A DNA stretch of 55,678 nt from a virus (Duplodnaviria > Caudoviricetes). The stretch's first letter is position 1, and every line of letters starts with the position of its first letter. The notes under the pieces were generated by a model. That model did not search any database. It had not been told where the DNA came from and worked only from the letters and a program-made list of their open reading frames with translations. This document shows, piece by piece, positions 1 through 55,678 of this stretch. The translations under genes were made by a program, and so were the position numbers. The stretch spans positions 1-55,678 of IMG/VR virus record IMGVR_UViG_3300020451_000899, one strand, 5' to 3'.

Positions 1-1
1 T

Positions 2-1948
2 GCTTCTACACCAACCACTACTACTCCAGCAGTTGATGATTGGCAACATGAATCGAGCTTAAAGGGAAAAAGTTCAGATGAATTTTTTGGAATGTCTATA
101 AACTTCACTAATGATGATACTGGAGTTATTATAGGTAGACCTAGCGCCGAATTAGCGATTGATTTGCCAAGCGCTGACAAGGGCGGTTTTAGTTTTCATA
201 CAATTACAAGCAATGTTCCAAGCCCTACACCGTTATTTGAACATGTTAATGATTTAGAAACGACTGAGTTTGGCAAACATGTTTTTGCGTTTGATACAGT
301 AGACGATATTTTTATAGTCGCCTCTGCCACGGGTGAGAACAGCTGTGTAGTCAAAATGAAGTATGATAAGTCTACTGAAGGTCTTGCATTATTAGATGTT
401 ATGTCTCGTAGTGATTTGAATGAGAGTTCGCCAATTCAAAGCATCAAAGATCAGGCTGCGCATGATTTGTCTGTCTCAGATGACCTTAGCGTGATTGCAT
501 GTAGCAATCCTTTCGATGAAGTCTCTTCTAATCCTTCGAGGGGTTTGGTTTCAATTTTTGCTGTTCGTCATAATTTTCCTTTTAGAAAACGACCAAGTGA
601 TATTGTACAAATCTCAGGTGGTGAAGAAAACGCCCAGTTTGGAAAATCTATCGCTGTTAACGCATCTGCTACTTACTTGACAGAAGCTATCATTGCTGTA
701 GGCGCTCCAAAGGCAACGCAAGGTAGCGATCTCAAAGCTGGAAGTGTTAAGGTTTATAAGATAGATTATACTAACAATAATACTCAGGTTCAGCTTGGGG
801 GAGATTTAGCAGACGTAACAGGGTTTACGCCTGTGGCTGGTGCATTTTTTGGAAGCAAAGTTGCTATTAGTGGAGATGGCTTGGTAGTTGCTGCTTCTGA
901 ATTTGATCCTGCGACATCTTACGGAGCTGTACATATATTTAGTTGGACGGGCAGCGCTTGGGTATTCCAACAAACGCTGAGTAACAATATAGACTTTGAA
1001 TATTTTGGTCAAGAAATTAAACTGAATAACGAAGGCAGTGTTGTAGCAGTTGGAAGCGAAAACTCTTTTCCCAATGGCAAAGTACAAGTTTATTATGATG
1101 CAGTTGGAGCGCCAGCATTTACTTATGCTCAAATGGGCAGAACATTAAGACCCTCCATTGGCTCTGGAGCCTCCACAAGTTATGGTAAAAAACTTGCTAT
1201 TAGCAGAAACGCCGATTTGGTAGCGGTTGGGTATGATCATAGTTCTGTTGGTCTTGTAAATGTAGGAGCGTCAGATTTTTACAGTCTCGACAACGCTGCT
1301 CTTCCAACCCCCGCGCCCGTCTCTACAACACAGACTCCGCCAACAATCACAATAGGTACTCAGCCACAGGCTACTACAGTGACGGGTAGCACAGCTCAAT
1401 TTACCATAGCGGCTACTTCTAGCGATTCAGGTACTGTTAATTATCAATGGTACAAAAGGACGGGACAAAACAGCTCTCAACCAGTTGGTTCAGATTCTAG
1501 TACCTTGACATTAACAGGCTTGACGGCAAGCGATAACGCATCTGACATTTTCTGTAGAGTTACTAGATTGGGAGCGTTAGCGACTAGTGACGTAGTTGTT
1601 CTTACAGTGACAAGCTTGTCTATAGCTTCCCAACCTGTTAGCACATCCAGTAATCCTAATAACAATACAGAATTTTCTGTCTCTGTGAATGCTACTGGTG
1701 GCACTGTTGAATATAGATGGCAAGTCAGTAACGACGATTCTGCTACTGAGGCACAACCACCATCAGATTCTTCTTATAGCACCATTGATAATAATTCCAC
1801 AGGGCGTAGATATGATACTACCAGTGGAAATACTAATCCAAGGTCTTTTCACAGATGCAGAGTCCGGTTGAGGTTAGCAGACAACACCGTGGCATTAACT
1901 ATTTTTAGCGCCCCTGCCAGACATTTTCTTGCTCCACAAGCATCTTAA
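2..1948 (+). CDS. Virion adhesin/fibre-like protein with FG-GAP (integrin-alpha-like) propeller repeats and two C-terminal Ig-like domains; 5' end lies upstream of the window
   Basis: Frame is open from base 2 (ASTPTTTTPAVDDW...) into the 92..1948 ORF. Repeated FG..A.....VG motifs (FGKSIAVN...AVGAP, FFGSKVAIS, YFGQEIKLN). Two QP..T......F...A...V.Y.W...C.V Ig-like units follow a Thr/Pro linker. Confidence 0.65.
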   Translation, partial: ASTPTTTTPAVDDWQHESSLKGKSSDEFFGMSINFTNDDTGVIIGRPSAELAIDLPSADKGGFSFHTITSNVPSPTPLFEHVNDLETTEFGKHVFAFDTVDDIFIVASATGENSCVVKMKYDKSTEGLALLDVMSRSDLNESSPIQSIKDQAAHDLSVSDDLSVIACSNPFDEVSSNPSRGLVSIFAVRHNFPFRKRPSDIVQISGGEENAQFGKSIAVNASATYLTEAIIAVGAPKATQGSDLKAGSVKVYKIDYTNNNTQVQLGGDLADVTGFTPVAGAFFGSKVAISGDGLVVAASEFDPATSYGAVHIFSWTGSAWVFQQTLSNNIDFEYFGQEIKLNNEGSVVAVGSENSFPNGKVQVYYDAVGAPAFTYAQMGRTLRPSIGSGASTSYGKKLAISRNADLVAVGYDHSSVGLVNVGASDFYSLDNAALPTPAPVSTTQTPPTITIGTQPQATTVTGSTAQFTIAATSSDSGTVNYQWYKRTGQNSSQPVGSDSSTLTLTGLTASDNASDIFCRVTRLGALATSDVVVLTVTSLSIASQPVSTSSNPNNNTEFSVSVNATGGTVEYRWQVSNDDSATEAQPPSDSSYSTIDNNSTGRRYDTTSGNTNPRSFHRCRVRLRLADNTVALTIFSAPARHFLAPQAS

Positions 1949-1960
1949 TGGAGATATTCA

Positions 1961-2449
1961 ATGCCTATTAATGTTCCTGATTCTGTGTTCGATAAATACT
2001 TCGACGTAATAGACTCGACGTTTAATATATTTGGTGTTACATGTCAACTTGTTTCTTTAGAGAAGAAAGAGATTATCACTCCTCACAATCCTAATAATAA
2101 TATACCAGATAGAAATACTATTAATAATCATAGACGTAATGGTGGTGGTGATCATGATATAGGCAATAAAACTATTAGGGAAGTTGAGACTCTCACTGAT
2201 ATAAAGTTAAAAGTATACTGGGATCAAAAGCAGTGGATTGGTGTAACTGATACAATCAAAGTCCCCGATGGTTCTATTCAAACTATTGCTTATATGAGCG
2301 ATTTAGAGAAAATACTTAGAGCTAAATCTCTTATAGTTCATAAAGATATCAAAGATAAAAAAGAATTAAGATTTGAGAGATTTGGAGAACACATTCCATC
2401 TGGGTTAAAACAAAACAGATATTTCGCCTGCTTTTGGAAACGTGTATGA
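1961..2449 (+). CDS. Putative head-closure/head-tail joining protein
   Basis: 162 aa, GGAG RBS upstream; size and position before terminator/tube genes. Function inferred from synteny. Confidence 0.45.
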   Translation: MPINVPDSVFDKYFDVIDSTFNIFGVTCQLVSLEKKEIITPHNPNNNIPDRNTINNHRRNGGGDHDIGNKTIREVETLTDIKLKVYWDQKQWIGVTDTIKVPDGSIQTIAYMSDLEKILRAKSLIVHKDIKDKKELRFERFGEHIPSGLKQNRYFACFWKRV

Positions 2450-3081
2450 ATATAACTCTAAACTTAGTAGAATCAGAAGCTCAGATTATGCGCAAAGTAA
2501 ATGCTGCTATTGCGCCTAGTATTAATATATATTTAGATAAACGACTCCCCGCTATTATCGCTGGAGCAAGACAGCTTGTCATATCTTGGGTAACAAATTC
2601 TAACGCGATGGAATCTTTGGCTCAAGCTTCTCCCGATTCATTGGCTGGGGCTTTTGGTGTACGACCAAGTTCTGCAATAGATATAGTGAGTGTTATTGCA
2701 GAGTCTGTTGCTGCTTCAACTACTGTAGAAATGAAGAAATTTGATGCAAATCTCAAAGGCTCTTTATCATTAAGCGTACAGCCAGATGACTTCATAAATT
2801 TATTATCGTTACCTCAAGGTCATACAATATACGATGGTGGCGACTTGCATTGGTTGCAGTGGTTGATTACGATTGGCAATGCGCCAATAGTCAGAAATTA
2901 TCACTACGAGGCTGGCTCTGGTCGAGGTAGAACTGGTCTAGGCGTCATGGCTTCTGGTGGGTCTTTCCGTGTGCCTCCTGAATATTCCGGCACAATTGAT
3001 GACAATTTTATTACTAGAGCTTTGTCTGGAGTAAGTAAAGAAAATCAAATAGCCAGCATGATAGAGAGGATATTAAAATAA
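2446..3081 (+). CDS. Putative neck/tail-completion protein
   Basis: ATG at 2446 overlaps upstream stop (ATGA); C-terminal GT..DNFITRAL motif resembles neck/tail-completion proteins; synteny. Confidence 0.45.
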   Translation: MNITLNLVESEAQIMRKVNAAIAPSINIYLDKRLPAIIAGARQLVISWVTNSNAMESLAQASPDSLAGAFGVRPSSAIDIVSVIAESVAASTTVEMKKFDANLKGSLSLSVQPDDFINLLSLPQGHTIYDGGDLHWLQWLITIGNAPIVRNYHYEAGSGRGRTGLGVMASGGSFRVPPEYSGTIDDNFITRALSGVSKENQIASMIERILK

Positions 3082-4037
3082 TGTCATATTCTCTATCTGG
3101 TTTTGGTAATGTTTTTGACAATAGTTTTCAAAATGAAATACAAGATAATATGGTGGAGTGGCTAGATTGGGGGCTGCTCAACAAGGGTAATTATTTCAAT
3201 GTTACGCTTGGAGAATTATCTCAAGATAGTAGAGATATGAGCCTTTTGCAATTGTCTGCAAACAACAACTTTGCAGCTGGTCAAGCTTGGGACGGCTTTC
3301 GATCAAATTGGATTTGGCAGAGCGGCATCACGGTCGAGAGTGGTGCTGAAGCCCCCATTGTTAGCGACAATAATGTAATTCCGGGTATATCTGGTGTTTA
3401 TGTAGATGATACATTTTATGCCTCAGATACCACTGGAACATACGCTCACCATGTTGATTATTTTAATGGAAGGGTAGTATTTGACACACCTATTCCCACG
3501 GGTTCCAAAGTACAAGCCGAATTTAGCTATAAATATATTAATATAATATATGCTAACAATCTCCCTTGGATACAGGAGGTTAGCGCGAGAAGTCTATTTC
3601 CCACGGGGGATGATCCTATTTTACCCCCAGAAATGGAAGTTCAGCTACCATCAGTAGCTGTGGAAGTCACATCGAATCGTAAATTTAAGCCCTTTGCACT
3701 CGGGTCTCAGGGCAATCAGTATGTATATACAGACGTTTTGTTTCATTGTATAGCAGATAATGTCTATACTAGGAACGCTATGGTGGACATGGTATCGCTT
3801 CAGAACGACAAAAATTTCGCTATATTTGACACAAATAGTGTAATTAATAGTGGAGAATTGCCCATAAATTATAACGGCTCTCCGGCTAGTGGCGCTCTGA
3901 GGTATCCAGATTTGATTTCTAAGCATCGCTATACAGATATTAGAATTCGTGATACTAAGTCACAGCAGGCAATAAGCATAAACTCTAATGTACATATTGG
4001 AGTCGTTACATCAACAATCGAAATAATAGGTTTTTAA
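3081..4037 (+). CDS. Putative tail terminator protein with inserted beta-rich domain
   Basis: 318 aa directly before the tube gene; LPSVAVEV...LG......DVLFHCIA....RN.MVD pattern; internal VDY.NGRVVF..P..GS.V.AEF.Y insert. Confidence 0.45.
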   Translation: MSYSLSGFGNVFDNSFQNEIQDNMVEWLDWGLLNKGNYFNVTLGELSQDSRDMSLLQLSANNNFAAGQAWDGFRSNWIWQSGITVESGAEAPIVSDNNVIPGISGVYVDDTFYASDTTGTYAHHVDYFNGRVVFDTPIPTGSKVQAEFSYKYINIIYANNLPWIQEVSARSLFPTGDDPILPPEMEVQLPSVAVEVTSNRKFKPFALGSQGNQYVYTDVLFHCIADNVYTRNAMVDMVSLQNDKNFAIFDTNSVINSGELPINYNGSPASGALRYPDLISKHRYTDIRIRDTKSQQAISINSNVHIGVVTSTIEIIGF

Positions 4038-4059
4038 ATAAACACGGGAGAATAACACT

Positions 4060-5043
4060 ATGAGTAACAGTCGTATTTTTTATGGCCTCCAGAACGTATC
4101 AATCAGTACTGATGACACTGCTGGTAATTTGCAGACTATCAGAGGCGTTCAGTCTGTAGGTACAAGTTCTACAACGAATATAGAAACGTTTAGTTCCTTT
4201 GGTAGCATTGCGGCTACTAGTATTCTGCAAGACATGGATCTAGAAATCACAATGGAAGTTGGTATAGGTTCGTGGACTACCGCTTTGTCAAGAATCGGAT
4301 ACGCTGGTTTCAGTTCAGGCTTCTTTGACACAACTAAAAAGGTCAGAATTACTTATGATGTCGGCGGCACTACTAAGTACGTAGAGCTTAATGCAATTCT
4401 AACGTCGTATTCTGCACAACTGGGTACTGACGGACCTGCTACAGAATCTTTAACATTTCAAAATGCTGGTAATGCCGGTTTTGGCACCGAAACAGCTGGA
4501 ACTACTCCTCTGCCAGAAGCACCGTCATCACTCGACTTGTGCGGTGTATTTACTAGACCAGACATGCATAATTTTCATAGAAAGTATCGAGCAGATTGTT
4601 GCTCAACTGCTGGCCCTGTTCTTAATACGGTCTCTAATGCTACCTCTTGGTCTATTAGTATGGATGCAAGTAACGAAAAGGTTAGTGTTCTTGGTCAATC
4701 CATGCCTTTTGGAAAATTTGCTAGCTTCCCCGTTGAGACAAGCATGGAAGTAGAAATGCATCTGGACCCAAGCTCAAGCATGGGGAGTTTTAATTCTGGA
4801 TCTGTAACTAGCGGTACTCTTGCTGATGTATGCTACGATCCGACTGTAATTCTTGGCCCTGATGGATCAAGTGCTACTAGTAAATCATGGAACCTACATA
4901 GAGCTAGACAGTCTGGTCAAAGCCGTAGTGGTGGTGACGTTGGTGGTGGAAACGTAACCGTCTCAGAGTCTTATACAGGGTACAATGACCTTGGTCATGA
5001 TTCAGATCTTAGTACGGGAACGACAGAAGCGCCATCAGCATAA
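4060..5043 (+). CDS. Major tail (tube) protein, apparently two tandem tube domains
   Basis: 327 aa Ser/Thr/Gly-rich, GGGAG RBS, tube-like motifs (GVQSVG...ET...G and ATSWSIS....EKV..LG); upstream of chaperone-like genes and the tape measure. Confidence 0.65.
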   Translation: MSNSRIFYGLQNVSISTDDTAGNLQTIRGVQSVGTSSTTNIETFSSFGSIAATSILQDMDLEITMEVGIGSWTTALSRIGYAGFSSGFFDTTKKVRITYDVGGTTKYVELNAILTSYSAQLGTDGPATESLTFQNAGNAGFGTETAGTTPLPEAPSSLDLCGVFTRPDMHNFHRKYRADCCSTAGPVLNTVSNATSWSISMDASNEKVSVLGQSMPFGKFASFPVETSMEVEMHLDPSSSMGSFNSGSVTSGTLADVCYDPTVILGPDGSSATSKSWNLHRARQSGQSRSGGDVGGGNVTVSESYTGYNDLGHDSDLSTGTTEAPSA

Positions 5044-5073
5044 TAGGGGTAAAATAAAAAAAATAAGATTGTT

Positions 5074-6006
5074 ATGAGGACAGAAGAACAGGAACTCATC
5101 ATACAGACTATACGTTCCGGTACTGTTATTCATAGAGATATGGTGATAGTACCGGCTACTATAGACAGGAACAGGAAAGCACTAAGGGTCTATAACAAAA
5201 GTTATAACGACGCCTTGGGGAAAGATATTATGACAGACCAAATGCTTGAACAGTGGATGATTGAAAATGGTCTTTTGCCAATGAATTTTTTGGTTAGGAG
5301 AGATCAATTAACCACACAGCTTGAAAATCTTAAAGCAGAGCTTTTTGAAAAAAACGGATCTAAGGTTGCCACAAAACAGATCAAAAAAACAATCAAAGGC
5401 GCACGACAATCATTGTCCGATCTTTTAAGACCTAAAACAGAGTATGCTCAAAATACCTGTGAATTCATTGCTAATATGGCTAAGATTGTATACATGTTAA
5501 AACATACTGTGTATAAGCGTGGTAAAAAGTATCGTTTTACTAATTATGATCAGATTGTTAATTGGTGGCAAACATCTTTATTGTCTGAGTCTGAAATTAG
5601 ATCTATAGCTAGAAGTCCAATTTGGAAAAGTCTTTGGGCCTCTAAGGGTTATGGTTTTAAACTCTTTGTGACCAGAAAAAATGCAGACATGACTATTAAC
5701 CAAAAAAACTTAATTACATGGTCTAGAGTTTATGATAGTATACATGAATCTATGGACGCTCCTACAGATCGTGTTATCAACGATGACGATATGTTAGATG
5801 GCTGGTTTATAGTGCAGTCTAGAAAAAGAGAAAAAGAACAAACTGAAAGTGAAGCTGAGAAGCTAATGGGTAAAAGCTCATCTATGCAAGACGCTACGCA
5901 TGTCATGATAAACAGATCATATGATAATGTAGATATAGATCAATTAAATAGTGGTATGACTGCCCCTGATTTGGAACAATCTTTAAAACAAACGACAGGA
6001 AAATAA
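5074..6006 (+). CDS. Hypothetical protein, possible tail assembly chaperone
   Basis: 310 aa helical ORF between tube and tape measure genes; synteny only. Confidence 0.4.
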   Translation: MRTEEQELIIQTIRSGTVIHRDMVIVPATIDRNRKALRVYNKSYNDALGKDIMTDQMLEQWMIENGLLPMNFLVRRDQLTTQLENLKAELFEKNGSKVATKQIKKTIKGARQSLSDLLRPKTEYAQNTCEFIANMAKIVYMLKHTVYKRGKKYRFTNYDQIVNWWQTSLLSESEIRSIARSPIWKSLWASKGYGFKLFVTRKNADMTINQKNLITWSRVYDSIHESMDAPTDRVINDDDMLDGWFIVQSRKREKEQTESEAEKLMGKSSSMQDATHVMINRSYDNVDIDQLNSGMTAPDLEQSLKQTTGK

Positions 6007-6008
6007 TT

Positions 6009-6362
6009 ATGGATAATTTCAAAAACCGAAGAGAGAGAATACACGCTCAAAAATCTAAGGCGAAGCTTTCGCAAAATTTAAAAAAGAAAATACAAACAAC
6101 GATGATAGGAGCGTTAAGCAGCATCGAAAAACACTTTGGTTTTTTATGGGAACATCAAGACATTCCTGAATCAAAAAAAGAGGAAATGAGAAATGTTTTT
6201 AATGATTTAAGATCAGATATTTTAGATAAGGGAAATCATCAACTCAGAAATGTTGATGCTGAACTTTCTAATTATGAAGTTTTAGTAGATAAGGGATATC
6301 ACGATATATCATTTGTACCACCATCAATTTTACTGGAGAAATATCATGGCGAAGGACAATAA
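6009..6362 (+). CDS. Hypothetical protein
   Basis: 117 aa ORF packed between its neighbours. Confidence 0.5.
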   Translation: MDNFKNRRERIHAQKSKAKLSQNLKKKIQTTMIGALSSIEKHFGFLWEHQDIPESKKEEMRNVFNDLRSDILDKGNHQLRNVDAELSNYEVLVDKGYHDISFVPPSILLEKYHGEGQ

Positions 6363-7236
6363 AATTAGGAACGTCACTGTTAAGCAGGATGACGGCACTG
6401 AAATCAAAATTACTGTTAAAAGACCTGCGGGTCGTGCTATGGCTGACGCACAACGTGTATCTGCTAAAGTTTGGACAGATTGTGTGCGTGACAAGATCAT
6501 GACAAAAAAAGAGTTGAATAATTTCCTATATTCTAATGGTATCTGGGATAAGAAAAAAGATCTAGAACAGGTGATCATTTCAGAACAGATACAGGAAATG
6601 GAAAAACAGCTTTATACTGGTGGCGACAAAAGCAAAGAAATGAAAGCCTCAGATGCTAAAGATTTAGCCATACAAATGCGTATTAAAAGGATTGAGCTTA
6701 GGGATTTAATTGCTGAAAAGATGGAATTAGAACAAAATACCGCTGAAGCTATCGCAGATAACGCTAAATTTGACTTTTTGGTAGCTAGGTCAACTTTCTT
6801 TGAAAATGGCGAAACCGTGTATAAAGATGTAGAAGATTATGAAGCAAACGCAGATTCACCAATCGGTTCAGCAGCTGCTAGCGCATTGGCTGAAATGCTT
6901 TATGCTTTAGACAAGAATTTTGAGGCTAATTTGCCTGAAAATAAGTTCTTGACTAGCCAGCACATGGTCAACGAAGAGTTGTCTTTAGTTGACGATGAAG
7001 GTAATACTGTAGATACAAAGGGCAGGAGAATTAATGAATTTGGTCATTATTTAAATGACAAAGGACAGCGGACAGACTTAGATGGAAATCTACTTGATGA
7101 AGAGGGTAATTATATTCCCTCTGTTACTTATATAGATGATATTCACGAAAACACTGCTATAGACGAAGAAGAAGCCACCAAGCCAAAACCTAAAAGAGCT
7201 AAGAAAAAGGTAGCTACTTCTAAATCTAGCAGATAA
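6346..7236 (+). CDS. Putative tail assembly chaperone
   Basis: ATG at 6346 with GGAG upstream; coiled-coil core, short D..G...D..G repeats near the C-terminus; immediately precedes the tape measure. Confidence 0.45.
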   Translation: MAKDNKIRNVTVKQDDGTEIKITVKRPAGRAMADAQRVSAKVWTDCVRDKIMTKKELNNFLYSNGIWDKKKDLEQVIISEQIQEMEKQLYTGGDKSKEMKASDAKDLAIQMRIKRIELRDLIAEKMELEQNTAEAIADNAKFDFLVARSTFFENGETVYKDVEDYEANADSPIGSAAASALAEMLYALDKNFEANLPENKFLTSQHMVNEELSLVDDEGNTVDTKGRRINEFGHYLNDKGQRTDLDGNLLDEEGNYIPSVTYIDDIHENTAIDEEEATKPKPKRAKKKVATSKSSR

Positions 7237-7253
7237 AGTCTAAGGATGTTTAT

Positions 7254-10200
7254 GTGTCCAAATTCGTATTAACTGCTCAATTACAATTACAGGCTCCTAA
7301 TAATACTAGGCAAGTCGTACAGCAAATACAAAACCAGCTAAAAGGCGTTAATGTTAACGTCGCCGTACAAGGTACGGCTCAAGCCAATAAGCAAGTACAG
7401 AAGCTTTCTGGCAACCTAAATGCAGCTTCTAAAAATGCTGGCAAATTAGGAAAGAATTTTGCAGCTTCAGTAAGAAGATTTTCTGCTATGGCTATTGCCA
7501 ATAGAGCAGTCAGTCTCTTCACTAATACGCTGTCTGCTGCTATTTCTGAATCTATAAAGTTTGAACGAGAATTAGTTAAGATTGTTCAGGTCACGGGAAA
7601 AAGTACTGAGCAGCTTCAATTCTTGACAGACACTGTTAGAAATCTTGCTACAAGCTTGGGCGTGGGGTCTACCTCTTTATTAGGCGTTAGTAGAACTTTG
7701 TCTCAAGCGGGTATGTCTGCTAAAGAGACACAGATCGCATTGAAGACCCTTGCCAGAACTGAATTAGCACCTACATTTGAAAATATCACACAGACCGCTG
7801 AAGGTGCTGTGGCTATCTTTAATCAGTTTAGAGCTGGTGCTGCTGCTCTAGAAGAACAATTGGGCGCTGTTAACGCCGTAGCTGGTAAATTTGCTGTTGA
7901 AGCAGGTGACATTATCGCCGCTGTTCGTAGAACTGGTGGTGTCTTCAAAGCCGCTGGTGGTGACTTAAATGAACTTATAGCATTGTTCACTAGTGTTAGA
8001 TCTACTACACGAGAAAGTGCAGAAAGTATTTCTACTGGTTTACGTACTATCTTTACTCGTATTCAACGTCCTAAGACAATTGAATTTATGAAACAGTTTG
8101 GCGTAGAGCTGACTGACTTAGAGGGTAAATTCGTTGGTCCTTTTGAAGCTGTTAAAAGACTTAGTGGAGCATTAGCTGGTCTTGAACAGGGGGATGTAAC
8201 TTTTATTAAGATCGCTGAAGAGCTTGGTGGTTTTAGACAGATTGGTAAAGTTATTCCTTTGATCCAAGAATTTGCTGTAGCCCAACAAGCATTAAAAGTA
8301 GCACAAAAAGGACAAGATTCTTTAGCAAAAGACGCAGCATCTGCTCAAGCTGCTCTTGCTATTAGGATTGCTAAAGTAAAAGAAGAATTTCTAGAACTTA
8401 TAGATAATGTAACTAAAACACCTACATTCCAATTGATGGCTAGTGCTGCTCTTGGTCTCGCCTCTGCGTTAATTAAAGTTGCAGATTCTTTAAAAGTTAT
8501 ATTACCAATTATTACTGCCATAGCAGCTGTTAAATTTACAAAAGGTATTTCTGGATTTTTAGGTGGCGTTGCTGGCGCTTTCTCTGGAAAGGCTAGAGGT
8601 TTTAATAAAGGCGGTTTTGTTCCGGGGTCTGGCAATTCTGATACTGTACCAGCTATGCTTACTCCCGGCGAATTTGTTATTAGGAAGAAAAGCGCCCAAG
8701 CTATGGGCGGCGAGGCTCTAGGCGCTATCAATAAATACGCTAAGGGGGGAAAGATTTTAACCCGTAGACAACCAGTTGGTATGTTGGTCAATAGTATTGG
8801 TGAAGGAGATCCAAAAGACACGGAAGGTTCTGTTACTCTAAAAAGTATTAAGAGTGGTACTCCAGCCATTAACAAACTAAAAACAAAAGCAGCAAGTATT
8901 GGCAAGCCATATAAGTTTAAAGTAAAAGTAGCAAAATCACAGTTCAATAAGCAAGATAAATTCAAAACAGATGCAATAGACCCTGTTACTGCTAGCATTG
9001 AAGACGCTGCTGGAATGCTAGGTATTGCACCCAAGGGTGGCTTAGACAAAATAAATACTGCTTTAGGCCAAATGTTTGAAGATTTTGTAAATAAACAGGC
9101 TGGTCTAGATTCTCCGGGCAGTGCCAATTTTGACTTAGTTGACAAAGAAGCGGCTCTTAATGGTCTCACTAAAGAAAAAATTAAGAAATTTACTGATATT
9201 AAATTGCGAGATACAGATGAAAATGCTAATACGCTCGCAAAGAAAGCAGTAAATGAAGGATTATTTAATGCTCATGCTAAACGCGAATTTAATAAGATAA
9301 AAAATCAGAGATCGAAGAGAGTCAAAAAAGCTGCTGGTGGTTCTATTACTGGTGCAGGTTCAGACACAGTGCCAGCGTTACTGACTCCCGGTGAATTTGT
9401 AGTAAATAAAGAATCTGCTAAAAGTATTGGTTATTCTAATCTTAGCCACATGAACAAATACGCTGACGGCGGTATTGTTAGTCAGTTTAAAAGATCTGGC
9501 GTACAAGGGCTGTCTAATGGTGGCTTGCCTATGGTTCCGCTAGGCGCTTTGCAGGGTCAGGCTTATACACATCAGCAGGGTCAAAGCAGGATGGCTATGT
9601 CATCTCAAACTGCTCCTTCTCCTGTCGGCAAGGCTTCTAAGAAAACAGCAGAAGGTTTAAATGCATTAACTGGTGGTCTCGTTGGCGCACAGATGGCTCT
9701 TAGCATGTTGACACCAGCTATAGATGAAAATAGTAGTGGCACTATGAAAGCTACAGCTTTTGTAATGAATTCTATGAATAGTTTAGTTGGTACAATTACA
9801 TTAGTGCAAATGGCATTAGCCATTTTCGGAAAAGAATTGACGATGGACAGTGTTAAAAAATTCTTTAAAAACTTTGACATGGGCGATGTTAAAGACATGC
9901 TTAGTGGCAAGGGTGGTAAGATTAAAAGCGCCATTACTAAAGGAGCTACATCAAAAATTCAAGGTGCTGGCAAAGGTCTGCGTAATATTGGCAGGAACAT
10001 GTCTCAGGGTGCAAAGGCAATGGGAGGGGCAAGGGGCAAAGCTGCGAATCTAGCTGGCAAAGGTATACGGAATGTTGGTAGACTGTTCACAAAACTTGGC
10101 CCATCACTTGGTAAACTGATAGGTACAGTATCTGGACTTGTTGGCCCTATGACTCTTGCAGCTGGCACTGTTAGTATGTTTAATGGTTTCTTGGATTCTT

Positions 10201-13200
10201 ATACTGATTATGCAGCGAAGGCGAGTAAGGCAATCGAAGAGGGCAATGTGGCTTCTGCTGAAAAAGCCGCTGCGGAGGATCATGGAGCTAAGGCTGTAAA
10301 TAATGTCGTCACTGGCATGACCGCTTTGGCAGCTGTCGTTCCCGTTATTGGTCCCCTCTTGGCTACTGTTGGTGGGGTAGCAATAAAAGTTGCTAGCGAG
10401 TTGCCTTACGTTGGTAAATTTGTTAAAGAGTTTGCTTCTGGTATAAATGTAATGTTTGGTGGCAAAACAATGTCCAGCGTTGTTGCTATGGCTGGTGCTG
10501 CCGCCGCTGTTGCTAAGGCTCACAAAAACTTGGAATCTGGCATCAAAAAAGCCGCTCAAGCTATGGAAGATTTTAAGGCTGGTAGAATTAGCGTAACCCA
10601 AATGGTTCAAAAGACTGTCTCACAAACTAAGAACATAGATGAATCTAGAGAGAAGACTAAGGAAGCAATAAAAGAAAATAATAAAAACAAATCTGGCATG
10701 GGTGACGGCTTCATGAGAGGTACTGCTAGGGTTTTAACTCTTGGTATAGCTGGCTACATGGGCTTGGAGTCAGGCGCACAAAGAAACAAAGGCATTGATG
10801 AAGAAAATAAAAAAGCGTCGTTGGCTCAAATGGATCTTGACGCTAAACAAGGAGACATGCGTAGAGGCGCTGCCATGTCTGCTGCCAGATCTTCTTTTGC
10901 AAGTGGTAAATCTATAAAAGAAACTGAAGCAGATCTAGAAGCTCAAGGTTTAGGTCCGGGCGCTCAGAGAGAACAATCGAAAGAATATCTTAAGTTAGCC
11001 AGAGATCTAGAGGACAGTGGTGATAAAGAAGGAGGTAAACAAGCTAGGGAAGCAGCTGCTGCTGCGGAACAAAGAGCGCTTGATCTTGAGAGAGGTCTTA
11101 AGAATTTAAAAGAAGAAGTTGAAAGAAACATAAAAGCATTTGCAGCAATGAATTTGGGCCTTAACAGTTCTGTTGGCTCTGCTAATTCTATGAGCCTAGC
11201 CATGTCTCAATTTATGCAAGCTCAAGAGTCTGGCACATCCACCCTGATGAACAGTTTCAACACTTTGGAGTCTAGCGCTACTAGTGCAGCAGTAGGACTA
11301 AGTTCTGGCGCATTTAAGTCGTCAATGAACGAAGTCACTGGTGTAATGAAAGAGTTTGGAGCTAGTGGAGACCAAATTGACAAATTCCGTGGCAATATGA
11401 CCGCTGTGTTCCAAGCTCAGAAAAATTCTGAAAAAGGGTTGAAGAAATTCCAAGAACGACTAAAGTCTGATCAAGAAGGTGGATTAGGCGGTATGAATCC
11501 ACAAGAAAAATTAAATTCTCTTGTAGATACAATTTTGCCAGCCGGTATGGACGAAGATGTAAAGAAAAGATTTAAAGAGCAACTTGCTGGAATGGATATT
11601 GATTACGATCAGATTGCAAAAGGTGATTTTAGCCAAATTGAGGGAGCTTTCCAAGGTGTTGCTGATGCTCAACTGCAACAAGTCAAAGCCATTATGGAGG
11701 CTGAGAATCAGTATAGACAGGCTGTTCTTGATATTACAAAGAAACGATACGCAGCTGAAGACGCACTTATCGGCGCAACTAAGAAGACAGCGGATTTAAG
11801 AGCTGAATCTGAGAAGATCATTGCTGATGCTGGTGGTCCAGCATTTACTCCTGATAGACAAAGAGAAATCTTAATGGAGAAAACCAATGCTGGCGCTGGT
11901 GCTGCTGGTGTTGACCCATTGACAGGCATGAGTGCTGCGGACATTAAAAAACAACAACAAGATCTACAAACTAGAACTAAACAAGTTGAAGGTGCAAAAC
12001 AGCGTAATATTATTGGAAGTTCTGCTAAGATTGTAAAGGGCGATGCTGATCCCGCCGCCAGAGGAGCCATGACTGATGAAGAACGAATGGCTACTGATAA
12101 AAGCTCTGCTGACGTAGCCAAGCAAAATATGGAACTGCTTAACACTACCAGATCTTTGATTGATATTAAAAAGGCAGAAATACAAATTATTCAAGCCAAG
12201 AATAAACTTGAATCAGATTCATTCAACGCTCTAATGTCTGGTGATATTGACAGCTTCTTCCAAGCGCAATCGACATCGGGTGCTATGGGCGCAATTGCCA
12301 GTGGTAATACTGGTGACTTCTCTGCTGATCAATTGCAATCTGCATATGAAGAATTAAAGAGACAAGCAGACGCTGGCGTAACAGAGTTTAATGGTCAACA
12401 ATTACAGGGTCCGGGCGGCTTGTTGGAGAAAGCTGCCACATCAACTTTGACAGCTCGTGGTATGGACCCCGGAGCAGCAGCTGCTATGGCGCAGAGAAAT
12501 GTTCTTGGTAGTCCAGAAGAACAGGCTGCTAATGCAGAAATTAGAGAGCTTGCGGCATTGCTTCCGGGCTTTGGTGAAACAGAACAATTAGCTGCTAGTA
12601 TGCAGATTCAGGCAGCAGAATTGCAGTTGATGGCAGCTGGTAAGATTAAAGAGAAAAAGCTGGAAGAAGCAGAAAACTCTAAGACCCTAGCTGCTGGAGG
12701 CGTAGTATACGCATCTCGGGGTAAACTTATTAATTTCCAACCTAGAGGTACAGATACTGTTCCAGCAATGTTGACTCCCGGAGAATTCGTTGTTAACAGG
12801 TCGGCTGTTAGAAGTGGCAATAATCTGAGCGTACTCAAGGCTATGAACAGTGGGGCGCGTGGAGCAGCCACAGCCACAATGTCTAAAGGTGGTACAGTAT
12901 ACGCACAGGGTGGTGGTCAAATTGCAGGAGCTGGAGGTGCAGGGATGGATAGCTCTACTATGACCAATTTTGTCACCGCTTTAGAAAACTTCAACAAGAC
13001 AATTATGGAAAGCATCAATGCTCTTCAGAATACTCAATTCACAGTCAAGCTGGAGCCAACGACTGTTAATATTAACCTTACTGGTGGTTCATTCCTGCAA
13101 TCTCTAACAAGCAACCTCAAAGATCAATTACTGCAAACAATCGGTGAAAAATTCAGAAGTCTTCGCGTTAACAGTGATGGTAAGGTAGTCGAATCACAGA

Positions 13201-13211
13201 GTGAAGTATAA
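7254..13211 (+). CDS. Tail tape measure protein
   Basis: 1985 aa Ala/Gly/Lys-rich helical protein; TP901-type core (TTRESAESISTGLRTIFTRI); three DTVPA(M/L)LTPGEFV modules. Confidence 0.92.
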   Translation: MSKFVLTAQLQLQAPNNTRQVVQQIQNQLKGVNVNVAVQGTAQANKQVQKLSGNLNAASKNAGKLGKNFAASVRRFSAMAIANRAVSLFTNTLSAAISESIKFERELVKIVQVTGKSTEQLQFLTDTVRNLATSLGVGSTSLLGVSRTLSQAGMSAKETQIALKTLARTELAPTFENITQTAEGAVAIFNQFRAGAAALEEQLGAVNAVAGKFAVEAGDIIAAVRRTGGVFKAAGGDLNELIALFTSVRSTTRESAESISTGLRTIFTRIQRPKTIEFMKQFGVELTDLEGKFVGPFEAVKRLSGALAGLEQGDVTFIKIAEELGGFRQIGKVIPLIQEFAVAQQALKVAQKGQDSLAKDAASAQAALAIRIAKVKEEFLELIDNVTKTPTFQLMASAALGLASALIKVADSLKVILPIITAIAAVKFTKGISGFLGGVAGAFSGKARGFNKGGFVPGSGNSDTVPAMLTPGEFVIRKKSAQAMGGEALGAINKYAKGGKILTRRQPVGMLVNSIGEGDPKDTEGSVTLKSIKSGTPAINKLKTKAASIGKPYKFKVKVAKSQFNKQDKFKTDAIDPVTASIEDAAGMLGIAPKGGLDKINTALGQMFEDFVNKQAGLDSPGSANFDLVDKEAALNGLTKEKIKKFTDIKLRDTDENANTLAKKAVNEGLFNAHAKREFNKIKNQRSKRVKKAAGGSITGAGSDTVPALLTPGEFVVNKESAKSIGYSNLSHMNKYADGGIVSQFKRSGVQGLSNGGLPMVPLGALQGQAYTHQQGQSRMAMSSQTAPSPVGKASKKTAEGLNALTGGLVGAQMALSMLTPAIDENSSGTMKATAFVMNSMNSLVGTITLVQMALAIFGKELTMDSVKKFFKNFDMGDVKDMLSGKGGKIKSAITKGATSKIQGAGKGLRNIGRNMSQGAKAMGGARGKAANLAGKGIRNVGRLFTKLGPSLGKLIGTVSGLVGPMTLAAGTVSMFNGFLDSYTDYAAKASKAIEEGNVASAEKAAAEDHGAKAVNNVVTGMTALAAVVPVIGPLLATVGGVAIKVASELPYVGKFVKEFASGINVMFGGKTMSSVVAMAGAAAAVAKAHKNLESGIKKAAQAMEDFKAGRISVTQMVQKTVSQTKNIDESREKTKEAIKENNKNKSGMGDGFMRGTARVLTLGIAGYMGLESGAQRNKGIDEENKKASLAQMDLDAKQGDMRRGAAMSAARSSFASGKSIKETEADLEAQGLGPGAQREQSKEYLKLARDLEDSGDKEGGKQAREAAAAAEQRALDLERGLKNLKEEVERNIKAFAAMNLGLNSSVGSANSMSLAMSQFMQAQESGTSTLMNSFNTLESSATSAAVGLSSGAFKSSMNEVTGVMKEFGASGDQIDKFRGNMTAVFQAQKNSEKGLKKFQERLKSDQEGGLGGMNPQEKLNSLVDTILPAGMDEDVKKRFKEQLAGMDIDYDQIAKGDFSQIEGAFQGVADAQLQQVKAIMEAENQYRQAVLDITKKRYAAEDALIGATKKTADLRAESEKIIADAGGPAFTPDRQREILMEKTNAGAGAAGVDPLTGMSAADIKKQQQDLQTRTKQVEGAKQRNIIGSSAKIVKGDADPAARGAMTDEERMATDKSSADVAKQNMELLNTTRSLIDIKKAEIQIIQAKNKLESDSFNALMSGDIDSFFQAQSTSGAMGAIASGNTGDFSADQLQSAYEELKRQADAGVTEFNGQQLQGPGGLLEKAATSTLTARGMDPGAAAAMAQRNVLGSPEEQAANAEIRELAALLPGFGETEQLAASMQIQAAELQLMAAGKIKEKKLEEAENSKTLAAGGVVYASRGKLINFQPRGTDTVPAMLTPGEFVVNRSAVRSGNNLSVLKAMNSGARGAATATMSKGGTVYAQGGGQIAGAGGAGMDSSTMTNFVTALENFNKTIMESINALQNTQFTVKLEPTTVNINLTGGSFLQSLTSNLKDQLLQTIGEKFRSLRVNSDGKVVESQSEV

Positions 13212-13212
13212 T

Positions 13213-16200
13213 ATGTCATCAAATGATTTCAATTGTGTATTCCAAACAAATTCTACAGCTAGGAACAGTTCTAAATCTAAAATTAGGACTGTCTCTCGCG
13301 TAGTATCTCATGTGCTTCAAAAGCTTGACACTAAGGTTCGTTTGAAGTCAACGCTATCTGCTAAAATAAAATCTTCCGTCAGAGTATCTTGCTCCCCTTC
13401 TATAAGAGCGACATTAAATACTAGTCAGGTCGCAGTATCTGCAAGGGTTCATAATGATTTTAAATTAAATTCTACTGCCACCAAATTACACTCTGCCAAG
13501 TCTCACATACATAACAACGCAAAAGTTGATGTCAAATTTACTGATAAAATTGGTGGTGATTTGACGCAGATAAATAAGTTTGATAATTTTCTTTCTACGC
13601 AGAGGCTTTATCCAACTGGTGACGTTACCAGCGTTCTGGGCAGTAACCCATTTATAAACGAAAGCCAACAATCTTCTAGTTTATTTTCTAGTATAGATGA
13701 AGGTATATTTACTGGTAATTATAATGAAAATTTTAATTCTAGCACTAGAATATCTGATGATATAAAAACATTTATACAACCTTCTGGTCTTGGCACTAGT
13801 GGTACTTTTAGATATAAGTGCGAAGTAACAAGCCCGTTGACTTCTCCCAAAGAAAACTTCTTGTTTATCAGAGCTTCTGCGCCTACATACAATTTTGCAT
13901 CCAACGCTCCTCCTGCGTATAAATTTCATAATATATTCTTTAATGATAGTAGTGGAAATCTGATTACCCAATATGAAGACATGACTATACGTGGAGATAG
14001 TGATTATAGAAAACAAGATAAAAACTTTTCTACATACATTTTTAGCCCAAAGATTAATAATGCCAAAAAAAGATCCACACATCCTGATTTCCCCACCTTC
14101 TTAAACGAAGACGGTTATTCATTATCATTTGACGTAGAGGTACAATGTAAAGACACATCTTTTAGTTCTGGATTTTCTTCTGGATATATCGTTGAAGACT
14201 GTAATCTTCCAGATGTGCTAGATCCTAGTGGCAATGATTATTTAGCTAGTGATGGATCTCCTCTTTCAACTCAGTCACAACATTTTCTTAACCCCACCTA
14301 CTCTATTCGTATAAGTGCTTTAGAGATTGTTTCTAGTGGTAACAAATTTGGTTTTAATTCTGATGATGATATTTCCTGCTTCGTGCAAACAGATCCTAGC
14401 GGATACAGAATCACACGAGAGATTAGACCTTCAGAAGTGCAGCTGTCATCATTTGATACAGGCATATACCCAACAGTAACTTCGACTTGGCAGTCTAACG
14501 ACAACGCTCATGATAACAGTACTAGTAGTGGTTGCAAAGAATTGTTAAAGATTATAAGACAAGAAAATACAGATAAATATTTAGATTTAGATAGCTCTAC
14601 AGTAGCGGACTCTGGTAAGTTAATTCTTAAATTTTCTCATGAGCCTCCAATTTCTCAAAATAGGAATGTTGCAGGGGCTTTTGACATCGGATATCTTAAC
14701 GCAGTAAAAGAATTCGATAGCTCTACTTTTGAAACTGTTCATTTTCAAGATTCAGTTTTTAAAGTTGACGAAGTATATCTTAAGATAGTAGCTAAGAAAG
14801 ACACTGGCAGTTCAGACTATACTTTAGATTTGGTGGGTTATAGCTTCGACCACCTTTTGCATAACACTCCAGCTGTCAATGGATTTTTGCAGAATGAGCC
14901 GGGAGGCACGGGTAGTATACCAACAATCACATCCACCACGGGCGTAGATTCTCTATCTGTATCAGCTGAGTCTTTATCAGACAAGGGTCAGATTATAGTC
15001 AGGCCAGCAACAGTCAGCGATGGTGGCGACCATTATTTGTTAGCCACTTCGCCAGTTGTAGACTCGACTACTTTTAAAGAATACATTGTTCCTTTACGTG
15101 TTTATAAACAATCTCAATTTGGTATTATTCCAGACTATGAGTTTAGTTCATTCTTTGAAAACTTATTTATAGATATATGTCCCTTGCCAGACAATGCATC
15201 TATCGCCTCTTTATCTCTGATAGTCACTCATAAGCCTTCTGACGCGATACATTTGCACACCATTGGTCACGATAACGGTATTGATCTTGGTTCTGTTAAT
15301 AGCAGCATGTTTGTCTCTGACAGAAAATCAGTAGATCAAGCAAACAATGCGGGAAGTGTGTTGTCCGACATAAATAATATACCACATGGATACGGTTCTC
15401 CAAACACTCTGAAGACAAACTATTCTAGACGTTGGAGAGGGGTAGACGGTTTGGTAACATCCGGGCCATACAATTCTAATGAGTTTAGTTTTTCTTTTGA
15501 CAATCCTGTTTTAGAAACTCCGTTCTTTGGTGGTTATTTCTCTTTTAACAATGATTCTGGCAGCAGTATTATATCTGACGATATGCCCTCTGGATTCACT
15601 GCTCTCCAAGGCACTTATAATGGTACTTATACAAAGACTCATAATGTTGGCTCTAGGTTCAAGTCTGCGTCTTTGTTTGGCTTAACAACTGGACATACTA
15701 CCATTGACTTTACCGCTATGTCTGGATATTCTAACCACGCATTATATGGTCAGATTGCAGACTCTTACGACAACGCCCTAAAAGTTTCTGGGTCTACTGG
15801 ATACATTTCATTCCCTGACTTTGACATTCATAATGGATTTATAATATTCTTTAGATTTAGCCCTGATGAAAACATGGATTTTAATTCATCTACCCTGTTT
15901 GCTAAAGATGATCAAATTTCAGTTGGCTTTGTAAATAATAAATTACGAGTTACTGTGACTGATAGCACCCTGACCACACAAACTATAGAAGACACTATAG
16001 ACTATGATGACTATTCATATCCTTTATCCATAATGGTTACATATATTGATAACGTACTTTCTTTATATGTAGATAATGAGCTAGACTCTCATAACTTCAC
16101 CAGACTGAGAGACTCTTTGACTTTGAGCGGTCTTCCCAATTTCTCCAACGCCTTGACATTTGGCTACAACCCCGGAGATAGTACTGGCTTTAGCGGCTAC

Positions 16201-17127
16201 ATTACAGATATAGCTATATCTGCTTCTTCTCTAAACACTGACTTTGGTTCAGCAAACCAGTTTGCAATAAATGCTAATTCCTTCTTCAATACTATACATA
16301 ATAAGTATTGGGCTGACGGTGAATCATATGTTAATGATACAGTTAAATTATATGATTATATTAATACTGATACTGCTTCTTGGACTTTAGGAGACTTCCA
16401 ATCGTGTCAATTTAGTTCAGACTTTTATATATTTACAGAAAAAGTTGGGACCAAATTTTTGACCCACTCAATTGAGAGTGATGGTACTTCATATGACAGC
16501 GCATGTGATCTGACATTACCTACCAACGTGGATACTAATACATCGTATCACACGCAGATAGAAAATGATTTTATTAGATTTAATTTGATAGACGTTCCAG
16601 ACTCATTCATGGACGAAGATGTCGTATATGCCCTCAGACCAAGAATACAAAAAACATTGCCGCGAGGATACAATTTTATGCAGGATTCTGTGTATGTAGA
16701 TACTATAATAGAGCATAAAATAGATAGCCAATTAACTTGGTCAGATGGTAGTGTTGGTGGAAAATTAATAGTAAGTTTATATACTCCTAATAAAGATAAT
16801 GAATTATTATCATTGACAAACCCCGGATTAATCAATAGATGCACTCATTACTTATCACCAGATATGTGTGTTCACAAAATTAGTAGTAAATTTAAATTTG
16901 CTGATTTAATAAATACTGGATCTGAAGATTGGTCAAAATACGATCAATCTTTAAATACTACTGAGTTTTACGAAAAATACTTTGCTGATGATGTTCAAAA
17001 AATGTTCTTGCAATATGATATAGTATATCCCTCTGGAACTGCTTATCATGCAACAGTAACTATTTTTGCAGCGACTGTGAAATTTACTAGACCGCTTCAT
17101 AAGGCGAGATCAATTTCTAATTTATAG
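13213..17127 (+). CDS. Large tail-tip protein with a LamG/concanavalin-A-like domain
   Basis: About 1300 aa, beta-rich; ALKVSGSTGYI...FIIFFRF....LSLYVD...LTFG......FSGYITDIAI matches the LamG pattern; basic N-terminal segment. Confidence 0.55.
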   Translation: MSSNDFNCVFQTNSTARNSSKSKIRTVSRVVSHVLQKLDTKVRLKSTLSAKIKSSVRVSCSPSIRATLNTSQVAVSARVHNDFKLNSTATKLHSAKSHIHNNAKVDVKFTDKIGGDLTQINKFDNFLSTQRLYPTGDVTSVLGSNPFINESQQSSSLFSSIDEGIFTGNYNENFNSSTRISDDIKTFIQPSGLGTSGTFRYKCEVTSPLTSPKENFLFIRASAPTYNFASNAPPAYKFHNIFFNDSSGNLITQYEDMTIRGDSDYRKQDKNFSTYIFSPKINNAKKRSTHPDFPTFLNEDGYSLSFDVEVQCKDTSFSSGFSSGYIVEDCNLPDVLDPSGNDYLASDGSPLSTQSQHFLNPTYSIRISALEIVSSGNKFGFNSDDDISCFVQTDPSGYRITREIRPSEVQLSSFDTGIYPTVTSTWQSNDNAHDNSTSSGCKELLKIIRQENTDKYLDLDSSTVADSGKLILKFSHEPPISQNRNVAGAFDIGYLNAVKEFDSSTFETVHFQDSVFKVDEVYLKIVAKKDTGSSDYTLDLVGYSFDHLLHNTPAVNGFLQNEPGGTGSIPTITSTTGVDSLSVSAESLSDKGQIIVRPATVSDGGDHYLLATSPVVDSTTFKEYIVPLRVYKQSQFGIIPDYEFSSFFENLFIDICPLPDNASIASLSLIVTHKPSDAIHLHTIGHDNGIDLGSVNSSMFVSDRKSVDQANNAGSVLSDINNIPHGYGSPNTLKTNYSRRWRGVDGLVTSGPYNSNEFSFSFDNPVLETPFFGGYFSFNNDSGSSIISDDMPSGFTALQGTYNGTYTKTHNVGSRFKSASLFGLTTGHTTIDFTAMSGYSNHALYGQIADSYDNALKVSGSTGYISFPDFDIHNGFIIFFRFSPDENMDFNSSTLFAKDDQISVGFVNNKLRVTVTDSTLTTQTIEDTIDYDDYSYPLSIMVTYIDNVLSLYVDNELDSHNFTRLRDSLTLSGLPNFSNALTFGYNPGDSTGFSGYITDIAISASSLNTDFGSANQFAINANSFFNTIHNKYWADGESYVNDTVKLYDYINTDTASWTLGDFQSCQFSSDFYIFTEKVGTKFLTHSIESDGTSYDSACDLTLPTNVDTNTSYHTQIENDFIRFNLIDVPDSFMDEDVVYALRPRIQKTLPRGYNFMQDSVYVDTIIEHKIDSQLTWSDGSVGGKLIVSLYTPNKDNELLSLTNPGLINRCTHYLSPDMCVHKISSKFKFADLINTGSEDWSKYDQSLNTTEFYEKYFADDVQKMFLQYDIVYPSGTAYHATVTIFAATVKFTRPLHKARSISNL

Positions 17128-17135
17128 GATTAAAC

Positions 17136-20100
17136 ATGGCTGGATTTCTTTTATTTTGTAGCGGTGAATTTAACGGTTTTGGTATATCACCGTTATACAC
17201 TGAGGGTAAACAATATGCCCACTCCAATCTTCCATTGTTTCATTCTGGTCAAGTTCCCCCTGATGACAGCATTAGCTTGTACGCTAGCGGCACTTTATAT
17301 CAAATTAATGTGTTGTCCATGCATACAATTTCTGCTACAGAGACAAATGACAATGTAAACTTGTACGCTAAGGCTGCATTGGTTCCTAATGATCCACCTA
17401 TGCCGCTATGGGTTGCAAACCAAGGAGTTGAAGAATTTGCTAGCATCAACATGCATCTTGAAAATGATGGGGTTATTAATAAAAAATCTGCTATGGCTTT
17501 AAACGTCTTATGTCTACCACAAATCGTAAATGCAACAATTCCTACAGCTCAAGAAAACTCACCATTATTTGTCAGAGGCGCAGTACAAAATACAACTATC
17601 TTTGAAGCATCTCCATTATTTTTACAGGTTGAGGACGCAACAGGTCAAGAGATAACGAATGAAAATTTGTCACTCTTCATGTCTCAGTCTCATGGTTTTA
17701 GATGGGATTCAGAAAATTCAGGATCTGAGATAGAGCCTGACGATAATATATTTGCTACTATTGAAAGTACAGATCCAATTCGTGGCGTAGAATTAATATG
17801 TCATGGAGGGTGTGCTGCCGGTACGTGCGATGAAGTCGTATTAGAATCACATGATACAAATTGGTTCACTGCTGACTGTGTTGATGGTGGTATATTTAGA
17901 GCAGAAAAAACTTATACTAATCCCAATGTCAACGCCTTTGGTTCTGATGTTCCTTACAGTGGGCATTTTTATGGAATACGAAAGTTTACTGGTCTTGATC
18001 CTTTTGGTCCATACAACATTACTATGACAGGATCTTCTGGATCTACAGCAAGAATTCCAGCCCCTAAACAGTTGGTATCTTGGGAATACGAGAAAGAAGG
18101 CACTAACGCTTTATTCTCTGGAATTAAATTTATAGGTGATCACCCACATGTTGCTGATGGTAGAAATGCAGGAGACAATTATGGCACTTCTATATCTGTT
18201 AACGCAGATCTACTTTGTGTAGGATCTCCAAACTATGATCTTGATTTTAATTCTGACACACTGTCAAATGCTGGTACAGTTTTTGTATACAGAAGAGGGG
18301 AAGAGCCAGCATCCTATACCAATCTAGCAGAGAACAAAGCCGATTGGTCTTTTGAAACTCAGCTTGTTTTACCATCTAGTATAAGGAACAATTATTTTAA
18401 ATCTACTTCAGTGCCACTAGCTGGCACGAGCGAGAATGTAGAAAAAAGACAGTGGTATCTTGGTCAAGAGGGTAGGAACTTTGGCAGCAGTTTAAGTTCG
18501 ACTGTCACATCTTCTGCTCTAGAAACAACTTTGGATGGTAAAGATAAAGAAATTATAGTTGTTGGCGCACCAAATGGCAACTTCACAGAAACGTTTACAC
18601 CTCCATCAATGATAGAGAATGAAGTTTTGATGATGGTGTTTACTGATGAGTTTAATCCGACTATAGGCAATTTAACATATAGAGATATTTTATCTAATAT
18701 AGAAAGCAAAAATTATTTATATAAATACTTTTCCCAACCTACTATAGACGTAAAGATAAAGATGATTGTCTTCAGGCCAATCTCTATAGAATTGCAAACA
18801 GACTTAGACTTTCCAGAGCCTAAGCCCACCTTTATATCTAAGAAGACTATTACTAGACATACTAATGACATTCCCGGAACGTCTCAACACACGACTGTGG
18901 ATGATCAAATTTTGCAAGAAATTAAAGATGCATTCTTTGAGCTGTATCCAGATGCTGCAAATCATGTACCTGCACTTTTAGGAGTCTACATTGATAATAG
19001 TAGGTCTTTAGGTGATACAGCAGTAAATCCAGCTGTATCTAGATTCGTAGACTTCTTTAAAGGTCATGCTAGTAGCGAAGGTTTGGTAGACTACAATGGC
19101 AGTCCTACCGATGGCGCTGTATTACAAACTACAACCAACGATGAAAATTGGATTACACAATCTAACGCCTTACTCGATTTTGCTTTGGATAGTGGAAGAC
19201 TGATTCAAGAAAATTATTTAAAGCTTCTGACAAACCCTTCTACCTTCGGAACATTCAACACAGCACTGCCAGACTTCAACGACCCTCCACCTAGTGGTGG
19301 TTCTGTTTATGTATTTGAAAAAGAAAGCGGTGTTTGGGATTTAATACAAGAAATCAAATCTCCAACCGAAGACAATACTACACATCCAGACTTCTTTGGT
19401 AAAGCTGTAGACATTAGTAAGAATGCAGAAGTCATTGGCATTGGATCTCCTTACATGGATAGCGCTGTAAATATATATGAATATGATTACAGCGAGAAGG
19501 ATAGAATGTATAGCAATGTTGAAGCTTGGGTCGCTTATCATATAGCGAAAGAAACTGAAGACAACTTTTACTTAGGTCAAAAAACTAAACTTGATGCTCA
19601 CAGGGTAGAATTAGATAATGATACCACATTGCCAGAAGACGATACAAAGAGAGAAGAACAAGTCAAATTAATTATAGGTAAAAGTCTATATATCCAACTT
19701 TCTGCTGATAGAAAATATGGCTATAGAACTGACACAGCGTTCTGGGGTAATGGAAAAACAATTCAAGAATACAAAAATATTTTTGATTATAAGTATAGCG
19801 ATATAGCATATGCTGGTACGTATCAGCAGCTAGTTACAAAGTTTGCTCCAACTTCTAGAATGGGCTATAGTATTGCCGTGAATGAAACGGGTAGCGCTTT
19901 CGCTGTTGGGTGTCCTACTGACAGTTTAGATGTTACCGATGACTCTAATTTGTATTACCATCCAGACAACTCTGGTCAAATATTGTGGCCTTCATATGTA
20001 AACGCCGGAGCTGTTCGCGCATTTGAATCACGAAAGTATTACCCTCATAACAAGGTGGTAGACTATGGTAAATTTGGTAATACTCATAATAAAACTTTGA

Positions 20101-23100
20101 CCAACCCCGATCTTTATAATCATTATAATCAAGTTTATAAAACTGGAGAATATGATTTGGATTTTGTTCGTACAGATTTTAACGACGTAGATATTCCTCA
20201 AGATGCTGGCTTGTTACTTATTAATACGCCAGAAGTAAATTTTGCTAGTCTAGAAATTATGAATAGGATCAGAAATTGGCTGAAGCTTGGTGATAGAAAT
20301 TTAGTTTTAATTGCTAACAACGAGAGATGGGAAACTACGGGCAACGCTGACTATAAAGCGTCGAATGATATTGTAAATGATATTCTAGCCAAGTTAAACT
20401 CTGCTATGGCAGTTTATGATACCGACAAAAAGAAAACTTCATTGTTAAATGAAACAAATACTTGTCCAGACAAAGTAAATGTTATACCTTCTTCTAGGCC
20501 AGAAAATTCTATTTCTAGTTATATAGATACTTCAGCAAATCTTAGAGCTAGAGGCGTTGGTAATATTAGAGTGAGAACGCCTTCTCCTCCGTCTGATAGC
20601 GACTACGCTCAGAATGTTAGTACTGTCATGTATAAAAATTATATATGTAACGATGAGTATACTGAGTTTAATAATCACTGCTCTCCAACTTTGGAAAATG
20701 GAACAGACTTGAGGTCTGGATGGAAGACTACCAACTCTGTTAATAACTGGCCTAATTTTTTCACTGAAGTTTTTGGTGATACTCGTCAGGCTCCTGTGCC
20801 TCTAATGGTTGCTGCTGAATATAAAGATCCTATTACTGTTACGATTCCAGCGACACCCGCTAGATCTGGCGTGTTCACAGAGTTTGATTTAGTTGATGAC
20901 GGAGTTGCCCCCGTGTTCGGAGACCCAGTAGACGGAACTACTGCTTTTGAGTGGTCTGAACAAAATCAAAACTATTCGTCATTAGATGTAAACTTTGGTA
21001 ACAATACAAATTTAAATAGATTTTTTAATCCTGATGCAAAACTGGGCATAGATCCAATATTAGTTTCTGAGGGGTCTAATGGTACTGACGTTGTTACGAC
21101 AGAAAAAGAGATGTCTCCTGAATGTTATTATGCAGCTGAAGAGACTAGCGTAGATAGTGCGCAGTCAAGTATTGTACTAGTCGGATCTTTGAGAGGTGAA
21201 ACTTTAGATAAATTGTACGCTAGTAGCGATAGAAATATAAACTTTTACTTTAATTTAGTAGCCAAGAGACAAAGCGGAAGTTCATACATTGCTCAGTTAA
21301 ATTCCTTCACTGGCAGATCAGATTTTACCGACGCTAAAGAAGGTTCGTTGCTAGAGCTAGTATTTATTAACACTGGTAATTTTGTTCGTAAAAATGTAAC
21401 CGTTTCAGATCTATACGCTGGTCATCCCGATGGATCTGCTTATGACGTTTGTTGGATAGCCAATCCTGTGAATGAACCAACACTGGAAGAAGTTGGCTTA
21501 CTGAAAAAATGGCTTAAGAAAAACAATAAAAAAATTGTTATAACTTACGATAACGATGTGGCAGCTTCTAATGTTTCTAAGCTGTGTTCATTACTTGGTA
21601 TAAGCATGTCTCCTTTATACTTACCACAAAGGAAAAAGTTTGCAAATAATATATCTGATAATTCTAGAAATAATAGATTCTATAATACTAGAAATGCTGT
21701 TCGTAATATTGATATAGATTCAAGCCACTTCGTGAGTAAAGGCTTCATAGAGTCTAGAGATAGTATATCTAAACTCACCATAGATGCAAAAACAAATACC
21801 TTTATTCCTATCAATTTAAAAAATGCTAAACCGATAGCTCTGCTAGGTCATCCTGTGGTAGATGATAAATTTATAGATGTTGGATTTCATTTCATGAAGA
21901 CGGGAGTTTGCAAAGTTGATTTCCCAGTACAGCCCAACACTGCTTACAAAGTTTTCTTAGATACTCAACAATATTCTGATTCAGAAGCAGAACCTCTTCG
22001 AGTTTGGGTGTCTGATTGTAATAGATCTCCTAGCTTCACCTCTGTGGATATTCCTCCTGATCAACATGTTTATACATTCTCAAGTTCAGGAACATTTGAT
22101 TCTGTCTTCTATGGACCTATTGGTACAACCATTGAATTGGATTCTGGTGATTTGTCTTCTGTCAAACGTGTAGTCGAATTCCAAACAACTAATACTGCAA
22201 ATAATATTTCAATGTTTATTGAAGGCAACACTCCAAGAACTTCAATTCATGATACGACTCCTACTACCTTAAACTTAGTATCAATCTCTGGATGTGTCAT
22301 CAATGTAGATGCTAGAACTGTAAAGAAACGTGTCCCTAGATATGTAACTAAAAGAATATCTGACCCAGTAGATGAAACAACTTATACCATTGAGTTTGAA
22401 GATCCTTTAGCAATGTCTTCTTCAAGTCAAAAGTACTGCCCTAGCGCTGAATGTTCTAACATATTCGAGGGAACAACTATTGAAGACGGTCCAGTTGTTG
22501 TTGCTCAAGAAATATATTCTCATTCTGGACGATCTCAAGGTATCAATCCTTCTAGAATTACAGTTATATCCGATCCAGACTTAATTCAGGGCGAGTGCTT
22601 GTTTGACGAGGATGGCGTCATAAGAGATTCTTCATTAAATTTCTTACAAAGTTTATATCCAGATACACAATTTCCTTCTAACGCAAACGCTAGAATATTT
22701 GACATTAATAAAAAACTTGTAGCTCCAGAAAGAGGAAGCCCAGCCCGTTATATAAACTCTGTAGGTAAAGAGGGTCTAGTAACTAGATTCATGCCTCCAG
22801 ATGGGACTATTAGTTCTGGATTGTTAATGTCAGACTTTAGAGATGATGCTCCAAATAATATCAGTAGACCAGATGCGCTTACTGATTCTACATTAGCTAC
22901 TGTTTCTACTGCGTTCATAAATAGTGAAAATTATTATGGTTCTAATTCTAAATTTAATTGGACGGTTGATGGAGTCACTTATTCAGATACAGACGCTCGT
23001 GGTGGTGTACCATCAATAATGTCGTCTACTGGCAAAGATTTTATAGACTTCAACGCCTATCCTTCTGGCTATCCGGGAGATTTGTTTGGTTATTCTGTAG

Positions 23101-24476
23101 ACTATTATAAGGATAGAATTGTTGTTGGCACACCGTTTGGTGGATTTAAAAGCAAGGGTGTGTTAGATTGGGACGACGTTGCTTCAAATACTAGTCAGTA
23201 CAATCCCCCGTCTGGAACTTTGGTAAGTCAGTGGGGCGGCGCTGGTTCTGTATATATATATTCTAGAGATTCGGATAGTGTTTTTAATTTTTCTCAAAAA
23301 CTTAGACCATCAGGTATCAATGTTGGTCATGATTTAGATAATATATCAGACTCTGAATTGGTATCTGCTCTAGGACCAAATGATTATACATTAGAAGAGT
23401 TACGACTATATTCTCCAATTACTGATAAGTTTGGCTACTCTGTGGCTATTGATGGTGACATTATTGGCGTTGGCACTCCCGGTCATGATTACGCCAAAAG
23501 TACTATTGATAGTGTGAGTGGAGCATTTGAAACAAGATCATTCAACTTTGAATATGACATTAGACAAAGATTTAGTCGTGATTTAGGAGACCCTAATACA
23601 CGCGCACTGTTGACTATATCTAGTGGTATACTAAACAACGGTGCTGTTTATACATTTGAAAATAGATATGAGAAACAAGTATCTGCTCCAAGGTACTGGT
23701 CTGATGTCGAGAAGATAGTGCCACAAGGTTATAATTCTAGACTACAACAGACTCCTACCACATCTGGGACAGAAAACGAGCATTTTGGCGAGTATGTAGA
23801 CGTTAGCAGAGCAAAAAGAAAAGATGCAGATTATAGCATTGTTATTGGCTCCCCTTATCATAAGTTTGCTACCAGTGGTACGCATGGCTCTCCTGAGCCT
23901 CTAGAGGGCGCTGGAGCGGCTTTCTTGTTTGACGCTATGCTCCGTACCCCATTTGCATATGATGCCGGAGACGCTAATATTGACGCTTCTGTGTATGGTT
24001 CTCCAGATTTCAAGGTAAATCTGTCTATTGACAACACAAAACTAAACGCTATACATTATAGTGCTGGACTTATATATGCCAATAATGAAGGGGAAATTTT
24101 TATAGAGGCATCTGGTCAGGATGAGAATATTGATGGCTTTACACTCCATAGACCGTACATAAATAGTGTAGTCGGTAGAAAATCTCCTTTGAATGATACT
24201 GAAAATAGTAATGTTCATTTGTTTATGTCTAGCGTAGATGGATCTGAGGCAGAGTCAATGCCCCTGTTTGCAAATACTTCAAACAAAGGGTTTGTGTATA
24301 ATAATAATAGCATAACACTGTTTGTAGGATCTTTTAATACGGCTGAAACTGACACTGGACTATCTCTTTATGAGCATTGTCCTTCAGGTACTGCTGACTC
24401 AGAACAGATGCATATATTTGTGAGTGGGACAGCGCTACTTAACGAAACTTTCGACCTTATAACCTTTGGATTTTAA
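17136..24476 (+). CDS. Giant virion protein with dispersed FG-GAP repeats and inserted domains
   Basis: 2446 aa; repeated YG/FG.S.......VG(S/A/T)P and GAV(Y/F)V motifs; short (L/M)xL(F/Y) repeats at both termini. Confidence 0.65.
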   Translation: MAGFLLFCSGEFNGFGISPLYTEGKQYAHSNLPLFHSGQVPPDDSISLYASGTLYQINVLSMHTISATETNDNVNLYAKAALVPNDPPMPLWVANQGVEEFASINMHLENDGVINKKSAMALNVLCLPQIVNATIPTAQENSPLFVRGAVQNTTIFEASPLFLQVEDATGQEITNENLSLFMSQSHGFRWDSENSGSEIEPDDNIFATIESTDPIRGVELICHGGCAAGTCDEVVLESHDTNWFTADCVDGGIFRAEKTYTNPNVNAFGSDVPYSGHFYGIRKFTGLDPFGPYNITMTGSSGSTARIPAPKQLVSWEYEKEGTNALFSGIKFIGDHPHVADGRNAGDNYGTSISVNADLLCVGSPNYDLDFNSDTLSNAGTVFVYRRGEEPASYTNLAENKADWSFETQLVLPSSIRNNYFKSTSVPLAGTSENVEKRQWYLGQEGRNFGSSLSSTVTSSALETTLDGKDKEIIVVGAPNGNFTETFTPPSMIENEVLMMVFTDEFNPTIGNLTYRDILSNIESKNYLYKYFSQPTIDVKIKMIVFRPISIELQTDLDFPEPKPTFISKKTITRHTNDIPGTSQHTTVDDQILQEIKDAFFELYPDAANHVPALLGVYIDNSRSLGDTAVNPAVSRFVDFFKGHASSEGLVDYNGSPTDGAVLQTTTNDENWITQSNALLDFALDSGRLIQENYLKLLTNPSTFGTFNTALPDFNDPPPSGGSVYVFEKESGVWDLIQEIKSPTEDNTTHPDFFGKAVDISKNAEVIGIGSPYMDSAVNIYEYDYSEKDRMYSNVEAWVAYHIAKETEDNFYLGQKTKLDAHRVELDNDTTLPEDDTKREEQVKLIIGKSLYIQLSADRKYGYRTDTAFWGNGKTIQEYKNIFDYKYSDIAYAGTYQQLVTKFAPTSRMGYSIAVNETGSAFAVGCPTDSLDVTDDSNLYYHPDNSGQILWPSYVNAGAVRAFESRKYYPHNKVVDYGKFGNTHNKTLTNPDLYNHYNQVYKTGEYDLDFVRTDFNDVDIPQDAGLLLINTPEVNFASLEIMNRIRNWLKLGDRNLVLIANNERWETTGNADYKASNDIVNDILAKLNSAMAVYDTDKKKTSLLNETNTCPDKVNVIPSSRPENSISSYIDTSANLRARGVGNIRVRTPSPPSDSDYAQNVSTVMYKNYICNDEYTEFNNHCSPTLENGTDLRSGWKTTNSVNNWPNFFTEVFGDTRQAPVPLMVAAEYKDPITVTIPATPARSGVFTEFDLVDDGVAPVFGDPVDGTTAFEWSEQNQNYSSLDVNFGNNTNLNRFFNPDAKLGIDPILVSEGSNGTDVVTTEKEMSPECYYAAEETSVDSAQSSIVLVGSLRGETLDKLYASSDRNINFYFNLVAKRQSGSSYIAQLNSFTGRSDFTDAKEGSLLELVFINTGNFVRKNVTVSDLYAGHPDGSAYDVCWIANPVNEPTLEEVGLLKKWLKKNNKKIVITYDNDVAASNVSKLCSLLGISMSPLYLPQRKKFANNISDNSRNNRFYNTRNAVRNIDIDSSHFVSKGFIESRDSISKLTIDAKTNTFIPINLKNAKPIALLGHPVVDDKFIDVGFHFMKTGVCKVDFPVQPNTAYKVFLDTQQYSDSEAEPLRVWVSDCNRSPSFTSVDIPPDQHVYTFSSSGTFDSVFYGPIGTTIELDSGDLSSVKRVVEFQTTNTANNISMFIEGNTPRTSIHDTTPTTLNLVSISGCVINVDARTVKKRVPRYVTKRISDPVDETTYTIEFEDPLAMSSSSQKYCPSAECSNIFEGTTIEDGPVVVAQEIYSHSGRSQGINPSRITVISDPDLIQGECLFDEDGVIRDSSLNFLQSLYPDTQFPSNANARIFDINKKLVAPERGSPARYINSVGKEGLVTRFMPPDGTISSGLLMSDFRDDAPNNISRPDALTDSTLATVSTAFINSENYYGSNSKFNWTVDGVTYSDTDARGGVPSIMSSTGKDFIDFNAYPSGYPGDLFGYSVDYYKDRIVVGTPFGGFKSKGVLDWDDVASNTSQYNPPSGTLVSQWGGAGSVYIYSRDSDSVFNFSQKLRPSGINVGHDLDNISDSELVSALGPNDYTLEELRLYSPITDKFGYSVAIDGDIIGVGTPGHDYAKSTIDSVSGAFETRSFNFEYDIRQRFSRDLGDPNTRALLTISSGILNNGAVYTFENRYEKQVSAPRYWSDVEKIVPQGYNSRLQQTPTTSGTENEHFGEYVDVSRAKRKDADYSIVIGSPYHKFATSGTHGSPEPLEGAGAAFLFDAMLRTPFAYDAGDANIDASVYGSPDFKVNLSIDNTKLNAIHYSAGLIYANNEGEIFIEASGQDENIDGFTLHRPYINSVVGRKSPLNDTENSNVHLFMSSVDGSEAESMPLFANTSNKGFVYNNNSITLFVGSFNTAETDTGLSLYEHCPSGTADSEQMHIFVSGTALLNETFDLITFGF

Positions 24477-24478
24477 TT

Positions 24479-26032
24479 ATGTCAAATTTAGTTACAGTAC
24501 ACCCAGTTGGGAATGCGACTCACCCCGCAATCACCATCACGGATAGTGGCAACGCTGAAAAATATTTTATTCCTGCTCCTTTGATTGGTTGGAGTAGTAA
24601 TACCAAAAGGCAAGGTAGTACCAAGCTTGCAGATGAAACCAATGTTACTTTAAGTTTCTTTTCTATTGCCGGAACGGGAACGGCTCAGGAAAGGGCAGAG
24701 GATCTCATAAGCTCTGTTGCTGCTATAGAAAAGGTTTTTGCAAATGCTAAGACATTAAAATTGAAAACGGCGGCTAACAAAACTGAACCAGATTTATCAT
24801 GGAGCATATTAGACCCTAGCGTTTCTGTAGACGAAAGCACCTTTAGTCAAGTTACTACATTGAATGTTTCTTTCTTAGGTGTCTACAAAGAATATGATTC
24901 TGTTAAATTTACAAAAAATGGTACAGACTATTATGCTAACTTGGAATCTTTTTCAGATAATTTATCCCTTGAGCCTGATGCCTCTTTAGGCTTTAGCCAT
25001 GATGATCCCACTGGTATGCCCTACAGATTCACAAGAACCATTTCTGCCACGCTGCGTCCTCAAAACGCAGGAAATCTTTTTAAAGATAAATTTAATCAAA
25101 GTGGCATTGAGTTTGCTAAAAGATTTGTAGATGCAAGAGAGAGTCATTATGCCGTGGGTAATGATTACCACGCAACCCACCTTGGACTCAAACATGCAGC
25201 TGGTGGCAGTAGTCCGCAAAATATATTTAATCTAACACGCTCTGAGACTTCTGATCTTTCTAACTTATCTTATAGTGTTACTATTCAAGGTATATATTGC
25301 GATGGTGGCAGCGTACAGCCTGAAGGAGCGTTTGAAACATATAATACTAGTGTTAGTAAAAATGCTGACTCGGCAGTAGTAAGTGTTTCCATAGATGGTA
25401 CTCTTCAGGGATATATTGCAAACAGTGGCGACACTACGTATAAACAGGTCAACTCTAGCGCTAGTAATGCTGCTTTTGATAAATTAAATGCAATCAGTAA
25501 CAATGGTAATTATGGTTATGGTAGCGTAATTTTTAAAAGAGCGCAGAACGCCGCAGGTATACCATTAAACGGTACACCTCAAAGCTTTTCAGTTGCTGAC
25601 AGCACTGTTTCTAATGCAAGTATAAGTTATAATGTCAGTTATGACAATCGTAGAAATCCTTCTATATCTGGAGCCATTACAGAAAGCATACAAGTTAGCG
25701 ATACATACCCCACAGACGTATACGCATCCATAGAAGTTATGGGCAAGAGAGATGGACCTGTTTTTCAGTACATGAATACAACTACTCATTTTGAACGAGA
25801 TGTGAGTATAGAAGTGCAGATGGACCCACACTTTATTCCTGCTTCTACTAATGGTGGCGAATTAATGAGTTATAGCCCTTCGATGAACAGCAATCAAAGG
25901 ATGCAATTAAATCAACTCATCAATTCTTTGTCTCCCTACGGAGCTAATTATGTAATGCTAAAATCTTCTAACGAAAGTTGGTCGCCAACAGATGGTAGAT
26001 ATTCTGCTAGTATAGGGTGGGTGTATCAATAA
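24479..26032 (+). CDS. Putative distal tail/tail-tip structural protein
   Basis: 517 aa with repeated tube-like beta-strand units, ending ESW...GRYS..IGWVYQ; synteny. Confidence 0.45.
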   Translation: MSNLVTVHPVGNATHPAITITDSGNAEKYFIPAPLIGWSSNTKRQGSTKLADETNVTLSFFSIAGTGTAQERAEDLISSVAAIEKVFANAKTLKLKTAANKTEPDLSWSILDPSVSVDESTFSQVTTLNVSFLGVYKEYDSVKFTKNGTDYYANLESFSDNLSLEPDASLGFSHDDPTGMPYRFTRTISATLRPQNAGNLFKDKFNQSGIEFAKRFVDARESHYAVGNDYHATHLGLKHAAGGSSPQNIFNLTRSETSDLSNLSYSVTIQGIYCDGGSVQPEGAFETYNTSVSKNADSAVVSVSIDGTLQGYIANSGDTTYKQVNSSASNAAFDKLNAISNNGNYGYGSVIFKRAQNAAGIPLNGTPQSFSVADSTVSNASISYNVSYDNRRNPSISGAITESIQVSDTYPTDVYASIEVMGKRDGPVFQYMNTTTHFERDVSIEVQMDPHFIPASTNGGELMSYSPSMNSNQRMQLNQLINSLSPYGANYVMLKSSNESWSPTDGRYSASIGWVYQ

Positions 26033-26745
26033 TGAGCAATACTCATGAGCAAAGGAATACAAGATATAATACAGCTAGACTTAGCGGAGTTGTTGATCCC
26101 CAAGATTCTTTTTCTGTAGTCGTAGTAGATAGTGGCTTTTATCTTAATAGAAAGCAAAGAGACGATAATCTATTTGTAGCAAAAGCCACTAAAGACGGTA
26201 CAGAATCTTATTTTAACAAATGGGAAGAAGAAAACGGTTTCAATCCATTCCCCAGTGGGAGTTTATATGGTAACAGACATAGGCTGACAGGTACGGCTTT
26301 TTATGGGGGACTGAGAGGGAGTGGCGATAAACCAGAAGATAAATTTGTGTCAGACCACTTACCAGTAACTTCTGGCAACTGGCCTGACGGAACTGGCAAG
26401 CGGGGTAATTTTATAGATGCTGCTCAAAGTGGAGCTTACAATTCTTCTGTTGCTAGATATGACTTTACAGCTTTTACTTACAGGTCGCCAGACAATAAAA
26501 CAAAAGAAATAGATATACAAACTGGAAGCATAAGCGGCGTGAGTACTATTACAGAGAGACAATCGGCCCCAGATATGGGGTCTTCATATGATCCAACAGT
26601 AAAAGGCGTTGGAAATGGTGAACCACAACCGCCAGAACCAGAACAGCCGCCAGAAGAAGAGCCACCAACAGGAACAACCTCGCCTCCAACCGGAGGATCG
26701 GGCAATTCATCGGTTGCGGGTTGGCTTGGCGATCATACAAATTAG
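26032..26745 (+). CDS. Hypothetical virion protein with Pro/Glu/Thr-rich C-terminal tail
   Basis: TAATG overlap gives a start at 26032; PQPPEPEQPPEEEPPTGTTSPPTGG low-complexity end. Confidence 0.5.
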   Translation: MSNTHEQRNTRYNTARLSGVVDPQDSFSVVVVDSGFYLNRKQRDDNLFVAKATKDGTESYFNKWEEENGFNPFPSGSLYGNRHRLTGTAFYGGLRGSGDKPEDKFVSDHLPVTSGNWPDGTGKRGNFIDAAQSGAYNSSVARYDFTAFTYRSPDNKTKEIDIQTGSISGVSTITERQSAPDMGSSYDPTVKGVGNGEPQPPEPEQPPEEEPPTGTTSPPTGGSGNSSVAGWLGDHTN

Positions 26746-26757
26746 GAAGGATTATTT

Positions 26758-29700
26758 ATGCCGAACTCAATTATTAAAACAAATTGGTCAGCTCCGGGTG
26801 TTCCCGGTACTGAGCAATATCAGAAAGATTTTATTGCTAGTGGTCATTTTTACCCATCGCAACAATCTTTTCTAGGTGCTTCAATTACATCGTTTAGTAT
26901 AAGCGCTGGTGATGGCTCCACGGCATCCAGCCTAAATGTAAATTTAGTTGAAGATGGAGGTTTTCAAGGTAATAAAGATGATGATGACAAGCCCATAGAT
27001 CCTTATCATCCTATCAATGCTGGAGACAGCTTCAGTCCTCCCGGCGTCGGTATGCCTGTCTTCTTTGTCTATAGCAACCCTCCGATGAAAATAGTTGATG
27101 CTTTTGCGGGCAACGAGGAGTATGGAACTTCCACATTTACATTTGGTGGTATTTTATCCAGCTTTCATAGAACGAGATCAACTGGTGGTAGAACATTTTC
27201 TGCCACAATAACAGACCCAAGAGAAATACTTACGAACACTTATTTAATATTAAATCATACAGATAACAAAGTTGGCCTTAAAGAATATAATATATTTAAT
27301 GTATTTGGTTTCTTAGAAAATAATATCAGTGAAAATGTTAAAAGTACCTTTGACAGTTATGTTGATAATAAATTATCAAGATCAACCAATGAAGACGGAT
27401 TAGTCAATTGGAAGGGCGATGATATGTATCATTCTAGCGAATCTTCTATAGGAGAAGGGTATTTTGAGAATGGGGGGTATAGTAGGAAATTTCCAATTAC
27501 CGGAACAGGGATGTCTCGACGAAGTAGTTCTGGCATACCTTTCTATAGAATAATGCAAGCTTTGGCTGCTATGTCTAGCGAACTGCCGGGAGAACCAGAG
27601 GAAGAAGAAGGAGAAGAAGGAGAAGAAGAGGGCAGTGAGCCTAGTTCCACCTCAGAATATACAGGTTTTGGCAATGATATATTTTATAGAGGTTTGTATT
27701 ACGAAATAAATTTTATTGACTTTCCAGAATTGTCTCCATTCTATCATTTTGACCACGACAAGATAGACTTATTGTCATTCCTCTTAGAAGTTTCTGAGTC
27801 TACGGCTACAGAAATTAGTGTCTCTTTAAGTCCTAAATTGGGGACCAGAGTTGGAGGTATTATTAATGTCAAATTTATTGATAGATCAAAAGAAGTATCT
27901 GTAGGATCAATCGGTAGATTTATAAACAGGCTCACGGATGTCCAAAAAGATGATATTGGTTTTGAAAATGCTGACCCAGTAACTAGCAGAGTTATTTTTG
28001 GTGCAAATCGGGTAGACCTCTATGCGTTCACTTCTAATCAAGATCCACATTTTTATGGTGGCCCTTTGGATCAGGATCACCAGATATTGCCTTTTTATGG
28101 AACAATTTCTGACGGTGTAATTACTCCCACTAAAGGTAACGGTGCTTACAGGCAAATAATGTTAGACTCTACCGGACTAGGTGCTTACGGTGTAGGCAAT
28201 TATTATATTGCTACAGAAGCAGAACTTAGATATGCTTCTAAGTCCTTCGAAGCTTGGAAAAGTTTTTTAGTATTTTTCAATAGAAAATACATTGAAAAAA
28301 TGACAAATAAACCAAAAGTAAGATACGAAGACTTATTCGCTGGCAACAACCCAGAGTTGACAATTACAGACGGTGATGGAGAAAGTGACCGTGGGTTAAA
28401 AGTTCCACGCTCTTTGTTTGTTGGTGATGATCTTGGTCAGTGCTGTCCGAGATATGGTTATCCTTTGTACTGGGGTAGAGCCACAGCTATTGGTTTAAGC
28501 TTAGAAGACGTTGTAGATAATAGATATACTGTTATAGCAGATTTAAACAATCTAAGTGGCAGCTCCCCTGATTATATCATGGCTGTACGAAATGCCATGC
28601 TGGAGAAATATGAAAGGCTTAGTAGTGTTAGAAGACTAACGGCTGCTGAATTGGATTTGATAAAAACTTTAAGAGACAAGAATTTTGATAAAGAGTATTT
28701 AGGAAAAGCAGCTGCCGCTCTACAGAGTCAAGTTCAAACGGGTAGTAAGCAGGAGTCCAGAAAAGAGAATTCTTCCAAAGTCTATAATTTTGTAAGAAGA
28801 ATAGCCACTGAATACTATGGTAAAAAATGGCTTGTTAGAATTCCGGGGAAGCCTAATTTTGATTTTGAAGAAGAAGTTACAAAAGCGGGAAACCAATACA
28901 TGTCAGGTCCGTTTGGATTTCCCCCCAGAGAGGCATCTTCTACCGCAAACAAAGACGCGATAACAGGGCAAGATGGAGAGGCCGATTTTAATTTTGTCAA
29001 GAGTTCTAATTCTCCCGCAGTAACTGAGGAGCAATCTAAGTTTTACCCATGTTTAACTTCAGAATATAATCCCGTGGACGATCAATTGCAACACAATTTT
29101 TTGCCTGATAACAATGGAGGCTTCTTTACTAGGACTGCATACGACAAGGCTGTTAGTAACGCTTTGTCTCCTAGAGACCTCTCTACGTTTGGGGCAAGCC
29201 ACAGAATACAAGCTTATGTAAGATATGATTGTATGGAAAAATTGAGCGCTGGAACCAATAAAATATATACAGAGCAAATTGGTGATCATAGAAAGAAGTA
29301 TATACCATCAAAAACTTTGGAGTCTAACGGTATTGATGCTACTCCTAGCGGTGGCGCTTTGTTAGGTTTTATGCCCGTAGATTTAGATGAAAGATATTAT
29401 TTCTTCCCAAAAATGAAAACGCATACCATTGGAGTCTCTGCTAATACTTTTACAAAAGTATCGAAATATATTCCTGCACCGATTGTTCCTGATGCTAGCG
29501 GTAAGTTGAATGAAGAAGCCGGTACTGTCAAGCGAGTTGTACTAGTAGAACCTAAAAAGAAAACCACGGGAGAAAGTATCGAAATTGATGATGTGCCGAG
29601 AGTTTCCGGCGTAATGGTCGGTATGCCTGATCGAAGACGCGCTTTTGCCCTGATCACATTGCCAGAAAAAGTGACTGCTAAATTGGAGAAAATTTCTGAC

Positions 29701-30792
29701 ATACCTATTTTCAAATCTTATCCTCCGGCTACATATTTAGGTATGCCGGGATTTGAAGATTCTGAACTAAACACACATACGAAAACAGTAATTCATAAAA
29801 GGTTAGATTTAAATAATTATGGCGAAGGTATGACTTTTTATAACCCTACAAAATTATTTTCTGCTCCTAGAGGTCTTAAACCAGATGTTGTTGTATTACC
29901 TCTAAGAAATGAACAAGCGTGTTATGGACCTTATCATAACGGACCAATTAAAACAAAAGACGACAACGATCAAGATGTTTGGTTAGAAGTCAAAAATCTT
30001 GGAGGCAAAGTAGAACTTGAAAATGATTCTGGTTTAGCTCCTTGGAATTATGGTTCTTATGGTTTGATGGATTTTGTAGGAAAATCTAGAGCTGAACTGT
30101 CAGCCACTTTATACCTAGCATCTGAAAAGGGATCTGTTACTTTCCCCGGTATGCCTTCTGGTAATTTCACTATAGGTGATGTTGTAGAAGCCGCTGGGCC
30201 ATGTATTGATAGTATCAATCTTGATATTGGAGTGGGCGGTGTAACCACTGGTTATAAATTCCAAACTTATAAAAAGAGTTATGGAAATTTAAAAAAACAA
30301 CAACAGAAAATGTTAGATCTCGTCACCAGAGAAGCTTTGAAAGGTTCAGAAGCTCAGTTTGAATTGGGAATGAAAGGGATAACCAAAAACAAGTTTAAAG
30401 GAAAAATGCCTAAGCCAGATGTTAAGCCCTATGAGTCTTTCTATGAATCCCCATCGTATCCTCACGACACGCAAGTGTCTGCCATGATACCAAGTGTAGA
30501 TTCTAACGATCCACGAAAGCCACCTAGCGAATTTACTCCTCAAGCTTCTAGTATGTCTTCTAAACAGGCTCAAGATTTTTTAGACTCGCAAGATGATCCG
30601 TCGCAAATAGAACGAGACCGTTATTTGTCAGCTCAGTCTTCTGCTTCTGATAACAACGTGGCTATATCTATGGAAGCTCATTCTGTGCTACCAAGCGTGG
30701 AGCCTCCAGACCAATATGCTATGGAAGACATTTTTACGCAGCCTACCGACGCATATGACATAGAATCTTTTGACATAACTTATTGGAGTTAA
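26758..30792 (+). CDS. Putative tail-tip hub (baseplate hub/Tal-like) protein
   Basis: 1344 aa; N-terminal SFSISAG.....SSLNVNLVED and FGGIL.......GRTFSATITDPREIL hub-like strands; C-terminal GSVTF.G.P...IDSINLDIG..GVTT.Y motif. Confidence 0.5.
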   Translation: MPNSIIKTNWSAPGVPGTEQYQKDFIASGHFYPSQQSFLGASITSFSISAGDGSTASSLNVNLVEDGGFQGNKDDDDKPIDPYHPINAGDSFSPPGVGMPVFFVYSNPPMKIVDAFAGNEEYGTSTFTFGGILSSFHRTRSTGGRTFSATITDPREILTNTYLILNHTDNKVGLKEYNIFNVFGFLENNISENVKSTFDSYVDNKLSRSTNEDGLVNWKGDDMYHSSESSIGEGYFENGGYSRKFPITGTGMSRRSSSGIPFYRIMQALAAMSSELPGEPEEEEGEEGEEEGSEPSSTSEYTGFGNDIFYRGLYYEINFIDFPELSPFYHFDHDKIDLLSFLLEVSESTATEISVSLSPKLGTRVGGIINVKFIDRSKEVSVGSIGRFINRLTDVQKDDIGFENADPVTSRVIFGANRVDLYAFTSNQDPHFYGGPLDQDHQILPFYGTISDGVITPTKGNGAYRQIMLDSTGLGAYGVGNYYIATEAELRYASKSFEAWKSFLVFFNRKYIEKMTNKPKVRYEDLFAGNNPELTITDGDGESDRGLKVPRSLFVGDDLGQCCPRYGYPLYWGRATAIGLSLEDVVDNRYTVIADLNNLSGSSPDYIMAVRNAMLEKYERLSSVRRLTAAELDLIKTLRDKNFDKEYLGKAAAALQSQVQTGSKQESRKENSSKVYNFVRRIATEYYGKKWLVRIPGKPNFDFEEEVTKAGNQYMSGPFGFPPREASSTANKDAITGQDGEADFNFVKSSNSPAVTEEQSKFYPCLTSEYNPVDDQLQHNFLPDNNGGFFTRTAYDKAVSNALSPRDLSTFGASHRIQAYVRYDCMEKLSAGTNKIYTEQIGDHRKKYIPSKTLESNGIDATPSGGALLGFMPVDLDERYYFFPKMKTHTIGVSANTFTKVSKYIPAPIVPDASGKLNEEAGTVKRVVLVEPKKKTTGESIEIDDVPRVSGVMVGMPDRRRAFALITLPEKVTAKLEKISDIPIFKSYPPATYLGMPGFEDSELNTHTKTVIHKRLDLNNYGEGMTFYNPTKLFSAPRGLKPDVVVLPLRNEQACYGPYHNGPIKTKDDNDQDVWLEVKNLGGKVELENDSGLAPWNYGSYGLMDFVGKSRAELSATLYLASEKGSVTFPGMPSGNFTIGDVVEAAGPCIDSINLDIGVGGVTTGYKFQTYKKSYGNLKKQQQKMLDLVTREALKGSEAQFELGMKGITKNKFKGKMPKPDVKPYESFYESPSYPHDTQVSAMIPSVDSNDPRKPPSEFTPQASSMSSKQAQDFLDSQDDPSQIERDRYLSAQSSASDNNVAISMEAHSVLPSVEPPDQYAMEDIFTQPTDAYDIESFDITYWS

Positions 30793-30793
30793 T

Positions 30794-33700
30794 ATGGAAA
30801 ATCATTATTTTGTTACTAACGATCCAGCTTTAATGGCTTATGGTATGGGAAGTTTTTCTAAGAATACCGTTAAAACAGGATTAAAAAAAATCTATGATGA
30901 TGGGGATAAAATATCTGAAGAAGAATTTTATACAAATACAATTCAAGGCATGTCCTCACTTGCTGATGACGCTGAACAGTCTGAAGATGAAAGTAGTTTT
31001 GAATTGTTAGATGCATTAAACCTAGACGGTTCTTGGACTGCGACTACTTTTAATTCTAATAGTAAGACAGAAACTAAAAAAACATATTCTTGGCAGGAAG
31101 TTAAAGATTTGATAGATGATTTTGAAGAACAGATGGAAAAATTAATTCTACAACCCGAAGATAGAGATGATGAATCTAATAAAAGAAAAGAAGTAAAAAA
31201 GTTTTTAAGAGACAACATTGCTCCAATCAAGGCTGGACAAGAAAAGTGCCTAACAATATATCAAGCTCCTCTATGGGAAAAAGAGAGTGATGACGACACA
31301 GTTTATTATGTAGAACTTCATTTTACACTACCAAGTGAAAGAAATAACCAGCGAGTAGTTGGTCAAAAGGGCAGACCAGTTATAGCAGAAGTGGGAAGAA
31401 GAGCAACTGGCGCTACATATTCTTTATCAAAGACTAGGCTTCGTCGTGTCATTGATGGGGAATTTGGTGTATTTGTAGACGCAGATGCAAAAGATGGATC
31501 TGTTACTGGAGACTTAGCGTCTGGACCTATGCGTATTTCATATAATGAAGGGCTAGGAATGTGGGAGTCTGCTCAAACAATTTTAGCCAGACTGATCACT
31601 GATGTCTCTGCTCCAGAAAATGCCAACTTTCAGATGCCCCCAGAATCTGATGGTTATATTGAAGATGAGGAATTTGATGCTTCTAAGTTTTACGATACAG
31701 CAGATGAATTTTATGGTGGTGGATTTACAACTGGTGTTGCTGTTCCTGTTCAATCTCACGCTAAAAATCCACACATGTTTGGGCCAAATATTAGAATAGA
31801 CTCTGGTGGTAAGAAAGTAGAAAAGATACGAGTTGTTAACAGATCTGCAAAAACTTTTACTGCTGGTACATTAGTATTATGCACACTCATAGGTGCTGAA
31901 TGGATCATTCAAGAATTTAGTGATCCGGGCAATTTAGACACTAGCGCCTCCTTTGGGGCTTGGACTTTCTCAAAACTTATCGCTAATGGAGACTCATTCT
32001 TTAGAGAAAAGGATGGTGGATCTCTAGTGGATGTTGGAGATTACGAAGCGCGTGCTAGAAAAGCTTGGTATGATGGATGGAAAAGCGCTCAAGCTGGCGG
32101 CACTCCTTTATTAGCACACCACGATGGTAATACAATTTATAATAAGAATATTAGTATGCTGCAATCACTTATTAGTGCTGTGAGTAGCGCGGCTCAGGGG
32201 AATGTTCTTGCTTTATTCGGAGGGGCTGCATTTAATCTTAGTAATAATTATTTCTCAAGTACATCCTTTGACAGCGTTGACTATTATACGGGTGTCAATA
32301 ATATGGATTCGTTGGACGCCAAATATCCTCAGTGGGGAGTAGAGGGTAATTCTCCAGAAGTTAAAACATTTTGGGGGCCATTATTTCCAGATGGATACGT
32401 TGCAAAACCAGCTGGTGAATCTACTGCTGCTTACGGTATTAATTCTGATAAATATTTTTTCAGTACGGAAATACCTTCAGATTTAAAACAGCTTCCTGCG
32501 GACATTGCCGTGAATGGTCCATACCGTAATGGCACATATCAATCTCCTATACTTCCGATTGATTATTTTCAATCACAGATAGAAGCTAATGGTTTTTATG
32601 CTGCTACTAAAGCTTATTTAGGAACTACTGTTAATAACCCCACTTACAAAGACGGATTTGGATACGTCCCCAGTAATCCAAAAAGATTGCAATTTACTGC
32701 ATTGTCAGCAGAGGCTGTAATTGGTGGGAGTGATAGAAGTGATTTTACCACTGGAGCATTTGCTGGTAGCGACAGTAGAAAAAGCACTTTCCTACAAGCT
32801 GTATATGATTATGCAAACAAAGAAGAAGTTGCTAGTGGTCATACGTTTGGACATATGAAAGCTAGACATGGCGGCGAGTCACTTAAATACGATGATGATT
32901 TACAGTATATACCAAATACATCTACCCCGTCCGACTTTTCTCCTTTATGGGAAACTGGGGTTGGTGATGGTACTAACGGCTTACATGTGGTGGGTATAAC
33001 CTCGGCTATTAACAAGATAAAAAAGCCCGGAGGTGGTACAGTAAATATAGATGTAAATCAAATGTTTGGACTTCAAGTATGGAAGACCACAGTAGTATCA
33101 CAATCTGACAATACGTTTTTTCTGCCAATTGGTGGAGGTTTTGGTGGTGGGAGTGTATCAACAAATACAACCGGCTATTGTAAAAATCAGTGGGGGTCTA
33201 GGAATGATAAGTATAATGATTTTGGCACAACCGCCTTACATGCTAGAGTATATGATGGGTGGCCTAATGAAGACACGATTTGGGATACTAGATATTTTAG
33301 CGCATTACATTTCAATCCAACTAAAGAAGATGAAGATGGTGTGTGTGAAGTGGATTTTCCAGTGCCTACTCTACAAGATGGTGGCATCGCAAGTGTTGGT
33401 ACTAACCCTAATAATGTAGAATTTAAAGACAAATCGGATTGGGCGATGGATACCATTCGTCGTGGAATGTTATTGACAAACGGTGGATTTGCTTACGGCA
33501 AGCTTACACTTGGTTTGGATGTTGACAACGCGACCATAGCAAAAGCTGGCGAAGAGGCTGTAGATGGAACAATCGACAATGTACCCAAGGGGTATAGCTT
33601 GACCGTGACCACTAGTGGTGGAGCTGTTACTGGTATCAGCGCCAATACGCTACCAGCCAACGCAAGCTCTTGGGCAAATTTTTTGAATACTATTGGTCTT

Positions 33701-34111
33701 GGAGAACCATTAGAGGGAGAAGATTTTAGTGCCTCAAATTTCGAGTCTGAATATACTGACGATAGCGGTACGGTCCATAAAGGTTTTATAATAGATTACG
33801 CAGATGCCGTTATAGTAATTCCGGGTATTGTCAAAATGGTTAATAAGGTAGATCCAGCTCCCAGACAACATGGAGGTATCAGCAGATTGACTGATGCTAG
33901 CAATCCTATAGAAAATAGGGGGTGTAATAATAATAAGGTCACGGGTATTAAAACCAGTGAATTAACGCTAGAATACAATGATCAGGGCGAATATGACCTA
34001 TTTTTATTCTTTCATAATGACATTACCCATTCGTGGATTAATAATTCATATCCATCTGCGAATCCACCATTAATAAATGACCCACAATTCGTAAGTATCA
34101 CTATAAGCTAA
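30794..34111 (+). CDS. Large hypothetical virion/tail protein
   Basis: 1105 aa ORF in the structural block; no family recognised. Confidence 0.45.
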   Translation: MENHYFVTNDPALMAYGMGSFSKNTVKTGLKKIYDDGDKISEEEFYTNTIQGMSSLADDAEQSEDESSFELLDALNLDGSWTATTFNSNSKTETKKTYSWQEVKDLIDDFEEQMEKLILQPEDRDDESNKRKEVKKFLRDNIAPIKAGQEKCLTIYQAPLWEKESDDDTVYYVELHFTLPSERNNQRVVGQKGRPVIAEVGRRATGATYSLSKTRLRRVIDGEFGVFVDADAKDGSVTGDLASGPMRISYNEGLGMWESAQTILARLITDVSAPENANFQMPPESDGYIEDEEFDASKFYDTADEFYGGGFTTGVAVPVQSHAKNPHMFGPNIRIDSGGKKVEKIRVVNRSAKTFTAGTLVLCTLIGAEWIIQEFSDPGNLDTSASFGAWTFSKLIANGDSFFREKDGGSLVDVGDYEARARKAWYDGWKSAQAGGTPLLAHHDGNTIYNKNISMLQSLISAVSSAAQGNVLALFGGAAFNLSNNYFSSTSFDSVDYYTGVNNMDSLDAKYPQWGVEGNSPEVKTFWGPLFPDGYVAKPAGESTAAYGINSDKYFFSTEIPSDLKQLPADIAVNGPYRNGTYQSPILPIDYFQSQIEANGFYAATKAYLGTTVNNPTYKDGFGYVPSNPKRLQFTALSAEAVIGGSDRSDFTTGAFAGSDSRKSTFLQAVYDYANKEEVASGHTFGHMKARHGGESLKYDDDLQYIPNTSTPSDFSPLWETGVGDGTNGLHVVGITSAINKIKKPGGGTVNIDVNQMFGLQVWKTTVVSQSDNTFFLPIGGGFGGGSVSTNTTGYCKNQWGSRNDKYNDFGTTALHARVYDGWPNEDTIWDTRYFSALHFNPTKEDEDGVCEVDFPVPTLQDGGIASVGTNPNNVEFKDKSDWAMDTIRRGMLLTNGGFAYGKLTLGLDVDNATIAKAGEEAVDGTIDNVPKGYSLTVTTSGGAVTGISANTLPANASSWANFLNTIGLGEPLEGEDFSASNFESEYTDDSGTVHKGFIIDYADAVIVIPGIVKMVNKVDPAPRQHGGISRLTDASNPIENRGCNNNKVTGIKTSELTLEYNDQGEYDLFLFFHNDITHSWINNSYPSANPPLINDPQFVSITIS

Positions 34112-34116
34112 AAATA

Positions 34117-34128
34117 GTGTATATACAC
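34117..34128. promoter_or_regulatory. Perfect 12-bp palindrome GTGTATATACAC upstream of the last structural gene
   Basis: Seen directly in a 49-bp intergenic gap that also has an AGGAGG RBS; function inferred. Confidence 0.3.
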
Positions 34129-34160
34129 ATATAAACCCACTTTCAGGAGGATTTTTAACT

Positions 34161-34913
34161 ATGGCAGCCGAAATAACATTTCACAAAAACATCATCAACA
34201 ATACCCACACTGCGGAAGCTACCGCTATTGATCATAAAGATACTGGTAATAATGCTCATGGTAAAGAGGGAATAGGCTTTTATGGCCTTTCTCATGGCCT
34301 GTCGGTCCCTGTTGGTAGTGTGCAAAACACAACTTGGGTTACAAATGAAGCAGGAACTTATGCCGGATCACAACTCAATAATACCGCTAAGACATCAGAC
34401 GGAACTGATAGTGTGGCTGGCAAGGTATCCGTTAATGGGGCGGGAGATCTTGATTTAGATCTACTACCTAATTATCTATGCCCACTCAATATTAGATTTA
34501 CAAATCCAGACTCAGTGAGAGTCCAAGAGTGTAAGCTAATGATCTTTGATAAATCTCAAACTTCTAATCCAGCTTCTGGCGTCACTACGTATGTCTATGA
34601 AGCAAGAAGGCCAAGTGATAGTCAATCCAATACTATTCCTAATTTAAATCATCGTGGCAGAAATGCAAACTCTTGGGTAGAATTTAGTCCTACTTTGGGA
34701 GCTGTGGAAATGACTATGACACCATCTCCGGGAGCTAGTGGTTTGAATGGAGATGGCAATGATACGAATACAGATGCTGGGTATACTAGTAACTCAGGTC
34801 AGTTGCATTCTGATGTCAGACATGATTGGTATGTCGCTCTTTCAGCAAAACCAGAGAGCATTGGCAGCAAGTCAGACTACGCTCTGTACTTTACGCTAGA
34901 ATATTTGTCTTAG
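34161..34913 (+). CDS. Hypothetical virion structural protein
   Basis: 250 aa beta-rich, strong AGGAGG RBS, last gene of the + block. Confidence 0.5.
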   Translation: MAAEITFHKNIINNTHTAEATAIDHKDTGNNAHGKEGIGFYGLSHGLSVPVGSVQNTTWVTNEAGTYAGSQLNNTAKTSDGTDSVAGKVSVNGAGDLDLDLLPNYLCPLNIRFTNPDSVRVQECKLMIFDKSQTSNPASGVTTYVYEARRPSDSQSNTIPNLNHRGRNANSWVEFSPTLGAVEMTMTPSPGASGLNGDGNDTNTDAGYTSNSGQLHSDVRHDWYVALSAKPESIGSKSDYALYFTLEYLS

Positions 34914-34916
34914 TAT

Positions 34917-34947
34917 AAAAGAAAAGGGGGGCATTTCTGCCCCCCTT
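34917..34947 (-). terminator. Rho-independent terminator for the minus-strand operon
   Basis: Stem AAGGGGGGC/GCCCCCCTT (34924-34947) with 6-nt loop; the flanking AAAAGAAAA reads as a U-tract on the minus strand; sits at the convergence point. Confidence 0.85.
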
Positions 34948-34998
34948 AGAGATGATAACCTGAATCTAGAATACACTAGATGATAAGCTGAATCTCTA
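34947..34998. repeat. Structured non-coding element, copy A
   Basis: TAGAGAT-GATAACCTGA-ATCTAG-aataca-CTAGAT-GATAAGCTGA-ATCTCTA; same architecture as the copies at 48503 and 48564. Confidence 0.85.
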
Positions 34999-35328
34999 TT
35001 CTGCTACACCCTTCTTGGAGTTCCACTTGGTCCATCCATTGTCTGGTAGCCAATTGTCGCCATCCTTACGTTTAGGGAAGAGTCCTCCACCCTTCTTCAT
35101 GGAACCAAACGCAAGTTTAGCTCCACAGTCCATACATCGTAGCTCAAAGTATTCGTTTTCATCTACAGTCCTGACTACGAATCTAAGATTTTCAGAGCCG
35201 CACTTTCCACACTTTGTTTCTTCAAACACCTCTTGAAATTTGGATATTTGAGTGAAGAGTTCTCTGTGAGTGTCCGCATCGAACTCTGCTCTGATTCTGT
35301 TGTTTGCCGTTGTATAAGTTAACTTCAT
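34996..35328 (-). CDS. Zinc-ribbon protein
   Basis: CGKCG...CMDCG Cys pairs; 110 aa. Confidence 0.6.
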   Translation of the reverse strand: MKLTYTTANNRIRAEFDADTHRELFTQISKFQEVFEETKCGKCGSENLRFVVRTVDENEYFELRCMDCGAKLAFGSMKKGGGLFPKRKDGDNWLPDNGWTKWNSKKGVAE

Positions 35329-36099
35329 TTAGTTTCTCCATTCTTCATTGTAACCAACAATCTCTTGCGGGATTGTACTTTTATCGCGTTGGTAATTGTT
35401 GAGAACATCAATGATCTCGCTAGCTACCTTCTTAGAAATCTTACGATTATTGTCTACATTAAAAATATCTTTAAACAACTTCGATCCATTTACTTTTAGT
35501 TGTTTGCATTTGATATCAATAAAGTTGTATTGAGCATCGCTCATCCTGCCGGTATCGTCATAGTCTCCAGCGCTACTATTGTTTTGCTTAGAAATATCAC
35601 GAACAATTTTAGCAGTATCTTTCTTAGTCAATTCTTCTGCTGCAACGCCCTTGATTTTCAGTACTTTTCTCAAAGCCCTAGCTTCCGCTCTGGTGCTAGC
35701 GATTGCTACGGCGAACGCACAAAACATATCATCAGTATTGCCTTCCCAAGAGTCAGCAACCTCAGAACATTTTAGCCCATTAGCAAATTCTAATGTGAAG
35801 ATGACTGTGGCTCTGCCATGATGATCATCTCTTTCTGTTGGCTTCACCCATGTTGGACCGCTAAAAGTCATTGGCCCAAGAACAAGTTCAGACACCCTCC
35901 TAAGCCCAGTGACTAAGGGATGCCCATTCATCATCTCGTCTTCTTCAAATAGGCTCATAGCATAATCATGCCATTCTGGAGACAGCATAGATGGTGCATC
36001 GTCTTTTATTACATTTTTTACTGACGTATCAGTATTTGATGGTGTACTCAATTCTTCTACTCCTTCAAATAAGTTTTCTGGTTCCATTGTCATAGTCAT
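35329..36099 (-). CDS. Putative Rad52/Sak-like ssDNA annealing protein
   Basis: ATV..TLEF...EVAD.....AIASTRAEARALRKVLKI...AAEEL core and C-terminal SDAQ..FI...C....AS.IID.L helical module; start placed after the AGGAAAGG RBS. Confidence 0.55.
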   Translation of the reverse strand: MTMTMEPENLFEGVEELSTPSNTDTSVKNVIKDDAPSMLSPEWHDYAMSLFEEDEMMNGHPLVTGLRRVSELVLGPMTFSGPTWVKPTERDDHHGRATVIFTLEFANGLKCSEVADSWEGNTDDMFCAFAVAIASTRAEARALRKVLKIKGVAAEELTKKDTAKIVRDISKQNNSSAGDYDDTGRMSDAQYNFIDIKCKQLKVNGSKLFKDIFNVDNNRKISKKVASEIIDVLNNYQRDKSTIPQEIVGYNEEWRN

Positions 36100-36103
36100 A
36101 GAT

Positions 36104-36880
36104 CTACCTTTCCTGTAAGTCAATTTCAATATATCTCTTAGATTTAGCTGGGAATTTGTTACCCATTTCTTCGAGAAGTTTTATCAATCTGTTCTTTAGA
36201 TCCTCCTGCGTAGATAAAGGTACAGAGTCCAGCAGACTCTTTACTCTAATTATAGCATAACCCTTACTCAAAATCAACCCTGTTTTATTTGCGTCTGCTT
36301 TTATTTGTTTTTGCAGTTTCTCTTCACCCCATATTGGTAAAAAATGAGAAGGACCATCTACTTCTATTATAGTCTTAATCATGGGCAAGTACAAGTCGAT
36401 TTCTAAATTTTCATTTGGTATAAGATTCTTTTTATGTATTTCGACAGAATGACCTTCTTTAGTTAATTCTAATTTTAAAAATTTTTCTAACTTAGAACCT
36501 TCTTTCCCAGCCAGCTGTATAGCCTTCGTTGCGGCAGACTGCATATCTTTTTTTTGTTGGTCTGTTAATTTAGACCATCTGTCCTTGCATTTTTTTACGT
36601 GTAATTCATACTTTTTAGGATCTATATTTTCCCACGCTTTTTTTTGTGAAGCGCTGATCTTTAACTTTTCTTCTTTTGTCCTATGTTTACCCTTCGTTGG
36701 TATTGTAGCAACACCTTTTATCAATGCGTTTTTTTGAGCCGTGCTTTTATCTTTAATCTCTACATTATTTTTAATTAATATTCTACGTATCTTATTGGGA
36801 TATGTATTAAATATCTCAGCGATTTCATACGTACTCTTCATGTCCGTGGTGTACATGGTAATTATTTCTTTAATATTCAT
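36104..36880 (-). CDS. DUF559/Vsr-like endonuclease with N-terminal HTH and NUMOD3-like motif
   Basis: STYEIAEIFNTYPNKIRRIL (HTH); KGKHRTKEEKLKIS (NUMOD3-like); EIDLY....IIEVDGPSHF...D..K......GYAIIRV. Confidence 0.7.
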   Translation of the reverse strand: MNIKEIITMYTTDMKSTYEIAEIFNTYPNKIRRILIKNNVEIKDKSTAQKNALIKGVATIPTKGKHRTKEEKLKISASQKKAWENIDPKKYELHVKKCKDRWSKLTDQQKKDMQSAATKAIQLAGKEGSKLEKFLKLELTKEGHSVEIHKKNLIPNENLEIDLYLPMIKTIIEVDGPSHFLPIWGEEKLQKQIKADANKTGLILSKGYAIIRVKSLLDSVPLSTQEDLKNRLIKLLEEMGNKFPAKSKRYIEIDLQER

Positions 36881-37308
36881 GCTAAATCCTCCAGCATCTT
36901 ATTAATGTTTTCGTGTTTTTTGACTTTTATATTATTGCCCAAAGTTCTACAGACCTTGCTATTCACAGCGTCATCTATACAATGTACTTGATATTTTTCT
37001 CTATAATATAAGCATCTTATTGGATCATACTGGTTATCTAAGTCTGGGTAATATGCAAACTTTATATCAGAAGTAATGTTTAAAAATTTTGTTATTTCTA
37101 CCATAGATGTAAAAATTAATGTTCCACTAAACGCCCATAGTCCATAAGAGTCTATAACTGAAGTGTCACAATCAATTGATTCATCATACGTGTCCGTATA
37201 AAATATTACATGATCATTTATACGCAAGTCTCCGCAAGCTCTAGAGAACTCTTCTGCAAATTTTCTAGAAGCATCATCCTGAAGGTTTGTTAGTAGCGCT
37301 ATACTCAT
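36877..37308 (-). CDS. Hypothetical protein
   Basis: 143 aa with ATGA overlaps at both ends. Confidence 0.5.
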   Translation of the reverse strand: MSIALLTNLQDDASRKFAEEFSRACGDLRINDHVIFYTDTYDESIDCDTSVIDSYGLWAFSGTLIFTSMVEITKFLNITSDIKFAYYPDLDNQYDPIRCLYYREKYQVHCIDDAVNSKVCRTLGNNIKVKKHENINKMLEDLA

Positions 37309-38180
37309 TTTTGCTCCATGTTTTGGATTATATCATAAGTGTCTTTTAGTTGAGACAATATAGTCTTGACTCTATTTACTGGTGTATGTTTCTTGTTTAT
37401 TGTTTCTTTTATTGCATCTATGTTATAATCGCCTTTATTATTATAATCAAATTTTGTATCTTTGTCAAAAATATTTTGTAGGGTGCTTTGCAATTTTCTA
37501 GCTTTCTCTTCGTCGTCGTTGTCAAAGTATGTTAGCACACCAAGACTTAGAGATGTAAAAAATGCTTCCGGTATGTTGTCAGCATCAATGTTTCTAAATA
37601 TAATTTCTGAATAATTATTGCAGATTTTAGTAAAGAACATATTATTTCCTTTAATGTCTGCTATGTCATTTTCATTAAATAGATTAAATGTGTGGTAATC
37701 ACCATCGTATTCTTTTTTATCCGAATCTACGGAAACAATGATTAGTTTAGATATATCGAAATACTTTTGACTCGTAGGCAAGTATATGTCAGCACACGAC
37801 ATTATTTTAACAAAAGGGCATGGTAAATCAGCAGACTTAAATTTATCATCCGTACTAAAAGTTAATACTACTTGTAATTCTTTTTCATTTTTTAAAAATG
37901 TTCGTAGTGGACCCACATGTTCTTCTGGAACACCGTCAAGATTTAATATGTGTTTAATTTTATTATCAGTGTTTTTATTGTAATGCATAAGATGCTCATA
38001 GTTTGTTCTTAGAGCGCTAACTATTGAATAGTCTGGCTTATTATTATCGTATATTTCATATATCTTAGATGTGTCACCAAACACATAGCTATTACATCCA
38101 TCTGTTTTTGTTAAACTTTCGTGCAAATACAGGGGCTGAAACTTATCTGTTGAAGAATAATTAAATATTGTAAAGTTCAT
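37305..38180 (-). CDS. Hypothetical protein, possibly a diverged GT-B-fold protein
   Basis: 291 aa; KPDY..V motif and C-terminal I.KKHT..NRV..IL resemble GT-B C-termini; weak. Confidence 0.35.
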   Translation of the reverse strand: MNFTIFNYSSTDKFQPLYLHESLTKTDGCNSYVFGDTSKIYEIYDNNKPDYSIVSALRTNYEHLMHYNKNTDNKIKHILNLDGVPEEHVGPLRTFLKNEKELQVVLTFSTDDKFKSADLPCPFVKIMSCADIYLPTSQKYFDISKLIIVSVDSDKKEYDGDYHTFNLFNENDIADIKGNNMFFTKICNNYSEIIFRNIDADNIPEAFFTSLSLGVLTYFDNDDEEKARKLQSTLQNIFDKDTKFDYNNKGDYNIDAIKETINKKHTPVNRVKTILSQLKDTYDIIQNMEQK

Positions 38181-38917
38181 TTGGACACCCCCATGTTTTG
38201 TATTCTTAGCACTTTGCTACTACTTGTATTGTATGATATTTTTAAATTTTTCTGTATCATTGCGTTCATAAACTCGTAAAATACTTTGTTGTTAAATTCT
38301 CTAGACTCTAAGCTTTTTCTCATTTCATTTAAAGAATTCTCTTCTGACACGTATAGTATCTCACACCATTTCTTATCAATTGCTCCGTATGAAATATGTT
38401 CTACTAGTTTTGTTTTCTCATTAACATTTGCACCCACATCCATGATTTTATTAACATCATCGCTAGACATAATTGTTTCTAAAGATTCCATTTGCATATC
38501 TTGTAACAATTTAGTCTCAAATAACATACTGCCATTTATAATTAAAAGTTTATTATTATTTGTATTATTCATTGCTAGCCTTATAGACTCGCACGTATTA
38601 GAGTTCTGGTAGTCTGTGTTTTCGACGCATCTAACATTTAAATTTTTATATTTTTTATATATATATTGTTGTACTTTATAGGACTCATGACCAACGCTAA
38701 TTATTATCTCATAGTTATCCAGTGTTTTGTCTATCATAGAAAGATGTTTGTCTACAAGTCTTTCTGTTTTATTTATCATTATCATAGCTATATTGCCAAG
38801 AGCTTTCATTCTGGTGGCAAAACTATGATATACCAATATCACAGTAACCAAACCTTTTTCTTTTTGGCTTGGTTTTTTCTTTTTGCTTGCAGATGTTATG
38901 TATCTTGTTCTGGTCAT
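38177..38917 (-). CDS. Diverged sugar/choline-phosphate nucleotidyltransferase-like protein
   Basis: VILV....TRMKALG...MI, IISVGH, EN.DY..SNT.ESI.LA, LLIINGS: NTP-transferase (LicC-like) layout lacking the canonical LAAG.G and GD motifs. Confidence 0.55.
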   Translation of the reverse strand: MTRTRYITSASKKKKPSQKEKGLVTVILVYHSFATRMKALGNIAMIMINKTERLVDKHLSMIDKTLDNYEIIISVGHESYKVQQYIYKKYKNLNVRCVENTDYQNSNTCESIRLAMNNTNNNKLLIINGSMLFETKLLQDMQMESLETIMSSDDVNKIMDVGANVNEKTKLVEHISYGAIDKKWCEILYVSEENSLNEMRKSLESREFNNKVFYEFMNAMIQKNLKISYNTSSSKVLRIQNMGVSK

Positions 38918-39342
38918 TTCTTACTGCATTTAATTGTATAATTTGACTCATTGATAGACACCGATTCTACGTTTATATTATGCTCTCTAAGCCTTGTTCT
39001 AGTTGATTGCCAAGTATGTAATAGTGTTTTACCCACTATAGATTCATTAAATTTGTCTAAGTTTTCATGAGCAGAGTCACACAGAGAAAGTGCATCTAAG
39101 TCTTTAATGATAAGACTACCATTTTTTCTTAACTTGAGAACAGCGAAATCAATTACACCTAGATAATATTCTTTGTTAGGGCAAAAAGACAACGCTTGAT
39201 CTATCACTATTTCATCTAGTGATGAGTCCATGTGCTTTTCTCCAGCAAGCTCTTCTATTAATAAAAATGATATATTTGTATTCCCTCTGTCTCTTTCGAT
39301 CATAGAATACTTGTCTTGTTGACTTACTATATGATGTATCAT
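38914..39342 (-). CDS. Hypothetical protein, truncated SAM-methyltransferase-like
   Basis: SLDEIV....LSF.....LKLRKNGSLII resembles class I MTase C-terminal motifs; no GxG motif; start placed at the ATGA overlap. Confidence 0.4.
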   Translation of the reverse strand: MIHHIVSQQDKYSMIERDRGNTNISFLLIEELAGEKHMDSSLDEIVIDQALSFCPNKEYYLGVIDFAVLKLRKNGSLIIKDLDALSLCDSAHENLDKFNESIVGKTLLHTWQSTRTRLREHNINVESVSINESNYTIKCSKK

Positions 39343-40325
39343 GATGTTCTCCCTACGCATGTATAAAATATTTTATTCCATTCTTTTACAAATCTTTCTA
39401 AATTGAATCTATCCAGTATAGTCTTTCTAGCATTTTCACCCATCCTCTTCGCTTCTTCGGGGTTGTCAAAAAGATATTGTATTCTTTCTTTTAGTTCTGT
39501 TTCGTCGTTTGATATAAACCCATTGACGCCGTTTTCTATGATCTCTGGTATCATACATGTGGCTGTAGACACTACTGCGCACCCACACGACATTGCTTCT
39601 AAAACAACTGTTGGTATAGGGCTGTGAGTAGTAGTGTTTAAAAATACTAAATGCGTGTTGTACAACCCTATTAATTCTTCTGGATTTGCAGCTTCCGACA
39701 ATCCGGGTGTGTCCCCTCTTACGGTTACATCAAACTTTTCGGTAACTCTTTGCCAACCAGTAAAGTTTAAACAATATTCTCTGTTTATGAAGTCATTGGC
39801 AACTGATAACACTTTCTTTTCTCTTTTATGATTTTTATTGCAAAACTGGTCTGTGTCTACACCGTGATGTATGATTGCAGTATTTGTATCTATGTCTACA
39901 TATTTCCTTGAGAATTCTGATATAAAAACATTGATATCTCCAACACAGCTTTTCATATATTGTATGGATGCATCGGAAGCATGTGGACCCAACATGGTAT
40001 GTTCTAGAGCGACTAGTGGTATTAAGAGTTTTTGTCTTATTTGAGACGCCGTTCTAAATTGGTAAAATCTGTCTTGAGATAATATCAAATCAAAATTAAT
40101 ATGATCAAATATTTGACCCTCTGGCATGAGTACATAATTTTCAGGCATGGGTGCGTACTTAGGATTCCATTTCTTCATTCCGTCTAAGTTGAAAGCATAG
40201 AAATTATGCCCTGTTTTACATAATTGCTCCTCATACCTTTCGTGCGTCTGGAACGTGAGTATGTTTAATTTTATGTCTTCTGTTTTGATATTTGACTTTG
40301 ATATGATTTTTTCAGCTGGGTTCAT
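39339..40325 (-). CDS. Glycosyltransferase, GT4 (GT-B)
   Basis: IIHHGVD; PIPTVVLEAMSCGCAVV...PEIIENGVNGF; MGENARK. Confidence 0.9.
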   Translation of the reverse strand: MNPAEKIISKSNIKTEDIKLNILTFQTHERYEEQLCKTGHNFYAFNLDGMKKWNPKYAPMPENYVLMPEGQIFDHINFDLILSQDRFYQFRTASQIRQKLLIPLVALEHTMLGPHASDASIQYMKSCVGDINVFISEFSRKYVDIDTNTAIIHHGVDTDQFCNKNHKREKKVLSVANDFINREYCLNFTGWQRVTEKFDVTVRGDTPGLSEAANPEELIGLYNTHLVFLNTTTHSPIPTVVLEAMSCGCAVVSTATCMIPEIIENGVNGFISNDETELKERIQYLFDNPEEAKRMGENARKTILDRFNLERFVKEWNKIFYTCVGRTS

Positions 40326-41434
40326 GATTCCAATAAGTCCTTTATTTTTTGTCCTACTTTTGTAAAGCTAAACTCCTTGCCTCTGATTAGACCATTACTT
40401 GATTTCTCTGTTTCGCTGCCCAGTTTATAATTTTTCTCCATAGCTCGTGCAACTTCAATTTGTTTTGGTACGTGCCAAACTTCTCTGCCAGTATATATAT
40501 TTGGTAAAGGTCTGTCTGAAGCATCGCAGAATACTTCGTTACATTCTACTAAAGTCCCTGTTTCTTTTGTAATGTATTCTTTTGGCCCTCCCCAGTTTGG
40601 ACATATAGGACGATTGCCAAAGCACATCGCGTCAAAAGATGGTATAGACCACGCTTCTCCTTTAGACATTGTTACAAAACAATGACTCTGATTGTGCAAA
40701 GATATCATTTCATCCTCTGAAAGCCTGCTGCCAACAATCAATATATTAGGATAGTTAGATCCATCTGGGTGTATCATAAGAGAATTTTTGATTTTTTCTG
40801 ACACAGCATTGACTTGGTTATATATATCTTGCTCGGATGCATTAGGCGCATTGACTTTAAGAATTAATAATACATTCTGTCCGTAAGAAAAAGTGGCGTA
40901 GTATGTCTTTAAAAGCTCTTCTATATTTTTTTTGCTAGAGTAGTCTGCTATAGTATAGAATATATATGTATTTTCATCTTTATATTTAGTGAAGTCTATA
41001 TGTCTGTGAAGTATCTTTGAATATTTAGACATATCAAAAGCATGTGGTACAGTCTGTACTTTGATATTAGATTGGCGAAAATACTCTGCATTGTCTTCAC
41101 ATGGAACCCAAACTTCGTCCACGAGAGACATCTTGTTTTTGTAAAAATTAGTCCTTATTGGTTTAGACTCTAGTACTGTATATGCAATATTCTTTTTGAA
41201 TTTGTCTGTACCTACGACAAAAGCTGGCAGAACATGTTGTATGCAATAGTCTACATCTTGTATGTCTTTGTTTTCAAAAGACTTGATTATTTCTGGAGTC
41301 TCTGCCCTCCCAGAGATAGGAATGTTTCTTGCTACTACATCTATATCTACTGAGTCCATAGCTCGCATAAGCCCTTGGGCGGCGTCAGACCACCCGCTAT
41401 TTTCTAAATAATGTCCTATATACAGTACCTTCAT
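40322..41434 (-). CDS. Glycosyltransferase, GT4 (GT-B)
   Basis: SGWS.AA; DEVWVP; KKN...LL; SKGEAWSIPSFDAM..G..PI...WGGP.EY. Confidence 0.88.
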   Translation of the reverse strand: MKVLYIGHYLENSGWSDAAQGLMRAMDSVDIDVVARNIPISGRAETPEIIKSFENKDIQDVDYCIQHVLPAFVVGTDKFKKNIAYTVLESKPIRTNFYKNKMSLVDEVWVPCEDNAEYFRQSNIKVQTVPHAFDMSKYSKILHRHIDFTKYKDENTYIFYTIADYSSKKNIEELLKTYYATFSYGQNVLLILKVNAPNASEQDIYNQVNAVSEKIKNSLMIHPDGSNYPNILIVGSRLSEDEMISLHNQSHCFVTMSKGEAWSIPSFDAMCFGNRPICPNWGGPKEYITKETGTLVECNEVFCDASDRPLPNIYTGREVWHVPKQIEVARAMEKNYKLGSETEKSSNGLIRGKEFSFTKVGQKIKDLLES

Positions 41435-43086
41435 AGATTGTGCGCTCTCTTTCGAGTATCTTCACATGAATTAATAAAATTTCTTCTTGACAATAAATCG
41501 TCGTATGCATCTTTAATGCTATAAATTTTTTGTTCTATCTTTTTAGCAAATGATAAGACGGAATTGTCTTCATCAAAAAAAGATCCTATTATGGGAGAAG
41601 TTGTATACTCATACATTATATTACTAATCATCTCAGTATAATCTATACTGTTCTTTGCTTCAGAGTCTAACAAGACATTATCATAAAGCCAACTGACAGC
41701 TTCAGCAATCGGAATCTTTTCAAGATCTGGGTTGTAAGGTTGGGGCTGTTGTATATTGGGAAAAGAAAGCCATGTGTTTTCTTCTGGAATGACATCTACT
41801 GAATCAAAATATTTTTCCCATTGCTGTCCTGTTTTGTCCCATTGAAAATTTTCTAAGAACTTTTCTCTGGTATTTTTTGATAGTTGTAATCTCTCTTCGT
41901 CGCTTTTACTAAAAAATTCTTTTAATTTACTGACCGTGTAGTCATTGTCTGGCACGGCTCTCATACACCCTGTTTCCAGCTCTTTATATAAAGCCTTAGT
42001 TTTCAGAGGTGTGCCACCTAACTGTCTAACGACACTTGTCATGGCAGAATAGTCAACAGACATAACTGGAACTCCACAGGCAGCAGCTTCTACTTGAGGC
42101 AATCCAAACCCTTCTGAATTAGCATACTGAACGTATAGATCGAATACATTCATAACTTCTGCTAGTTGCTCATAAGACAATCCTTGCTTCACGCTAGAAA
42201 GCTGCGCTGTGGTAGTCCCAGTAAACGGAGAGACAGTTTTAGCACCCCTGAATGTAGATGCAAAACACTTCTTTGTTTCAGAACAGACGTATGTAAACAG
42301 AACATGGGAACACAAATTATGTTCATTTAATAAGTCTGGTATATTCCATCCAGCATCCGGGAAACTGGTATGACAATAAAGTTTATATTTTTGCGAATCA
42401 TCGTTCAAATCTAAAAATTTCCTAAATGCCGCAAAAAGATCTGGATATAGTTTTCTTCTTTGGTTTCGCATAACCGTTCCTATGATCTTTGTATCCTTGC
42501 CTATGCCAAAGCTTTCTTTTAAAAGCTCCTTGTCTAATGGCTTGTAGGCTGGATTTGCAGAAGGAGGTGCGCTACCAAGATAATTTATTTTGCCACCGCT
42601 CTGATTTTTCAAAACTTCTCCAGACCAATCAGAATAACTGAAACATGCATCTGCTGTGCTGTACGCATACATCCACTCTTTTGCTTGAGGAGCAGCATCA
42701 ACTGTTGGCATTAATGCCCATTTAAAAAACTTCCTGAATGGAGATTTATATATAAATTCAATCATCCAAAAATCTCTGATATCACACACGATATCAGGTT
42801 TAAAATCTATGCATGTTTGCTCAAAACTGTAGCCACCAAATTGACCCCTTAAAGATTGTTTGTATTTTTCTAATGATGCTTCATCTTCAGGGTGTGGCAT
42901 TACCCCATAAAATTTCCAAGGGGTTTGTGATTGAGGGTCGCCAGTGTAGGAGTAAGCACCTAACTCAGCCAATTCATACTTCCCAGTACCGTATAGATAC
43001 TTCATAACTTCTTCCGTATACGTGGCATAACCCGTATGCAAGAAAGTTGCCTCAGTGCAAAACAAAATTCTTTTTTTTCTCATCAA
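41431..43086 (-). CDS. Glycosyltransferase, GT4 (GT-B)
   Basis: TGYA; RNQRRK.YP.L; SEGFGLPQVEAAACGVP (E-x7-E motif). Confidence 0.9.
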   Translation of the reverse strand: MMRKKRILFCTEATFLHTGYATYTEEVMKYLYGTGKYELAELGAYSYTGDPQSQTPWKFYGVMPHPEDEASLEKYKQSLRGQFGGYSFEQTCIDFKPDIVCDIRDFWMIEFIYKSPFRKFFKWALMPTVDAAPQAKEWMYAYSTADACFSYSDWSGEVLKNQSGGKINYLGSAPPSANPAYKPLDKELLKESFGIGKDTKIIGTVMRNQRRKLYPDLFAAFRKFLDLNDDSQKYKLYCHTSFPDAGWNIPDLLNEHNLCSHVLFTYVCSETKKCFASTFRGAKTVSPFTGTTTAQLSSVKQGLSYEQLAEVMNVFDLYVQYANSEGFGLPQVEAAACGVPVMSVDYSAMTSVVRQLGGTPLKTKALYKELETGCMRAVPDNDYTVSKLKEFFSKSDEERLQLSKNTREKFLENFQWDKTGQQWEKYFDSVDVIPEENTWLSFPNIQQPQPYNPDLEKIPIAEAVSWLYDNVLLDSEAKNSIDYTEMISNIMYEYTTSPIIGSFFDEDNSVLSFAKKIEQKIYSIKDAYDDLLSRRNFINSCEDTRKRAHNL

Positions 43087-43400
43087 TAGTCTTCCTCTGT
43101 GTGGCTACAAATATCAAATTCATTAATTCTAAAAACTATTTCATCATCATGTTGAGACCTGTGCTTCACTGATGCTTGTATAGTAATTTTTGTACCCTTC
43201 GTGGCAAATCTCTCAATTGTCTCTGCACCCGTGTGCCAAGCTTCGCATAGTACATATGTGGGTATTCTACTTTTTTCGCCAGTACTTTTGGTCTTTCGAT
43301 ATGTATATATAACCATAGTAAATTCTGCCATTACGACATTATTTATTACAGAGGTGTTTGGATTCTCTACTAGGTATCCAGTAAAACAACAATTATTCAT
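43083..43400 (-). CDS. ssb: Single-stranded DNA-binding protein (bacterial SSB-type OB fold)
   Basis: MN...FTG.L..NP; CEAW...AE.I....TKG..I.I; acidic C-terminus EEDY. Confidence 0.8.
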   Translation of the reverse strand: MNNCCFTGYLVENPNTSVINNVVMAEFTMVIYTYRKTKSTGEKSRIPTYVLCEAWHTGAETIERFATKGTKITIQASVKHRSQHDDEIVFRINEFDICSHTEEDY

Positions 43401-43447
43401 CTTCTCTCCTATCTTAGTATATTAGCTATAACAGCTAAAAAAAACAA
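43401..43447 (-). promoter_or_regulatory. Possible internal promoter/operator for the ssb-glycosyltransferase genes
   Basis: Minus-strand TATACT (-10-like, 43416-43421), adjacent inverted repeat TTAGCT-N5-AGCTAA (43422-43438) and AGGAGA RBS; no properly spaced -35. Confidence 0.3.
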
Positions 43448-45013
43448 TTAAATTTCGTGGATTTTATCAACAATAAAGGAGCTATCATTCTTACTAACAC
43501 TTCCACAAAGTATGAGATTATTTCCTTCATATAATATATATTTATATTTAGATTTGACGCTGGGGAATATAATTACGCTATCTAATACAGACGATTCATC
43601 TTCTATAGTCAGAAATGACATAAGCTTCCCTTGGGAATCCCCTTTCTTTATTTTATAATCTGCCATTCTTGTTATGTTGCCAACTACACATAGATTCTTT
43701 CCCTTTTTACCATTAACTATTTCCTTACACGTTGTGTTGGCGGCAGACGTATCTGAAGCATCTACTTTAGACATGCTAACTGGACATCCCAAAAATCTAG
43801 TTTCTTGATCTATAATCCAGCTGGGGTCATCAGAAAGATCGTATGGGGGATCTTCCAGCAATTGTATTTCATTTTGGACAGCTTGACTTCTTTCTATTTT
43901 GTGGGTTCCACCCCCCTGTTTTTTTGTGGGAGCCAAGTCAGTAAGACACTTTATGAAGTCTTTCCATTTCTTTTGATTATAATTTTTTTGTATCCAAGCT
44001 TGTTCTGCTTTGGTTAGCGTTCTAAATATTTCGTAGTCGTAAAGCGCTTTGTTTCTGCTTATCTTTCCATCAAAGTCTCTAAAAAATCCTACAGAGGCTA
44101 GTGCTTTAAAAGCTGTTGAATTTATATTAGGAGCAAAAAACAATAGTATTTCTATCCATGTAAATTTTTTGATGTTTTTATTACATGTCTCTTCAGCCAA
44201 TTTGATTCCATCTGTTACTTTATCTCCTGTCTTTCCTGTCAGAGATTTAATATCTTTTATACCAAAATATACTTTCTTATTTTTTATATTGAACTTAGAA
44301 TCAAAGTTTGCTATACTAGGAGTCCTCGCCTGTATATCAAAGAGTTTCGCTTCTGATATTAACTCATATATTTCTTGATGTGGATCTTGTTTTTCATTTG
44401 CATAATACAAGTAGGCTAGAAAAAATTCTTCTGGATTGTGAGCCTTTTGGTAAGCACTCCAATAAGAGCATACTGCATATGATACACTATGAGACTTATT
44501 AAAAGCATATCTAGAAGATTTTTCAATCCAGCTAAATATTTCTTCAGCCGTGTCTTTGTCTACAATCCCAGTTTTCTTAGACCCAGATATAAACTTCTTT
44601 TTGACCTTAGCCATTAGGTCTGCTTTTTTCTTACCAATTGCTTTTCGTAGAACGTCTGCTTCTTCAAGATTGAAACCAGCTATCTTCTGTGCAATACGCA
44701 TAGATTGTTCTTGATAGACTAAGACTCCATAGGTTGGCATTAGTATTTCTTCTAGTGACTCGTGTAGATATGTCACATCCTCTCTACCATGCTTACGGTC
44801 AATGAAGTGTTGAGTCATAGACTTACCATCTACAAATGCTTTTAAGCATCCGGGACGTATAATAGCTATCAAAGCAGACAACTCTTCTAGAGTATTTGGT
44901 GCAAGTTTTTTAGACCAAGATTTTCCAAGATTGCTCTCTAGCTGGAACACGCCCTTGGTTTTACCTTCAGCGAACAATTGCCAAGTCTTTTTATCATCAT
45001 AAGATGTGTTCAT
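43448..45013 (-). CDS. dnaE: DNA polymerase III alpha subunit, C-terminal part (fingers, HhH, OB)
   Basis: TKGVFQLES, IIRPG, TYGVLVYQEQ, ADVLRKAIGKKK, YAFNKSHS, FG..DIK, C-terminal OB (M.FLTIED). Confidence 0.93.
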   Translation of the reverse strand: MNTSYDDKKTWQLFAEGKTKGVFQLESNLGKSWSKKLAPNTLEELSALIAIIRPGCLKAFVDGKSMTQHFIDRKHGREDVTYLHESLEEILMPTYGVLVYQEQSMRIAQKIAGFNLEEADVLRKAIGKKKADLMAKVKKKFISGSKKTGIVDKDTAEEIFSWIEKSSRYAFNKSHSVSYAVCSYWSAYQKAHNPEEFFLAYLYYANEKQDPHQEIYELISEAKLFDIQARTPSIANFDSKFNIKNKKVYFGIKDIKSLTGKTGDKVTDGIKLAEETCNKNIKKFTWIEILLFFAPNINSTAFKALASVGFFRDFDGKISRNKALYDYEIFRTLTKAEQAWIQKNYNQKKWKDFIKCLTDLAPTKKQGGGTHKIERSQAVQNEIQLLEDPPYDLSDDPSWIIDQETRFLGCPVSMSKVDASDTSAANTTCKEIVNGKKGKNLCVVGNITRMADYKIKKGDSQGKLMSFLTIEDESSVLDSVIIFPSVKSKYKYILYEGNNLILCGSVSKNDSSFIVDKIHEI

Positions 45014-45647
45014 TCTTTATAACCTTTTTCAACGTGTCGTTCTTTTTGTTTATGGCTGTTTCAACATCTTCATACAAAGTACTATGATTGCAAGCGTGGT
45101 AAATAAATTGACCCTGACCATTAAACGCTTTTGAAGGAAACACTGATACTATATCTGTCATCTTAGCTTTCATCATAAATTGGAATAAGTCCTGATCATT
45201 TAATTCATAATTATTCGTACTCGCACCTTGAAAATAAGACATCAAAAATGTAATAACTTTTTTATTGTTACTAAATATGATTGAACCAGTATTTACATTC
45301 CAAGATATATCATCTTTTCCATCTTCTGCTGCACATATCATTATATCCTTGTCTGTCATCTTGGTAAAGATTCTGATATCTATATCATGATCTAATACCA
45401 CAGCGTCTGCGTCTAGCATAAAAACATAGTCAAAGTCATTTGTTACCAGAACGTCTCTAGCTAGAAAAAACTTATGATAATAATCTTTGTATTTACCGCT
45501 ATACGAAGATAAATTTACACCATCATATTGAGTTATATATTTGATATTATGCTTTTTGCAATACCGTTTGTTTATAGTCTCAACAATTTGTTGTGTATCT
45601 TTAAAAGCTTTGTCAAAGTAAACGCACATGGCGACATTACTTGACAT
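44997..45647 (-). CDS. Glycosyltransferase, GT34 (GMA12/MNN10)-like GT-A
   Basis: K.YC.KH..KY, DYVFMLDADAVV (DxD), VNTG.IIF, NDQD, FIYH. Confidence 0.7.
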   Translation of the reverse strand: MSSNVAMCVYFDKAFKDTQQIVETINKRYCKKHNIKYITQYDGVNLSSYSGKYKDYYHKFFLARDVLVTNDFDYVFMLDADAVVLDHDIDIRIFTKMTDKDIMICAAEDGKDDISWNVNTGSIIFSNNKKVITFLMSYFQGASTNNYELNDQDLFQFMMKAKMTDIVSVFPSKAFNGQGQFIYHACNHSTLYEDVETAINKKNDTLKKVIKNEHIL

Positions 45648-46317
45648 ACAATCCCCCGTTGGCAAAAGCTTTTTCAAATTCAATATTCTGATACACAGCT
45701 CTGTGAGTTTTTAGCAATTTGATAAAGATGTTGGCTGTATCTTTTACGTCTTGTAATGCGTCGTGAGCATTCTCTGTAGATAGCCCCATGCGTTCTCGTA
45801 GTGAATCCATGCTGATAGACCTGATACTTGGATCTCCCTCTGTCCACATATGCATGTTATCCATGACATCGCATTTATGAATCTTGCTAAAGATTTTTTG
45901 TTGCTGCCTTCCATCATCAAATGGTCCATATTCTTTACATAAACGGTTGATGATAATCATATCAAAACCAATAATATTAAAACCAACAGGGATGGGATTG
46001 AAGAACGGGTCTTTTTTCCAATTGTATTGATCCACAAAAGAGCAGAACTTTTTCCATACCGACTTTAAAGCTGGAGCTTTAGCTAAGTCTGTTCTGTTTT
46101 TACCAGTTACTTTTAAAGCCCCATCTTCAATTGGATCTAATCCAGCAGCAATAGCTTTATCGTCGTCTAGTATGGGTTTGATCTCACTATTGAATGTTCC
46201 TTTCATAGCCAAATTTCTTCCATCTAGTGCCAACGCAGCGATTTGCGTGGGTTGAGTTTTGTTGGGGTTACGACTTCCTGTTTCAAAGTCAAAAACTATA
46301 TAATCTCTGTTTGCCAT
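45637..46317 (-). CDS. dnaQ: DEDDh 3'-5' exonuclease (DnaQ/epsilon-like)
   Basis: Exo I VFDFETG, Exo II GFNIIGFD, Exo III AHDALQDV. Confidence 0.88.
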   Translation of the reverse strand: MANRDYIVFDFETGSRNPNKTQPTQIAALALDGRNLAMKGTFNSEIKPILDDDKAIAAGLDPIEDGALKVTGKNRTDLAKAPALKSVWKKFCSFVDQYNWKKDPFFNPIPVGFNIIGFDMIIINRLCKEYGPFDDGRQQQKIFSKIHKCDVMDNMHMWTEGDPSIRSISMDSLRERMGLSTENAHDALQDVKDTANIFIKLLKTHRAVYQNIEFEKAFANGGLYVK

Positions 46318-46319
46318 AT

Positions 46320-46919
46320 TTATTTCCTTTTAGTAAGATCGGTATTCAATGAATCTGTTTTAGACTGTCTGTTGCTATATCCCTTCATATTCATGTAATT
46401 TAAGAATTGCGTCAACTTAGGGCTGTTGCTGTTACCCTTGCAAGCGCCGCCACAATGTATGTGTTCAAATGTAATATGAGAGACGTTGTATTTATTATAG
46501 TCGATAGTGTAAAGAATGTCAACATCAAGACCCTCAGTATCTATGTATAATCTTTCAATATCTTTTATATTATATTCTTCTAGTACTGAAGTTATAGTTC
46601 GAGCCGGATGGTTTACTTCAACAATATTTTCTGGAGGATGTCGATGGACTAACATGTGATCATAACTAAAAGACGTATGACCACTAAACATATTATTTTT
46701 TACATGGTAAAGAGTTATTTCTTCTTGATTGGAGTCTGGAGTGATAGCGCTTACAATAGTAGTTAATTTCTTTACATTTTTATATACTATATTTGCATTG
46801 TCTATAAAAGACTTATCAATGTCTATAAGTATTAGATGGTCAATTTTATCATTATTGTTATTAACATATCTACTCACATGATCATTACAATCATTACAAC
46901 CTATTTGTATTATATTCAT
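46320..46919 (-). CDS. FkbM-family methyltransferase
   Basis: IIQIGCND, LYIDTEGLDVDIL, ITFEH. Confidence 0.8.
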   Translation of the reverse strand: MNIIQIGCNDCNDHVSRYVNNNNDKIDHLILIDIDKSFIDNANIVYKNVKKLTTIVSAITPDSNQEEITLYHVKNNMFSGHTSFSYDHMLVHRHPPENIVEVNHPARTITSVLEEYNIKDIERLYIDTEGLDVDILYTIDYNKYNVSHITFEHIHCGGACKGNSNSPKLTQFLNYMNMKGYSNRQSKTDSLNTDLTKRK

Positions 46920-48478
46920 TTTTTTAATTCCGTTATTTTCATCAATTTGTCTAAGAGATTGATGCCTAAAACATCAAACTTTACATGACCTAATGCTTCT
47001 AAGTCTGCCATTTCCAATCCAGCTATCTTTTCGCTTGAACCCTTTTGTACAACCATAGGGCATACGTTTTTCAATTGATCCTTAGATATTACAACGCCAG
47101 CTGCGTGTTTGCCCTGAGTTTTAAATGTACCTTCAATGTCAATTGCCTGCTGAAAGTATTCTGCGTAGTCTCCATCTAAATTGCCTTCATCTGTAATATG
47201 GCAAAAATCTCTCAATTCATCTGCCCTATTTATTAATGCCCATCTTATAATAGATCTGTCTTCATTGTCCATCTCTGCAAGTTGGTCAGATATATCTGCT
47301 TCATTTGGAACACTTTTGGTAATAGCGTTCATCTCACTAAAAGAACATGCCTCATTGACTCTAAGCACTTCTTTAATAGCGCTACGTCCTTGCAATCTAC
47401 CAAATGTAATCATTTGACTTACATGTTCGGTTCCATACTTTTCTTTTAAATAATCTATAACATCGTCCCGCTTCTTGCCGGGGACATCCATATCAATATC
47501 TGGTAGAGACACATGACCGCCAGTGTTACGCCCAGCGTTGTAGAATCTTTCAAATAGTAAATCATATTCTACTGGGTCAATTTTAGTTATTCCAATTAGG
47601 TATGATATTAAACATCCAGCAGCAGAACCTCTCCCCGGACCAGCTAAACATCCCATATCTTTTTCAATATGTCTTATGATGTCTTGCACAATTAAAAAGT
47701 AACCAAAGAGATCTGCGTCTTTAATAACTTTTAGCTCTTTTCTAAATCTATTACCGTACAACTCTCTTCTTGTTTCGTCGTCTCCAACCTTTTTTGATAG
47801 AAATCTCTTATAACCTTCACGCGCCATATTTGTTAAATACTCTTCTTGAGACAAACCTTTTGGGCAAAGAAACTTTGGTAGCATTGGTGGGCTTAATATT
47901 TCATAGTCTTCACACGATTGGTATATGTTTTCCAATTCTTTTGTAGCACCACCCTCTGTAATGCATTTATTGTCTTTAGTGAAGTATTCCAGTATTTCTG
48001 GGGTCAATTCATTTTTTCTAATCTTAGTCTGTATTTTGGGTAGTGTAGTCTTTAGTGCAGAGCATAATAATACTCTGTGTAAAGTAGCTTGTTCTTTTTT
48101 CGCATAATATGATGGATTGATGCTATCCTTAGATTTAGATACTGCTATAAGATTATTTCTACTTATAATATCTTTAGCAATATCTTTGGGCGTATTACCG
48201 TCTGCATCAGTCATTGATACCATCTGTATAAGATCGTGCCAGCCATCCTTGTTCTTGGCGTACACAGTCGTATTGTCAAATGAACAGCCAATGATTGGCT
48301 TAATGCCAACCTTCTTGCAGGCTTGATGGAAAGATACTGCGCCTGATATAGATTTATAGTCCGTAATCCCACAGGCTGGATAGTCATTGTCCGCACAAAT
48401 CTTTGCAAGCTCGTGCGGCTTAGAAAATCCTTTTAGTAAACTATAATGCGTAAAATTCTTCAATGGAAACCAGTTCAA
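46916..48478 (-). CDS. dnaE: DNA polymerase III alpha subunit, N-terminal part (shortened PHP, palm/thumb)
   Basis: THYSLLKG, GITD, GPGRGSAAG, PDIDMD, GKHAAGVVI, KFDVLG; TTG start with GAGGAGG RBS. Confidence 0.93.
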   Translation of the reverse strand: MNWFPLKNFTHYSLLKGFSKPHELAKICADNDYPACGITDYKSISGAVSFHQACKKVGIKPIIGCSFDNTTVYAKNKDGWHDLIQMVSMTDADGNTPKDIAKDIISRNNLIAVSKSKDSINPSYYAKKEQATLHRVLLCSALKTTLPKIQTKIRKNELTPEILEYFTKDNKCITEGGATKELENIYQSCEDYEILSPPMLPKFLCPKGLSQEEYLTNMAREGYKRFLSKKVGDDETRRELYGNRFRKELKVIKDADLFGYFLIVQDIIRHIEKDMGCLAGPGRGSAAGCLISYLIGITKIDPVEYDLLFERFYNAGRNTGGHVSLPDIDMDVPGKKRDDVIDYLKEKYGTEHVSQMITFGRLQGRSAIKEVLRVNEACSFSEMNAITKSVPNEADISDQLAEMDNEDRSIIRWALINRADELRDFCHITDEGNLDGDYAEYFQQAIDIEGTFKTQGKHAAGVVISKDQLKNVCPMVVQKGSSEKIAGLEMADLEALGHVKFDVLGINLLDKLMKITELKK

Positions 48479-48502
48479 TCTTTCCTCCTCAATTTATAAG
48501 TT

Positions 48503-48554
48503 GCCAGATACTAGCATGAATCTAGAATTAACTAGATGATAATCTTAATCTGGC
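48503..48554. repeat. Structured non-coding element, copy B
   Basis: GCCAGAT-ACTAGCATGA-ATCTAG-aattaa-CTAGAT-GATAATCTTA-ATCTGGC. Confidence 0.85.
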
Positions 48555-48563
48555 TTTGTATGG

Positions 48564-48617
48564 TGACGGATAATAAGTTGAATCTAGAATTAACTAGATG
48601 ATAATATGAATCCGTCA
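48564..48617. repeat. Structured non-coding element, copy C
   Basis: TGACGGAT-AATAAGTTGA-ATCTAG-aattaa-CTAGAT-GATAATATGA-ATCCGTCA. Confidence 0.85.
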
Positions 48618-48656
48618 TGTATCAATGTGTTTTACAACTGTCGTTTTTCTGGCTCG

Positions 48657-49361
48657 TCAGACCTTGGGCTGTCTGTCAAGGGTATCTTCTCTGGTTCCGG
48701 CTTGTTCATCATAATGCTCTTTGATTTTAGGGTATAATTTATTTACTGCTATAACGCTTGCTTCATTGTCTGATGGGTAATGAACTCCCTGTAATATTCT
48801 AGCCAAAGCGCAGTACTTTGCCAATTCAAAAAAATCTTTTTTATGTTCAATATATTTGTTAGACAAAACGTGGGCTATCAATTCTGCATACATTGTGTGA
48901 CCACTGGGATAAGACGGGGTGTAATGCGTCTCTGTGTATAAGATATTAATTTTCTTATTGTAATATGGAGCTATTTGTTCTGGCCTCGCTCTATTAAAAT
49001 AATACTTTAAAGCATACATGTATTGTTCTAACACATTGTAATAACTATTAATAGTGGCTACAGGGAAGCTCAAATTTCTTTGCTCTAAGAAAGGTAGAAA
49101 TATATTAACGGGTGAATCATCAACATTATATACTAAGTCAATTTCCCTCCTAGTCCTAGACCGTGTAGCTTCTATAATAGCGTCTAATTCTCTAGACGTT
49201 GTTGCGCTACTGTTTTTAGGTGGTGCTGGTATAATACTCTTAAAGTCTATATCAAGTGTAGAAATATGATCATCGTATGACACTTTATTTGCTAAGTAAG
49301 CAACGTCATCTATATCTCTGCTAGTATCTATAATTTTGGCTACGTTATTTATTAAGCTCAT
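48657..49361 (-). CDS. PAP2-superfamily (class A acid phosphatase/haloperoxidase-like) phosphatase
   Basis: K-x6-RP (KYYFNRARP), PSYPSGH, ARILQGVHYPSD. Confidence 0.88.
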   Translation of the reverse strand: MSLINNVAKIIDTSRDIDDVAYLANKVSYDDHISTLDIDFKSIIPAPPKNSSATTSRELDAIIEATRSRTRREIDLVYNVDDSPVNIFLPFLEQRNLSFPVATINSYYNVLEQYMYALKYYFNRARPEQIAPYYNKKINILYTETHYTPSYPSGHTMYAELIAHVLSNKYIEHKKDFFELAKYCALARILQGVHYPSDNEASVIAVNKLYPKIKEHYDEQAGTREDTLDRQPKV

Positions 49362-49566
49362 ATTTTCTCTCGGTAAATACTTTTTCTAATCTTTGGACTA
49401 ATTTAGTACCCGCTCTACGTCTAAAACATGGTAGTAAACCATGTATACATAAATATACACCAGCTCTTATGCATACGAGACCATGACCCACGGCAAATTT
49501 TAAATGTTGCCAATAGGTCATATTATTCTCTGCTAAATGCTCGTTCCATTTCTTTTTTAGTGCCAT
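49345..49566 (-). CDS. Small DUF6356-like protein
   Basis: HL.EN.MTYWQHL.FA.....IHGLLP.F pattern; start placed just after the upstream stop. Confidence 0.6.
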   Translation of the reverse strand: MALKKKWNEHLAENNMTYWQHLKFAVGHGLVCIRAGVYLCIHGLLPCFRRRAGTKLVQRLEKVFTERKYELNK

Positions 49567-49567
49567 A

Positions 49568-50071
49568 TTACCAAGCCTTGCAAGACCAGTATCGAGCCTT
49601 CCAGCGTGGTCCGGGATTTTCACAATTATGTCTGGCTCTAAAACTTTTGCGTCTAGCCGGATCGTTTTTCTTAATCTTCATGTTGGGATCGCCAAAATTT
49701 ACTTTGACAACATTACCAGAACCATTTTTTACGTAAACGCTTCTCTTCTTAGGACCATCGGGAGTTAAGAATGGTTTGCCCAATTTAACTTTTCTACCTT
49801 GATATTCTGCTGATTGAGCCTTTTTCCAAGCCTCTGGGTCTGGCCTATCTTTGTCGCCCCTCTTAGCAGGCTTGTAGTTCTTGCCTTCTCGCTCCTTCTT
49901 CTTGCGAATATTTTCCCACAAGGAAGCAGCGTCATGCTCTTCTTCTTCTTCGCCAAAATCTTCATACTCTGCTTCTGCTGGAAGATAGAAGTTTTCTTCT
50001 GTCAATTCTTCAGTAAAACCATAGGTTTCTGCATTATATGTAGCGTCTGTTTCATTAACATAGTCGAACAT
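49568..50071 (-). CDS. DUF6321-like basic-domain protein with acidic N-terminus
   Basis: AEYQGRKVKL.KP...V.FGDPNM.IKK..PARRKSFRARHNC....ARYWSC..W, a module common in aquatic phages. Confidence 0.65.
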   Translation of the reverse strand: MFDYVNETDATYNAETYGFTEELTEENFYLPAEAEYEDFGEEEEEHDAASLWENIRKKKEREGKNYKPAKRGDKDRPDPEAWKKAQSAEYQGRKVKLGKPFLTPDGPKKRSVYVKNGSGNVVKVNFGDPNMKIKKNDPARRKSFRARHNCENPGPRWKARYWSCKAW

Positions 50072-50084
50072 TTGTATCTCCTTG

Positions 50085-51032
50085 TTATGTTGGTTGAGGC
50101 TCTTGAGCCTGTGTGGGCTTATTGTTATGTTTGATATATTCTATTTCTTCAGTAGTTATCTTTCTTTTGAGCGCCCTCTTACAAGCCTGCTCAAGCAAAT
50201 CATCTAAAATATGGACTCTTGTATTTTGTCCCCCAAGATATCTTGGTAAAAAGTTTTGATATACATCTTGAATGAATGGGTCTTTTGGAGTCTGTTTTAA
50301 TTCCATCCAGCCGGTAAAGTAATTCCATATTCTATCCTCTAGACGTAGTGGATATTTTACACCATCTGGCCTACCAAATCTATGAAGCCATTTAAATTCC
50401 GGCAAGCAAATTGATCTACCGCCATTTAGTCTAAACTTCTCATGTATATATCCTTCTTCTCCACCAAATCCTCTAAATAGTTTACTAAATCCTAACCAGT
50501 TTTCAGTCTCGCAAGAGAATACTCCTAACCCCTGCATGGGAATGTCAAAAGGTTGTTTAGTTGCCAAGCCCTTATCGTCTCTAGCCCATTGACCGTACAT
50601 GTCTCCACCCCACGTAGGCTTAAAGTGTGTCGCACATCCTTTTAAATCGTCGTATAACATTGGTCCCTGTACGATGTCTTTGCAGTGTGGGTTTTTCATG
50701 TAATATTTTAAAAGCGCATCTAACGATCCAGTAGGGAACAGTACGTGGCAGTCCATACTGATAGTATATTTTCCTGTAGCGTTTTGAAATATAAGATTTC
50801 GATTTGAAGTAGATTGTTTTTTATCATAAGGAATATATTTAATTTCTTTGTTCCAGTTCATTAAACCTTGTATGGCTTCAGCATGTTTGGACTTGGGATT
50901 ATTATCTATGACTATTAATTCTACTTCACCATCTTTTACTAATTGATGATACATTTTTAATGCCTGTATGGAAAACCATACGCCATGAAAATCATCATAA
51001 TTACACATTCCAATAGTAAGTAATTTTTCCAT
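50085..51032 (-). CDS. GT-A glycosyltransferase with polypeptide GalNAc-transferase-like motifs
   Basis: IVIDN, RN..F..ATG.Y...MDCH (DxH), PMQGLGVF, GFGGEE......GG...LP....HRF. Confidence 0.8.
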   Translation of the reverse strand: MEKLLTIGMCNYDDFHGVWFSIQALKMYHQLVKDGEVELIVIDNNPKSKHAEAIQGLMNWNKEIKYIPYDKKQSTSNRNLIFQNATGKYTISMDCHVLFPTGSLDALLKYYMKNPHCKDIVQGPMLYDDLKGCATHFKPTWGGDMYGQWARDDKGLATKQPFDIPMQGLGVFSCETENWLGFSKLFRGFGGEEGYIHEKFRLNGGRSICLPEFKWLHRFGRPDGVKYPLRLEDRIWNYFTGWMELKQTPKDPFIQDVYQNFLPRYLGGQNTRVHILDDLLEQACKRALKRKITTEEIEYIKHNNKPTQAQEPQPT

Positions 51033-51044
51033 TTTTTATTCCTT

Positions 51045-52070
51045 TTATCCGGGAGCTTCATAAAATCCAATATCGAAACCCTTCCTGCTACACTCAGATA
51101 TGGTCTTTTCCATACCGTGTTTATGGAGGTGCTTCTCTATATACATACACATATTTTGGTTTGTTTCAGGCCAGTTGTTCTTGCAAAAATGGCACAATTT
51201 GGTGCATTTCCAGTGGCTTCTGTCGCCAGAAATTGGCTTTGGTAGGTCGTTTTGTTGTATATCCTGAAATCTCTGTTTTAGCATATCTAGGAATCTAGCC
51301 TGATCAGCAATGTCAAAACACATAGAAAAAGGACCGCCATCTTTTACGAAGAAAATAGACATGATTGCCTGCTTGTATTGTGGGAAAAGCTTCGAAATAG
51401 CGTAATTGTAAAGCAATAGCTGGGGGTCTGAGCATAGTTTTTCATATGTTTTTTCTTCCCCTGTAGCCCAATCAATTCTCTTGCCTGTCTTCCAATCAAT
51501 TACTTCGATAGTCTCATCATCCACCTGAGTCACTAAGTCGATTGTTCCTTTAATTGCTAATTGTCCCTCTACTTCTTTTCCGTCTGGCATTTTATACTTA
51601 AACTTGGCCCAATCTTCTTCAATAGGTATATCAAAATGTGGCTCAGGAGCTACAATTTGACGTTTTCTGGGGTCAAATTGACCCTCGTTAAAGTCTAGGG
51701 TTTGCCACACTAATTGCCTACAGGTCTGCTTATCGCCTTTATACCAATCGTGTACAGAGGTACTAACATAAAAATCATAACTCAAATCTAAGAGGTGGCC
51801 TACCAATTCTTCGTCAAAAAGTCCAGATCTGTCCCAAGAGACATTCTTTAAAGCGTCGTCATTAATTTTCAGTTTTCTAACCCGCTTGCTAGCATCTTGG
51901 TCTGCTTGTTTAAATTGAGCTAGACATTCCATTACCTTGTGTACGATAGTGCCAAGTTCTGCCTTTTTACCACTTACAGATTGGTGTCCTAGAACATATG
52001 TAATAAAATATTGCATTTGACAATATGCATAATTATTATAACTAGATGATCTTATATATGTAATTAGCAT
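51045..52070 (-). CDS. PD-(D/E)xK exonuclease, Cas4/RecB-like
   Basis: S.Y..C...Y, GT.VH..ME, E..F, GTIDLV, IDWKTG, QL..Y, C-terminal C-x3-C-x2-C. Confidence 0.85.
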   Translation of the reverse strand: MLITYIRSSSYNNYAYCQMQYFITYVLGHQSVSGKKAELGTIVHKVMECLAQFKQADQDASKRVRKLKINDDALKNVSWDRSGLFDEELVGHLLDLSYDFYVSTSVHDWYKGDKQTCRQLVWQTLDFNEGQFDPRKRQIVAPEPHFDIPIEEDWAKFKYKMPDGKEVEGQLAIKGTIDLVTQVDDETIEVIDWKTGKRIDWATGEEKTYEKLCSDPQLLLYNYAISKLFPQYKQAIMSIFFVKDGGPFSMCFDIADQARFLDMLKQRFQDIQQNDLPKPISGDRSHWKCTKLCHFCKNNWPETNQNMCMYIEKHLHKHGMEKTISECSRKGFDIGFYEAPG

Positions 52071-52795
52071 TATTTACTCCATAGATGGTTGATTTTTTTT
52101 AATTCTTCCTGAAGACTACTCAATGTTTGATCGTGATTATTGACCGTGTAATCAAAATTTTTCCAATCATAATTAGATGGATCTAAAGCAGATTCACACC
52201 TATGGTCATCAGAATATAAGTCTCTTGTCAAACGTATTACAATGCCACCAGCTTTGTGTATTGCTTCTATCTCATTTGGGAACCTAACGTCTGGAATTAA
52301 TGCAATTTCTGATTGTTCTAGTTTTATCATTTTAATAGCATAGTCTACCCACACGGTGTCTTTTATTTTTCTCATAACATCTGTGCCAAAGTATTGTAAG
52401 AATTCTCTAGCAGTCATCTGATGTTTCCATCCATTCTGTGTGTATGGAGTCTTTGTATTTTTATCATCATCTGTTCCATAAACCTGCTCTGGTTTGAGGT
52501 CAAAAAATTCTACGCATAGATTTTTAAGGGAGTCTGCAAAATGATACACTTTGATAAAAGGCCACAAATTTTCTTGGGCATAATATAAAAAATCTTTGTC
52601 TTTTCTGGTGACATCAAATACTCCCCACCCCAACTTTCCGAGACTGTTGGTTGTTTCTACTTCTAGACTACCTGTATCATTAATGTTAAAATTAGATATC
52701 ATCTCTTTGGTCTTTAAAACTTCGCCATTTATAAAATTAGCTACAGTATTTTTACCAGACTGTTTTCTTCCAGAAATTCCTATAATTTTCGTCAT
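52070..52795 (-). CDS. Deoxynucleoside monophosphate kinase
   Basis: GISGRKQSGKNT P-loop, FADSLK, REFLQYFGTD..R, DVRFPNE. Confidence 0.9.
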   Translation of the reverse strand: MTKIIGISGRKQSGKNTVANFINGEVLKTKEMISNFNINDTGSLEVETTNSLGKLGWGVFDVTRKDKDFLYYAQENLWPFIKVYHFADSLKNLCVEFFDLKPEQVYGTDDDKNTKTPYTQNGWKHQMTAREFLQYFGTDVMRKIKDTVWVDYAIKMIKLEQSEIALIPDVRFPNEIEAIHKAGGIVIRLTRDLYSDDHRCESALDPSNYDWKNFDYTVNNHDQTLSSLQEELKKINHLWSK

Positions 52796-53817
52796 TAATA
52801 CGTTCCTCTCAAATTGTTCAAAATGTCTTTCTTTATTTTGTACGTAGTCATATCTCCAATATCTTTGTCTGTCAATCTTGGAAATGTCAGTTTATACATC
52901 CTGCCAAATTGTCTTTGCATTTGTATTCTAGCCTCTCTCCCAGCCTGATCATTGTCCATCAGAATAACCAAGTGTGTAATTGAAAGTTTTTTCATTTGTT
53001 CTTCCTGCTGCTTTGATATAGTCTTGCCAAATACGCTTACAGCATTTTTTACGCCTGACTCGTGCAGCTTCCAAACATCTCCCTGCCCCTCTAATATATA
53101 TAAGCATTTAGTTTCTTGAGCTGTTGGCAACGCTCTGTGATAATTATAAAAGTAATTTCGTTTCTCAAACCCTTTTGGATATAGTAGAAACTTTGGCATT
53201 TTGTATTCTTTAATTGATCTGCCAATGACTCCCACAAGCTTGCTGCCATCTGCGCCATGTATGGGTATGACTGCCCTTTCTTTCATTATACCTTTTTCGT
53301 AGCAATCTCCCACACCAAAATATTTCATGGTTGACTTTTTAAACCCTCTACCTATAAAATATTCTGAAGGATCGTCGCAACTATATATGTTTTTAATTTC
53401 ATGTTCACAATGTTCGTTTTGTTCATGTCTGAGAGATTTAATTATTCTGTAGAATTCATCTTCTGGTTCTTCTGCAACCTCAACTTTGCTCGTAGACCCT
53501 GTGCTTTTTATATTAAACTCTTTGTATATCCATTTTAATACGTCTTTAAACTCTACATCAGCACCGTTTTGAGTTGACAATACACCCCTGATTAATCCAA
53601 ATATATCATTATTATAATGGTTTTGACAATCTCTTGTCCAGCACTTCCACATGCCTCTAGATTGACAGAAAGAAAACGCTCTAGGATTATCACTGTCTTC
53701 ATGTACAGGACAGGTGGAGTATATATTATCTCCAAAGCACTCACATTCCATACCAAGTTTTTTGAATACTAATTCTGACTTACTGTTCAGAATCTTCTTC
53801 ATCTGTTTCAAGTCCAT
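52795..53817 (-). CDS. dnaG: DNA primase (DnaG-like)
   Basis: CPVH...WKCWTRDC zinc finger; GRS...KF; TOPRIM EGQGD and MDNDQAG. Confidence 0.92.
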   Translation of the reverse strand: MDLKQMKKILNSKSELVFKKLGMECECFGDNIYSTCPVHEDSDNPRAFSFCQSRGMWKCWTRDCQNHYNNDIFGLIRGVLSTQNGADVEFKDVLKWIYKEFNIKSTGSTSKVEVAEEPEDEFYRIIKSLRHEQNEHCEHEIKNIYSCDDPSEYFIGRGFKKSTMKYFGVGDCYEKGIMKERAVIPIHGADGSKLVGVIGRSIKEYKMPKFLLYPKGFEKRNYFYNYHRALPTAQETKCLYILEGQGDVWKLHESGVKNAVSVFGKTISKQQEEQMKKLSITHLVILMDNDQAGREARIQMQRQFGRMYKLTFPRLTDKDIGDMTTYKIKKDILNNLRGTY

Positions 53818-55249
53818 CTTTTATTTTATCCATGTCTGCTACAAGCCCAGTATCGCCTACTGGTGCGTTTTTAAATTCATTTCTTGTTTTCAATTCTATT
53901 AACTTAGCATGTGCGCCTTGCATTTGCATATTAATATAATCTCCATCGTCCATCCCAGCGCCGTGTCTGGAAACAATGGGTACTAGTTTTCTATTTCCAG
54001 CGTTCGGTCCATCTTCGGCAAGCTCTTCTACTGATTTAGCTTTAAATATAGTGAACGATGTGCATAACCAAATAAGTCTATCAGATCCACTTACGGCATC
54101 TGTGCTTTCTTTAGTTATACCATCCCTATTCAACTGAACAAAGGACAGGCATGGTATATCAAGTTTAACACATAGGTTGTGCAGAGATGTGATCTGAAAT
54201 CCTAAAGCTTGGTACTCCTGAATATTATTTGTAATAGAAGAAGACGACATAAGTTTAAGATAATCATATATAATAACGCAGTCGTTTGTCTTGCCCGTCT
54301 CATCTGTTTTAACTTCTTGCACAACCCAACGTCTAATCATATTGAGTATGCCCTCAAAAGGCTTACCTGCAACGCTAATGTAGCTATACGGAATAGATCC
54401 CAACTTCTCTACTGCGTCCTGAACTTTTTCGTGTTTGATGGAATCTTCTACAAATTTACCAGTTGCCACTTCATTTATAGGAACGCCACTTATGTTGGCG
54501 ATGAGTCTATTTAAGTGATCCTCTTTAGACATCTCTGTGTCTAAGACTAATACCTTTATGCCTTCAGAGGCTACGTTAAGGGCAACATTATCAGCAAATA
54601 CCGACTTGCCAACTTTTGGTCTTGCAGAAACAAGGTCAACGCATTTTCGTCGAAGACCGCCACCAATGGCTTCGTCGTATCGCGCAAATCCCGTGGGTAC
54701 ACCAATGATATCACATTTGTTTTCTTCCAGAAATTGTACATATTCTTCTATTCCTTCTCCTATTTTTTCAGGATTCTCACCACCGTCATCCTCTCTTAGA
54801 AAATCTGTAACAGGGTCTTCTAATTTTTGTATAATATCATTGATTGTGTCTGCGCCGCTAACAGTGTCCATGTCTTCATGAATTTTTAATGTTAGCTTTT
54901 TGATTTTTCGAGCAAATTCAAACTTTTTAATTTGTATAGCAAAGCTGAACACATTATCGCTGCTGATTGGAAAGTCATATAAGGATTTTACATAAGCTAA
55001 TTCCTGCTTAGTAGTGATGTTTTCTGAAATCCCAAGACTCTCAGCCGCAGCAAGCAAAGTAGCAATGTCTGGCTTTTGTTCTTGTTCTATGATATGCTCA
55101 ACGCATCTATATAATAGTTTATTATTATAATGAGCGAATGAGTCTTGCGATATAATGTCTGATATATTGATATACGCATCAATACCGTATTGCAACAGAC
55201 CAGAAAGTACAGCGCGTTCCGCACCTACATCAGATAATTTTTCTTGCAT
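53780..55249 (-). CDS. dnaB: Replicative DNA helicase (DnaB-like)
   Basis: AERAVLS N-terminal domain, GVPTGF, ARPKVGKS (Walker A), EM, IIYDYLKLM, QLNR, SRHG. Confidence 0.93.
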   Translation of the reverse strand: MQEKLSDVGAERAVLSGLLQYGIDAYINISDIISQDSFAHYNNKLLYRCVEHIIEQEQKPDIATLLAAAESLGISENITTKQELAYVKSLYDFPISSDNVFSFAIQIKKFEFARKIKKLTLKIHEDMDTVSGADTINDIIQKLEDPVTDFLREDDGGENPEKIGEGIEEYVQFLEENKCDIIGVPTGFARYDEAIGGGLRRKCVDLVSARPKVGKSVFADNVALNVASEGIKVLVLDTEMSKEDHLNRLIANISGVPINEVATGKFVEDSIKHEKVQDAVEKLGSIPYSYISVAGKPFEGILNMIRRWVVQEVKTDETGKTNDCVIIYDYLKLMSSSSITNNIQEYQALGFQITSLHNLCVKLDIPCLSFVQLNRDGITKESTDAVSGSDRLIWLCTSFTIFKAKSVEELAEDGPNAGNRKLVPIVSRHGAGMDDGDYINMQMQGAHAKLIELKTRNEFKNAPVGDTGLVADMDKIKDGLETDEEDSEQ

Positions 55250-55612
55250 TTATTGCCTACCAATACATCGGTCGCAACGATAATATTCACCAAAGACTAA
55301 AGTCGCATGTACTTTAAATGTTTTGCCACAGGCGTTACATGTGACTTCTTTTTTCTTAGGAGAGGGTCTATTCCTCGGCGTAGGAGAGGCTTGTGGAGTT
55401 TCTATATCTTTGTGTTCACCAGTATCTTCCCAAGCGTTCTCTCTAGCTTGTACCGACTGTCTACGTTTTTGAGGCTTGATAGGATTGGAAGCCCTATTCA
55501 TAGTAAAGTCTTCACTTACTGTCGTCTCCACCTCGTCTTCTTTTGATAAAGCTTGTTGTAGTGCAGCTTTTTGCTCATCAGTCAGCGTCTTTAAAAAATC
55601 TTCCATACTCAT
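55250..55612 (-). CDS. Hypothetical protein with C-terminal zinc finger
   Basis: CNACG...CDRC. Confidence 0.6.
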   Translation of the reverse strand: MSMEDFLKTLTDEQKAALQQALSKEDEVETTVSEDFTMNRASNPIKPQKRRQSVQARENAWEDTGEHKDIETPQASPTPRNRPSPKKKEVTCNACGKTFKVHATLVFGEYYRCDRCIGRQ

Positions 55613-55677
55613 GATCTTTTGCCTTTCTCCATTAGGATATCTGCTTTACGTTTTAGTTCATATATCTTGCCATCCAG
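55609..55677 (-). CDS. 3' end of an upstream gene, truncated by the window edge
   Basis: Open frame LDGKIYELKRKADILMEKGKRS* whose TGA overlaps the next ATG (ATGA). Confidence 0.5.
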   Translation of the reverse strand: MDGKIYELKRKADILMEKGKRS

Positions 55678-55678
55678 T

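Follow-up and report, generated by a model that had tools for sequence, protein, structure and literature searches.

REP elements are thought to stabilise or to end transcripts. Correia elements, which at ~100-150 bp are longer than the hairpins described here, are flanked by a TA duplication. The archaeal BHB motif, target of a dimeric endonuclease, has two 3-nt bulges with a 4-bp helix between them; the K-turn is defined by tandem sheared G.A/A.G pairs adjoining a 3-nt bulge; and the integron attC site has an integron integrase nearby and conserved R-box letters. Excerpts of PMC3867540 describe RNase III as a homodimer that cuts 2 bp apart and leaves 2-nt 3′ overhangs, report that loops or bulges at its target lead to single-strand cuts and that the resulting 3′ hairpins stabilise the RNA, and name the BHB endonuclease in passing. 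In Neisseria, Correia elements are mobile inverted repeats that RNase III binds and then cleaves or protects (excerpts of PMC2649163). T4-like phages carry PeSL cassettes, repeated composite intergenic motifs of early and plastic regions that mark gene gain, loss and exchange (excerpts of PMC4122927 and PMC2839356).

Here we report a large, previously undescribed family of folded repeats in uncultured marine phages, located between their early and replication genes. Three copies lie in the window, that is, the whole 55,678-nt stretch of phage DNA that was analysed. Megablast found no close cultured phage, and the best tblastn identity to its DnaE N-terminal protein was ~33%. The host is bacterial, as indicated by the phage gene set, which includes DnaE, DnaB, a DnaG-type primase, RecA, a sigma-70 region 2 match and Shine-Dalgarno sites.

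The three hairpins, 52-54 nt each, are found where a preliminary description had placed them and fold as it proposed, with a layout of stem, 10 nt, ATCTAG, 6-nt loop, CTAGAT, 10 nt and stem, and with outer stems that differ in sequence and pair perfectly in all three copies. Copy A (48503..48554, minus strand; 72.8 bits with covariance model R1) has its outer stem at 48503-48509/48548-48554, its inner stem at 48520-48525/48532-48537 and its apical loop at 48526-48531; a central 2-bp helix joins 48541:48512 and 48540:48513, and the bulge triplets occupy 48542-48544 and 48514-48516. Copy B (48564..48617, minus strand; 80.3 bits with model R1) has the outer stem at 48564-48571/48610-48617, the inner stem at 48582-48587/48594-48599, the apical loop at 48588-48593, the central helix at 48603:48574 and 48602:48575, and the triplets at 48604-48606 and 48576-48578. 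In copy C (34947..34998, minus strand; 65.9 bits with a covariance model), the corresponding positions are 34947-34953/34992-34998 for the outer stem, 34964-34969/34976-34981 for the inner stem, 34985:34956 and 34984:34957 for the central helix, and 34986-34988 and 34958-34960 for the triplets. A repeat search groups these copies as one three-copy family. Their 18-nt half-unit occurs six times, always on the + strand, against an expectation of 1.54, a number reached in 1/100 shuffles.

On the sense strand, copy B lies ~40 nt past the stop of a PAP2-family phosphatase-like gene (48657..49361, minus strand; PF01569, E 2.2e-13) and 9 nt upstream of copy A, which itself is separated by 24 nt from the TTG start of the downstream gene (46916..48478, minus strand), encoding the N-terminal part of a split DnaE (Pol III alpha). 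Copy C is placed differently. The last gene of the minus-strand module (34996..35328, minus strand), encoding 110 aa with a weak zinc-ribbon match, has its stop codon in the outer stem of this copy, whose sense-strand 5′ arm opens with that TAG. The intrinsic terminator of the minus-strand replication operon (34924..34947, minus strand), a 10-bp G+C-rich stem and then a T run, comes directly after, so copy C falls within the 3′ end of the minus-strand transcript. In relatives without this hairpin, the same gene stops at TAA and leads straight into the terminator.

Energy-based folding formed the proposed shape for all three copies on either strand, with energies of -17.0, -17.1 and -14.7 kcal/mol (z -4.1, -6.1 and -2.5) for minus-strand RNA and of -16.6, -18.6 and -13.7 kcal/mol (z -3.9, -5.1 and -3.2) for + strand RNA. 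Across 37 distinct copies, 94.3% of stem cells were paired, versus 74.7 +/- 1.1 in shuffled alignments, a level that 0/500 shuffles reached, and double changes were found at 10/14 stem pairs. The earlier argument for selection on a folded nucleic acid, rather than a plain repeat, is upheld by these figures, and the covariation indicates that the hairpin is almost certainly a real fold under selection.

Covariation also extends into the internal loop. There, position 7 on either strand is paired with position 8 on the facing strand; each of the two resulting central pairs is Watson-Crick in 110/112 copies, with four pair types and zero wobble, and they match the best stem pairs in mutual information. 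The open symmetric 10x10 loop of the preliminary description is thus crossed by a covarying, strictly Watson-Crick 2-bp helix, mostly 5′-YR-3′ on each strand. Nearest-neighbour folding of copies A, B and C does not predict this helix, which would therefore need protein or tertiary contacts. The pairs that flank it are A:T in 97/112 copies and T:A in 95/112; being invariant, these A-U pairs are left unproven by covariation.

Read in the sense direction, an outer stem of 7-12 bp leads into TCA-NNN, the 2-bp helix, TY, a 6-bp inner stem of ATCTAG type and a 6-nt loop, and the loop string TCA-NNN-YR-TY recurs on the return strand. The letters TCA and TY and the inner stem are conserved; the outer stem is variable. 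As read from the aligned copies, the shape shown is a rod spanning about two helical turns; its two-fold axis passes through the 2-bp helix, and its opposite strands each carry a 3-nt bulge. The symmetry noted earlier is borne out by covariation, and this architecture predicts a specific, dimeric binding partner. The detailed letters of the preliminary description were less general. Its arm consensus, GATAAnnTGA, is confined to this contig, and the first arm of the copy at 48503 is off at three specified positions; relatives keep only TGA, one A and the R/Y pattern. A first collection pattern that required the GATAA arm gave 0 matches because that arm is contig-specific. Likewise, AUGAUAA-n-CUGA occurs twice in the copy at 34947-34998 only and not in the other two, and the loops, previously called conserved rather than variable, contain at their centre the most variable sequence in the region.

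Orthologous loci provide examples of joint change. Between copy A and the locus L013, positions 48541 and 48512 changed together from T-A to C-G, and in the orthologue of copy B in L030 the outer stem shows a compensatory change from TGAC/GTCA to TAAC/GTTA. Over seven orthologous loci, divergence is 4% in the stems and 28% at third codon positions, while the 24-nt leader from copy A to the DnaE start, which includes a GAGGAGG ribosome site, is invariant (0%; 0 of 23-24 positions changed in every pair of loci). That the locus-specific outer stems, the spacer and the leader are steadier than protein-coding positions points to a cis function for the phage.

Covariance models recovered at least 112 distinct copies across marine viral and metagenome contigs. 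No Rfam family matched the window at the gathering threshold, in agreement with the earlier statement that no family could be assigned, and 185,579 bacterial and archaeal species genomes gave 0 matches. A separate structural scan returned ~10 further chance-like matches that the covariance model did not confirm. The window carries three copies and the related records G001, G002 and G006 carry seven, five and four, with arrays of six elsewhere; tandem arrays show a higher-order repeat, partial copies and one deletion between neighbours. All but one of the site types are intergenic, and flanking gene families are diverse (27 clusters among metagenome loci). The 35-kb opposite-strand structural module of the window contains no copy, nor does that of G001. 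One variant lies in frame within a 144-aa ORF, which would be easier to understand for tolerated selfish DNA than for a site of mRNA processing.

Presence of the element varies among close relatives. Five related records, 60-83% complete and with DnaE 79-86% identical, are without any copy, and a second covariance model also found none in three of them. In G016, a PhoH gene and a zinc-ribbon gene abut as TAATG; the same junction in G001 holds three hairpins, 200 nt in all. Gene content next to the hairpins varies, and one mosaic boundary coincides with them. Among 145 ORFs of G001 and the window, none was common to element-bearing records yet absent from G016-G018, all of these records being partial.

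The preliminary description had taken the + strand as the folded one. Counts in 112 copies favour the minus strand: sense-strand stems contain 38 G.U versus 10 A.C mismatches, with 23 versus 3 in the outer stems and a less one-sided 15 versus 7 in the inner stem. A strand-biased mutation spectrum could mimic such a wobble signal. The element shares the strand of its flanking genes in 43/43 matches from viral records and in 91/96 from metagenomes; the five exceptions comprise two convergent junctions like that of copy C, two sites beside poorly coding early regions and one partial match of 22.6 bits. Copies are variously flush with stop codons, before ribosome sites (4-25 nt ahead for copies A, B and many others), beside tRNAs or formed as terminator stems. 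Four loci have the hairpin directly against the 3′ end of a tRNA-Ile gene, and the outer stem is followed by a sense-strand T run in L181, L184, L218, L164 and L197. A general terminator role was rejected because a strong T run follows only 11/114 copies. No conserved sense-strand promoter was found, and no promoter hexamers are conserved across sites. Reading GATTC as a GANTC methylation site was also dropped, since the outer site is often GAGTTC or GGGTTC.

Wobble counts, copy orientation and the use of some copies as terminator stems or tRNA trailers together favour the gene-sense strand, here the minus strand, as the one that probably acts. For the acting form, the balance tilts slightly towards RNA rather than ssDNA. 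Contigs of one RNA library overlie copy B (48552-48713), assembled contigs of this kind showing neither transcription, strand nor ends, and DNA may be present in the library. Assembled contigs from four sequencing runs are fragmented and break around the repeats.

Our main reading is that the hairpins are phage-borne, REP-like intergenic palindromic repeats that would be transcribed in early and replication mRNAs and act as folded RNA of the sense strand; on sequence comparison, we give it a probability of roughly 0.45. On both sides, a homodimeric RNA-binding or RNA-cutting protein would read the invariant TCA, the T-Y letters and the ends of the stems, and would ignore the bulged triplets. 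By binding or cutting, it would divide the polycistronic transcript or leave it capped by stable hairpin ends, and the outer stem could double as a terminator where a T run comes after. Like a small mobile element, the repeat may spread to further gene junctions, where its 5′ foot provides a TAG stop and its 3′ foot leaves space for a ribosome site. The leading candidate for the partner would be host RNase III, with its two active sites cutting 2 bp apart. This specific assignment, made by analogy, is rather unlikely to be the correct one. An RNase III domain was not found in three element-bearing records, so the partner would come from the host; among the partial records compared, no phage gene has a distribution that follows that of the element.

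A minor share of the probability goes to a function at the DNA level, in which the sense strand folds as an ssDNA hairpin, for instance as lagging-strand template or as non-transcribed strand, and a dimeric transposase, recombinase or nicking nuclease recognises, copies or moves it. The element would then be essentially selfish, like REP/REPIN, attC and IS200-end hairpins, and its 2-bp centre would be a crossover or cleavage dinucleotide. Such a view accommodates the multi-copy, patchy occurrence among equally close relatives, the coexistence of empty and filled sites, the irregularities of the tandem arrays (higher-order repeat, partial copies, deletion between neighbours), the in-frame insertion in an ORF and the 27 clusters of flanking gene families. 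The single orientation is compatible with a strand-specific ssDNA substrate, the strictly Watson-Crick central pairs have a YR preference, and exposed unpaired ssDNA bases could account for the fast triplets. However, six-frame searches of five element-bearing records found no Y1 transposase or IS110 domain while recovering positive controls, Pfam scans contained no transposase or recombinase domain, and no gene tracks the element. The conservation of locus-specific outer stems, spacer and leader above coding positions, the lack of copies in the 35-kb structural modules of the window and G001, and the copies that are clearly terminator stems or tRNA trailers also speak against this view.

A further view, the nearest form of the earlier box C/D idea, has little chance of being right: the + strand RNA would act, with two kink-turn-like halves (bulged strand NNN-U-G-A, facing strand U-R-A) back to back on the common 2-bp helix, bound by an L7Ae-type or other K-turn protein. 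On that strand the invariant letters do read U-G-A. By position counts, the bulged-strand G and A do not vary; on the facing strand, A occurs in 85-88% of copies and R in ~95-96%. The facing G is found in 52/112 and 75/112 copies, so that tandem sheared G.A/A.G next to each stem is possible in ~57% of loop strands (127/224) and the G for the second sheared pair is missing in ~43%. The bulge would be 4 nt rather than 3, and wobble pairs favour the opposite strand by 38 to 10. Promoter-like hexamers on the + strand in copies A (TTGCCA-16-TAGAAT) and B (GTGACG-16-TAGAAT) have their -35-like part in the covarying, non-conserved outer stem. This view would also place every copy antisense to genes, on a strand that offers no terminator.

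The protein and RNA relatives that such a view calls for were sought directly. Rfam C/D models, run in E-value mode, scored 8.9-16.5 bits (E 4-9.5) against gathering thresholds of 37-70, and these sub-threshold snoRNA matches, far under gathering, were set aside as noise. The L7Ae domain PF01248, detected in seven control genomes, was found in 0/5 element-bearing records, which are 33-75% complete, and the IS110 domain PF01548 in 0/5 by six-frame search with positive controls found; Pfam scans contained no L7Ae, Nop or IS110 domain, consistent with the earlier remark that no protein of these types was recognisable. The GAUGA-type arm behind the box C/D likeness is not conserved in relatives. 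Bridge-RNA-type covariation was not found among the columns of the element, where only 7:8′ and 8:7′ covary within the loops. Membership of the box C/D or IS110 bridge-RNA families, or a guide role, is not supported.

The bulged triplets behave quite differently from the rest of the element. They differ at 10/12 positions between two contigs that differ at 32/300 third codon positions, and they are randomised between genomes otherwise 96-100% identical; they change far faster than the surrounding DNA, above synonymous sites. Their usage is near-random (56/64 possible triplets observed), and each genome bears many different ones. No column elsewhere in the element covaries with the NNN letters, and neither pairing between the two triplets of a hairpin nor sameness of its two loops was found. 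Among 224 loops there were 170 distinct 5-mers, with 65 identical pairs versus 44.6 +/- 6.7 expected; gene conversion from a small pool was rejected as the triplet source on this diversity. A passive spacer role gives no reason for triplets to outpace synonymous sites.

It is conceivable, although improbable, that the triplets are not idle and that a rigid, dimer-recognised scaffold displays two freely changing 3-letter words, through local non-DGR diversification or through diversifying selection. Diversification might proceed by cut-and-refill or by damage at extruded bases; under diversifying selection, the phage would carry varied decoys or substrates for sequence-reading host nucleases. 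A narrower proposal is very improbable: that the triplets are specificity letters, each genome carrying an assortment of hairpins that would serve such nucleases as decoys or competitive substrates, or a dimeric enzyme as short guides. It draws on the same evolution above the synonymous rate, on an otherwise frozen scaffold, and on the near-random variety within each genome. Against it, no other feature of the element correlates with the triplets, a target could not be addressed by as few as three letters, and neither the phyletic profile, the Pfam scans nor the six-frame domain searches revealed an associated enzyme.

Least probable of all are double-stranded operators, iterons or promoters, with a phage regulator binding two direct, 28-bp-spaced units CTAGAT-N10-ATCTAG: the half-unit is indeed a direct repeat with palindromic ends, copies A and B stand upstream of a polymerase gene and a -10-like hexamer, read by eye, lies 16 nt past the 3′ loop TTCA in three cases, but a dsDNA site does not explain covariation between the ends of different units, which outer stems and central pairs show with up to four pair types, copy C and the tRNA-trailer copies sit at the ends of transcription units, and the candidate hexamers vary from site to site.

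Large uncultured marine phages are abundant, and the organisation of their early and replication gene expression is almost unknown. The family is a widespread cis element in these genomes, conserved more strictly than the neighbouring proteins, and it combines within 60 nt an extreme contrast of rates: frozen stems and leader, a 2-bp helix that changes by double substitution only, and randomised 3-nt bulges. If the fast triplets mark a mutational hot spot, they report hairpin formation in vivo; if they reflect selection, they record an arms race on a non-coding structure. Active triplets would make these hairpins hypervariable cis elements of a kind new to phage genomes. The covariance models from this analysis can be used to annotate the element in viromes.

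Set beside known systems, the family is only partly matched by each. Like IS110 bridge RNAs and box C/D RNAs, it has a stem, a two-sided internal loop and a stem, and UGA letters when read on the + strand; unlike them, it has only three free letters per strand, which covary with nothing. Unlike at an attC site, no recombinase turned up in the Pfam scans, and the conserved letters are TCA, TY and the ATCTAG inner stem, the outer stem being variable. With the BHB motif it shares two 3-nt bulges on opposite strands, each 5′ of a short central helix, and two-fold symmetry, whereas its central helix is 2 bp instead of 4 bp and the phage host is bacterial, not archaeal. PeSL cassettes combine a promoter with a terminator stem-loop; for the phage hairpins no conserved promoter was found, a strong T run follows 11/114 copies, and the structure is more elaborate and covaries, yet gene content beside them varies and a mosaic boundary falls at them in the same manner. 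The RNase III sites of phage T7 are also intergenic hairpins of about two helical turns in polycistronic phage mRNA, with a conserved internal loop, and our hairpins likewise stand between co-oriented cistrons; the core letters (TCA ... TY) and the double bulge are not known from T7 sites. From REP elements the family differs by its restriction to phage contigs (0/185,579 species genomes), by having no GTAG-type 5′ motif, by its two-fold core with the 2-bp helix and two hypervariable 3-nt bulges, and by its single orientation, REP, BIME and REPIN copies being alternating; the RAYT/Y1 transposase PF01797 was found in 0/5 element-bearing records, which are incomplete, with positive controls found. 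It nevertheless resembles REP/BIME and REPIN repeats in being a short, imperfect extragenic palindrome of many copies, intergenic within operons and often in tandem, whose stems stay paired while their sequence drifts and whose presence differs between close relatives.

Three hairpins, at positions 48503-48554 (copy A), 48564-48617 (copy B) and 34947-34998 (copy C), were confirmed by inspection with the layout of the preliminary description (an outer stem, a 10-nt loop strand, an inner stem of the ATCTAG type, a 6-nt apical loop and the mirrored return), and a repeat search placed them in one family. The 18-nt half-unit occurs six times in the window, exclusively on the + strand, against 1.5 expected, and the fold was obtained for each copy on both strands, with z-scores of -2.5 to -6.1. 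The window, an entire IMG/VR viral contig (55,678 bases) and 33% complete according to CheckV, comes from a tailed phage. A tail module with a tape measure and very large tail proteins extends up to 34913 on the + strand, and a replication module encoding a split DnaE, a proofreading exonuclease, SSB, primase, DnaB, a dNMP kinase and glycosyltransferases runs on the minus strand from 34996 to the contig end. On the minus strand, a PAP2-like gene is separated by 178 nt from the TTG start codon of the gene for the N-terminal part of DnaE, and copies A and B take up the greater part of this gap. Read on that strand, copy C opens with TAG, the stop codon of the replication module's last gene, and runs directly into a G+C-rich intrinsic terminator (34924-34947, T run on the minus strand) at the convergent junction of the two modules. 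Lying between minus-strand genes, or between a minus-strand stop and a terminator, all three copies are therefore inside minus-strand transcription units and in one orientation. When the terminator is read on the + strand, copy C follows and no T run is present there.

Several other features of these regions were recorded. Sigma-70-like hexamers are found on the + strand within copy A (TTGCCA-16-TAGAAT, 48501-48528) and copy B (GTGACG-16-TAGAAT, 48563-48590); their -10-like part is the inner stem and apical loop, their -35-like part the non-conserved outer stem, and transcription from these predicted promoters would enter the PAP2-like gene in antisense. The two parts of the split DnaE (43448-48478, minus strand) are encoded by separate genes, the N-terminal part at 46916-48478 and the C-terminal part at 43448-45013, and the gene for the proofreading exonuclease (45637-46317, minus strand) lies between these. 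Two extra ORFs in this gap, 46320-46919 with an FkbM methyltransferase domain and 44997-45683, whose sole match is 32% in the related record G018, are absent from six other related records (G001, G003, G006, G007, G016 and G017). The tape-measure gene (1985 aa) contains three diverged 70-nt direct repeats (8633-8702, 9356-9425 and 12746-12815; 63-70% identity).

With the DnaE N-terminal protein as query, 67 related loci were recovered from viral contigs. Seven of these loci (L013, L023-L026, L030 and L071) carry orthologues of A and B; in L071, a deletion fuses the first loop of B to A. The more distant L038, L039 and L062 carry a variant with the compensatory inner stem ATCGTC/GACGAT in place of ATCTAG/CTAGAT. 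A covariance model of the family (R1), run over whole viral records, found further copies, for example seven in G001, five in G002 and three in G003, for a total of 43 hits (37 distinct). A pattern scan of metagenome contigs gave 96 hits (86 distinct) at 58 loci, bringing the family to 112 distinct full copies. The same pattern had no match in 185,579 bacterial and archaeal species, represented by one genome each, and the hairpins match no Rfam family. The earlier observation is confirmed and extended by these results.

Both stems covary. In the 37 distinct viral copies, 94.3% of stem cells hold standard pairs, compared with 74.7 +/- 1.1% after shuffling, a level reached by none of 500 shuffles; sliding the partner by one to three columns lowers pairing to 16-41%, and double changes are seen at 10 of the 14 stem pairs. 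The overall outline stands, but the internal loop is not open as first described: it is crossed by a 2-bp Watson-Crick helix. A mutual-information scan revealed two pairs, joining positions 7 and 8 of the 5′ loop strand to positions 8 and 7, respectively, of the 3′ loop strand, with values as high as those of the best stem pairs. Over the 112 copies, the first central pair is U-A in 46, A-U in 28, C-G in 23, G-C in 13 and unpaired in 2, and the second is A-U in 51, G-C in 48, U-A in 8, C-G in 3 and unpaired in 2, with no wobble pair among 224 cells. Each loop strand reads, in gene sense, T-C-A, N-N-N, Y-R, T-Y. T1 and A3 are near-invariant (one departure, at A3, among 224 strands), C2 is retained in 216 of 224, T9 in 85-88% of copies, and about 95% have a pyrimidine at position 10. 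A pair between A3 and T9 of opposite strands is possible (A-T in 87% and 85%), a contact too invariant for covariation to show. The core is thus a two-fold symmetric rod, made of the central helix and, 5′ of it on each strand, a bulge-like triplet. As the central helix is absent from the nearest-neighbour fold, it must be held by protein or tertiary contacts. Since TAG is present in many 5′ arms as well as in the inner stem, each hairpin can be described as two direct copies of a basic unit, CTAGAT, 10 nt, ATCTAG.

The preliminary description had folded the + strand; the sense strand, minus in the window, is probably the folded one instead. In the sense orientation the stems contain 38 G.U against 10 A.C mismatches (outer stems 23 against 3, inner stems 15 against 7), and the opposite strand swaps these values. 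The hairpin shares its strand with the neighbouring genes in all 43 viral hits and in 91 of the 96 metagenome hits; of the other five, two are at convergent junctions resembling that of copy C, two adjoin early regions that code poorly and one is a weak, partial match. No copy was found in the opposite-strand structural modules of the window and G001. A terminator-like T run directly follows the outer stem on the sense strand at L181, L184, L218, L164 and L197. At four loci a tRNA-Ile(TAT) gene precedes the hairpin on the same strand, and its final base is the first of the hairpin (position 991 in L164, L173 and L212, 407 in L201); a long T run follows the hairpin, which thus forms the 3′ trailer of this tRNA's precursor. 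In L104, a hairpin is found 66 nt upstream of a tRNA-Glu gene. We assign a probability of about 0.7 to the sense strand being the folded strand, RNA and single-stranded DNA of that strand fitting alike. A hairpin site recognised by an enzyme at the DNA level is the strongest competitor. Orientation, position within transcripts and wobble bias are explained most simply by RNA. An antisense double K-turn RNA, folding from the other strand, appears improbable in view of the same bias, and the comparisons with box C/D and bridge RNAs failed on tests of membership. A duplex operator also appears improbable, since a dsDNA site would not account for the covariation of outer stems and central pairs.

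The triplets occupy loop positions 4-6. Mean pairwise differences across the seven orthologous A/B loci were 4% in stems, 0% in the 24-nt leader, 7% in the 9-nt spacer and in apical loops, and 9, 4 and 28% at first, second and third DnaE codon positions, as against 71% at loop positions 4-6, contrary to the earlier statement that the loops are conserved. Between the window and L013, 58 of 1600 positions differ, of which 16 fall within the four loop strands (40 nt in all) and none within stems; positions 4-6 differ at 10 of 12, versus 32 of 300 third codon positions. In copy A of this pair, one central base pair has gone from T-A to C-G through joint changes at position 7 of one strand and position 8 of the other; double substitution thus maintains the small helix even over so short a distance. 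L023 and L024, identical over 900 coding bases, show a single difference, at one position 4. We also compared all pairs, which are not independent, among 89 distinct copies with 150-nt flanks: triplets differ at 3/18 positions with identical flanks, 5/36 with flanks 0.9% different and 48/66 with flanks 3.3% different, while the rest of the element shows one change, in a TCA, in the first two classes. Transversions account for seven of eight triplet changes in the closest pairs, compared with 71 transversions to 128 transitions in flanks at 2-10% divergence. L025 and L026 (L025 4900-9741) form a sharp mosaic of 10-20% stretches alternating with ~0-1%, one boundary falling at the A/B hairpins; in such a population single pairs can mislead on rates, the pattern nonetheless holding across classes and loci. 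The speed of the triplets may be driven by a local mutational process or by diversifying selection. They look random (56 of 64 triplets observed, 170 distinct 5-mers among 224 loops) and show no correlation with any other part of the element; a specificity or decoy role for them appears improbable. That stems, spacer and leader, although specific to each locus, are strictly conserved argues for a function in cis.

The two-fold symmetry of the core favours a homodimeric protein as its reader. RNase III, according to PMC3867540, is a homodimer that makes its cuts across the minor groove, 2 bp from each other; where a target contains loops or bulges, the enzyme is steered to a single cut or to binding without cleavage, and RNA is stabilised by the hairpin ends that remain. 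Cuts 3′ of each strand of the central helix would have exactly this geometry. Six-frame searches with positive controls detected no RNase III domain in three records and no IS110, L7Ae or Y1 transposase domain in five, all of them partial. Pfam/PHROG scans, which covered the ORFs of the window, 33 from G001 and 106 of 117 from G006, identified genes of replication and of nucleotide and sugar metabolism, together with HNH nucleases and a protein with sigma-70 region 2, and no transposase, recombinase, L7Ae or RNase III. Among ORFs of G001 and the window, none was common to the element-bearing records and missing from the hairpin-free G016-G018, these records being partial. A 162-aa protein of G001 (12426-12914, + strand), whose sole match is sigma-70 region 2, is present in element-bearing and element-free relatives and may be a phage-encoded sigma factor.

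The distribution of copies is patchy. Five related records (60-83% complete, DnaE 79-86% identical) carry none, a single 18.6-bit hit (E 0.06) being noise, and with R2, a model including the central helix, 19 copies were detected across the window, G001, G003, G006 and G007, against zero in G016-G018. The PhoH and zinc-ribbon genes overlap by TAATG in G016 and are separated by three hairpins (200 nt) in G001. A 110-aa gene ends with TAA straight into the terminator in G016-G018, and in a TAG belonging to the hairpin 5′ arm in the window, G001 and G003. In G007, a hairpin lies between a RecA-like gene and the next gene, a site empty in G001, G003, G006 and G016. G003 (L083) has an extra 5′ half hairpin just upstream of its full copy-C orthologue, which, with the L071 deletion, points to recombination between repeated parts. 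In L038, L075 and L076 the variant lies in frame within a 144-aa ORF, and loop centres differ between close relatives there too. Six-hairpin arrays without long ORFs (L193 517-926 and L218 837-1246), each three repeats of a type-1 hairpin, a type-2 hairpin and a T run, look like tandem small-RNA units; differences between the two are almost confined to bulge letters. At the metagenome loci, flanking ORFs form 27 similarity clusters.

The element behaves like a small mobile repeat, and it is alike in kind to REP elements, to Correia elements (PMC2649163) and to the PeSL cassettes of T4-like phages (PMC4122927). No description of it was among the papers listed by literature searches on repeated intergenic hairpins in phage genomes; PeSL cassettes were the closest element found in print. 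The hairpins form a previously undescribed family that belongs to a familiar class of elements, set apart by an unusual, well-defined core and a hypervariable feature.
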